Positions 1 to 64,000 of a DNA stretch of 64,000 nt are shown one piece after another (within the stretch, counting starts at the first letter, position 1; each line of letters opens with the position of its first letter). A model generated the notes under the pieces. It was given only the letters and a program-made list of their open reading frames with translations, made no database searches and was not told the origin of the DNA. Location: positions 62,001 through 126,000 of the forward strand of contig JAKMXF010000314.1 in the NCBI GenBank assembly GCA_024704765.1. Reading direction: 5' to 3'. This DNA comes from Oopsacas minuta. Lineage: Eukaryota; Animalia; Porifera. Made by a program: the position numbers and the translations under genes.

Positions 1-1026
1 AGATAGTAGGTACGTGTTGAAATCAAGTCAATAGTAGGTCGGAATATAATCATACGCATGTCGCAAAGAAATACAAGAAAAAGCTTGTTAACTAAGAGAT
101 TACTACATACTATGCTCGGCTCTATGTAAACTGCTTAAATACCGTTAATAAGCAATTCGCTGTATCCCGACCATAACCTAACCAACCTGACCAGTGGCCA
201 CAGCCCTGTATAATACCCCGAATAAAGTTTGATACTTAGGACTTCTGAGATTGCCGAAACATACTATAATCGAGGAGAAAACTTCGGTGGCTAAAAATCT
301 TTATGTATATTGCAATTTTCAAATTCCCGAAAGTAGAAAGTGAATCGTAACTAAAAAATTTTGATGAATTCTAAATTTGATTAGCTACTCTTTTAATGCA
401 TCAAAATAGATGACCTCCCTAAAGGTAATCAACAACATCAATGCAAGGAGGTACAACTATTATGTATAGGAGGCTATGATATGATGAAATCCTCACACCA
501 TTAACATCTTTTCATTTTAAGCCTAAAGCTTTAGAAGGGCGTAAAGCTTGTCTTTAACGACCACTCTACGTTCCGAAATATGTGGTTGTAATTCAGGTAA
601 TCGTTTACCTCAGCTAACTAATAGCTTCATTCGTGGGAGAGAAAGTGATCGCAAAGGTGATACCACTGTGTATCCCGTTTAACACTGGGTAGCTATTGCT
701 ACCTAAAGAGGGTGGCGTAGCCAACCTTGACGGGCTACTGCCGCACACATGGTGAAACATCCCAGTTGATGCAGATTTACTAGATAATTCAGCAATGTGC
801 TAGTAAAAATGAAGATTTCATTGAATATATATAAGTATAATGATTGATTGAAACACAGTTGTTTATATTTGTCAATAGTAAACGACCATATCATACAATT
901 TCTCAAATGCAGATAAATGAAAAACAAGAGTTCTGTGTTGTATATAAAGTTAGATAACGATGGATGATTTTGTGATATAATAGCTGAAAATCATTAGATT
1001 ATAATTAGGGAGATCATGGGAATTGA

Positions 1027-1614
1027 TTAAGCATCATCATCATCATCATCTCCTGTGTCTTTTACAATATTATCTCCATCCAATTTATTTAGATTTGGTA
1101 AACGTTTCAGTGCATGATCTTTCCAATCCCCATCAGATGAGTGCTTTTCTTCCAATGGGTTACCAACAAAATTCAATTCAACTAGTGAGGGAAGATCAGA
1201 TAATTTCTGGAACTCCGCCCAATCTTTTACTAAATTATTAGTCATATATAATACCATCAATTTCTTCAACACTTGGATACCCTTCAGCTTTTCGATCAAG
1301 TTGTATGATATCCAAAGCTGTTCTAATGTATCAGAAACTGCATCAAGTCCGGATAAGTTTTTAATATTGTTTCGACCAAGGGACAATATTTTCAGAGACT
1401 TGAGTCCGTTAAGATTTGTTATACGCTCAATAGTGTTAGTAGAAAGGGATAGTTTCTCACACGAAACGAGCTGATTCAGAGCAGCGTCCATTTTATCAAC
1501 AGGGGGGATTATTCCATAGAGTTTTGCATGTTGAATTTGAGAGGCAATTTGCCCGCTATCTGAACAATATTTGGTAATTGCATCCTTCAATGATGTTGAT
1601 TTGGGGGCGACCAT
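1027..1614 (-). CDS. DNAL1: Dynein axonemal light chain 1 (LC1, leucine-rich repeat), intronless and intact
   Basis: The 195-aa ORF aligns end to end with animal DNAL1 ([85 protein letters not shown]) and has an acidic tail encoded by a (CAT)n run on the + strand. Confidence 0.96.
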
Positions 1615-4063
1615 AACATAAAAACTAATAAAGATGAATATATAAGGTTAAATTCTAAGCTATAATGAAGAATTACAATAATTAAGGTTGCGTCTCAAAT
1701 ATGAGGGGTCTGTATCGCGCATGGCATGTGCAGCTGGTACGGCAGAGCCATTGCCTGCCCAATTTTTGTCATGACCTGAACAATTTATATTACCGAAACG
1801 GCAAAGGCCGGATCAATCCCAATTAGCATCCCCTGGCCCCCGTGACGTCATTGTTTATAACTCAAAGGGAAATCTTGGAATTCTTCTAAGTATTAATCAA
1901 ATTGAGATATATCTTACAGGATGTTACAAAATTAATACCCAATCAAATAAAATAAGTTTCTTTCCAGGGGCCGTATTGGAATGACATAAATCCTTTATTA
2001 TTTAATATATATACCATAAGTCTTCAAGGTACGAGTTTCAATATACTAAGTTCACGATTTGCCTATTTTGTCTTTTTTCCCCGCGACCTACAAACTTTTA
2101 ATGGATGGGTTCAGAAAATATTGGAATTATAAATTATTTTTGCACGCTACGTTCGCAGTTATATTATTAGATAAATATATACTGTTTTGCGTTTTCTAAT
2201 ATTGGGATTGGTCAATTTTTGAAATTTTGATTCGTGATCATCAATCCACAACGATGACGTCATCACTATGGTTGGTACTGTGTCTGTCTAACATTTAAAT
2301 CACTACATCAACTGCAAGAAGCCCTTAATCTCAAATAAAAACGGAATTATTTAAGCATTCAAATAATTTGTGACGTCAGGTTAGTCAAAATTTTCGAAGT
2401 CCCATTTTTTGGAATGTTGCTTTGTCATAACCACTATGAAGACTTCAACTTCATTACCTAATGTGTCTGTCCTGACATCTCGTTCCCTCCATCAATTGTA
2501 AGTATTACTCTAGCTGTCATCGTTGTAAAGTTTTTAGAGTTTCAAGTTTTATGTGGTTTATGACGGCACACAAGATGCTTTTATTGTGTCTATATTTATT
2601 ATTACATAGTCTAGCGGATGTCTACTAAGTTTTGTTTAGTATTTGTGATCGAAGATAGAAGAATATTTATGTTTTTCAATAGATAATGTTTGCATACAAA
2701 AGTCAAATTTGTATATGAATACTTCAGATACCACAGTTAAATTAGTCAAAGAAATATTGATCGGGAAAATCTGGGCAATTAAATTCTAATTAAACTAAAT
2801 TGTGTTTACGAATAATTATTCAAAATTGCAGTACTTAAATCCCATGAAAAATTTCGATAATTGTCGAAAGAAAAGCTGTGGGTGGGTACTAGAGGGTGAT
2901 AAAATTATATGTTAAAAAATGAGCGCTAGCAAATTCTTGAACTGCTATAATCTGGAGGATGTAATTCTGAATCTAATGGATTTATTTCTGGTGGTGGCAC
3001 ATGTGGCATATCTTCATGGTGGCACGAATGTGTCAAATTGTGTCAGATAAAAATCGGGGACTAAGGTGTGCATATTAACACATCATCACTAACCTGTTTC
3101 AACTTTTAATCTTAAACCGTGTGGGCTGTGGGCCGTAGACAGAACTTACAAAAAAAGCACTGAGATCAAAACTGAGGACCATACTATAGTATAGTCGGCA
3201 GAGTAAAACAAAAATCATAAATTACAATCTGTGGCGACAGCATTAAATTAAATTTGTTTAGTAGTTGCTCTAGGAAGTAGAGGCACAATCAACTGTAAAA
3301 TTTACCCCCTTTACTCATAATACCTCCAATTACATACAGTTAAACCTTACGCCCAGGTTTTTGTCCGGGGATTATTTATAGGAATTATTAGGGTAATGTT
3401 CGGGAAAATCTGTTTTTAGGGTGTGTAGATCATCCAATCAATATTGTAGTCTGTCACCATATTCAAATATATATATATATCCTCTTGAGATTACTACCTC
3501 ATTTTATATTAATGGTTGGTAGATATAGTCCAGTTTGCTAAAAACAGTTAGTCACACATTTAATCTTGCATGAGTATGACTTAACATTCCAACTTAGATA
3601 AGCTCAGTATGGCATGCTACAAACACCTACAGATCTTTCATTTTATAGAATGTAGGGTTTTTCAGAAAAAGCGATAATGTCCAGGGTTTTGGAAAGACCT
3701 TCTTGCCACACTAAATGTAACATAAGCGATTATATGAGGTACCTGGGGCCTTATCAACTAAAAGTCTAAGAATTATTCTTAACTAAATTCCAAGTGTATT
3801 TCTAAGAATAATTTTTAGAATTACCCAATTCTAAGAAAAATTCTTAGAATTGGGTAATTCTATTTGATTGATTCTTGCTATTGATTAATAAAATTTATGC
3901 CAATTCATTCGATTTCAATCGCTTTTTGAGAAGATATGCACATAGTAGAAAATAAAATCCTTCTACTTGTATACTTCATTTATCATTAATGACATAAATT
4001 GTCCCACCCAATAGAAAAGGATATTCATTGCATTTCTCATTTGTGTACTATTGTACAAACTCA

Positions 4064-5071
4064 TGGCCTCGCATATCGTACGTTTTGGAGCTGGAAATAG
4101 GCAGTTTACGATAGCAAGGAATATTTCGTGACAGGTTAAACTCTCTTGATGCGTACACAGATGTAGAGTTTATTTCTCGTTATAGAATCAGAAGAGAAAT
4201 GTTCTTAGAATTGCATGATAATATTGAGACTTTCATGTCTCGATCTACAAGCCGATCTCATTCGCTTTCGGTGACAACTCAATTAGCGGTCACTCTTCAG
4301 ATTCTAGCTACGGGTAGTTTCCAAACTGTGATTGCACCAGCTCATCGAATTTCCCAGCCCCCTGTGTCCAACTGTGTTAAAGGTGTAACAGATGCATTGT
4401 GCTCAATTGCGATAGACTATATACAGTTTCCAACTGCTGCTAGACAGATGAGCATGCAGCATGGATTTACATATGGAAAAGTTCGGGTTTCCTAAGTATT
4501 AGGTTGCATAGACGGCACACACATCCCAATTGTTGCACCTAGCACCAACGAAGCTATTTATGTTAATCGTAAAAGTTTTCATTCAATTAACGTCCAAGCG
4601 TATGTGACGATGTATTTAAATTTATTGATGTAGTTGTGAAGTGGCCAGGCAGCACACATGACGCGTTCATATTGCAGGTAATCAGGAATCAATCTTAAGA
4701 TCGCCAGTAAACAATTCCAATTATTGATGGGTGGTTTCTCGGTGATAGTGGTTATCCGTTGCGCCTAAATTTAATGACTCCATTACTATCTCCTGTTACA
4801 GCTCGCGAAAGAAGTTATAATCGTGCTTTCCTGGAAACTTGAAAGACAATTGAATTGAATGCACCTTTGGAATAGCAGATGGAGATCAATGGACAAGACT
4901 GCCGGCAGTTTGTGCTATTGCTCAATGAGGGTTTGCAAACTAATCTTATCTTCCATGATACTTCATAATTTTTGTGTTGATTGCGGTCTCCAAATTGATA
5001 TTGAAATTTGGAAAGTGACATGCCCTAAACCGAAACAGACTACACTGAATATTCAGATAATGGAGTTTTAG
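4064..5071 (+). pseudogene. Harbinger (HARBI1-like, DDE_Tnp_4) transposase with stops and frameshifts
   Basis: Motifs across frames: [65 protein letters not shown]; CAG-to-TAG-type stop near 4108 and several frameshifts. Confidence 0.9.
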
Positions 5072-5181
5072 TTCTAGAAAATATAATTATAAACTATTTC
5101 ACATGATATAGGAAGTTTAATTAATTAACTGAGCACATGAATGAATTAGGCTCTGATTTACTTATAACATAATAATCTTAA

Positions 5182-5968
5182 TTATGGATTCCTAATCTTA
5201 CTTTGAAAGTAATGAGGCAATGAAGAGAAATTATAAGTAGGAAATGAAGGGGGCAATGTCTGAAAATGTGGCAGAGGGGGCATAGTTTGAGCCATCAGAA
5301 GAGAAAGTGTCTTTGATTGGTCCGCTGCTGTATGTTGCAAAATCTGGATCACTCGATCGAATTTACTCTCAAGCCGATCTAGCTTAGAATCATTGTTAGT
5401 CAAAATCTCCAATTTTTTATCTTCTTTCTCTAAAATTGCACGTTTGGTCGATTCTAATTCGTCATTTTCCAAATGATGACGTTTTCTTGGGGCTGGTTGG
5501 AAAAATTTTATTTCTTCAATATCTTCAGAGGGAACTGGGTTGATCAGCATCCTTCAATTACATCATTTGCACATTGGGATTCAAAAGAGCGATCGATGCC
5601 CGATTCACCGCCTTCAAAAGCTTCCTTCCCTTTGATGCTGCTGATTTTAGCTTCTATTTCATCTAAATCAGCATCTTCAGGACCTCCTCCAGTTTTTCTT
5701 GCTGATGCTAACTTATCTGCCATACAAGGCTTAAGTTTTGTTAGTATATTATACCATTTTTTCATGACATCTCTTGGTTTTACATTCCCATGTAATTCCG
5801 ACAGTCTCCCTGAAATTTCTTCCCAGATTTTGTTCTTATCATCGAAAGTCAGAGTTGATGTTAGAGCGCCGAACAATTTCGATTTTTGATCATGAATGAG
5901 ATCCACGAGTGACATTATCTCCTCCCGAGTAAAATTCTTTAAACGAGTTATCGATTTTCAGTGGTCAT
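5182..5968 (-). pseudogene. Harbinger Myb/SANT-like DNA-binding protein (second ORF), frameshifted
   Basis: RLKNFTREEIMSLVDLI...KNKIWEEISGRL...KKWYNI...RKTGGGP is the typical Harbinger Myb-like partner; convergent to the transposase; split into ORFs 5544-5915 and 5182-5550. Confidence 0.85.
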
Positions 5969-6814
5969 AATGCGAGCGATTGTTAAAGTATTATCATAAT
6001 TAACTAACATTTTATTATTATTTGTACTTATAACTAAAGATAATAACATACGTAAATGGATAAAATTGCATTGACTGCATATATCTTTGCAGGACGTCAC
6101 TCAAATGACTTTGACTTTATTTACCTTGGTTTAGATACAACATTATTATGTTTCAAAATATATGAGATATAATTACATAAATATATTTATTGATGTCATA
6201 ATACAATTCAGAGTGACATCAAGAAATAGTATCTAAATATAGTGGTATGTAGTTCAACTAGTTCTATGCTATGGTTATCACAACATGTGGATATGATAAT
6301 CAAACATATTGTCTTAAACGATTAACAATCTTTGTAAATATATGCATATCTATAATAATTTCATTGAAAGTAGAATAAATTATAAGTTAAGTCTCCTCTT
6401 TACCTCACTAAATATTTTTCTTTGAAATTTCCTAAGAATTGTGTCTTATTATAAGAATGCGAACAAAATAGTCAGTGGTGGACCATTAAGCTGGATAAAC
6501 AGCAAAGAAGTAACGTGTTCTATTGTAAGCCGGTTTCGTTTCTCATCCAATATGATATTCATTTAACTGAACCCCCTTTCGCATTCAGATGAGTTGCATG
6601 GAATAACTTCTACGATATATTCACGGCGCTATAAAGTAAACATTTGCTCTCTCAACTCGACTTAATTATATTTGGAACAAATTTCGATTGATTTCAAATA
6701 TTGATTGTATGCTACTGTAGATATCAGGTACACAAATTGTTACTTGCCGATTTGATTTGTTAAAAAAGGTATGGGAGCGGCGCTCCCACCCGCTCCCACA
6801 GCAGGACACCACTG

Positions 6815-7485
6815 GATGCAACCACAGTTTGGAAACTGCCCGTAGCTAGAAACTGAAGAGTGACCGCTAATTGAGTTGTCACCGAAAGTGAATGAGATCG
6901 GCTTGTAGATCGAGACATGAAAGTCTCAATATTATCATGCAATTCTAAGAACATTTCTCTTCTGATTCTATAACGAGAAATAAACTCTACATCTGTGTAC
7001 GCATCAAGAGAGTTTAACCTGTCACGAAATATTCCTTGCTGTCGTAAACTGCCTATTTCCAGCTCCAAAACGAACGATATGCGAGGCCATGAGTTTGTAC
7101 AATAGTACACAAATGAGAAATGCAATGAATATCCTTTTCTATTGGGTGGGACAATTTATGTCATTAATGATAAATGAAGTATACAAGTAGAAGGATTTTA
7201 TTTTCCACTATGTGCATATCTTCTCAAAAAGCGATTGAAGTCGAATGAATTGGCATAAATTTTATTAATCAATAGCAAGAATCAATCAAATAGAATTACC
7301 CAATTCTAAGAATTTTTCTTAGAATTGGGTAATTCTAAAAATTATTCTTAGAATCAGTTAAGTATAGCCAAGTTAAGAATTCATAATGAAACCTATGAAT
7401 ATTTCATGAATTCTTAGAATTATTCTTAGAAATACACTTGGAATTTAGTTAAGAATAGTTCTTAGAATTTTAGTTGATAAGGCCC
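6815..7485 (-). mobile_element. Second, truncated copy of the Harbinger left end plus 5' transposase
   Basis: Reverse complement of 3746-~4335 with roughly ten substitutions and an extra ~75-bp subterminal segment; breaks off after FQTVVAS at a CAGTGGTG hAT-like terminus. Confidence 0.9.
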
Positions 7486-9049
7486 CTGCTGCCTAACTAG
7501 CAAATGATACCCTACCTGACTATTAGGGGTATCACGAGGCATTCCCTCTCAAATCATTGGGGTGAGGCTTCCCTGAAAATACCATAGAGTGTCAAACCTC
7601 CCTATCCCTCGCAACTTTGCCGCCCATGTAGTTTCCTATATTCTTTAGAGGCTAAAAGTCAAGGTCACAACCTGTTCCGCAGCATAGTATTACAATTGAA
7701 TGTATTTAACTAGTACTATATATTATGTGCCCTATAAAATATTCAATTCCCCTAATAGTCGTATTGCCCCCAATCAATTAGTGCAAATTAAACTCTTCAA
7801 TCAATAAACTATTCATTGCTGGCGGAACAGGTTCTAATATATAATTTTAATTCTATTTTAGATCCTTAATTAACCCATGAATATAGTACACGATAATAGA
7901 TGTTCACTTAAATATTCACTACAGGAAGTATATCTTTAGATTGATTGTATATTGTCCACTTCATTTGTTACTTACAATTCATACGTAAAAACAAAGCAAA
8001 AACTACAAAAGTTTACTGAAACATTACAATATGGGTATTAGCAGCTATACCAAATATAGATATGACAAGAGTGATATCTACAAATTCCAAACATGTAGTA
8101 CAAGAAATAGCCCAAAAACGAATATGCTCGAATTGTTAAATTTTAAATGTTAATGAAATTTAGAACATCCTGACTTAGAGAGTTTATTTTGAAAATGTTG
8201 ATTTGATCCAGTGCACATTAATAAAAATAAATCATCACAGAAATTGAAACCAAATAAGGAAAAATTCAAGGTTTGTACGAAACATAAAAATAGCATCGAT
8301 TATGATTACTTAATTATATTGTAATGGAATAATATCTGGAATGCATAAATACCATCCTATCGCTCATAATGATGACTTATTCTGAATCCTAAGTGGATAA
8401 CAATTTCCATAAATAATCTCAAAAATAAACATTTTCAGAACTTATTAAAAGGCCGGAAATCTCATTACCACATTTTACCGACTGAAAATAATATACAATC
8501 AATTACAATTGATTCTAAATAGTACATCAAAATTTCAGGATCCGCAAAGTTGCTAAAGTATATTATATGTTGTACATTCAATGTTTACTTTTTGTTGGCA
8601 AGAAAGATTAAATGGCAACTGAATTGGTAAAGTGAACTGAAGCACATTAGTGTTACTTTAAGACAGGGGCCACTTGCCCCTCTTCCTATTGTATACTAAC
8701 ACTTTTGCCCTGCTTCTATTGGTGTTCCTATTTAAATCTAAACAAGTAGTCAGAATCAATAAATCCGGATTTATCTGCAAATTGTATGTTATTTATTGTG
8801 CTTGGTTATTTTGAAAATTGCAACAATTGAATTAATTGTTGTTAACATATTAAATGGAGAGATTAATAGTATTTCATTTCACTGAAATTGATTCTAGAGT
8901 TGCCAACTAAGGTGGCATTGTAATTAATATCATGTGTCAATTATGGCTGAGCGTTCCAGTACCTTTGGCCAAGGCAGTGCATACTTAAAGAGAGAGTGGG
9001 TATTGTTTCTTGGAGTTTAAAACTATATTTGCCACCCTCATACCATGTA

Positions 9050-9175
9050 GTGCTGAGTATATCCCGTTGCGTTGCTTCGCGAATAAAGCATCCAGAATGT
9101 AGCTGCTAAATTCTTAAGCTAACCTGAGGCCCGAAGCTGTCGCAAAGCAATCTAGCAAGCGAAGCGCGCTAATAA
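9050..9175 (+). repeat. Dispersed ~120-bp repeat; other copies at ~26810-26935 (+) and ~27895-28010 (-)
   Basis: Shared blocks TCGC..CGACCAAAAG / GAAATGTAGCTG / AAGCTAACC / GTTGTCGC / GCAAGCGAAGCG seen by eye in three places; family not assignable. Confidence 0.55.
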
Positions 9176-9339
9176 TGATAATATCCTTACATGGAAACTT
9201 GCTCTAAACAACAAAACAGGATAACACAGTAGACTGATTTCGCATTTCAAGTTTGTCACACATATGTAACATTTTTGGATATTAATGTCATATATTCAAT
9301 TCGAGGTGCAAAGCGTCGGGCATAGGCGGACACGTAATG

Positions 9340-9720
9340 CTCACAAGCCGCACAGCGCGAGCAAGCGAAGTTTGCTCGGATTTTGAAAATTGTCTCTGAA
9401 TAATGCTCCTAGTTCCATTACCTAGATTTCACAAAGATAAATTGGACAAATTTCGTTAAGATCATTACCATGATCAGAAATGCAAGCTAGGTCAGTCCCA
9501 TAAAGAGAAAACCTTGCCAATTTTAGCCCCAAGAGTGAAATATGACTGTTATACATGTATTAATTCAAGCAAGCTTCGCTAACTTGCGCTGCGCGGAAAT
9601 TTGGCACAAATCTCAGAGTTTTCGAGATATCACTTAGATCTTAGAACCTGTTCCTAGGTTTATCACATTCCATACAGATGCCAAATTTAAATTCTAGCTC
9701 TTTCTAGTAGCAAAGCAAAG
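9340..9720. mobile_element. Helentron/DINE-1-like non-autonomous element (tentative)
   Basis: Imperfect inverted pair CCGCACAGCGCGAGCAAGCGAAGTTTGC (~9347) / GCAAGCTTCGCTAACTTGCGCTGCGCGG (~9568), followed by a DINE-like CCAAATTTAAATTCTAGCTCT segment. Confidence 0.4.
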
Positions 9721-11329
9721 TGTTTGAATTCAAAATTCTGTCAACAAATTTATAGGATTTTTGAGTATATTAAATAAAAATACTTAGATACTGTGTCCTT
9801 ATTTGGATGTAATAGAATATTTCAGGAATATTAAAATACATTTTGGAAGACCATAATCAAAAATTGATGAATACTTAATAGGATTAATGTCCGAGCTAGC
9901 AGTGATGTTGCATTGTTTATACAGTATCTGGTGAAAATGAAAGTTGTAACAGTTTGAACTGAGTGACATCATTCATGAATAGTTACCTTAACTAATACTG
10001 AAAATATTAGGTTTTGATACACGGTAGACCTGATTCAGATAAACGGTTGGCAAACAAACGTCAACATTTCTGGTTGAGCAGAATATATAACTATTTAGTT
10101 GCAACCTTGATAAAAATATATATTCATGTTGTTACGCAAAATGGTGTAAAGAGGAAATTCTTCTTTCATTTTATTTTCTTACGATAATATACATGGTTGA
10201 AATGAGTGCAATATTTCTACTAGAATATCTCATCAAAATATATGAGTATTTATGATGCTTATCAATTTTCATAAATAAATCAATGAGCAAATCAAAAATA
10301 ATTTAGGCAAATTATTAATGAGCTCATCATTCAACCCTTTCGCTACGTATGGTAATTATCAATATGATTAATCACATTTTACATATATTTGGTAATGGAG
10401 AGTCTGGCAATCACGGATTCCCCAAAACGCATAGCGTTAGAAGATGAAACAATTAGTTATGTAAAAGTACAATTTCTAATCTATTAATGTAAGGGTTCCA
10501 CTTAACATCACAACTGAATAGTGAGCTACATTCTAAATATTTGATTTACTTTCAAAAGGACCCCATAATTCGAGCCATAAATAATTAGCGCTAATGTATT
10601 TTCAAATTGAACAGATATGAGTGATAACAGAGAGTAATATATAAGATGTAGGATTACGCAATGAAGATTAGCAATCCTATTGATTGCTATCTTGTGGTTG
10701 GCATGGAGAAAATAGTTCAATAAAATTTTAAATAGTGGAAAATTGTAATGTTTACATGCGTTTACGAAACTTCTGTAATAGTAATATTCAAAAACAAAAG
10801 AAAATAATGTAGAATCTTGGAGGAGAAAACGATTTAGGGCGCTGAAATTTCATGGTTCAAAATTGGATGCCATCACTGATATAAATCGTTTTGATCTACA
10901 AATGGCAATAACCTTCATAAATATATATTTGATAAATATCGCTGAATAAACATGTTTCAACATTTTTATTAAATGAGAAAATATACGATAATTGATTCTT
11001 ATATGGATATCATATCTGGAAACGATTTGGTGATTTACAATGATTATATCAAATTCAAAAACACCAAAAATATAAATCGTCTTAGTTTAAGAAAAAATAC
11101 TCTACGTTTGAATAGAGGGTCAAATATTTCTATGTTTTAACAGAAAGATTGAGTGTTCCAGAAGTATTCTGGAATTGGTCTGGCATAAAGTCAGATGAAT
11201 CATTTGCTCTATCCAAAACACGCTTCATATTTATAGGTGTCCCTGATCTAATCTGATGTGCAAATCAGAAATACGTCACTAAAAATATTCTCGTCCTTGC
11301 GCGAAAAGAATGCATTTGGGGGCAATACA

Positions 11330-14115
11330 CACGGGTCTCTCAGAAAATCATATTGATCGAAAAAACGAGGTCCTTGAGATTTTTCATGATTCTTGTGTAG
11401 AATTTTGCGTAGAATCCGATTCTGTTGTCAAAAAAATACTTCCCACACAAATTTTTTCGATAAATTTATTTTTTTGTAAAAAAATAATTTTTTACAATTC
11501 GAATATTTTAGATTCTCATCATGACAGCGATGGCAGATGCATCACCATTGGCAATCAGATATTATTATGATATGCTTAGACATTGTTGTTTACATCTGCA
11601 TGCACTTAGAATTTTCAATAGTATTGCGGTTTTATTCTATTCTATTATGTCATTCATTTTTCTGTATGGTATCAGGTTCGAATAGTTTAACAATAGTAAC
11701 AATAGTTTGATTGCACGTCATTAATCACCTAATCGAGTCCTTTGAATACTTTTAAGTAGTTTCCATTCAGTGATAATTAGTAATTAAAGGTGTTTAACGA
11801 ATATCTGTTTGCATAGAAAAACTATTTAAAGAATGCTTGTACTCATTTTCTATATAATTTTTCTACTGTTGGTATTGATGAGTAAGCACGAGTCTGCAAA
11901 AGACAAAATTCGTCGTTGGTGTTGTATTAAAGTTGGGAAGATAACTATTAAAAACAATAGCCTTATTTCTACTCATTTGGGTGAGCAATATTCGAAGTTT
12001 TTCGAGTCAATCGATCCGATGGACGATAATCGGCCAAATGTTTTGTGCAATACTTGCAAGCTCTATTTGGTTAATCGATCAATGCATGATGATACTTCAA
12101 GGGAAATTCCTGTTCGATTCAATTGTCCAATTATACGAAATACTCGCTTGAATACGTGTAGTTCAGTCAATACCTGTGTAATGTGCATGGAAAGTTCGAG
12201 ATTTGGACCTAGAAATCGTGCTTCTTTGCAAATTCTCCACGAAAAACCTGGACGTCCTGCGATCAACTCTCCCAAAAAGGTTCTTAACCTTTGTAGTAAG
12301 TGTTTAAATACAATAAGTCCCGGATTTCCGCATACTTGCTCAAAAACTTCTTTGGTAAATAATAGCCAATTTTTGTTAGCACGAAAACGTTCTATTGAAC
12401 CTGTCGTATGTTCCGAAATCTACGAAAATTCCGCAGTGCAAGTGAGGACTCGCGTATAACGTTACCTAGACCATCGGGAGGCCATCCAATTCATATGCTT
12501 CCTGGTAATTTGGACCAGTTACCTCAACACAAAATGCCCAAAATGGATTTCTCTGACATCGCACAGATAAAATGCACTGGCGGAGCAATGAGTAACAAGC
12601 AACTAAAAGCTGTAACCAAAGTAATAAGGGATGCTGGCGTGGCCTGTCCATCAATGAAGGACTATTACGACGAACGGAAACAATATTGTGATGATATATT
12701 CGAATGCGTCCAATTAGATCTGGAATGGAGCAAAGAGAAGTATTCCTCTGATATCAGAAAGACTTGGGTCGTACGCTGTTGCAACATCGACAAACTGATA
12801 GAAAAAGTCTACAACATTAGCGGAGAATCTTCAGTTTACAGTTTCAATTTTAAGCTAGGCCTTGATTATGGTTGTGGGTTCACTAAGCTTGTCATGTGTC
12901 TACAACTGGAAAATTCTGTGCGAAATCTAATCTTCTTATGGGTATCAAGTGCTCCTGAAAATAATTACAATTTTTCTATAATACTGAATGCCCCGGAAAT
13001 TCAAAAGTTTATTCATGAGTACAACGTATCTTTTACCTTTGATCTCAAAGCCGCTGCTCTCTGTCTGGGTATTATGCTTGGACGTTACCCATGCATTTGG
13101 TGTGTATAGGATGCTAAAAGTGGATTGGATCATGTCGAATTCAAATCAAGATCATCAGCACATCATGCAGAGATGTACCAAAAATTGTGTGAAGAATATA
13201 ACTCCGACTCAAAGAATCATGCGATTGACTGTGATGGTGTAGAAGATATGGAGGCTCTTGGTGTATGGATGGTTGACTACATGCAGATGTTCAATATTCC
13301 CGAGTTACATCTTTTGTTAGTGGTTGGTCAGAAGTTGTACAATGCGATCGTGGCTACAATGTCTGAAGAAGAGTTAGTTACACATGAATTATTACTGAAG
13401 CACAATAACATATCTCGAAGTTCTTACCATGGAGGCGCATTTGAAGGTAATGCAATGCGGAAAATTACATTGATGGTTGAGCAGATTGGTTTTCCAATTA
13501 GCAACTCATCCAGCATTGCTTTAAAGCGATTTTCAGAGGTAGTGAGGACATGTTTTGGGCAAAAGATACAAGGTGATTACAAACTGGGGATATTTCAATT
13601 TGAAGAAGCATTCAAATTAACTGGGCTGAATTGTTCAACAAAAGTCCATATAGTGTGCAGACATGTTACCCCATTTATCACCAAATTCCTTCCAGTTGGT
13701 ATGGGATTGGGCGCCGTTTCAGAGCAGGCAGCTGAATCAGCTCATTCTCGATTCATCAAAGTTTGGAGAAATTATCAATGTAGCGAGTCTCTAGAAAATT
13801 ACGGCGAAAACCTACTAAATGCTGTCAAGGAAATTAATTTCGTTAATTTTATAAGTACTTAATTTATTCTATATGTGACTGATGGATGTATTATATTCAA
13901 TGTATGAGTGATAACGATGATTCTAATATGATAAATTAGCAACCCGACAACATATAAAAATGGGAACTAAAAAAATATAAAATAACTCAAAAATTTGTGT
14001 GAGAAATATTTTTTTGGCAACAGAATCGGATTCTACGCAAAATTCTACACAAGAATCATGAAAAATCTCAAGGACCTCGTTTTTTCGATCAATATGATTT
14101 TCTGAGAGACCCGTG
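11330..14115 (+). mobile_element. Chapaev (CMC superfamily) DNA transposon, full length
   Basis: ~130-bp TIRs beginning CACGGGTCTCTCAGAAAATC; 4-bp flanks TACA (11326-11329) / TAGA (14116-14119), one mismatch; CACGG termini and a 4-bp TSD are Chapaev hallmarks. Confidence 0.85.
11878..13862 (+). pseudogene. Chapaev transposase, one frameshift (~12410-12460) and one in-frame TAG (13107-13109)
   Basis: N-terminal PNVLCNTCKLYL Chapa-type zinc finger, CPII..CVMC, CSKCL..H.C; core KLGLDYGCGFTKL, TFDLK, YPCIWC, PELHLLL, YHGGAFEGN, KVHIVCRHV, SEQAAESAH. ORFs 12408-13109 and 13125-13862 are in the same frame. Confidence 0.85.
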
Positions 14116-14782
14116 TAGAGATCAAATTCTTATGTGGTATTTTCATAAATTTAGCATCATATGTGGATCTTCGGATGAAAAGGAATGTAGAAAGATTTCA
14201 TTTTGTGTCCCTCGTATATTTTAGGGCCATGATACACGGAAATTCCAGCTGGCCGAGGGTTTGAATCCATAGAACAATCATTAAGAGAGGATTTTAAAGA
14301 GATTTCTGCGTGTGCTGCTTGTGACACTGTTCCAATATAAATACTCTTTTTAAGGTTGTTTGAGTTCGGCATGCGTATACCACAAAAATCTGATAAAGAA
14401 TTAGAAGAATTTGGGGGACGGATATTGAAATATCAAATAGTTTTCGTACTCCAGAAGTGGATTCTGTAAATCAGAAGCAGAGAGAATGGAATCTGAAAAT
14501 TTGCATCTGAACTTGAAGAAATATTCGATAATAGTAATGTGCGTCTCGTATTTAGGTCAATAAAAGGAAGGTTTACTTGATTGTATAGTAGAAAGGATTG
14601 ATTTCGAAACGAATTAGTTTGAAAAGTACGTTGCTTCAAATTAGAGACAAGAGGATTAGATAATTTTTGTTTCGAGTGAGTGGAATTCCTAGAAGAAAAA
14701 GATTATACTGATAATATTCTGATCTCTCTATTTAAATCTACCATGAAAATATTAAGATTTCGAATAATTGAAGTAAGTGAAT

Positions 14783-16140
14783 TGGTTAGAATGTGAGATG
14801 CAGCATTTAGCATTTGAGATAGAAGAAATAGAGATTCAGGTGTTTGTTCGCTATGAATAGTTTGATTCAAGAAGTATTGTCTTCACAATTATCTGAACAG
14901 TATTCGTTAGTAGGTGAAATACATGATTTAGGATATTTAAAGGTAACATTGTTGGTAGGTTCAGCATCGGAACAGGTCTGAAATCTCCCAAGAGTATTAA
15001 ATGCGTCGATTAAACTATTATGGTCTATATTCATTGGTAATACAGGTCATGTGCCTTTCTACTATGTCCAAAAATAAGGACATGACATCCTGCAATTTAG
15101 TGTCGTGCTTTTTCCGTTAGCATAGCGGGAGCCTTTCTGAAGTAGGTAATCTTTCCAGAAAATGAAATCGCCATTAGAGCTCAAAGTAGGCATCATTCGG
15201 GAGGATGGGATTGAAATCCAGTATAAGTTCGGAAGACATTGAATTGGGGTGATAATTCTTGGGGATTCTGAATGTAGAAATGAATTGGTTTGAGAACTTT
15301 GTTAACAAAGGTTTTCAGCGCTGTAAAAATCACAGGGTAGAAGAATAATGTAGCTGCATGGATATATCCAATCTTGTTGTTCGAGACCATAACTTTATGG
15401 TATTTCCTCCCTTGTTACATCGGTTTCAGCTGTAATTACTTGTGCAATGATAACACAACTTATGACACCTGGTTGAATTCCATTTGGAATAGTTAATTCG
15501 GTAATTAACAAATCCCTCATATGTAAATATTCGCCTGTTAGCAAAATTTGGGTGGAATCCTCATACCTTCTGAAAATATGATCAAATTATGTTTCTCTCG
15601 CAGCTGCCTCCACTCTTTGAGAACTTTTGAAGTACATGTATACTTTACACGGCTTTTGGTCATAATGGATTGTTGTCTTCGTTTTAAAAATTGTTTAATG
15701 AGACTATTGTGCCTAGAAGCTAGATACAAGTTTATCAAAATCTTACCACTTGGGAGAAGATGTGAGGCCTGGATATTTAAATATTCCACAAATCGGGATA
15801 AGGATAATAGTTTGAATACAAATGTAGATGGAGACTTTTGGGATTTCAGCTCAAACATAAAGTGTTTATTCAATTTTGACATCTGAAAAAGGTTTTCTTC
15901 TCCCACTGAATTTAAAATATGGATTAAGTCAGTCATGCCCATCTTAGCAACTTTATCAGATCTAGAGACCTCAGTAATAGAAGATGAGTATTGACGAAAG
16001 GCTGTAATGACATCTAGAAACATCTGAGAAATAGTTTTCTTGATGTTCTTTGAGACAAAGATATTGCTGAGAGATGCATCTTTAGAAACTTCATCAGTAT
16101 GATCAAAGGAAGTGGAGCCTTTATCGTTATTTAACACATC
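14783..16140 (-). pseudogene. Tyrosine-recombinase element fragment, inverted near-identical copy of 19608-20963
   Basis: Reverse complement of the right-hand copy; only a few differences seen (ITEV vs ISEV, 5 vs 6 A run, terminal substitutions). It continues leftward into further coding-like sequence (acceptor-like TTTTCTTCTAG near 14690, ORF remnants to ~14157). Confidence 0.75.
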
Positions 16141-16204
16141 CATTCCTTTTAATCACCCATAGATTTATAAATGGGCCATTCTAAGGAATGCAAATTTTAA
16201 AAAG

Positions 16205-19070
16205 TTGATCCTCACCCCACTCAAAATTTTCTTTTTGTGGTAATGAATTACAGTCCAGATTTCCTGCTTTATCGAGATATTTTAGGGTTCCGGCAATAGA
16301 ATATATGATCGACGCTGAAAACCCATGGAAAAAGTCTTAAATCCTTGTTTATGGCCATTTAATTACTTAATGACTATCTAAAATAGTGGTCCTCAAACTG
16401 TGGTACGCGAGGTATCTCATTATTATTTAGGTATATGTCAAAATTTGAATATTTTATACTAAAATCTCCTTGTAATACGTTAGTATAGGTAAAAGCATAT
16501 AGATGGTTGGCTCAGAACAGTGACCGTAAGGAAGAGAAGTGAGGGTGGAGAGGACAATATTTCGGTTGTAACTGACGAATTGGAGTACTGTGAAGTGGCC
16601 ACAAGTGTCTGTGGTGGGAAAGTGAGTGAAGTCTCCACGACAGCTAACGTTTGTAGCAAACGCCGCAAAGTTATAAGATAATATGATCAGAGTTATCTCA
16701 GTTTTGGATTCAGTTGGACCGGGACGGAGGGAGAGTCTAGGCCGCAGTGTGTAATGTGTGGTGATGTTCTCAGCAATGAAAGCATGAAACCTGCGGATCT
16801 CAAACGGATCTTACAACCAAACACGCAGTATTAAAAGACAAACCGATTGCATTCTTTCAGAGAGAACTTGATGAACTGAGGCAGTCAAAGGCAGTGATTG
16901 TGTCCTGTGTTACACCCGTAGCCAAAGCACAGAAAGCCTCCTACTGTGCCAGCCTACGCATAGCCAAAGCCGGTAAACCACGTAATATTGGCGAGGAGCT
17001 GTGTCTACCGTTAGCAAAAGAGATCACACATATTATGTGTGGGGAGAAGGCTACCAGACAGTTAAACTTGGTGCCGCTTTCAAACGACACCGTATCGCGG
17101 AGAATAGTCGACATGGCAGATGGCGTTAAAAACATACTGATCGAGCACATCAAGAAGAGTCGTTATTTTTCAATACAGCTAGACGAGACAACTGACGTAG
17201 TAGATTTAGCTAATTTGCTAGTTTATGTCAGATACGAATACGATGGAACATCTCAAGAGGACTTTTTGTCTGTCAGACACCGATAACGAGAACTACAGCA
17301 GAGCACATTTTTCTGTTATTGAATACTTTTATGGAAGAGAATTGTCTCGATTGGAAAAAGTGTGTTGGAGTTTGCACCGATGGCGCCAGTGCCATGACCG
17401 GTCGCCACAACGGGGTAGCAGCTCGAATTAGCGAAGTGGCCACCGAGATGCGATGGACCCACTGCAGCATTCATCGCGAAGCCCTAGCAGTGAAGAAAAT
17501 GCCTGAAGATCTAAAGTCAGTGTTGGACTCTGCTTTAAAAATGGTGAATTTATCAAGGCACGTCCAATGAATGCGTGTCACTTTGGTGTGCTCTGCGATG
17601 AAGTAGGCAGCGAGCATGTCCAACTCTTGCTCCATACCGATGTAAGATGGTTGTAAAGAGGAAAGGTACTTACGAGGCTGTTCGAATTGCACTGGGAGGT
17701 GCAGATGTTCCTACAAGACAAACAATTTCCCTTGTTACACCTTTTTGAAAACAGTGAGTGGCTCAGTCAACTGGCTTACCTGTCAGACATTTTCTCTCGC
17801 TTGAACGACCTAAATTTGGGACTACAAGGACTGTCTATTACTGTTTTTGACGTGAATGACAAAATCAACGCAATGGTGAAAAAGCTGCAGCTGTTTGAGA
17901 TGAAAATAAAGGCAAGTGATGTTTCAGCTTTCCCCACTTTGGAGAGTTTTATATCTGAGAACAAGCTGACCCTTGATGATGGTGTCAGAGACAACATTGT
18001 GGCGCATATTGATTCACTGAGACAACAGTTCCGCAACTACTATCCAGTATCAGCTGAAGTCAACAACTGGATGAGGAACCCGTTGACCGTCGAATTTGGT
18101 GACATGCCTGATGATTTCAGCACCGATGAGCAAGAGAGTTTTTTGGAATTATCTTGCGACGAAGCGTTAAAGTCCGATTTCAAAAGGATTTCATTGTTGG
18201 ACTTTTGGATACAAAGACACGGCGAATACCCAGCGCTTTCGGACAGGGCCACACGGTTTCTTCTTCCATCCGTGACTACATATCTGTGCGAGAAAGGCTT
18301 CTCATCTCTTGTTGCGATCAAGACAAAATACAGAAATAGGATGGACGCCGAGCCAGACCTGAGATTGAAGCTGACCTCGATTGACCCAGACATCGCAGGG
18401 CTTTGTTCACGAAAGCAGGCGCACCCTTCTCACTGATAGACCTGTAAGTGGATGTACACCAAATGTACCTCCATAAACATTATTTGAATGATCCTAATGT
18501 CGATAATATTCTATTTATTGATATTTTGTTTATTTTACGAGCGTTCTTCATATGCTTCATTATTCGGGGTGAATTTAAATATCGATCTTTATGGTGGTAC
18601 GCGGAGACTCTAATATTTAGTGAAGTGGTACGTGTTGGAAAGAGTTTGAGAACCACTGATCTATAACATAGTGGTGGATAATTCGACTACTCTGGAGAAG
18701 GATTCATTCCTAATGTTGATATACTGTAATTGGCTAAATATATAGCTTCAAAGTATCGTCGATGCTGAGTTTTACAGGCTCCATAGAGCCTGCACTTCAA
18801 AAAACACTCCATCGCTAAAAAGCTAGCAATTTAGCCAATCAAAATGTATTGAAAACCACCTTAAGATACCAGAATTGTTACTCAATACGTTCTAGATTGA
18901 CATTTAGTAACCAAAATTGACCCAAAACACGGATTATAATGATTTTCTATGGGTTTTTCAGTGAAGCTCTTATAGTATATTGCGATACCCCTAAATTATC
19001 TCCGATTTTAATAAAATTTGACTGCAATTCTTCAACATATAAAGGAGACTTTGTATGGGGTGAGGCATTA
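16205..19070. mobile_element. Old MITE/foldback whose diverged arms (~16205-16335 and ~18945-19070) enclose the hAT insertion
   Basis: The arms are imperfect reverse complements (CCATGGGTTTT-CAG, CCCTAAA-TATCTC, GACTG-AATTC, TGGGGTGAGG). Confidence 0.55.
16384..18658 (+). mobile_element. hAT transposon, Buster/Charlie type (ZBED5/SCAND3-like transposase), full length but multiply disrupted
   Basis: TIR TAGTGGTCCTCAAACT / AGTTTGAGAACCACTG; 8-bp TSD ATCTAAAA / ATCTATAA with central TA; BED finger (PQCVMCGDVLSNESMKP), SIQLDETTDV, GVCTDGASAMTG, HCSIHREAL, HTDVRW, C-terminal TTYLCEKGFSSL dimerisation motif. Confidence 0.93.
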
Positions 19071-19228
19071 CCTTTCTAAATATATGTTTTTTTGAATCAA
19101 CTTATTATATATATTATTTCGCCTTTATATTAACATATTCTGCCCGGGCATTACGAGCTGATATTATCTATCAAATCTGTCTCCAAAGTAAATATGCGAA
19201 GAAGTATAAGCGACATTGATATTATCAT

Positions 19229-20963
19229 ATGGGAAAAGGTGAGGTTTCTTCGGATAATATTCCTGAGATTTTGTTTCAGAGCAGATAATCCCGGTTAGGT
19301 TCTCGTGATACCATTTCCTCTTTGAAGACTGGAATACACTGCAAGGTTGAGGGATGCAGTTCTGTTGTTTTAGACTTACACAAACATCTCACGTACGCAC
19401 ACTGTCTTGTAACCCCAGATCCCACAAATATAAATTGTTTTGCTAATACTGAAATTATACAGAAACAAGTGTTTGATAAAATACAGGAAAAAAGTTTAAT
19501 CCAATGGCTGATTTGAATCAGAACTTTAGATTAATAACCAATTGTGTCGATTATATTCTTAAATCCTCTACAACTCTTCATTCCGATAAAGTGCATATAC
19601 ATATTGATGTGTTAAATAACGATAAAGGCTCCACTTCCTTTGATCATACTGATGAAGTTTCTAAAGATGCATCTCTCAGCAATATCTTTGTCTCAAAGAA
19701 CATCAAGAAAACTATTTCTCAGATGTTTCTAGATGTCATTACAGCCTTTCGTCAATACTCATCTTCTATTTCTGAGGTCTCTAGATCTGATAAAGTTGCT
19801 AAGATGGGCATGACTGACTTAATCCATATTTTAAATTCAGTGGGAGAAGAAAACCTTTTTCAGATGTCAAAATTGAATAAACACTTTATGTTTGAGCTGA
19901 AATCCCAAAAGTCTCCATCTACATTTGTATTCAAACTATTATCCTTATCCCGATTTGTGGAATATTTAAATATCCAGGCCTCACATCTTCTCCCAAGTGG
20001 TAAGATTTTGATAAACTTGTATCTAGCTTCTAGGCACAATAGTCTCATTAAACAATTTTTAAAACGAAGACAACAATCCATTATGACCAAAAGCCGTGTA
20101 AAGTATACATGTACTTCAAAAGTTCTCAAAGAGTGGAGGCAGCTGCGAGAGAAACATAATTTGATCATATTTTCAGAAGGTATGAGGATTCCACCCAAAT
20201 TTTGCTAACAGGCGAATATTTACATATGAGGGATTTGTTAATTACCGAATTAACTATTCCAAATGGAATTCAACCAGGTGTCATAAGTTGTGTTATCATT
20301 GCACAAGTAATTACAGCTGAAACCGATGTAACAAGGGAGGAAATACCATAAAGTTATGGTCTCGAACAACAAGATTGGATATATCCATGCAGCTACATTA
20401 TTCTTCTACCCTGTGATTTTTACAGCGCTGAAAACCTTTGTTAACAAAGTTCTCAAACCAATTCATTTCTACATTCAGAATCCCCAAGAATTATCACCCC
20501 AATTCAATGTCTTCCGAACTTATACTGGATTTCAATCCCATCCTCCCGAATGATGCCTACTTTGAGCTCTAATGGCGATTTCATTTTCTGGAAAGATTAC
20601 CTACTTCAGAAAGGCTCCCGCTATGCTAACGGAAAAAAGCACGACACTAAATTGCAGGATGTCATGTCCTTATTTTTGGACATAGTAGAAAGGCACATGA
20701 CCTGTATTACCAATGAATATAGACCATAATAGTTTAATCGACGCATTTAATACTCTTGGGAGATTTCAGACCTGTTCCGATGCTGAACCTACCAACAATG
20801 TTACCTTTAAATATCCTAAATCATGTATTTCACCTACTAACGAATACTGTTCAGATAATTGTGAAGACAATACTTCTTGAATCAAACTATTCATAGCGAA
20901 CAAACACCTGAATCTCTATTTCTTCTATCTCAAATGCTAAATGCTGTATCTTAAATTCTAACC
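19229..20963 (+). pseudogene. Decayed C2H2 zinc finger plus tyrosine recombinase (Crypton-like) gene
   Basis: CKVEGCSSVVLDLHKHLTYAH (C2H2); core-binding-like KSPSTFVFKLLSLSRFVEYL; NGIQPGVI (degenerate R box); VSNNKIG (HK-like); TYFRKA (HxxR-like); GHSRKAHDLYY (catalytic H...Y box) read across frameshifts. Confidence 0.65.
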
Positions 20964-21269
20964 GTCACCATTATGTCAACGTTTTAGATTAGGACCTACA
21001 TGTGCGGCATAGTGCCTCGAATAGTAAGTAATTGCCTAATGATTAATCAGTTGTCGTATTCTTTCTCTTCTCTCATATTCACGAATATCGAAATAAAATA
21101 GAATATTCATAATTGTGTGATCCATTGTGATTACTGCTACTAAAAGCGAACCTACTTTGGAGTTACAAATTTTTGATATTTTGCATAAGGTTATCAAGAT
21201 ACGACGAGCACTAGGAAAGTTTTGTTCGTTAGATAGTAAAAACATTGAATATAATGTATATAGTGAGTT

Positions 21270-22157
21270 TTCCTTAAGCTTTGGGAAGATCTAGAAGTCT
21301 CATGGGACTAAATCAGGAGAATATGGTGGATCTGCAGGGTAGATACTCCATTTGCTTTAATATAATCCATTGTATGTGCCGGTATATGTGCGGGTGGATT
21401 TCACGGTGCAATTTAAAGCATCATAAGCCGGTTTCCGGTCGATGATGCTTGATCTCATCGAAGACTGCTTTCAACAAACTTCGGTTAGTATTTTGCATTA
21501 ACCCCAGGACCATTTAAAGTTTAACGACTTTAATCAAACCTTGAGGATTGTAGAAAATTGAGTACATCCTCTCGCCCACCGATTTTGGCCGTTTCACCTG
21601 GAGAGGTTGAGAATCATTTTCCAATACCCCCAATTTCGCTTTCTCTTTTAGTAGAGGTTCCTAGTGATATATCCACGTTTGATCGCCGGTAACAATGTCG
21701 TATATCCTCCTCCCTTCCTTAGAGTTAGATTTAATGAGCATATATTGACAAAATTCAACTCCCTAGGCCTTCTGTGGTTGCGTAAACTTATGAGAGATCC
21801 ACCGACAACAGAGCCTCCTGACAAATAGGTGTTCATGTAGGATCGAATTAAAAGCTTGCGACGAATTTCTTAGGGCTTCCTCTAAGTGTTTGCAAGTAAT
21901 ATGTGGGTTTGCAAACACTTCACTATCCACAGCCTCAACCATTTCTGATGTAACTTCTTCGTTGGTCTTCCAGAACGAGGTTCATCTTCAAACGATGCCC
22001 TACTTATCTTGAATTCGACATAGCACCTTTGTATAGGACGTTATGAAACTACATCATCACCCAATACCTTCTGCATTTCAAACATTCTTCTGTTGATAAC
22101 TCACTTGAAATTTTAGCATATTTTGATCAGTAATTCGATCTTGCCTAACGCTTCCAT
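21270..22157 (-). pseudogene. mariner (SETMAR/Mos1-like) transposase remnant
   Basis: Read on the minus strand across frameshifts: EDEPRSGRP, ILHEHL, RWISHK, IVTGDQTWIYH, PPYSPDLVP*DF*IFPKLK. Confidence 0.8.
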
Positions 22158-22379
22158 GGAGATATGAAAATATGCTAAAGTGGCATTACAAAATCCACAT
22201 AATTATATGAATTTTGTAAATTTTTATATGAAAATGTTTGCAACGATAAATTCGGTGTTTAGAACTTGTGGGAAAGTTTTAAGTTGATGGTGATAAAATT
22301 CTAGATCTAATCACCTTACTTTCCTAGTGCTCCTTATATATTATTACATATATGTTTGGTCAATCCACGGAAATAGTCA

Positions 22380-23125
22380 GTATACGTACAGACCAACCGG
22401 CTGGTAATACCCGAATGACTAGTCAGTACTCGTACTGAATATCCAGTTGTTCAATACCCGTATAACGATATGTATTGTTTTTATTGTGTTGAATGTATTT
22501 TACTATATTGGGTCAGTATTGTAAAGGGTACATTAGGTTTGTGTACTGCGCAAAGTACTAGTAGGGATCTAGTGAGCCAGCATTGAGATAATTGCCAGAA
22601 TATATTTATATGGCTCTTTAACAGCCCAAACTACAAAGGATTAGGAGCTCAAATAATACCTGAATATGTTAGCGCTTTGGAACTATCCCATTCATAGTTC
22701 CGAAATCGGGATGGTAATTTGACACCTTTCAATCTTTGTGGCCTCTTGCAAGATGTTATCAACCATAATTACAGACCATTCATCATAAACCGAAAATAAT
22801 CCTCACCTCTCCATTTTTCAAAATTGTAGATTTTGCTCAAAATAGTTTCGTAACTATTTTAAGATATTGGTATTAAGCTCAATACTGGCTAGGTAACTAG
22901 CAATTGGTACAGTACATAAAAATAATGCACACATTCCAATACTGACCCAATATACGTAAATATATTCAGCGCTTTAAAATAATACAGATCGATATACGGG
23001 TATTGGGCAACTGGTTATTCACTACGCGTATTTACTACTCATTATCTGTATTGACGAAGAAGTTGGCCAAACGGGTAATAACTAGTATTACAGTTATTGA
23101 CAAGTAGGTCGGTCAGTACGCCTAC
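22380..23125. mobile_element. Foldback/MITE with ~170-bp imperfect arms
   Basis: Inverted blocks CCAGTTGTTCAATACCCGTATA / TATACGGGTATTGGGCAACTGG and ATATTGGGTCAGTATTG / CAATACTGACCCAATAT. Confidence 0.6.
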
Positions 23126-23256
23126 CGACGTGATTAAAGAAATGGAAAACCACATTCGGCATGGAAAGACAATTTAGGTCTGGCTCCGATTGGTTCGAGT
23201 CTTGGACAAAAATTCACAACTATGACGAAATTATGAAAGTAACATTTACCTTTGGG

Positions 23257-26200
23257 TATAGCCTACTAAATATAAGGCCTAACAATAAAAGTGCCAGGTA
23301 TGAAGTATTAGCTGAAAGCATTTATATACATGGTTACTTTATTGTAGAAAAGGTGCATTTTTGCCTGAATAAATGTTTTGCAGATTTCAGAACATCAAAT
23401 TTTACACCAATAAATACTGAAAATTTTCAAGAATCCGTTAAAAATGGATCTAGTAAGCATTTATTTAGCAAAATATGTCATTCTTCGATACCACATAGAA
23501 CGTTAAATAGCGCATTTATCAACTCAAAGTGAATAAATGAAATGGTCTATAGATTCTTTTATACAAAATGTCAAAAAATTGTCATTCAAAAGTTGGCTCG
23601 TTGTTGAGTTAAGGTAGAGACCACGGATGGCAATATTTTATGAATATTCATTATAACTAAAAATTTGTAAAGTTATGGTAAAATCATACTAACCAATTTA
23701 TACTCTATACCCGCCTTCATATACACTTGTAATACATTTCGTTATTAAATAATTGAAGAGTATTGGGGAATAATTAATGACCATATATGGGCGTCGTCAC
23801 ATTGGTGAGAGATATCATATCAAAATGTATCGCAATGGCATGGGAAGTCGGGTAAATAGTATACATTGACTATTCTGATTTAACGATAATTTTAATGATT
23901 CTCGAATTATAATTGGGTCTTCATAAAAATTGTCATCCATGGTCTCCATCTTAACTCAACAACGAGCCAACTTTTGAATGACAAATTTTTGGCAACTAAT
24001 ATAAAAGGATCTATAAATCATTTCATTTATTCACTTTGAGTTGATAAATGCAATATTTAACGTTCTAGAAGGCATCAAAGAAAGATATATTGTACTAAAT
24101 AAATACTTACTAGAGACATATTTTTGCATTTCTAAAAGTTTTTACCATTTATTTGTGTAAAATTTGATGTCCTACAAAATGTAACACATTTATTCAGCCA
24201 AAAATGCATTTTTCTGCTATAAAGAAACTGTCTATAAATGGGGCGCCTGCATGAGTTCGAATTTGGACAGTTGCTTTAGTTCGACAGTAATTTCAGACAG
24301 TTACTGTTAGTTCGACAGTAATTTTATGCTTTTCATTGGCATTACTCGTAGCTGCGAATTATATACTATTATTATTACATTGAAATTTGTAGGTATTCTT
24401 AAGGTTATATCGGATATCATTTCGCAATACCTTGAGGTCTTAACCCAGTTACAATGTTTTATCGATTAGTATAAATAATACATAATAATATGATTATCAA
24501 ACAACTCCATGGAATACAAATTCACAGATTATCGACGCCAGAACGGAAGGATTTTTAAACTCCAGATGGTCATAAATATTACAAGCATATAGTAAGTGAA
24601 AATAATGTTTATCTAAGATATGTTCTTTTCAGAAATGGATGTAAAGCTACTGCGGAGTTAAATCTAGTCTCAAATCTAATCACTCCTGCTTTAACCTTAA
24701 TCATGGCATCATAGAATATCAGTCTGATGCCTATGAATTAAAATCAAAATGTAAGAATCGTGCACGGAACTCGCAGGATAACCTTAGAAAAATTTCGATG
24801 ACATAACTCGTGAAGGTGCTGTAGCGTTTCATGTGTCGTTTACTGAATGCGAATCCTCAATGTATCGTTCGTGGAGACAATTGCAACCAAAGATTCCAAC
24901 ATCTCCTGCAGAATTTTCTGATATGTTGCCAAATCCAACATATGAAGCGTTTTATAGATGTACTGTCTCTATCAATGACCACACGGCTATTATAGTTTTT
25001 CAGATAATATCCGAACATTATTACCTCGAATACTCAACATCCAGTTTGATGGAACATTTTATACCATTCCAGTCCTTTTTTTCCAGCTTTGGACTATATT
25101 TCTGACTATTGATCGACATGCTTTACCGGGCATACACTGTCTAATCACTGGTAAGAATGAGAAACTATACGAAGCAATACTAATTCACATACATCAGATT
25201 CTACCCGAACTTCAACCTACTACATCCATGTCCTATTGGGAAGCTGTTCCTCATAAGGGTCTGAAAGAAATCTTTCCTAAAATAAAACTGTTTGGATGCT
25301 AGTTTCATTTTAAGCAGCGAGTATGGTATAAACTCAGAAACTGGAACTTACAGAGAGTTTTAAAGATAATATAGAAGTTGCAAAATATATACATCAATTA
25401 ATAAGCATTCCGTTTCTTCCAGCTAATCTCATCCATCCAACCTACATACTACTTCAATTTCCTGCGACTATAATCATACCTACAGAAGCAATGAAATTGG
25501 AGAAACTAAACAAATACTTCAAAAAGAGATGGATAACCCATGTCAACCCAGAAGAATTATCAATTTTGGACTCAAAATTTACGACAAATAATGGAGCTAA
25601 ATCTTACCACGCAAGGCTTAAGGATAGAGCTAGGGCTAATCACCCCAGAATATGGAGTTTTATGACTCATATTAATGAAATAATAATTGATACAGATAAC
25701 GAATTTGGGAGGCTGTCCCTGGGTAAGAATATAACAAGACCGAGAAAAAAGACAAACTTTCTAACTGATGATCGCCGTAGTCGTTGTAAACAAAAATTTC
25801 AATCCGGAGGCCATATCCCGTGGGAATATATAAATGCAGTAAGTCAGACCATTGGAAATATTCGCGATCCAGAAGAGGAAGTGGATTTCTCAGACTGTTC
25901 AGAAGATTCAGAAACAGATCATATTGATGATGATGATAACAACCACTAGAAATGTGTCGTTTGTCTAAATTCACGAACAACCACTTAGATCTACCTACCT
26001 TGCAGACATGCCCAGTGCTGTATGGACTGTTGCAAACAATCGAAGAACTTGGACAATCGTGTCCCATCTGTCGGTCTCCAATAGAAAGGAGCTTTGAAAT
26101 ATTTACCAATTAGCTTCATTATTGACACATTCATAAAATAGTCAACTATTTGTTTAGGACTCATTAAATTATTTCCTAATAAAAATAGATTCTGCCTTTT

Positions 26201-26454
26201 GGTGTAAACAACGAAGGTCGGCCAAAGTCTTTCTCCAGCTAACACCAACTAACTGAAATTACTGTCGAACTAACGCCAACTAACTGAAATTTACTGTAGA
26301 ACTAACGCCAACTAACTAAAATTACTGTCGAACTTACACCAACTGTACAAATTCGAACTAATGCAGCGCTCCCCTATGAATGCTTTCAGCTAATACTGTA
26401 TCCCTAGTGCCAAAATCTCGAGATACTGTCAGGCCTTATGTTTAGTAGGCTATG
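23257..26454. mobile_element. Non-autonomous P-family foldback (~1.06 kb without its insert), right arm interrupted by a MULE
   Basis: Termini TATAGCCTACTAAA / TTTAGTAGGCTATG; perfect 7-bp TSD CTTTGGG (23250-23256, 26455-26461); ~390-bp arms; shares CCTAC..TAAGGCCT and CATCCATGGTC motifs with the P element at 31896. Confidence 0.8.
24241..26373 (+). mobile_element. Mutator-like (MULE) transposon with a decayed transposase (24509-26113) ending in a RING finger
   Basis: TIRs GGGCGCCTGCATGAGTTCGAATTTG / CAAATTCGAACTAATGCAGCGCTCCC with TTAGTTCGACAGTAA subrepeats; 9-bp TSD CTATAAATG / CTATGAATG; FDGTFYTIP, GC*FH, TNNGAKSYH; terminal CVVC..LPCRHAQCCMDC..CPICR. Confidence 0.88.
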
Positions 26455-27635
26455 CTTTGGGATTGTCAAAATATCACACGATTAACCACTAGTTAGCTAA
26501 AATACATGATAGAAGTTTGATCTTTGAATCACAGGTACCCCTCAATGTGACAAATGTCTTGAGGTGATGGCTTTGACCAAATGCAAACTCATAATGAAAT
26601 GATTACGTTATATGAAGGTACAAAAATACAATCTCACAAATTTTGGTAGGTTTTGAGAGGTTTATGATACTCGAGGCAAGAAGTGCACAGATTACTAACC
26701 AAAATTCACGTAGCTTCTCAAGTATTTCCAGAGTATGCCATTTAATGGAATTAGAATGGATAATACAAAATCAAAATGTCCTCAAAAAATTAACCTTGAG
26801 CCATGTAGTGTCGAGTATTATCCTGTCGCATCGCGACCAAAAGCATCAAGAAATGTAGCTGTTTAATACATAAGCTAACCGGGGGCCCTAGGTTGTCGCG
26901 CAGCAATTAAGCAAGCGAAGCGGGCTATTATAAGACAAGTGTGTGAGCACCCCTGCCAGTTTCCAAAAGGTTTTTCTAGAATTATTACTGAATATTTGAT
27001 AAATTTAGTCTTTTCATGTCTATGTATAAATTGAGAAGTGTTTCTCCAATATACAATTATTGAACTTGTATATAATTTGAATGTGAAGTAAATGAAGCAA
27101 ACAATATTGCATAATTTTGGATATATGCAATTTTTAGTTGAAAAAGTTTTAAGAAAATATTCAACAAGTATACAAGTTAACATTTCGCATAAACTCCGCC
27201 TAAGCCAGATGAAAAATGGCCGTTTACCTTCTAAACTAGTCTTTACTGATTCATTGTATATTCTTAACCTAAATAAGTTCAATTCGGAACAATTAAGGCA
27301 CAAATTTACTTCTTTGGAAGTAATACAACTTGTCTCCCATTTTACTGTGAAGATTATGCTTTAGTATATGGAGTATTGTTTAGTTACGTAATCGCTCTGC
27401 AGCCGACCCCGTTTTGATTAAGAGCTGAAATTATTCAAAATGTTGACCATGTATTTGCACCACGATTTTGATCTGGCTCAATTTGACACTTTTGTGCTAC
27501 TTTAAATTTCCCAATGAAATATTTTCTTATCAGCAATTTAATCTGTGTGTATGCCGAGGATTGATCTGAATAAACTGGAAGACACCCTGGTCTAAATTTG
27601 ACAGACAGGGTATATTGGTCCTTAGCTGCGACAAT

Positions 27636-28384
27636 TTCGAGTCTTGGACGAGAATTCTCACCTATGACGAAATTTATACGTAATTGTCACCTTTTTGAAA
27701 TTTAGAAATATTTCACAATAATAGCAACTGTTCACCAATGGGATACAGACTTTTAATGAAGGACTTTCGTGACTAGACATTTGTGAAAGGGACTATCCGT
27801 GACATTAACAAAATAGCTTTACGCTGTACACATGAAACAGGTAGCCAAATCTTATTCTAAAACTGTTATTGTCATCAAATCCATTTATAATTATAACTAG
27901 CGCGCAGCGACAACTTAGAGCTCTGGTTAGATTAAGTACTTAGCAAAACCTTTTCTTAATTCTTTTGGTCGCTACGCGACGAGATAAATTCAATACTTCG
28001 TGCCTCGTGTAAGTAATACAGGAGAAAATCTAAGATATTATATCCATGTTCGATCCAAATTACATTCAATGGCCTTCTGTGGTGGCACTGGAGATGTTAT
28101 GTCGCTTATGGTAGTAATATCGGCACGTTGTGCCTCGAGTATTGAGAAATTCTGAAAATTTTTACAATTGAATTATTTTGATTGTTTAGTGCAGACATGA
28201 TGACTTAATAATCCCATAATGATTTAGCTTTTGGTCAGAATAATGTCGTCAGGATATTTGTTTCGTGGAGGGGTACCTGTGATTCATTTTCAAATTTCTA
28301 TCATGCATATTGGCTGAGCAATGGTAACTAATGTGATTTTTCGTAAATTTCGTCATAGTTGTAATTTTACTTCCAAGACTCGAA
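27636..28384. mobile_element. MITE with TTCGAGTCTTGGA..CTATGACGAAATT termini; a second copy begins at ~23193 and hosts the P-like foldback
   Basis: Inverted termini at 27636 and 28345-28384; the same left terminus at 23193 resumes after 26461. Confidence 0.6.
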
Positions 28385-28879
28385 CTTGTCCGGGCAGGCC
28401 CAAATTACCCCTGTAGTCAAAAGATCACCCCTGAGTTCTCTATTCTCTTCAATTAATTCTTGACATACAAACATACATATAAATATATGTACATATGTAA
28501 ATATTGATTAATTGCTTGTGAATATTATAGATAAGCATATGACTAAACTAATTTGAGATTGTTCATTCGTTGTTCACGTACATACTTATATTCTTGCATG
28601 AGTTACAGCTCATTTTCTTCCACTGATGATAGTACATCAGATAACGAGTATATTCTCCCCAATCCAGAATGTTCAATTCACGCAAAATATATATCTGAGG
28701 ATACCCACGATTTGTCGTCTGGTCCATTGCCATTATTTTCAGGTTCACGCAAAGAAATTGTCAATTTTTCAGATAGGTTTTCGGCTGAACACTAAATTAT
28801 ATCCACTCATATTTCATTTCCATCTGAATCTCAAGGCGATGAAGTCGGTCAATCCTTCATCGACTGAATCATCTTTGGT

Positions 28880-29990
28880 GAACTTTGCTCTTAGAAGGCG
28901 GTTTTACTGACACCAGACACGGAGTTAAAGGAGAAGTTACTCATGACACTATGTTCTAAGAAGATATTGCATAGCAAGATTTCACAAGAAGGGAAACAAT
29001 GTATTGTAGGAAAGACACACATTCTCATGAGAATAATTCTCATATTTTCTGCACCAATCAGGCAAAAACTTGAATTAAACAGTAGAATTGGGAAAGTCAG
29101 GAGCCAACGCATTAAATCATGACAACTTGTATTGGTTATTTGAGCGAATAATCTGCTGTCCATCTGACTAAACTCAATACCTTGAAGAAAACTATAGTTA
29201 GGAGTAGAAATATGGCTATATCACTACAGCATCTCGACATTCTAGATAAATATACTAGAACAGATAAATATGAGCGTTTTCTGCTATGCGATTCTTGTGT
29301 AGAGAGTGGAAGTAGGAGGATTGTCCTCATTGGAACTGAGACCAACGTGAAACTACTTTCTAAAGAAGCTATATGGTTAGTGGGCCTTTAAAACAGTTGT
29401 TAGAACACTACCTTGTTTCATCAACTACATGTCATAAATGAGTTGGAAGGAAGTCCAAATGTAATTCTCGCTGGTCATTCTCTGCCAAGTTTGTACGTTT
29501 TGTTACCGAAAAAGAACGAGAAAACTTTTGAAATAATGTGGAAAAGCTACATAATTTATGTCAGACTGCTTGCCTAACACATCTACTCGTAGATTTCGAG
29601 ATTGCCTCTATCAACGCATTCGTAGAATATTCACCTGCCATAAAGGTCTGACGCTGTGTTTTTAATTAATGTCAGAATATTTGGCGCAAGGTTCAACAAG
29701 TGGGATTCGCAGCAAGATTCATGCAAGATATCGAATTTGCAATGAATTCCGAAAGCTACCAGCGCTATCGTTCGCAACTCCTACTGACATCCCTGAACTT
29801 TTTAATAATCTTTTCTTGCAACTACCAGTTGAAACGTACGATTTGGGATTATATTTTGAAGCTACCTATATTGGCAGACAAATCGCAAACTCTGCATAAT
29901 GTATTCACCATTATTTAGATTGGATATGTAGAACAACCACTACACTGTTCAGCACAGACTACCAAGGACCAATAACACTGAAGCATGGGC
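28880..29990 (+). pseudogene. Second MULE transposase remnant (FLYWCH-like N-terminus)
   Basis: LLLEGGFT..HSHE, LKKTIVRSRN, ERFLLCDS, GHSLPSLYVLLPKKNEKTF, LLVDFEIASINAF, LCQNIWRKVQQVG, RKLPALSF, YFEATYIG, LPRTNN; no ends located. Confidence 0.8.
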
Positions 29991-31895
29991 TTATAAACAT
30001 AGGTGTGAGGGAGATTAAAGCCCTAATATTCAGGGAGGCTATTGAAATGCTAGGCACTCAGGTACACCCTCCCTGACAAATGGAAGTTACGCCGTCCATG
30101 GTAAAGTATAATTAATCAAACTCACACATCTACAACAAAATTCATGGGAACTAAGGAAATAATCAAAATTCCAAGGAAATATGATATAGACATTCCACAG
30201 CAAAAGTACTTCAGATGGTGCCCAAATTTCTAGGTGGTATATCTCCAAGGGGGCAGAGCCCCCTTGTCACGAAAATTGGCCCATTGAATAGACATTTGTA
30301 GTAAAGACAATTTTATAATTCATGATGCCATTATCTAGATAATTTGCTTGGAGTGGCTTCTACAATTATGATGGAAAATCTATAAATTTATCCCGAAGGA
30401 TGTCAACTAAATTACCAAATTGGTTTACCAAGTATAATATTGAATACATACGCAATTGCACTCCTATGGGCTGTACAAAAGTAGAAATTTAGTAATTTTC
30501 AAAAATTGAGACTAGTTAGTGTATATACTTTCTTAACATATTCGTATCTAGTTATTGATTGTACTCTCTTACATGTTGTAGGTGTGGGACGGACTTTAAT
30601 TGATTACATCTGAAGTTTGAATCTAGTAATGAAAAGGAATACGAAAATTCACCACTTTGTACTAAATAATTCCAGCACAGAAACGAGATTTTTGAGGGGT
30701 TAAAATCACACATTCTCACGGAAGTATTCTATTAATAGAAATTCAGAGACGAAGCTTATGTTCTTTCGAAGAAATTCAATTGAAATAAGCCCTTTCTTAC
30801 CTAAAACCTCGCCAAATGGGACTCGTTTTGTAATTTTCCTAGAAATTAGCAAAAGTATATTTATTGCATTAGAAATATAATAGAAAAATATTGTTGGTAT
30901 TCGTTAACGAAACTGGGCTAACTCATTGTTCATTTTCAAAAACTTGCAAAACCCCGGATTCATCTGGTATATTTTCCGAGTTTTTGACATATAATACTGC
31001 CGGGTTTCATTCATCAATTATGGCACCTAACTAAGATTTTCATGTTTATCTAGCATTTATAGCTGTGGGATTGGTTTATCTAATAACCCGGATAAATCAA
31101 TTCCACCGGTACTAGCCCCTCATAACCCAGTGCCCCTTTGTAATCTCTTTGTATCCTCATCCTATGGTGAAATATCCTGGTGACCTCCCTAAAAGGGACC
31201 TAAATTTCACCAGGTGCCCTGAAAATTTGGATAAATTTCAGATTTATAGACGTAGAATGATCTTCGCACACATTACATAATTTCCCCATTTTCATGTGTA
31301 AATGGCTCGATACTTGATGTTTCATTATGAAACGTTATGCCGATACATAAATTCAATATATCAATGAGATTAGTACCAATATACTTTCGTACGTATATTC
31401 AAATATATTAATAAGCACTATCTTGATCGACCAGGAATATAGTCTCACCGGGCTGCTCAACTTGGATTAAAACCGGGATCGAAATGAATGATGTTGCTAC
31501 CCTTGCAGGGGCGTCGCAAATAATCAGGCCAGTCAGACCATGGCCTGATCACTTTTGGCCTTGGTTTACTCAATTGTATGGTCCGGGAGTGATAAATTTA
31601 CAAAGATCAAGCCATTGGCCTGTCCGCCACTTCAAACCTTCAGCAGCTCTTGCCTTAGAATAACATGTGTTTCTAATCGGGGGTTTACTATAGCAAGGAG
31701 AAATATACTTTGTCCACGGAGTGAAGAATGGGAAGCTATAGGTACAATAAAAATTGTAGATTGGTAGTGTTAGTTATAGCATTTACTTCAACATAAACCT
31801 AAAATTGTATAAAAATAGAACCTTCCATTTCAGAAAGAATCTTTTCGAGTACTTGCAGTGCTAAATAAAAGTTCATTTTTAGAATTTAGTTTGTT

Positions 31896-34800
31896 CGTGA
31901 CCTACGTTATAATAAGGCCTGTTCACTAGTGCGATTTTTTGGACCATGGATGTCGTTTAAGTCCATTAAATTTTATTTCAAATAATCATGTATTTGATGT
32001 TATTCACCCAAATCGTGAACTTAAAAATTGTTCTTAGGCGATTTTAAAGACCATGGATGTCGTTGAAGGCTTGTAAAAAAGTATTTCTTAGAAACCCATA
32101 ATATTTATATTAATTTATGAATCAACCTTTTTGTTACATTCAATTTATTGAAACAATACATTTACGTACTCACTACCCATTGTACCTTGCCCTCTTGTAC
32201 TTTTATCCTAAGTTGTTTAGACAACTTAGCTTTTATCTCTGTAATGCCGCTCTCCACCCTGTTCTATCAGTTATGTGCATTTCTTTAATCTACCTCTCGA
32301 TTTCTCCTTTTTATAGTTTCAATTAGCTTGTCATGCCCAACACGTGTTCTGCCCCCGGATGTCGAAGTAATTACGCAGGAGAACCTTATACTCCAGTCTT
32401 TAAGTTGTCAAATGGTCCACCTGATCTTGTCAATCGTTGGCATCGAGCGCTCTGTGGAGAAGGTATCAGAGACTTAAAGAATGTGTTTGTGTGCTCAAAA
32501 CATTTCCTCGACGAAGAAATTCAGACCAGTTTTTCTATCCATCAACCAGATGGAACATACTTAGAAGTACCAGCTAAGCCTAAATTGCAGAAGGATGCAG
32601 TGCCAAGATTTCTACCTGGATGTCCACTTCATCTCTCTTCGTCATCTGACACCATACCTCCGAGATTTGATTGATCTTTGAGAGAACAGCATTTGATTGA
32701 TACTGCAATAAATGAGAGTCTATTACAGTATAACCAAGACAAAGAACTTTTTCAGATTACCACACTGGAAGACTTGGTATCCAAAACGAAGCACTCGGGT
32801 TTGCCTAATCATTGGTTAGTTTGGTCTTCTGATGATAATTCCTTTAATTTACTCAAACCTTCTATAACGAATAAGTTTGATTGCAATTAGATGCTCGTTA
32901 ACTATTACCGAAACATTACATACTATGGGTTTCTACGAAGGTATGCACATTCCTCTTTCTCTCACTCAAATAAATGATATTCGTCAACTTAACGATTTGC
33001 TTAAAGAAATTGAAAACCATTCTGCCCCTACTAATTCTCCTGAAACATTCCAACACCATGTCAGAGAAGCAACCGGAAGCATTCGTAAAGCTATAGACTC
33101 CCTTTCAACTGGAGAAGAATCTGGAAACCAACAGCCTCTATTATCAAGTCTTCAGTTTATTCTATGCCAATTGGATAACGCTTTGATCGCGAAAACTATG
33201 AGGCGATACAACATCGAAATTCTTGTCTTGTCCCTCAAATGCCAGCTTATCTCGCTAGTTTGTTATAGATATCTTCAATCCCTGGACTGTCTATCATTGC
33301 CACACCTTTCTACTCTAAAGCGCTTATATTCCAATTTTGGTTTGGATTCTGAGTTTACCAACTATCTCAAACAATCAGTCACTCAGTTTAACAAATGGGA
33401 ACGAAATGTAGTGATTCAGATGGATGAAATTCATGTAAAATCCACATTTACATACAAAGCAGGTAAGATAATTGGATCTTCTTTGAATCCTACTGATCCT
33501 GCAAAAACCGTTTTTGCCTTCATGATATCAAGTTTGTCCAAACGATGGTCCAGTATTGTCCGTTTACTGCCCTGTTCCAGCTCATCTGCTGAGGTACTCT
33601 TTCCTATCATCAAAGATGTTATTCGTGATGTTGAAGCATGTGGACTTTCTGTACACGTTTTATGTACTGATAATTACCCGATGAACGTTAACATTTTCAA
33701 GTTATTTTCTCCCAGCCGACTTCTCGAGCATATTGTTCCTCACCCTATGGACTCAAACCGGCCATTGTTTTTGCTTTTTGACTTCGTTCATATAATCAAA
33801 TCGATACGTAATAACTGGCTAAACCAAATAGATTATAATAAAACATTCACTTATCCAGATTTTGAGAACATACAAGTTGCGAGCACTGCAGTTTTCGAAG
33901 AAATTCGCAAATTATATAAAAGTGACCAACACTCTGTTGCTAAATTAGCTCCAAGATTAACCTCTAAAGCTTGTTGGCCTTCCACTTTAGAACGACAAAA
34001 TGTTTCTTTAGCTTTAAGGATATTTGATGAATCTACAGCCGCTGCATTAAACGTTAGCTACCAATCGCGATACCACACTTCTACAAATTCACAGACTGCA
34101 GACTTTATTACCATTATTTGTAATGTTTGGAAGATATTCAACATCAATACTCCGAACAAGGGTATCCTTCACAAAGATGAATTTTCAGTTCCACTTACCT
34201 ACAATGATACCAGATTTATGTTCCTTCAACGTGTAGTTGATTGGGCTGAATGTTGGCGAGTCATGCCTGACAAAAGAGGTAAATTAAGTCCTCAAACCTT
34301 TACAAGTTTCCGTCACTCTTGTATTGCACTCCCGTGCATTGTAAACCATCTGGCTGGAAATTGTGGCTATTCGTACGTCCTTTCTTCGTTCTTGCAAAAT
34401 GATCCACTTGAGCATCATTTAGGCTTGTATAGGATGATGTCAGGAGCACAATACCACATTGGCTATTGCCAGGTCCTTGAAACAGAACGGAGAATAAAGT
34501 TGTCCAGCATACTCAAATTATTTTCGAAAAAGCCTGTAGAAGATAGCATATCACTTAAGAACTTCTTAGAATCGTGCTCATCCTCTTGTGACCAAGACTC
34601 CCATGCGTCTTTCAGCTTGGAGATGTATCTCTCGGCGATTCAGGGATATTCAGGGATAGAATTAAACAAGCAAATACTCCAATCACTCTCCTTTATAGCA
34701 GGCTACTCAGTGCATGCCTATTACAAACATTCTACTAAATGTCAATCATGTCTCTTATTCCTCACTGAAAACAAAGAAATGGAAATTGAAGAACCTTCAG

Positions 34801-35520
34801 ATTCTGAATATCGATTAATTCAGATAATCGACCGAGGCTCACTAAAATGGCCAAGTAGTGATGTCATAGACGCAATTATTACGCTATGGAAAGTATTCTC
34901 TTCTATCGAGAGTCAACCAAGCATATTCAATAACTTTATAACCGGTCCTTCTAGAAGTATCCTGATACAGTTAACAACAAGTCTTATAGAAGATGAACAA
35001 GCTGAAGTATGGAGAGTGATGTGTGACGAATGTGGTACACTCATGTGGGATGTATTAGCTAAACTATCGACTGCTACTTTAAACTGTCTTATGTCAAATA
35101 AGATTAAGAACATGAATTCCCAGCTACCCTTGGAACCGTGTGTCGAAAATACTCGAAAATTAAAGAAATTGAAGCCTAATTAACTTATCACATACCACTT
35201 TAATATACGTATCTTTTATTATTTTGTACTATTATCAGGCACTCACTATTTGAAATATGCTTAGTATTAAACCCAATATTATTTTCTCTCATGGACTAAC
35301 ATTTTAGTTAATTTTCTCTAACTATAACATTTATTGTAAAAATAAGGACTTAAATGCATCCATGGTCTTCAAAATCGCCTAAGAACAATTTTTAAGTTCA
35401 CGATTTGGGTGAATAACATCAAATACATGATTATTTGAAATAAAATTTAATGGACTTAAACGACATCCATGGTCCAAAAAATCGGACTAGTGAACAGGCC
35501 TTATTATAACGTAGGTCACG
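31896..35520 (+). mobile_element. P-element-family DNA transposon, full length
   Basis: Near-perfect ~165-bp TIRs CGTGACCTACGTTATAATAAGGCCTG; perfect 7-bp TSD GTTTGTT (31889-31895, 35521-35527). Confidence 0.95.
32333..35183 (+). pseudogene. THAP domain plus P transposase (THAP9-like), ~950 codons, one TGA (32672) and one frameshift (~32877)
   Basis: THAP: MPNTCSAPGC..FKL..RW..VCSKHF..LQKDAVP; catalytic region IQMDEIHV, CTDNYPMN, FDFVHIIKSIRNN, RQNVSLA, QNDPLEHHLG, RGSLKWPS. Confidence 0.93.
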
Positions 35521-35667
35521 GTTTGTTTAATAACAATGTTAATTCATTCAATTAAACAAATATGTAGTCGATTCTCTGGAACATCAATATTTACCAGAAC
35601 CTGGACTCTAAAAACGGTCTGGATTTCCCGATAACGAGAATACCAGGATTTGCGTCGTTTCCTAAAG

Positions 35668-36150
35668 AAGCGGATGCATTGGTCAGAATTTGAGGAGTAT
35701 GCATTTGTCAGACAGTTGTATGTACTTGTCAGGCAGATGTGTTTGTCAGAATTGGGTAGCACACGTTTGTCCAAATATAAAGTAGTCAAGCACTGAATAA
35801 TATCCAGGACCAGAAATAACAATCATCCGACGCGAAACTGTTAACTAATTAGAAATAGTACAATACACGAAATTAGCGATTAGAAACACCAATCGTAACC
35901 AATACGATAAAATATAATTCACCAAGTAGATATCTATTCAAAATAAACCAATCAACAATCAGGAGGCGTTCTGTGCTCCGAACAACATCCAAGACCAATA
36001 CTGATACTAATTCGAAGCAAAGGCTCTTCACAAAAGTAAGAATCGTGAGCAAAAACACATAATCAGCAATTAGAACATGTCTGACAAATTCATATTTCAA
36101 AAATTCTGACAAATGCAATAATTTTTGTTTGACCAATGCAGCGCGCCCCC
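35668..36150. mobile_element. MULE-like MITE (degenerate)
   Basis: Inverted ends GCGGATGCATTGGTCA / TGACCAATGCAGCGCGCCCC with TTTGTCAG subrepeats; TIR resembles the MULE at 24241; no TSD found. Confidence 0.45.
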
Positions 36151-37849
36151 TTGGGACTTAGGGTCTTGAATGTGTATTTTAGATTTATCCCCTATAAAAT
36201 GCAGCACTTTGGCCTGCTACTATTCAAGGTTCAATTGAGGTCGCGATTGTAATACTGGTCTAGGTGAATAGAACCGGCAATAGTCTGGTTGTTGGAGAGT
36301 TCAACCAGGATAAATTTGGTACAGGAAGAATATAGCATCATTAGAAACGCATTCCTTAGTAGAATAACATGTCAAAAAATCCGCTAAAATCTGTTTAAGG
36401 AAATTTTGTATAACGATTTACATTTAGGCGGTCCATAGTGAACTTCCGACAATCCCTTTTGCCACTTTGCACTTCCAAGTCCACTGACTTTATATCGCCA
36501 ACGCGTATAGTTCCCCCTTGAATAAGTGGTCACATAATTAGATTTGGGGAATTTTTTTCTTAGCAAGCTGGAATGTCCCAGGAATGTGACAACCTTCCAT
36601 GCTCAAAACTTATCCAAATTCTATCTAATGTCCCCTTGTTCGACACCGCTGGCTACCTGAGTCTAGTTATATTCATATAGACCCTTTAAATGATCATAAA
36701 ATAGACAAGATTTACCGGAACTGAGAAATATTCAACCAAGTTTCATATGTTTAAGTCAAAAATATCTTATATATTAAGCTGTCTAAAAAATAGAATTCGT
36801 GGCTAATCAGAAAAATGCACTCCGTTCAGATGATCTCTATTCACTGGTAACTCTGTACTTTTTGTACAACTGTTATCTACGTGTCTTCGTTGCAATTCAT
36901 AGAGTTTCTAGTAAATGGAGATAGGGTAATCCATCATCAGAAGAAGAATATTTCTGTAATTAGCCTCTAATTGGAGTTGTATCTAATGTATAATAATAAT
37001 AATATCAAATCAACGCCTGAGCTGATACAATGTTTTCCTTACGCCACCAGATTCAGCGTGATTCGGTACACATATCTGTTGAGGGAATGTCAATACCAAT
37101 ATTTAGAAATTTGGTAAATTTGTTAACATTATTTAAAAAATCAACAATAAATTTACTCTTGTGAAATTCAGATTCAGCTTACCCAACAACACATGTATAG
37201 TTGTTAAGTAGAAGTATTTACATATATTTTGAGATTTCAATTATTTGGTTGCATTATCTTGATAAAAACAACAATAAATTTACAAATGAGATACTTGGAT
37301 TGAACAAATTCGGATTTAGCGTACTTGAATACCCTATATGTCTGTGGAGCCCATGATTACATGTTGAAACCAAATCCAAGCATTCTTTTAAATTTTAAAT
37401 CGAAATGTATGGAACAGGATTAATCAGCTAAAAGGTACGAAATATACATATCAGAAAATGTCCAAAGTTGTTAATAGGGGAGCGAGCACATATATACCAA
37501 CCTTCCGACTAAGAAAAGTAAACAATATTCGAACTGTGAAATTATAATATAGTATATACTAGTTGGAACAGTAAAATATTTTATTACCTAAACTATAAGA
37601 CATTGGTTAAATATTGTGATATGCATCTGAAATTATAGTACAAGTTCCTCACAAATACTAAGGGTACATTAGGTATTCGTATTAAAAATGAGAAAAACTA
37701 GAAAGAAAATATTATGCAGCTCCCGTAAAATCGTGTTTAAAGATCATTAAAAGTGTCAATATGGATATACAGAGGTATTAGTTACATATATTTTCCCATT
37801 GCTCATTCTTACTATTGAGTTTTTCATAGCTTCTTACTCAAACTTTTCT

Positions 37850-38070
37850 GAAATTGAACAACGAGCGTATATAAAATTTCCCACGCTACTTGAATTCCTA
37901 TGACAGGCTATCCATGAAGACCTAGTTGCTGTTGTAGAGATGAGGCACCTTCCTATTCTACTGTTAGGAGATGGGTTAATATCTCTCCAGGGATGGAAGG
38001 TCTTCTGTGGAAGATGCACCTCGTTCTGGAGCTCCCAAATTGTCGACGAATGAAGATAAAAGGACTTAGG
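37850..38070 (+). pseudogene. mariner transposase 5' fragment
   Basis: EQRAYIKF..IHEDLVAV..APSYSTVRRWV..SVEDAPRSG read across frameshifts. Confidence 0.7.
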
Positions 38071-38985
38071 CGCGAATTTGAAGTTATTAGAGTGATTCAT
38101 AACCAAATGCACGCAAATAAGCTAGTATGGTGGGTAGAATTCCTATAAGCTATCAATTTGATTTCAGAAACTCGTGAAATTCAACTGTTTCTGGGGAAAT
38201 CTCAGAGAGATTTTCCAAAAGCTGACAATTAGGATAGGAATATAAACGCTGTCCTACAAATGCTTTACAATTGTCTACATTAAATGAATTTAGCTTTAGT
38301 TGGGTCCAGTCGAACATGAATACATTTTGAGATTTTTGTCAGCTTTTGAAATTATTCGATGGCAAATACATAATTAGTTTAATATCTATCAGATTCATGT
38401 ATGTAGAATTTCACATACAAACACACAAGATTACCTGTGTAAAACCACAGTATCAATTCTTTTACTACTTCAATTATAACAGCACTTTATTACATAATTA
38501 TCCTATAATATCATTAATAATGTTACGATAAACTCCAGTTATAACCAAGTCGGTTACAACGGAGTTCTAATGGTCCGTAAATCCCTTCATCTGATTACAT
38601 ATTGCTATAAACTTCGTTTGTAACGAAATAGATAGACGGGACAACCAGAGATTTCTAAAATACACGGACTTTCAACTTCAGATTACGGTGAAATTTGCGT
38701 AGGATAACAGAAGACATCATAGTATACTTCTGGATATCCCAGAATTCGCTAATGTTAGACACTGAAAACGTATTACGTATAGGAAGTGATATTTTGAGAG
38801 TCAAACGGTAACATTGGTTTAGACGAAATATTAGTAGAATGTAAGTTATACGTTCACGCATTTCCATATATGGTAATATCCTTATTACATCGACATCAGT
38901 CAGCATCGGACAAAAAAATGCACGAACTTCACTTCGAGCGGAATGAGTATACTACCTAATATTGGAAATACATGTCATGTGTCTA

Positions 38986-40323
38986 CAGGGTGTTTCACAA
39001 TTGATGTCGTATTTTCTAAATTTGTTTATTATGCACCCATTTAATAATATCTGTGTATTTAAACTTGCAATCGTAATTAATCTTACAGGGTTCTATTGAG
39101 TAATTATTTCATTCATCAATCGAAACATTTTATAGCTTCTATTTCCATATCCAAATTGGGCTAATTATTTGCATAATATAATGGTGAAAGAATACAGTAT
39201 CATGATTCGCTCACAGGCTGTTGGCATGCTACAAGCTGGCTCTTCTTAGAAGTTTGTATCTCTTAAACTTGGAGTAAAAAATATCCGTACAGTTCAGCGT
39301 TGGTGGCGACTTTTCAAGAATGATTTGACATTAGAAAACAAAGGGGACGTGGCCGTAAATCGTCCATATCGAAAGTTGCCAAGATTGTAATTACTAAATC
39401 AATTGGCAAAAAACGACAGTCTGTACGTGGTCTATCCAAGAAATTAAAGTTGAAAGGTCATTCCGTATCTCAGAGTACAGTGTACCGTTATTTGACAAAA
39501 GAAAAGGGCGTAAAATCTTACAAACGCCAGTGGCAGCCGTTAATAACAGAGAAAAACATGGCTGCTAGGTTAAAATTTTGTAAAGAATGTCTCAATTGGA
39601 CAGCAAATGATTGGAAAAACATATTATTTACAGATGAATCACCGTTTGAGTTAAATCATCCCCCAAACAGGAAAAATGATTGTGTTTGGGCGAGAAACGC
39701 AGTGGATGTCGAGCCCGTTCAGATGGTGAAATTTCCAAAGAAAATTCAAGTATGGGGTATGATGTCACATCGTGCACTGTCGGAGTTACATTTCATTCCC
39801 GTTGGACAAACTGTATCTGCAGATTACTATGTTAGTGAGATACTGGGTAAAACTTTAATGTCTACAATGCACAGAAAGCGAGAAAGAGGCACAGTTGTTG
39901 AGAGGAAAATGTTAAAAAATATGTCCCGTGCGATATTTCAACAAGATGGCGCTCCAGCTCACACGGCAAACATGACACTAAATTGGTTGAGAATTTACCT
40001 AAAGAGTTTTTGGGCGAAAGGTACCTGGCCAGCCAACTCTCCAGACTTGAGTCCCATTGAGAACATATGGTCGATTTTGAAAGATGATCTAGATTCAATA
40101 GGTGAGATAAAAGACATAAAAATGTTGGAAAATCGACTGAAAACAGCATGGTCCAATATTTCACCAGAGGTTTTGGACAAATTGATGGATGGAATGCCAA
40201 AACGAATCCATAAGTGTATTGAACTTAGTGGTGGATATATTGGCAATTAATTGTAGTAATATATCTAGTATTCTATTAGTTATGTAATATTGTATAACAC
40301 GACATCAATTGTGAAACACCCTG
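38986..40323 (+). mobile_element. Tc1/mariner transposon with a DD37E transposase (39181-40250; one TAG, one frameshift)
   Basis: TIR CAGGGTGTTTCACAATTGATGTCGT at both ends with TA TSD; FTDES, FQQDGAPAH, and SPDLSPIEN with 37 residues between the second D and the E. Confidence 0.95.
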
Positions 40324-41254
40324 TAGACTCCAGAAAAGTATTATATTTGGAAACAATGCCTTTCTGGAGTCTGGTTGGTTAGTAAGCACAAATTGAGCGA
40401 AATCACTCCAAATTGCTTATCTTAGCTGCAATGTAGAGCGATATATATTGATCTTTGATCAAAATATTGACTTACAAGATAAACTAAAAATGTCATCCAT
40501 GGTCAATACTATTACTCGGGAACGTGCAGACATTAACATGACAAATCTTTTGATATTTTTGTATTAAAAATACTTAAATTTCATGGAATTCATTGTTGTA
40601 AAACTCGAGGTTTAATGAACACTATATTTCAAAATGGGACCAGTTTTCTTACATATTCAGCAAGCAAGTTATCAGTTAACGTTATTTCGTCCTGGAAATA
40701 CTTTGTAGATAATGAATAATCTCATGTGTCAATAATTCATTTGTATGTTGTTGGACTTGTAATTTCAATTTATCACAGCAGAAAATAAATAAATTAAATA
40801 GGCCATATATCAATAGCTATTTAGTAGGTCATTCTGGATAAATCGTTTAACCAAGGAATATTCTCTAATATAATAGTTGATACGGAGATGATCTAATATG
40901 TAATGCTAGGGATTAATATAGCATAAAATAAAATATCCAAGTCACAGGGTTTCATCAAGGTTCTCAGGAAACTTTGATGAAACCCTTTTCACCAGTAAGT
41001 CACGATACGATGGTGGGTGCGAGAGATATGTTAGTAGGTCGGGAATGTAGGACTTATTTTTGAAACTTAGAGAATATATATATAACTAGGCGTGGTTAAA
41101 TAATTGGGTTTTAAATGCCGTTAGTGTCTAATTGCATAAATAGAATGCGTATTTTTAATATATATACGTGTATATGAAGAAATCTGATATATTACTTTTC
41201 CATGAATAAAAATACAATTAATAACGCGCGGAAGGTGATTATTGAACGAATTCA

Positions 41255-41482
41255 CTAATCAGTAAGGTCGTCGTTGTAGTAAAGTTGAATCTGTGGTAAA
41301 GATTCATCTTCATTTAGTCTTAATCCATAATACTGCTCTTCTTCATCAACTATTCCGTTTTGTTCAAGGGTTTTACCCATATCCAAATTTTTTCCTTTAA
41401 ATTTCCATGTATAATTGAAGCCGTGTTGATTAAACTTAAGATATCGGTATCCTATTTCTAAGATGCTTTCTTCGTTGCAAAC
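41255..41482 (-). CDS. CYB5D1: Cytochrome b5 domain-containing protein 1, last coding exon
   Basis: Acceptor TATTTAG, then VCNEESILEIGYRYLKFNQHGFNYTWKFKGKNLDMGKTLEQNGIVDEEEQYYGLRLNEDESLPQIQLYYNDDLTD*, matching the CYB5D1 C-terminus (RYL.YN.HA.SYTWK..G.NL.M..TLEENG..FNDDLTE). Confidence 0.9.
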   Translation of the reverse strand, partial: VCNEESILEIGYRYLKFNQHGFNYTWKFKGKNLDMGKTLEQNGIVDEEEQYYGLRLNEDESLPQIQLYYNDDLTD

Positions 41483-42309
41483 CTAAATACATTACAAGAT
41501 GTAAAGAAACAAGGGGTACTCACATGCTCAATTCCAATGATAATGAGATTTATTTAATGATTACAGATTTACCTGACCTTAGCATTCTATTCATAAGGCA
41601 ATGTCGCGCTTACCAAATTGAAACAAGGGATAAGCTAGTAAATATATATACATACAAAGGAAAATATTCGTACTCATAATATGAAAATGTTACAATAGTA
41701 ATCGTGGATTGGGAGAAAAGTGACAATAACAATACGGAGTATATGTATTTGCATATATATATATGCATTAAACCAATTGAGTGCAGGGGAATAATGCAGT
41801 TCCCATTACTAGTGCCACGTCATTTTCCTCGTTTTCACAAATTTTGTTGTCAAAAGTTTTCTGCATATCAAACTAAACTAAATACTAATACTACATATAA
41901 TGTGGTGAGAATTATCTCGTGAATAAGTATTTCATGCAACTTCGTATGTACGCTAACAGAACAAAAGTATATAAACAACACAAATTATACTATTGTACAT
42001 CTTGGCCAAATGGTGAATATTTGAATATGCATAAGGTGTTATGCTTGGAATTCTGCCATAGGTGCTATCATCTATTCTGATTTTGAACATAACATTAATG
42101 TTTCTCTACCACGTCTGGGTTTTTGGAAAATAATGAATTTAATTTATTAAATTTTCTCATAATTTTATCTTTAACCTTCAGGAAATTAATATATATTACA
42201 TTAATTTCTATATATTTAGATTCAATGATAATTCTTACGTCAAGTAGGCCTTATGTACTTCATTTTTGCATTTTTGCCAAATGATTGAACATACGGTATT
42301 CAAATTACT

Positions 42310-42930
42310 GAATTTTACAGGTTTCGGCGACGGAGCCCACTCACACAACTTTCAAGAATTGTCGGTATTCATAAGTTCTGAAGAAAGCTACTTAATTACT
42401 TAATTATTTTCTGATATATGGCCAAGTAGATGGTACGTCATTATAGCATTACATAAATACGACTGCAATAATAAAATAATGGCTTGCATCTGTGTACATA
42501 TATTTGAGAGAAGCTTCAACAAGACAGACATTAAGTCCCTTAGAAATCCAAATTCGACTTCAAAATCTAGACATGTGTATTCTTAGATGATGTGAATGAC
42601 GGACATCTATACTATTAAAACGAATTAATCTATACATTTATATGTATATATATGTTTGTATGGTCAGAATAGATTGAAAAAACTGGAGCAATCCGAGGGC
42701 TGATTTTTGGCATACAGTGCTATTTTGGGTATGGCTCGTGAAATTAGTGTCGGAAGAAAATTAACTCATAAATGAAAAATTGACATCATTGTCACCTTTT
42801 GGAGCGGTCGTTGTGACGTAACTACATGATGAAGTAACATATATTTGACCATATATCAGTAAAAATTTAAAAATAAAGTAGCTTTCTTCAGAACTTAAGC
42901 AGAGCGATTATCAGAAGCTGTAAAATAGAC
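42310..42930. mobile_element. Foldback/MITE in the CYB5D1 intron
   Basis: Inverted blocks AAGTTCTGAAGAAAGCTACT / AGTAGCTTTCTTCAGAACTT and CTGATATATGG / CCATATATCAG. Confidence 0.55.
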
Positions 42931-43582
42931 AAACTGCCTTGTCAGAAATACTAGGACCATTTAGGCTGCTGAAGTTAGGGTGAGGGTGTGGCTCACTTGA
43001 CTGCAGCTTTCAAAATACGAATAATTTAAACGCAATAAGACCCATTAATTTGGCAAGATAAAAAATGAAGCTCATGATGTAGTCTTCACGAATGAATGAT
43101 CAGTAAATACAAATATATATAAATTAATAGAATAAATATCAATTTCCTGAAAGTCCAAGATAAAAATGTGAGAAATATATCACAAAATAGAAAATGAAAT
43201 TCTCATTACGCAGAACAAATGTGGAAAGACAAGTTATTATCGGAATCAGAATTGGAGAAAGCATCTAGTGAAATACGTATACCTTGTTTGTGTTTTACTT
43301 TTGCTGTTGAACTGTGTTTATAATAATTGTCAAAACCCCAATACGGTATATAATGGATATAGCGATAAGGTCGAGGAGACAGAACTGTATTTTATGAAAG
43401 ATCTGTTGCGTAGGATTTTGACCCGCATGTAGCATTCCAAATCAAGTAATATCAACATTTCATCCCTAGTCACATAGTATTCGTATTTATACATGTGTGA
43501 CTTCCTAAATGCACACACTAACATTTTACTTTGTCTCTAGATTTCAACATCAACACTTATATTACTTTTGACATTTTTCATT

Positions 43583-46500
43583 ATGGATGCAACAGAGTAT
43601 GGAGCAATTGGTGAATACCTCCAGACGAATATTATCACACCAGAAATCAAAAGTGATCGCTACAGAAAGAAGAAGTTTGTCAGAGAGTGCAAGGGGATTT
43701 ACTGTCAAGAGAATAAGCTAATGAAGGTATATTCCTTAACTGATATTTTTGATTTATACTTATTTCCGAGACATAATTAGAAATCTTGAGGCAGCTACAT
43801 ATGTGTGAGGAGGCAGATATGTAGTTGCCTCATTAAATTTGCGTATCATAGGGAGATGAGAAGGGCGAAAACGCTAGGGGCTCCTCTGCCCCTCAATGCT
43901 ACCAATAACCTCTGCGTTTAACTAGAATAATTTTCTTGTAGATTTTCAGAAAGAAGAATGGCTGTGTGAAATACTTGGAGATTCCACTAGTCTCAGAAAT
44001 TGACAACATTATCGGATTCTATCACAATGTCACTCATCCTGGAATCAACACTACCATTGATGGAATCTGAAACAAATATGATTGGAATGGCATATACAAT
44101 GATGTTGGATCCTACGTGAGTTACTAAATTACGTAATTCTTTCATATAGGATTTTCCAAGAAAATGTGGCTGAGAACACAGACTTACCAACACTCCAGGG
44201 ATTCCTGGATTACAAATTTTGAAAATCCAGGGATTTAGCAACGAAAATCCAGGGAAATTTGCAAAAAGGGTTGGTAAGTCTGAGAACAGCATGTAGTTTA
44301 TAGTTTAAGGTTATTCACCTTGCAATTATTCTACTGAATACAGCTTTATTTGTGCGATTGTAAAATTTTTATTGTGCGATCTGATGATATTTAGTATACC
44401 GGTATACAATTTTATCATATGGAAATCTATTTGTGCGGTACAACCAACCAACCATGTATCTCACAACGAAGGATCCTTGCGGTAGTTAGTAATTGGGATA
44501 GGTAATGGGAATATTTCACATAAACACATTTGTCAACCTGGATGAAGAAAAATCGGGACAGAATGCTAATTTAGTGGACATCTGGGGCGTAGCAAATTAC
44601 ATTAGACTGGACTACAAACTGACAATTAAATCATTTCCCGTTCTAGATCCGAACTTGCCATGACTGTCAAACCTCTGCTGCTCTACCTCCTCAGCCACAA
44701 CAAGAGCTTCAACCTGTTCCTCCTCCTGGAGAACCATGGTGTCATTGTGGAATTGATCTCATATGCAATATCCCTCGCACTGTACTTTGGTTTCAGCACA
44801 TTCTTGTCATCGTGTGCTACCTGAGTAAATTTGTAATTGCCCGACCACTCAAGACTAAAACTTCTAAAGAAATATTGGATTGTTTACAGGAAATTTATCT
44901 CTCATTCGGTGTGCCTAACATCCTCCAACATGATCAGGGAACAGAATTCTCAAGCAAGGTAACTCATATTTTTACATACTCGAGATTAGTAATTGTAAAT
45001 ACACCAAGTAAATTATTCCTGATACACAATGCAACTTACTATATTGGATATACGTACGTAACAAGTTGCATTGTCAATTGTCAACGCATTGCTTCAATAT
45101 ATACCCTGGTAGGAAATTATGCGTCCTGATGGCCATATTTAAGAAACCGTGTGGAAAATTGGATTTTAATTTATGTTAAATACTAATAAATAAGAATTTA
45201 CGAATTAATGCTACTAACTTCGGGAGGAAAATTTACCTTATTAATCGTTTTATCTTTCTTACTATTGTTGTACAAGACTAAATACATGCGGGTAGTAGAT
45301 TGTCATTGTTCTCTTATTTACTTTCAAAATAGGAATTTCAGGAATTTCACAAGAAGATAAATATCAACACCAGAAGAACCACAGCATACCACCCACAAAG
45401 TAACGGACTTGTTGAATCACACAACAAAATATTGAAAACGTGAGTATTGATGCTAATTATAAATATATACCTATGCTAAGCCTTACATACGTTTAATACA
45501 CGTCGTTTATAATTAGATAGCTTTGAATCAATTTAACACTTTTACAAATAGAAAAATCAACAAGATGCAATCTGATGGGGACACTGAATGGACAGAGAAA
45601 TTACAGACAGCAGTACTAGCAGCAAATACTCAAACCAAAAATCTCTACAAGCTACACACCCTTCTATCTCATGTTTGGGAGAGACTTTGATTCATCTAAC
45701 CTTCTCAATCTTATCACTTCTCCAACTAACCCCGGATTACTAACCGAAGCTGATATCTCAGAGGCAGAAGTATCAGAAGATGAGAATATTCAAATGGATG
45801 CAAACGAACCACGCCCATTTGACTTTCCTATAATTGATAACGAATGGATAGAAAATCTTTCTTCCACACGTAAAGCTGACAGGATGACTGCTATTGAAAA
45901 CATCAAGGCTGGTCAGAAAGTTCAAAAGAAAACATATGACAGCAAAGTTAAACACAACAGGTAAGCAATAACGAAACACAGTCTTGTTGTGATGTAACAT
46001 GTTGGAATTTCATACATCATCTCTTACTAAAATTAAATTAAATTCACTGACTGTTGTATATTCAGATAAATATGAAATAATCTTGAATCGGAACTAATCT
46101 ATTGTTTCCTCAATTATATGAATTCTTAAATTCCAAAACACTTACTTTTAGTTATATAATTAGCATCATTACAAACTGTACGTAATTGGCACATTATTTT
46201 CTTTGTATAATCATTGTGTAAACTTTAGATCAGAATTTGTGGAAGGAGATGAAGTACTTGTACATAATATAAAGAAAGCCAAGCGACTCCCAGGAACAAA
46301 AGATGCAAAGAAATATTTGGGGCCATATACAATAGAGAAAGTTAAACCAAGCCACCTAGTTGCTCGCAAAGACCCAGATAGCAAAACAACAAAATTACCT
46401 ATCCATCTATCAAGAAAATATCATTCTCGCATGAACGAAAAACGGCAGGTTCGAACGAAGACAGGCAAATCAAAGAAGCCCAAAAGATCTTGCAAATTCC

Positions 46501-47915
46501 CTTCTAGCGGTAAATATATTAGCGAGACAATATTGTACTGAACTATAACTAATTGACTCAGCCCATGATTAAGTACATATAAACTAGTTGTGTTCTGTAT
46601 TGATTCGATTAATATGTAATAGCAATCCTACATTTCACATATTTATTTGTATTTAGATTCTTTGGATGATATATTGAACCTGGATACCATGGAAGAAACA
46701 TTTGAAACACCGCAACAACACTCAATCTATGAAAATATCGATTCTGAGCTACTTCAATTGAAACCTCGAATACTATCAGCTCTTGTCAATGACACATACT
46801 TAACCCAACTACATGAGAAACTCGCTACAAAAGCTGCATCTCTAACTTCATTGAATTTACTATATTCTTACCATCCACCCGACGAACTAAATTTTGAGAT
46901 TAAGGAGAAACTTGCTGTATCAGCCGGTAATTGGTACGCAGAATATCGTTCCTCCTATCCTACTGAAATACCTGAAGAGACACGAAGAGATCTTGACTAT
47001 CCGATTGCTGTTCTATTACCAGTAATAATTGAGTTAATATTCCCAACTGAGCAAGTTCATGAGATCATTGAAATACCGGAACAATCTATACAAAATGCAT
47101 CAGATCTTATCCCATATCCTAAATGGGGAGGAGAGTATAACAACACCGTGTAATCTAACACCTGTTCTATCGACAATATATTGGCTATTCTTAGTTCGAA
47201 TAAAGCAACCATCATAGACTCACTGAAGTTAATCGGAAGTACACATATTGAAGCTGAATTCTACTACATATTCCAATTGGCTGCTAATTGTGAATTTGAG
47301 AAACTTCGAGAATATGTTGCTACTAAAATTGGGCTTGAAGTTATTTATGATTCCTCAGGATTGATACGGTCTTACGATTTCTTTGGATCAGAGGGTAACA
47401 TCATCAAATATTTACGAACAGAAGATTTGTGTAACGACAAATATTTCACTATCTTCCAATGCCACCAATGCACCAATATCTTTGAGACACAATCCATGAT
47501 TAGTAATATAGGAGGCGTTATTACAAACCTGGAATCATCTGTTAATCGAAGTCTCGTTCCTATTAAATGCAAGTCTTGTGGATCAACTACTGCTGTCTTA
47601 GAGAGGATATCTGGTCAATTCAAGTCAATACCTGTCATGCAAACAATTGAAATCGGACATCTACCCGAATTGCCAGACATTTTTGCAAGTGATATTGACA
47701 AACACTTTACCATCAGTCACAACCAACGGACACTTCACTACCAACTTGCTGGCTTTAGCATATTGAGTAATAGACACTTCTATTCAATCCTTTACCAAAA
47801 CGGGCAATTCTATAAATATGACGGAATGAGAGAACCAATTATCCAACTTTGGGACTGTGACACTTTCATCGGATCACTCAATACTGTATTCTATCTCTTG
47901 CACTCTTCTGACTAA
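43583..47915 (+). pseudogene. Ginger-type (Gypsy-integrase-like DNA transposon) gene, 7 exons: HHCC finger, D-D35-E integrase, GPY, and USP-like cysteine protease
   Basis: GT-AG exons 43583-43726, 43942-44115, 44647-44958, 45333-45439, 45552-45960, 46229-46509 and 46657-47915 join in compatible phases. Motifs YHN..HPGIN..CHDC, GIDLI, HDQGTEF, AYHPQSNGLVE, YTPFYLMFGR, LGPYTI, NTCSIDN, RHF..FYKYDGM. Lesions: TGA in exon 2, frameshift ~45640, TAA at 47151. No RT, RNase H or LTR seen. Confidence 0.85.
44179..44282. mobile_element. 104-bp MITE inside Ginger intron 2
   Basis: TIR CAGACTTACCAAC / GTTGGTAAGTCTG; internal TCCAGGGA repeated three times; AGAACA on both flanks. Confidence 0.65.
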
Positions 47916-47948
47916 TTCTTAGCGATTCACGACTCTTTTCCATCATTC

Positions 47949-48178
47949 GAAAGCGCTCAAAGGCAAGGTACATCGAACTTTGTGGGGACCTCTGCCCGAG
48001 GTTATTCAGGCAACGCAATCCCTATCATGGTGAGCCCAGATAATGGAAACGCGACCTGCAACAGCACATCCCCAGTGGCGAATATCATCACTCTACCATC
48101 TAAGTATATTGCGAGAAAGGCAGCGCAACTGACGAGTCTACGCCGAGACGAAATACAGCATGGAATCAGATACAAGCG
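47949..48178 (+). repeat. GC-rich non-coding repeat carrying a hammerhead ribozyme (copy 1; retrozyme/SINE-like)
   Basis: Homologous to 53585-53817 (-). Differences are mostly non-synonymous in the frames checked; TGGGGA/TCCCCA and the ATCATGG(T/C)GAGCCCAGAT hairpin are retained. Confidence 0.75.
48104..48156 (+). ncRNA. Type III hammerhead ribozyme, predicted cleavage after A48108 (AUA triplet)
   Basis: GTAT-A-TTGCG-agaaaggcag-CGCAA-CTGACGA-GTCT-acgccg-AGAC-GAA-ATAC: complete core with fully paired stems I (5 bp), II (4 bp) and III (4 bp). Confidence 0.82.
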
Positions 48179-49311
48179 AATTTCTTATCTATTTTTTAAT
48201 GTCTCCTTGTCTGTGGCCGTTCGGGGTCCGTTAGCTCTCGCGTGTCTGTTAAATTACGATTCATTGTACGTGTTCATTTATGTTGCAGCTTAGAATCAAA
48301 TTTGGTGTGATCGCAATCACATCAAACTGGCTCCAACACTGCACACATAAACAACGCGAGGTTAACGTTAAACGTTTAGCGTTAGGGGGTGGCTGTAAGG
48401 GGAAGGAAGAGGCCACCGTAGCTAACTTGTTTTGTTTCTAGAAATCTAGTGTTTTCCAGGAGTATGCAGCGTGCCAGAGGCTAGCGGTTTTCACCTCCAC
48501 TCTATATGTGTATCAACATTATACCAAGACTCCCGTAACAAATGCATAGTCTACGCTTGCCCAATTGATGAACATATTTCAGTGGTATATTCCTTAAAGC
48601 TTGTTAGGAAGTATAGATAAATGGCAAAGATGAACTCGCCTACAATTCGTACTTAAGATATTCCGAATATTCAGTATCATGCTAATGCTTGCAAAATTTT
48701 TGTTATTGATAGAATATATTGCAATATATAGATTGACATGTTAAATTATATTATTTATTATGAGTTATTAATACAATTATCAAACTCCTACCACCTTCTG
48801 TCCAAGTAATATTATTATAAAATATTTATATATACCTGTCTATTTTTGGCATTTTGGATAATTATACATATTGTAAATTGGTAATACGTAGTGGGAACAT
48901 AGTTTACATGTTATCAAACAAATTCACTACTTTCTAGAATCCAAATCTAAATTGACTTGTTTATTCAGTTACGTATACGTATGGCAAGTCTAAAGTTGAA
49001 TTCATTATGTACATTTAGTGGTAATTACGTAATGAAAGTGTATGGAATTTGTAAAAGTCAAATGACAGAGAAGTAAGATTACTTTAGGGTCAAAATCCCA
49101 CGACCATAATACATTTTGATGCGGGTCAAAATCTTACACATAAATTACATCGTAGGATTTTGCCCCGCACCATGGATATTTCAAAGACCTAGAACTTCTT
49201 GTCTATAACGGCCATTCAAGGCTAGTAGTAACTATTATGTACAGGTAACCGCTATGTAGATGTAGATTACTAATAAAAATATATTCATATACTAAGCGTT
49301 ATAATGAAGCT

Positions 49312-49731
49312 CTAGATATTATGTAAACTGTCATTCATAAACTCTTCGATATCACTATCGTCTTCAAATGACAGGGACATGGGCTCATTGTTGATGACCA
49401 TCGCAACTTCCTTAGGCTCGATTGTAATTTCCAGCTTCTTGATTATTGTGATATACTTTTTCTGGTATCTGATGTATAATAATTCCTTCATGACCACCGG
49501 TGACATTCTCTTTCTCATTTTTGAAAGTAGGTTGCCGGCATGGCAGAACAACCTCTCCACGGCTGCAGAAGATATTGGTGCAGATAAAATTATCTTTGCA
49601 CAGGTTCGCAGACGTGTTAAGACACTGTACCGCCAAAACTGAGTTGGATCCTCCATTGGTACCCGGGTGTCTCTGAATTCTTGGAGCTCTATATCAAGAG
49701 GAGTAACCTTTTGCCTTTTGGCTAGCAACAC
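49312..49731 (-). pseudogene. hAT transposase C-terminal dimerisation-domain fragment
   Basis: ELQEF..DPTQFWR..LRTCAKIILSAPISSAAVERLFCHAGNLLSKMRKRMSP..LLYIR; upstream transposase not traceable. Confidence 0.8.
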
Positions 49732-50942
49732 CAGAATTCACGAGTGAAAGGGATGAATAGCAATAGCAATAATTGCATCATAATTGCATAGTAATTTGTT
49801 ATCTTTCACCAACATAGATCTTGAAAGAATTCAAAAGTTTAGATGAAATCTGGCACTATTCACGACACAACAATTGCTGACATTACAATTATTGGCTACC
49901 TACACGACTTCACCGATCTTACCGATAATAACTAATTTTCCATCATAATCGATTCTCAATTGGGAAATCAAATAATTTCATAATTTGAAATTCATACGGT
50001 ATGAAATAATAATCGTGTGGTGCTGGTTAGTCACATGCAATACACCAGCTTAGCAGATGGGGCTAATTGATGGGGCCGGTAAAAATTTAGATGGGGCGCT
50101 AGCCCCATCTAACTCATGCTAGAGCCGCCACTGAACAACACTAGAAGTGTACTTAGTAATATTGTTAATTTAATCATAACAGCATCCCTATTATTGAATA
50201 TCCCATGGATATCCATATCCACGGCAAGTCTGATAGATATGCTATTGGGATTTTGTATTGCGGACAAGATACTATGCAGCAGATCCATACAAAAGAAAAT
50301 ACATATTCAGAAAATAATACACAGCTTAAATTATTTAGTGGGATATGTTTCATTACTGATATTGTCAAACAAAGAAATGTTTGTTTCATTTCATATTTTT
50401 TGTTGTTTAAGTAAATAAAACAAATTCTATACAAGTAATAGTAATTCTACTCCAGGAGTTTGGGGAAAATTTTGTTTTTGACTGAATAACGAAGCTGTGA
50501 TATACAAAATATCGACGTGATAGGCAAAAATGGATAACGCTTTGGACTCAGCCGACAGGAATTAGCAATGCAACTTGTATGGTTTGTGTAAATGCTGTCG
50601 CCCAGTATTATCAATATATATGATTTTGTCGGTATACAATAAATGCAACACGGTAATTCCTTGAGTAAGAGCCCGGGCGCATATTCTTTTCGTGGTGATA
50701 ATTTCATATAAATTCTTTACAATTTTTTAAAACATAAATGATTCTAGGGAAACAAATTATAGTTTGTTGACAGTCAAATGAGCAGTAAATTGTATAAAAA
50801 CAAAGAAGAATTTTAGAGGGTGAGGATAATTTCTATTCAAAAGGCTTTTCCATGCCTACGACGCTCATCGAAAGAAATATGGTATATCAAATTGGATAAA
50901 TCGTTTCCTGAAGGGATTTCCTGAAGCTTTTTTGGTGATTTG

Positions 50943-51454
50943 CTAGGGTGTGACCCGTAAAACCCGTGGTCCGTGGCCCGCTATCAAAGCCCGCGACCCG
51001 CGGCCCGCTTATTTATTCCACCAGTCCGTGATTTAGGAAATTTGTTTATTTTATGGCACTGTTGGCTGAATTCGTAAATGTATTCTCAAAGAATTGAGAA
51101 TTCCTATAAATTCCGCGTTATAAGATGCGGGAAATCGTGTGCGCAAATAGTATATATATGAAACTTTATATATATGCAACACTTTGATTGTTTCATTAGT
51201 TACAGATAACACTGACATGATTCTAACTCTCTATGAGGATTATTAGATTAAACGAAAATAACATTTATAATACTTGTGATACTTACATATACTAAAATAG
51301 TAATAATTTCATGACGTAATTCTATAACTAAAGTATATTCATCATCTGTATAATTGTTCTTTTTGACTCTTTCCAGCCCGTTTTGTGCCGCGGCCCGTGG
51401 AAAAAAGCCCGCAGCCCGTGATTTACAATAAAGCCCGCACGGGTCGCACCCTAG
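50943..51454. mobile_element. hAT-type MITE, 512 bp
   Basis: TIR CTAGGGTGTGACCCG / CGGGTCGCACCCTAG; perfect 8-bp TSD GTGATTTG; many subterminal GCCCG motifs. Confidence 0.88.
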
Positions 51455-52779
51455 GTGATTTGGAGTGAATAAAGTATGAGTAATTCTTTGACAAACCATC
51501 CAATGAGTTCACCAAAATATGGCCGATTGGCTTGAAACTTTACCCACTGCAAAAGTCCGTTACGATTCTATAGCATCCTGAAAGATATAACTTATCAATA
51601 TGATAGTTTCCAAGAAAATTAAATACTGATTTTCCTAAATTTCTCAATGAAATTCCAAAATCAGAAATTATAAAACTCCTCTCTAACAAAGTATTAATAT
51701 CTTTAGTTTACAAGTGATAATTGACTTAGAATTAATAATTAGGTGAATTACGAAATTAGCATAATTTTCAAAAATCTTTAGGTTGAACTTGGTTCAGCCA
51801 CAGTTTAACTTTATGAGATGTATTACATCGCTGCAAATATTGATAGGGATGGATCTAACAGGATACCTGCTCTAGGGTATATTTCAATATGATACAAAAT
51901 TCCGAGGTCATCACTTCCCTCTGAGTTCTAAATAACTATTTCAGATTGACTCGCCTATAATTGGTAATGTGATATATATCATTGTGATTCTTCATAGTTA
52001 ACAGATCAAGGCTGGGGTTTTTACATTAGTAATGGAAAGGCACAGTAATTTTACACTTCGATAAACCAATCCCAGCAAAAAAACCGAGATTTTAGCATCT
52101 TTTTGACGCCATAAGATCACACATTTACTCGACAGTGTTGGGTTATTAGAAAATGCAGAGACGAAGCCCCACAATGTTTTAGAAAGAAATGTATAATAAT
52201 TTGGCCCCTGCCCGATTTTAACTAAACCCACTGCACTAATTGGGAATAAATTACAAAATTTCCACATAAATTTTCTATTATTACATTGCCAATGTGCTCC
52301 AAAATTTCATTTCAATTAAATTTGAAATGTATTGTTAATATTTGCGACTGAAACTGGGATCATTCATAAAATCAATTTTCTAAAGCCGGATCAAAAATGC
52401 CCCAAATGACTGTGTCATGACATAGAAATATCCAAAATTAATCCACTATAACAGATCACGGTTGAAGCAATACGCTCCTAATGAAAAGGAACACAATTTT
52501 TTTATCACCTTGTTTTAACCAATTTCTGGACATAAACATGATTTTAGCAATATTTGAAGTTATAAAATCACACATGATTTCCGGACCGCGTTTGGTTAAC
52601 AATATACTAAACCGGTGGATATCGAACATAGAGAGCTTAAAATCAGGAACTCTACGCTCAGATTTATCCCTGAAAACAAGTCGAAACTTATCTCTAGTAC
52701 GTTTTGAAATCTACCTGGAAATGTGTGAAATATAAATAATCGCAAAAGGTGTGAGGTGTAAAACTCACTTTAGAAAAAA

Positions 52780-52930
52780 TTGAACCCCAAGGTGGAAATC
52801 TCTGACAGAAATGTACTTGTGTACCGATTTATTGGTCAATCGGGCTATAAAATTTCGGATGGCAGCGCGGACAGACGGACATATGCATGTCGTACATTTT
52901 CCATGACATTAAGAACATCTCCCAATAGGA
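52780..52930 (+). repeat. DINE-1/Helentron-like fragment (tentative)
   Basis: GGTCAATCGG..AAAATTTCGG..GGACAGACGGAC microsatellite seed typical of these elements; ends not defined. Confidence 0.35.
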
Positions 52931-53584
52931 GTTGCACTAATAATCAGATATGTTAAAGATTGAGAGACATAATTAATAACTAAACAAACTATTACCAAAC
53001 ATAACACAGTGACTTTAAATGGCTATCCGTAGGCTTTAGGGTCTTGGGTACACTTAAAGTGCATAAAATGTGTTATATATCTATGGGTTATTGCATAAAA
53101 CTAGTTGATTAACAGCAAAATATTTTTTGGTATGGAATATATATTTGAGTTATGACGACGTAATCACAATTTGCAAAACAAATAAACTAGCGCAAATCTA
53201 TTTTAGTTTGGAATCAGGGGGATACAATCCGTTATTCACTAATTAGCTAATCACTATTTAAAGTAGATTGACCAGATTGAATATTGTATATGGCTTCTAT
53301 TTTTTGTTATGGTGACGTGAGCAAATAATACAAGTTAAATTCCAGAAATATCTGTGTTATCTGAGTTATTTAAATAAAGTGTTCACACTAAAATCATCCA
53401 CAAAGGGATAAAGTGTTTAGATTATCAATTTAGCGTTCTTTTTGCTGTATTATTACGGCAATGGCAATTTTATCTAAGAAACGACTATAATTGAAATTGT
53501 AAATTTGTCCGGTAACTTGGACGTTTCGCGTGATCTTAATAACCAACGGTCAATTTCCCGTTAAATATATTTTAAACAGTTGTA

Positions 53585-53817
53585 GCTTTATTGCGTTCCA
53601 AATGTTTCGTCCTGTCATAGACTCCTCAGTTGCCTCGCCTTTTAGCTAATACACATCAAATGGATCAGTGTTATTGAATGTTTACGCCACTGGGGATATA
53701 CCGTTGCGGGTCGCGTTCCCATTATCTGGGCTCGCCATGATTGGGATAACGTAGCCTGAATAGCCTCGGACAGAGGTCCCCACAAAGTTCGATGTACCTG
53801 CCTTTGAGCGCTGTCGA
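53585..53817 (-). repeat. GC-rich non-coding repeat carrying a hammerhead ribozyme (copy 2)
   Basis: Diverged reverse-complement homolog of 47949-48178. Confidence 0.75.
53602..53654 (-). ncRNA. Type III hammerhead ribozyme, predicted cleavage after minus-strand A53650 (GUA triplet); stem I imperfect
   Basis: Minus strand GTGT-A-TTAGCTAAAAGGCGAGGCAA-CTGAGGA-GTCT-atgaca-GGAC-GAA-ACAT; same 53-nt length as copy 1; A-U to G-C compensatory pair in stem III. Confidence 0.65.
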
Positions 53818-53904
53818 AAACTATTTCTATGGAAGTTGAAGAATGAATGCAAGACGCTATTCAAATATTAACGAATTAAATAAAAAGTCTTGATCGTTAG
53901 TCTA

Positions 53905-55209
53905 CAGAGGCCAATAAGTTCTGGGACATAACTTTATATCGTACCAAAATCTTTCATGATTTAGATTGATTGACGTTACTGGTTTGTATTTATTCTGTTA
54001 TCTCTCGCTATACAATATTTATTGAAAAATACACTATTTGAAAACCAAAAACAAATTATCAGCTATGGAGAAAGAATAGTCGGCGATTGTTGAATTATTT
54101 CAAAAAAGGAAAAACAGAAGGAAATAATGAAACTTTAAAAAATTACCCAGACACGTCGGAATTTCGTAATCCGTACGATAAAACGTTTCAATGAGACTGG
54201 TAATGTGATCAGGACAGAGCCAGAACTGGTCGCCCGGTCTCCATCACGACCGTAAAGATGCGAAAGGTAGTGCGGAGTCGAGTGTGGGGAAATCCCCAGC
54301 GATCGATCAGAAAAATGCTAAAGAACTGAAAATATCCCGTGGATCTCTTCAAACGATTGTCAAGAGAGATTTAGGGCTATCTTAGTTTAAGAGAAGGAAA
54401 GTCCATTCCTTTCAGACAAAATAAAGACAAAGAGGCTCTCAAAAAGCAAAGTCCTCCATACACGACTCGGAGCCCAGGGGCTGGATCAAGTCCTTTTCTC
54501 TGATGAAAATTTTTCAGCATTGAACAAGCATTCAATCTTCAAAACGATAGAATATTATCTAAATCACTTCTACTATCCCTGATGAGTATAGGTACGTCAA
54601 AAGGGTCCAGAAACCACTCTCGTTGATGGTTTGGGCGGAGTATCTTCTGTTGGCCGGACACCACTGGTTTTCGTCCCTGCAGGGGTCAAAATCAATGTTG
54701 CAAAGTAAAAGGAGCTCATTTTACAGCCCATTGTGAAAGATCTTGGTGAGATGATGTTTGAAAACCAGCCGTTTATATTCCAACAAGACGGTGCTCCTGT
54801 CCATACAGCAAACAGTACTCCGGAATGGCTTCAGACAAATATTCCTGACTTTATCTCAAAGGTAGAATGGCCGCCATCTAGCCCAGACCTCAACCCTCTA
54901 GATTTCTCAGTGTGGTCCATTTTAGAGTCAAGTGCTTGCTCGAAGTCCCATAACAGTATTGAGTCTCTAAAGCAATCTCTGACGAGAGAATGGGCAAAAA
55001 TCCCACAGAGATGCTGCATACCGTAGTGTGGACAGTCCCCGGGCGTTTGAAGGCTGTTATCAAAAAGGAATGCGGATACATAGAATAGAGATTGTGCACA
55101 ATAAAACTCATAATGCCTAACTACTCATGCTAAAACATCAACTCAATATAATGAATATTGATTAAATTATAATAGTTTTTCTATGTGTCAGAACTTATTG
55201 GCCACCCTG
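53905..55209 (+). mobile_element. Tc1/mariner maT-type (DD37D) transposon with a decayed transposase (54065-55088)
   Basis: TIR CAG(A/GGT)GGCCAATAAGTTCTG with TA flanks; LFSDE, FQQDGAPVH, and WPPSSPDLNPLDF with 37 residues between the second and third D; many frameshifts. Confidence 0.92.
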
Positions 55210-56186
55210 TAGTGAAGCAAATTTGTGCTTTTCAGCCTGTAGGTGTGTCCGATTCCTCTACATTCCTTACACTTAAGAACATTACAAAACCTATCAGATT
55301 TGGACAGACGGTTCTTTCCACTTAATGAAGTAACACGTTCAGACTTCAATTAGCTGAATCTCCGAATTTAGGAGAATTCGCCATTTGAAAGAACAAGATC
55401 TGGATGAAGGAATCGACTACCGTTGTAATTGATGATTTTAAGTGAAGAACATCAAGTGCTTCCTGGTTTTTCATTTAGAATGCGAAATAGTTGTGAAATT
55501 TAGTAAATTAAGTAGTATAATAAGAATTGCTTAAATTCTGAAATTCTTAAAATAAAGGGGTCGCTCAATTAAAAATACTTGGTGTTCATTTGGGGAAGGT
55601 TGGGGGAGGCTGGATTTAGTTCCAAATCACCAATAATATTATGACATAACCCTAAACTTGATATTAACTGGCCACGATTGGCCACAGTGAGTTTTCGGGG
55701 TAAGTAGAGCAAGGTATTATGTGCTCGGACACATTATGTGATGCTAAAATTAACTGAACCATGGAGAAATATTCAAAGCGAAACGTTCAGTCCGATTCAT
55801 AATTGAGAAGTTTATATTCTGGACTAATAATAGGTTAAAACCCTGAGCTGTCATCCACATGATTATTTTTTGATAGCTAGAATTATGTGCCCATGTATAA
55901 TTATATGATAGAGGTGAATAAGAATTCAATTATAGCTATCCACTAAGTATGACATTTGATTACAAAGCAAAAGGAATTTGTTCAAGAAAATTATGATTCC
56001 CAGGTTTCAGACTATGCTGAATCAATGGTAACATTTTCGAAACCTTATGGGGAGATGAAAAATTGCTCTAAAGCCTATGGTGAAGCCACTGTGCATTAAC
56101 ACCACAGAATTCTAAAAGACAAAATAAACCAATTCAAATTTACTCTCTGAGTGCATATAACGAAATAGTATTCATTAAAGAGTAAC

Positions 56187-56405
56187 CTCGATTACTTGTT
56201 CCTTTGAAATTAGTGTATCGAGAATGATTACTTTCTTTGTCTTGTCAGATAACTTTCCAATCATATACTGATCATCTACCCACCAAGGCTTACCAAAATT
56301 CCCTGCCCAATCAGTTCTTGGTCCTTGAGGAGGAATGTGGATAAATCTACCAACAGGAGTGTAGGGTACATTACAACCAGTGATTGGATCAACATGTGTC
56401 CGTAT
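56187..56405 (-). CDS. CYB5D1: Cytochrome b5 domain-containing protein 1, internal coding exon
   Basis: Acceptor TTTTTCCTCCTAG and donor GTTACT; [73 protein letters not shown] matches CYB5D1 (IRKHIDPLTGC..TPRGRFVHVPP..DW..FGKPWW..GRLS.KTR); phase 0 join to the exon at 41482. Confidence 0.92.
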
Positions 56406-59400
56406 CTAGGAGGAAAAATATTATCTAAGCAATGATCGATATATGTAGAATCGAACCGATGTTAAATAACGGATATGGGTACCAATATATTAATTAGGAA
56501 AATTTAAATTTCATCAAAGGTTCTATAAACAATAATTATTCAGGACCGATGCCGCCAATTAAATCTTGTGGGTGTCAATTATAATAGAATGTAGGTGACT
56601 AAACAACCTTTACCATAGAGGATAATGCAAGGTTTTCATCACAGTAGGTATCCGGGTACCCAGGACAAAATATGCTTCTCTAAAAAATTTAATAACTTAG
56701 GTATTAAATTTTAATTATCTTGAAAGTTGACAATTAGGCGGATTAAACATCATAGTAGATACATTTTCAGAATGTTTGGGCACAATTTTCTAAGAAAAAA
56801 TTTAGGTTGAAGATGGTAAAGCTTAAGCTAGACTTTTGCGAGATTTAGCATAACGTGCAGAGGATTGATAAGGGATGGTTATAACTAATTATGATTCTTG
56901 GTATCTCAAATTGTTAAAGGACAAGTACTATTATCTATAACTTCTTATCTATATTTTAATGATTTATCATGTGTGTGTAGTATACTCATTAATTTTCAAA
57001 TTAAAAAGTAATTGATATCAAGACCAGAAGAAAAATAATATTTAGAAACTTCATTTGTTGTTATATACAACAGTAGTAATCTTTCTGGAATACTAGAATA
57101 CATTTTTATGCAAGTGTGGGTAAACCGGATAAATTCTAAGGACAGCGAAAAAAGATAAAGCGGACTAGACTCTATATTCCTATAGGATGCATTAGTTGCC
57201 CCTTTGCTGGAAACAAACTTCGCTTAACACTAAATATGCTATCTATGGAACTTTGATTCATCATGGGTATATTGAATGGAATCCACAGAGATAGTGTTAC
57301 AGTAGTTGGAATTTGAAAATACACAGTATTTTTCGCTCTTGGTCCAGTTTCACACAAATTTGTGAACAAAGTAGTTTAATTGAACCTTAGCTAGATATCT
57401 GAAAAATTCGATTTGAGACTTTGGAGGTGCCTTCAATCTTGCAAAAGTACTTGATACTAAACAATCTGATACTTTTAGAAGAATTTAGTAAAAAGGGTTG
57501 TGATCGGCGGTGATATGATAAATATCACTTGTTGAAACGATTTTCAATAGGAAAGTTAAACAGTACATGATTTGTTATCAAATTTATTATTAATCGACAT
57601 CAAAACTTCAAACTATTGAAACACAAGTTTTCAGGATCTCTTAACAAGATCGAAATAAATTATTCAGTAAATTTAGACAAAATCAGACAAAAAGCAATAA
57701 AAATCCAGAATAACAAATTAATTTACAGTACCACTCAGTCTATGTGGATATCAATCAAATTTACAAGATGAGTCAATACCGTGTAGATAACATGCGTATT
57801 TGGTTGCAAGCGATAAATGTTTTTCACAAAAGCGGCAACCGATACACACTAATCCATTGCAAACGAGATATGTACCAAAAATTTTAATATGTGGAATATC
57901 GACGATTAGAAATTAGCAATTTTCTCGAAAATTCAACATAAATTTAAGCCCCAGTCACGGAGATCTAAACCATTCTATAAATGAATCAATATATATCTAA
58001 GAATTTTTCAGATAACAAACGATCAGGTATTCATGTTAAATACAGTAGACTCCGATTAATAGAGCCAGAGTTAATTGGGTCACTTGGCCAGAAACAGAAA
58101 CTTAGAAATAGTTATAATAATCATTTCTGTTGATCGGGAAAACTTCCACATTCCGGTTAATCAAGCCAGTTGTACATGTATGAAATCCAACAAAAATTGA
58201 GGAACAGCAGAAGTCGCAGAAAATTCTGGAATGGAATGTTGTTACATCCATTGCATATTCCTGATTTGCTATGTCAAAACAAATCTCCAAATATGGTCAT
58301 GTCACCCATACAATTGACGGAAATTTGATACTGAGTATGAATCTGGAGGAGAAAAGTGATAAGATTTGAAAAGGTCAGCCCTGGGGTATGTTTCGTGGAA
58401 TTAGCAGACTACAAGTCAGATATATAAGAGAGATGTCCCCATCCTAATATTGTCCAGGAGCCTTGAACGTACACGTGTGCCAATTTTTAAGCATGTATCC
58501 ATTTTTAAACAATATCAAGCTCATACCACCTGACTAGAAGAGAAAATATATAGTACTACAAAGCCCTCCTAGATATAAAAATGTTCAAAGGGACAGATGG
58601 TAACCATATGAAATTTTCTATACAGTGAAATGTAACTATAAACATAAATTTATCATAAAGTGAAAGTTCAAAATATCCATATTTTTTTCCTAAGTCATAG
58701 ATGTAGTTTACTTCCAGAGTTGGTCTCAATTCGAGTACTTGCTAACAGTCAGAACAAGAAACTCAGTATTCACTTTGTATTATTTTTAATTCTCCATGTG
58801 GAAAAATAAGCTAGAACAATATAAATGAAGCAGTTAGAATATCAAGAATCCTGTAGGAAATATAAGAATATATACTAACCGACCAAAGAAAGTTGGACAC
58901 AACTAACTATACATTTAGAAATCGTGGAAATATAACAAATATCCGAATATGCATACGATAATACTCTGCGTGGACGTGAACAGAAGTATTCATCCAGTGC
59001 TAAAATATTTATACAAATAGTACGAATCTCGTATATCCTTGAGGGGACAGTATATTACTACTGTAGGATACATTATATCTCATGTCTTATTTGCATTCTA
59101 AGTATTTGAAACCTCAGTATACAGACTTCATATTTAGATACTTAATTACAAGGGTGAAAAATTTCAAACCATGACACAATGTGCACTTTATACAATTTTC
59201 AACAATTATATATACGGTGATAGGTTTCATCACTAAGTGACACAGGGCTGCAAATTTTTTAAGTTATTTGTGAATATTTTATAAAATTCTTAGAAACTCT
59301 TTTATCAGCATATGTAGATTGCGAATTTTATACCAAATAGCCGTTGAATAATAATCTTTCACTGTATTGGGTCAAGAATAGACCCACTATTGTACTAGAA

Positions 59401-59608
59401 ATTTTAATATGGATGATTACTAATGTCTGTGCAGGGTATATCTAAAATAACTATTCGACGATGTCAATTAATATCGTCCCATTTAAATTGGTGAATAATT
59501 TTTAATTTGATAATTTCTAGCCACACTTTGGCCATTAAATAAGTAATGAGCTACAAATATTCAATTATACATTGCATAGAATTCAAAAGAGATGAAACAA
59601 TTCTGATA

Positions 59609-59783
59609 CAGTGAAATCTGCATTAACCAGCAATCGTTGGGATATGCAAGTTTTGTAAGTTTAGCTAATTGTCGGATAATGCTGCTGAATTTGCTTTGTC
59701 GGAAACTATTTCAAATTAGAAACACTGTCTAATTATAAAGGTCTTCTGGATTATACAGGTGTCGGTTTGTGCAGGTTTGCGCT
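59609..59783. mobile_element. pogo/Tigger-like MITE (degenerate)
   Basis: TA-CAGTGAAATCTGCA at the left and an imperfect inverted TGCAGGTTTGCGCTA-TA at the right. Confidence 0.4.
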
Positions 59784-60768
59784 ATAGCATATTCGAATTT
59801 TACGGATGTGTATTACCTCAGAATGAAATTACGAATTGTTGAGGGCAATCTTGTTGTTTGAATTACATTTTAATATTTATGGCACATGTAGCAGAAGCTG
59901 AACATATCAAATATGTGCCCCCAACATCGTAATTGAATAAACAATGTGCCAAAAATCGACTTTATCTCTAGAAACATTTGCAAGTCAGTCTAGAGAATCT
60001 CAAAGAATTTCATGCAGTATTCCATTCTGGAGCCAATATTCTATTGATATGCAACTTCTGTCACTTGTGGCAGCCATATGAACTGCAAATATTTGATCTA
60101 AACAAGTCGTAATATTCATACTGAGGTAATAGAGACCAGATAATTCAATTATGGTATCAAATTTTCGCATTAACTCAAAAAGAGATGCATCTGTAATGCA
60201 TTGTCACCTTTTTGGGATTGTCGAAGAAAACACATTATTATTTGCGACTGCTCACCCCATAAACATGATGGTTATAAATAACCAAATGTCGTCAACGTCA
60301 TAATATTGACCAAATAGAAACCCGTTATGGATGGATAACGTCATCATGACTAGCAAAAACTCAAAACTGGAATTTAATGTTGAAATTCGACATTTTGTCA
60401 AGCATAGTAATATGCTTGTTTCCCATTCCCGCCACAACCAATTTGGACCCCAGTCCGAGAATATGATACATAAAATAAATTTGTGGATAATTCCAAGGTT
60501 AAAGATTGTATAATGTACTATTACAATTTTATTACTGAAATATTCAATATTTTCATGCCCTCAGAGAATGTGATGAAATGAACGAATCATTTTTTTAATA
60601 CCACCTTGGCTAATACTAATCTTAAGAAAATACCCTCCTGTATCCCAGTTTCCGTGAAAATTCAGTAAGAGGAAGAAGAAATTTCGTTAATATGATATTT
60701 GGCAAATAATTCGAGATAAATATCGGAACTATCATACCTCCAAATGAATTGCACAAAATGACATAATA

Positions 60769-61235
60769 CAGTAGAGTTCGTCTATTAGCAAGTTTTTTAG
60801 GGTCACAATGGTCCAAATTGCATTATTTATGTTCCCTTATTAGCAAATTCGCCTTTGAGCAAGTTTTCTCATGAAAACACTACTTTCTATAACATAATGA
60901 GGGAACCACTAGTCCTATATAAACAAAAACTTGCTATAATGAAAATTTTCTGTAGTATAGAGTAAAGTAAATTTAGATTTTCCAATTTAGAGGAAACTGT
61001 GGTTGCTTTTGAATTTGGTAGAAAGCATTCTCGTAGGTATTACATGAACTGTATGTATCAATTTAAAAGGTTTCTGTATGCCTTCGAAAAGTTATCTTAA
61101 GTTTACCTATAAGTGTATTTATCACATACACTTATGTACAAGTACAAACAACAATAGTATTTTCGAATTGAATGAGTTGATCTATTAGCAAAATTTTCGT
61201 GCAAAACGTGGCTTGCTAATAAGCGAACACCACTG
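60769..61235. mobile_element. pogo/Tigger-like MITE
   Basis: TIR CAGTAGAGTTCGTCTATTAGCAAG / CTTGCTAATAAGCGAACACCACTG with TA on both flanks. Confidence 0.75.
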
Positions 61236-61253
61236 TAACTCACTTATATAGAC

Positions 61254-61618
61254 TACTAGCCGCAACGCCGCCCTCAGGGCGGTTTCTTCTCTTAGTTCCT
61301 GCGGAATGATTTTTCGGACCTTCGGCTGCACGATTGCCTTGGGAGTTTGCGAACGCTACGCGTGTTATACAAAGGGAGGAATGTGATTGACCAGCGTTGA
61401 CCAATCAGATTCTTTCGTAAATGCTTGGTATAAATGGGCGAGGTGTGAAAAATTCACATATCTTGTCCAAATTGGTTCGATTAGAAAAATAATTCTTACT
61501 TGGAAAGGTCGAGTAATACTTAGCCGACACAGAAAATTTGGTTCGAATCGGGCAAGGCATTTTTGAAAAAACGCTCGGACACACACACACATATATAATT
61601 TTTTGCATATATAAGGAT
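61254..61618 (+). mobile_element. Helentron/Helitron-associated non-autonomous element (HINE-like)
   Basis: Starts TACTAGC with a GC hairpin CCGCCC-TCA-GGGCGG; contains AAATTTGGTTCGAATCGG and an (AC)n tract; ends ATATATAAGGAT. Confidence 0.55.
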
Positions 61619-64000
61619 GGATAATATTTTCTCTATTTCTCAGATCGAGGGGTGAAATGCAGAGTATATTGAGTCGCGCAGAGAAAACCCATAAATAAGA
61701 TATTTAGAGGTTGTATACTGACGCTAAATTGTTACCCAAAGCAGTCGCGAACCCACCTAGCAAGAGAAGTGCGAACTCAATTCAAAGTACTAGTTGGATA
61801 TGCCTAATACCTTATGCATATGCGCTAATACTGAAGTGTAGGGACTCCATAGGTGCAAGCGCATAGCATAAAATATGATTCCTGATATGTTGAGCGTGCC
61901 ACAGGAGCTCTATGAAGATGAAATAATTACAATTATCACGAAATATATAAAATTTATTTGGCAAGCACACATAATCGGGGTGTAGAGCCAGTAAGGCGGG
62001 AGCTGAAATGTGTTTCTAACCTAAGTTAACAATTGCATCATATAAATTATATTCTGTAAATATTTGCAGGGACAAAACCAATGTTTGACAATTTGAATTA
62101 TGTCCCCTCATATTCTGGAGCGTGACAAGAGATTCCAAAACGAGGAGGCAGGGGTGAACAATTGCCTCAATACAATGGCGAGTACAATAGGGAGATGATA
62201 CAATACCCGAAAAAGCGAGGAGGTAGTTGCCTCCTCTGTATCGTGCAAGTTACGCCCTAGGTATTACGTAAACTAGAACAATACAACAGTACAGTAGTCA
62301 CATTACTATATATTTATTCACCTGTTAACAGCTAATACTTAGTCAGGTGAGGTTAGCTATCAGGAGAGTATTCCGATCAAGAGTGACAGGAACTAAAGGC
62401 TTCGGTATGTATATTGCTTGGGCCCTCTGGACATTATCCATATTGTCCAACAACAGTAACATTTTGCGAATTTCCTAGGCATTATGGAAAAAGCACAATT
62501 TTCATAATGTACATGCAAACTTGTGGAATTGTCATATCATCTTCAAATGATTTGATTTGATTTGTTTGAGATTTGATGAGATTTAGAGGGATATCATGCC
62601 TGGGGACGTTAATTAGACCGATTGGGTGCTCACAGTGGGTGTTTAAACAACCATTATCTTAGTTGTAATGCAAAATTCATTAGTGCTAGAAGGTGTACAG
62701 ACACCACAGTGGCGTCAGCCCTGAATATGATGGGATTTGAAAAGATTAGAATGAAATTGAAAGAGTTTGATTTGATTGAATTTGATTTGAAAGAAAATAT
62801 ACATCTAATTCACAACACTGTGTGAATGTGATACACTTTGAATTTGTTGTTTGGAAACTGAAACAGTGTATATTCCAGAATGAAGTTCATCTCTAATGGA
62901 AATTTGAAAATGATGATTTGGAATGTGAAATATTTGACGACATAGAGTGCCAGCTTTTGGCGCAGGCAAAACAAACAACCGCCTGGGTGCCTTGATTTAA
63001 GGGGCGAAAGATAGGGTCATTTTGCAGAAATTTCAGGATATAACTGCAAAGTATTCATAAAGGTACCTAAATTTTGTTTTAGATTGAAATACATATATTA
63101 GAGAATTGATTCAAAATAACATACTCAAAAAATATTTGTTAGAAAACATGAGCCGAAATGATACCTTTTGAATGGGGCGGCGAAAGAACTAAACCCGGCT
63201 CTGGCATATGCTATAAAAATATAGGCCCAAAAAATGTATAACCACATCACCTGAGAGCTTAGTACTAAAGTAATATAAAGCTGCAAATTGAGATGAAATC
63301 TGAACAATTTTCACAAACAAAATGTTCTTCTGATGTTCATAACTGAGGTGTCATTAATCTCAGTTCGAATAATAGAGGGTCTAATTTATAGGCGGGAAGT
63401 TGTCACAGCAGGTATTGTCCCCTTATGCGTCAATGGCATATGAGTGTGGCAATGAACAATAGTGATGTATTGAAGTATATATAGCAGTCTATAAAATGTC
63501 GGCTCGCTTTTCTCGCATCTTAACCTAGAAATCATATTACATCAGAAAAGTTTAAACCTTTATTGATCTCGTGCCCGGGGTCCTGGTATTGGAACTATGT
63601 ACACTTGAACTATATTTATATATTAATAGCTATGATCTATCAAAATTCTTGCTTGTAAAAGAAAGAAATTCACACAAATTATTATACTAAACAATATCCT
63701 TAGGTGAACCTGTAAAAATGGCCAGTCGAAGGACTCGGAGTGCAGCTCAGGCAGCTGGGTCATATTTCCAAACAATATTTACTATTGAAACGTGATTAAT
63801 CTGCATATAAATCTAAAGGAAAATAAGAAACTGCACACCACTAAATATGCAATTGTAAAACCTGGCAAAACGACGAATACTTGAATAAGCATATGATAAC
63901 ATACTCGAAAATCTATTAGACTATGTTAGATAGCATTGTACTGACAAAAACGGTAAAAATATTCCTGGTAAGATCTCCTCAAGCCACACATATTGCATCA

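Follow-up and report, generated by a model that had tools for sequence, protein, structure and literature searches.

The window, that is, the whole stretch of 64,000 nucleotides of Oopsacas minuta DNA that was analysed, contains a Ginger-type DNA transposon on the forward strand at 43404-50281. Its ends were set by comparison with the paralogue L002 and other homologous loci, and both ends were read: the termini are 5'-TGTTG...GCA-3', with TGTTG at 43404, and a 4-bp target duplication, GATC, is found on both sides of the element (43400-43403 and 50282-50285). The left terminal inverted repeat, TGTTGCGTAGGATTTTGACCCGCA, is 24 nt long (43404-43427, forward strand), matches the far end of L002 and has a degenerate partner at 50258-50281, and subterminal copies of the terminal-repeat motif, GGATTTTGACCCGC, are present at 49085-49168. 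The right terminus is displaced by a nested, non-autonomous hAT-type insertion of 1,053 bp (49180-50232), which lies outside the ribozyme cassette described below and is missing from L002. This insertion has an 8-bp target duplication, with the flanks ATGGATAT and ATAGATAT, and an ORF on its reverse strand (49312-49731) has a hAT dimerisation domain. A right end at 49140-49179 had been considered and was replaced by 50281 once the nested insertion was seen. Just to the left of the Ginger element, at 42153-43175, are long imperfect inverted repeats (115 nt at 77% and 67 nt at 73%), which suggest a foldback or MITE-like insertion. Elsewhere in the window the core-pattern scan picked up two identical 35-nt stretches in inverted orientation 2.5 kb apart, at 4266-4300 on the reverse and 6853-6887 on the forward strand, and these are probably the terminal repeats of another element.

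The transposase gene contains introns and has a probable integrase core and no reverse transcriptase (RT). Its last coding exon (47181-47915, forward strand) specifies a C-terminal zinc-ribbon-like and protease-like part and ends, according to the ORF list, with the stop codon TAA at 47913-47915, and an upstream exon of the same gene (44812-45129) carries the match to the integrase core domain (rve). This Pfam match was obtained with one exon only and had an E-value of 7e-5 and a score of 23.4 bits against a cut-off of 32.6; the transposase expected of a Ginger element is a Gypsy-integrase-like DDE enzyme. There were 27 homologues of the protein encoded by the last exon, and the best of them, 98% identical, was from O. 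minuta, which by itself points to this glass sponge or a very near relative as the origin of the window. Pfam searches with the last exon and with P0001 and P0005 gave weak zinc-ribbon matches only and no OTU or Ulp1 domain. According to the Ginger description (PMC2836005), the hallmarks of these elements are TGTNR termini and a 4-bp target duplication, the published duplication being CCGG/CCGT. Ginger1 and Ginger2 (Bao, Kapitonov and Jurka 2010, PMC2836005) are like the element in the window in TGTNR termini, a target duplication of 4 bp, and a transposase, here probably of the integrase type, with introns and an extra C-terminal domain, and unlike it in that here the duplication is GATC and not CCGG/CCGT and in that Pfam found neither the OTU domain of Ginger1 nor Ulp1. 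The passages of that paper that were consulted mention no ribozyme or conserved 3'-UTR RNA.

The motif that is the subject of this study, a type III hammerhead ribozyme of 53 bases with its core bases and three paired stems, lies on the forward strand at 48104-48156, 190 nt past the transposase stop codon. The limits of the element, as set by comparison with L002, place it inside the transposon. The initial annotation had assigned the motif to unannotated non-coding DNA and had inferred a possibly undescribed mobile RNA family as its carrier. It sits instead in the 3' untranslated region (UTR) of the Ginger-type transposon, of which it is a fixed part, and the primary carrier is this cut-and-paste DNA transposon. 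The hammerhead stands at the 3' end of a cassette some 210 nt long, which begins with a 135-nt structured RNA domain (47946-48081, forward strand) and continues with a variable linker (48082-48103, forward strand) that is 22 nt long here and longer, with indels, in other lineages. The domain is made up of a closing helix, P1, a 7-bp side hairpin and a long multi-helix arm. An ORF that runs across the cassette gave seven matches when used as a protein query, and these were uninformative.

When the forward strand was read from 48104 to 48156, every invariant hammerhead position and the type III topology were found just as the initial annotation had described them. Stem III is formed by GUAU and AUAC and has just 4 bp in this copy, and these include the A15.1-U16.1 pair that a hammerhead requires, which is U48107-A48153. 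The cleavage-site base H17 is A48108, a non-G base as required, and the cut is predicted between A48108 and U48109. Stem I (UUGCG/CGCAA) is capped by the 10-nt loop AGAAAGGCAG and is followed, correctly placed, by the core strand CUGACGA (C3-U4-G5-A6-N7-G8-A9). Stem II (GUCU/AGAC, with G10.1-C11.1) is capped by the 6-nt loop ACGCCG, after which GAAA (G12-A13-A14) closes the core and is followed by UAC. Thirteen pairs are formed in all, and stems I and II are capped by loops while stem III is open, as in the type III topology. The GGC of loop 1 and the GCC of loop 2 could pair with each other; these triplets are kept in 94% of the alignment cells and their pairing is without covariation.

The motif alone proves nothing, and this follows from its Rfam score and from its chance rate. 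Against the Rfam family Hammerhead_3 (RF00008), which has a gathering score of 48.5 bits, the hammerhead in the window scored 19 bits (E = 0.5 in 1.1 kb, at a permissive threshold) and that of L003 scored 22.8 bits, which is also below 48.5. No match at the gathering score was found when the whole window and all loci were scanned against Rfam. The low RF00008 score reflects the curated model, for which mostly sequences of plant pathogens were used, rather than the fold. When 300 random 64-kb sequences were scanned with a lax type III descriptor, two had matches, which is about one per 10 Mb, and in a whole genome or in a scan of this size the motif by itself could thus arise by chance. The 61-nt hammerhead stretch folded no better than shuffled sequence, and the whole cassette likewise gave no thermodynamic signal over shuffled sequence (z = +0.7 to +0.9). 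It had been proposed initially that the idea would fall if the covariance-model score was not significant and no homologous copies kept the core. The score was indeed not significant, and homologous copies that keep the core were clearly found. What lifts the motif above chance is, on the sequence comparisons given below, a second copy in the window, the homologous loci, and a pattern of substitution like that expected of a hammerhead.

Protein homologues of the last exon were used to fetch 13 loci from the O. minuta assembly and from five ENA assemblies. In all 11 transposon loci among them (L001-L011, from O. minuta and four other assemblies) the domain and the hammerhead were found downstream of the transposase gene, with the domain preceding the hammerhead in each. 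The hammerhead motif was present in 12 of the 13 loci and was missing only in L012. The short contig L013, from the fifth ENA assembly, has two further hammerhead copies, which were left out of model building and scored 90.6 bits with the family model. We had considered L012 and L013 as transcripts and rejected this, as both are genomic-type contigs. The distance from the called ORF to the domain was 9 to 59 nt in seven of the 11 transposon loci and is 31 nt in the window. Beside L001 there is a RhoGDI host gene whose product has 83% identity with its O. minuta counterpart and about 54% with a demosponge protein, from which it follows that the L001 assembly is from another glass sponge. At least one of the assemblies, judged by this host gene, is thus from a different glass sponge.

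The way in which these loci differ from the copy in the window, copy A, depends strongly on the region that is compared. In lineages other than the close paralogue, identity to copy A was 45-72% in the CDS, 23-40% in the spacer after the stop codon, 82-96% in the 135-nt domain, 35-64% in the linker, 81-89% in the hammerhead, and 26-48% in the 350 nt downstream of the hammerhead. The domain is therefore the best conserved part of the whole transposon, above the CDS, and the linker and the downstream part do not rise above background. Homology across lineages ends about 15-40 nt past the hammerhead and picks up again only at the terminal repeats. Within the hammerhead, the share of non-majority cells in 12 copies was 1.9% for the 13 core positions, 0.8% for stem I, and 1.4% for the loop triplets GGC and GCC, and it rose to 6-8% for stems II and III, to 17-22% for the other, free loop positions, and to 25-36% for the hammerhead flanks. 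There were three core changes, H17 A>U in L006, G12C in L004, and G5A in L008. The first of these is allowed for a hammerhead (the 12 copies other than L006 have A at H17), and the other two are core-killing changes, each seen in one copy, so that the catalytic core is invariant in 11 of 13 homologous copies with L004 and L008 as the exceptions. The hammerhead structure was paired in 96.9% of the cells of 12 copies, against 22-47% when the partners were slid. Stem III shows a compensatory change between A-U and G-C, and stem II shows one between U-A and C-G with a U-G intermediate in copy B, the second copy in the window. L013 combines the stem II state of Oopsacas with the stem III state of the other lineages, and the two changes are therefore separate events. 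This covariation amounts to few events among related sequences, and for that reason the case rests mainly on where variation falls. In our judgement the locus very probably has a genuine type III hammerhead that is held by selection as a part of a Ginger-type transposon. Of the original proposal of a functional self-cleaving RNA from a mobile RNA family, a very probably functional, selected hammerhead survives, with its core kept, its stems II and III compensating and its loop triplets conserved, and the mobile RNA family as the primary carrier does not.

The 135-nt domain was analysed in the same way. RNAalifold gave a closed multi-helix fold with 46 predicted pairs, and in 12 copies 97.1% of 548 cells were paired, with double changes in five pairs; examples are those between G-C and U-A in P1 and between G-C and A-U in the long arm, in five to six sequences each. 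All shuffles and slid controls scored lower than this fold, which was derived from the same sequences. Because several G-U pairs are invariant, the fold can be assigned to the sense strand, which is also the strand of the ribozyme and of the gene. RNAalifold also proposed a long-range helix between the 5' end of the domain and stem I and the core strand of the hammerhead. It was rejected, as all its pairs are invariant and the rival helix, P1, covaries between G-C and U-A. An Rfam search with the domain found no family even at E ≤ 10, and two conserved words of its sequence, used as patterns, had no matches in collections of viral, metagenome and prokaryote-genome sequences. In published papers, words of the domain sequence occurred in unrelated primers only.

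What could a hammerhead behind such a domain do for the transposon? The leading explanation, although somewhat less probable than not, is that the two together form the 3' end of the transposase mRNA. Transcription of the element would run through the intron-containing transposase gene, the hammerhead would fold in the nascent RNA and cut itself after A48108, and the cut would part the ORF and the folded domain from the remaining transcript, in which the splice-donor-like motif is followed by repeats and by the terminal inverted repeat of the right end. The mRNA would then end in a 2',3'-cyclic phosphate about 27 nt past the folded domain (more in other lineages), its short 3' UTR would be almost wholly folded domain, and the domain may cap this 3' end without need of poly(A) and so help the mRNA to be stable, exported or translated. 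What the comparisons show is how the motif is built, where it lies, how it is conserved and covaries, and to which strand it belongs; the cleavage itself is inferred, as is all that the cleaved mRNA and the domain would do. When the claim of a selected hammerhead and the 3'-end-formation role are blended, we consider the whole to be somewhat more probable than not. A broader reading is that hammerhead and domain are a dedicated two-part RNA device of glass-sponge DNA transposons, by which the mRNA receives a 3' end set by the ribozyme and independent of poly(A), or by which a discrete structured RNA required by the element is set free, and that the domain is a new functional RNA class able to spread or persist without the ribozyme; so broadly put, the proposal is doubtful.

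The region just downstream of the ribozyme bears on whether all transcripts would be cut. At 48172-48181, on the forward strand, is a motif like a 5' splice site, for which the family consensus is CAA|GTGAGT (or GTAAGT), located 19-25 nt after the ribozyme. GT[AG]AG is found at this site in 10 of the 11 fetched loci (in L001 at about 4055-4065) and in both L013 copies, and the motif is degenerate in the window copy (GCGAAT) and absent from copy B. Its conservation suggests that uncleaved transcripts may matter too. Use of the candidate donor would place an exon junction complex on the ribozyme's 3' strand, and splicing and cleavage might therefore compete. AATAAA is found close behind the ribozyme in L003, L005 and copy B. 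Further downstream, about 200 nt past the ribozyme, L001 has a tandem array of a 21-nt unit (TGCGGTCTGTTAATATAGCAG) at 4239-4673, with 20.8 units and 92% matches. Similar 21-nt arrays are found in the other non-Oopsacas lineages (L003-L008, L010 and L011), and the Oopsacas copies have about one such unit, near 48244-48262 in the window.

A rival reading is self-restraint of the transposon, in which the cut in the 3' UTR removes the tail, destabilises the transposase mRNA and keeps its dosage low, and the domain has an unrelated role, such as export of the intron-rich RNA or protein binding. The hammerhead in the 3' UTR of rodent CLEC2 genes has been proposed to lower dosage through tail removal, and the one described here has the same position, in the 3' UTR and on the sense strand. 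From the splice-donor-like motif 19-25 nt downstream one would expect a longer isoform that is uncleaved or spliced, which would allow cleavage to be a regulated switch, and an AATAAA soon after the ribozyme in three copies (L003, L005 and copy B) fits as well. Self-restraint is unlikely, however, as it leaves unexplained why the best conserved sequence is directly upstream of the cut and why in most lineages the stop codon is within tens of bases of the domain.

The second copy in the window, copy B, was found by the core-pattern scan, which showed a second core at 53605-53629 on the reverse strand. It is a solo cassette at 53602-53818 on the reverse strand, with the domain at 53685-53818 and the hammerhead at 53654-53602, and it lies inverted, 5.4 kb from copy A. 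Copies A and B are 81% identical over 216 nt, with the homology confined to the cassette; the 135-nt block is 90% identical, and the homology stops just past the ribozyme. The core of copy B is intact, cleavage is predicted after A53650, and the copy scored 64.7 bits with the family model, which found no further hammerheads. It is degraded in other respects, as stem I is imperfect (a bulge or two mismatches) and the GCC of loop 2 is lost. We considered whether copy B is a decayed full transposon and rejected this, as neither a nucleotide nor a protein remnant (tblastn) was found. Its surroundings show no evident poly(A) tail, no target duplication and no pol III boxes. Directly upstream of copy B, at 53909-55203, is a 1.3-kb element with 22-nt inverted repeats (GGCCAATAAGTTCTGGGACATA and its complement, 91%), which is probably a Tc1/mariner-type remnant.

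The abundance of the domain was examined in public runs, in which the matches are assembled contigs of unspecified library type and no pile-up of ends was listed. In the run of the best-matching organism the whole transposon was covered evenly by many variants of 90-99% identity, and this indicates a multi-copy transposon family. In runs X15 and X6, which are from two other organisms, the depth was 20-30 times higher over 47946-48081 only. The edges are sharp: in X15 the match begins at 47946/7 in 30 contigs and ends at 48081/3 in 16, the flanks being varied, and one contig of 213 nt covers just the cassette. The depth in the next bin is explained by the domain alone, and therefore the domain is much more abundant than the hammerhead in X15 and X6. 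The domain is there either an independent repeat in very many copies or an RNA that is strongly expressed, and such abundance of the domain without the hammerhead in the runs of two other species is not predicted by the idea of a 3' cap. In L012, which is from a further assembly and is the contig without a hammerhead, the first 29 nt of the domain are present four times in both orientations (1232-1262, 1559-1587, 2931-2959 and 3103-3131) and there is an inverted partial domain at 1318-1419, an arrangement that is due either to rearrangement or to an assembly artefact.

Copy B and the abundance of the domain by itself leave some room for a cassette that spreads independently. It would then have been a small RNA element of its own, SINE-like or retrozyme-like, that was captured early by Ginger, and the ribozyme would process the cassette's own RNA. 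The solo copy with the same boundaries and no transposon remnant, the shared contig edges at 47946/7 and 48081/3 with varied flanks and 20-30 times the depth in X15, the 213-nt contig that spans just the cassette, and the conservation of the domain above that of the CDS can all be read in this way. Against this, each unit has only one ribozyme and the units are neither in tandem nor dimeric, from which it follows that no unit-length or circular RNA could be released; a poly(A) tail, a target duplication and pol III boxes are not evident around copy B; the cassette has the identical position in all fetched Ginger lineages; and the excess depth in X15 and X6 is due to the domain and not to the hammerhead. 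Independent capture is, on balance, quite improbable. That the motif is not catalytic at all, and that its hammerhead-like pattern is a by-product of selection on something else, for instance on a site in the DNA or on an RNA fold that does not cleave, agrees with the sub-threshold Rfam score and the lack of a thermodynamic signal but is very improbable, as variation spares exactly the catalytic and base-paired positions and is found where a hammerhead is free to change, both variable stems change by compensation, and H17 changes only to another allowed base.

A hammerhead held in a transposon mRNA and paired with a folded domain has partial parallels in other systems. The hammerheads of the rodent CLEC2 3' UTR, which are discontinuous, and of amniote introns are in host genes and are split or type I. 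They resemble the one described here in being sense in a protein-coding transcript downstream of the stop codon, and they differ from it in having no conserved companion domain. R2 and other non-LTR retrotransposons have HDV-like ribozymes at the 5' end. There too a mobile element trims its own mRNA by its own self-cleaving ribozyme, as is predicted here, but the ribozyme is of another class, acts at the 5' end, and belongs to retroelements. By analogy, a cut just beyond a conserved structure near the stop codon would recall the histone mRNA stem-loop and the MALAT1 triple helix with its tRNA-like cleavage; those cuts are the work of proteins or RNase P, in structures of an unrelated kind, and no U-rich or A-rich triple-helix features were seen in the cassette.

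Models based on retrozymes or Penelope-like elements, to which hammerheads of this kind might have been assigned, do not hold, because the ribozyme is single, its topology is type III, and the gene appears to be of the integrase type. A retrozyme has at least two hammerheads in direct repeats or tandem units, and here there is one per element with no tandem or dimeric arrangement; a Penelope-like element has a type I hammerhead, terminal repeats, and RT with GIY-YIG, and here the hammerhead is type III and the gene has a probable integrase core and no RT. The plant LTR retrozymes and viroid-like RNAs represented in RF00008 share the catalytic core, the topology and loops that could touch, and have similar helix lengths, with 5 bp in stem I and 4 bp in stem II. 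Theirs are two copies in direct repeats from which circular RNAs are released, whereas the hammerhead described here is single and sits in the 3' UTR of an animal's DNA transposon, with an Rfam score well below threshold. Penelope-like elements, Terminons and metazoan non-LTR retrozymes are alike in having an element-borne hammerhead near the 3' end of the transcript. Their hammerheads are type I, often minimal and dimer-acting, and are hosted by RT/GIY-YIG retroelements or tandem repeats (PMC7761336, PMC6431247), unlike the single type III hammerhead of this integrase-type cut-and-paste element. Reviews assign type III hammerheads to plants, prokaryotes and infectious circular RNAs, and those of animals to type I (PMC7761336, PMC7229834). 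In our full-text search of the published literature, neither DNA transposons nor sponges turned up as carriers of a described hammerhead, and there was no description of a hammerhead paired with a 135-nt folded RNA.

The known settings of eukaryotic hammerheads are retroelements, satellites, viroid-like RNAs and a few host genes, with type III regarded as the plant and pathogen form. If the reading of the locus is true, the 3' UTR of a cut-and-paste DNA transposon in glass sponges (Hexactinellida) would be a new setting for self-cleaving ribozymes. The companion domain, conserved above the transposase and matching no Rfam family, is a lead in its own right, and the cassette as a whole is a handy annotation marker of this Ginger-type transposon family. 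The finding would also make it testable whether a ribozyme together with a folded RNA can replace polyadenylation for a natural eukaryotic mRNA.
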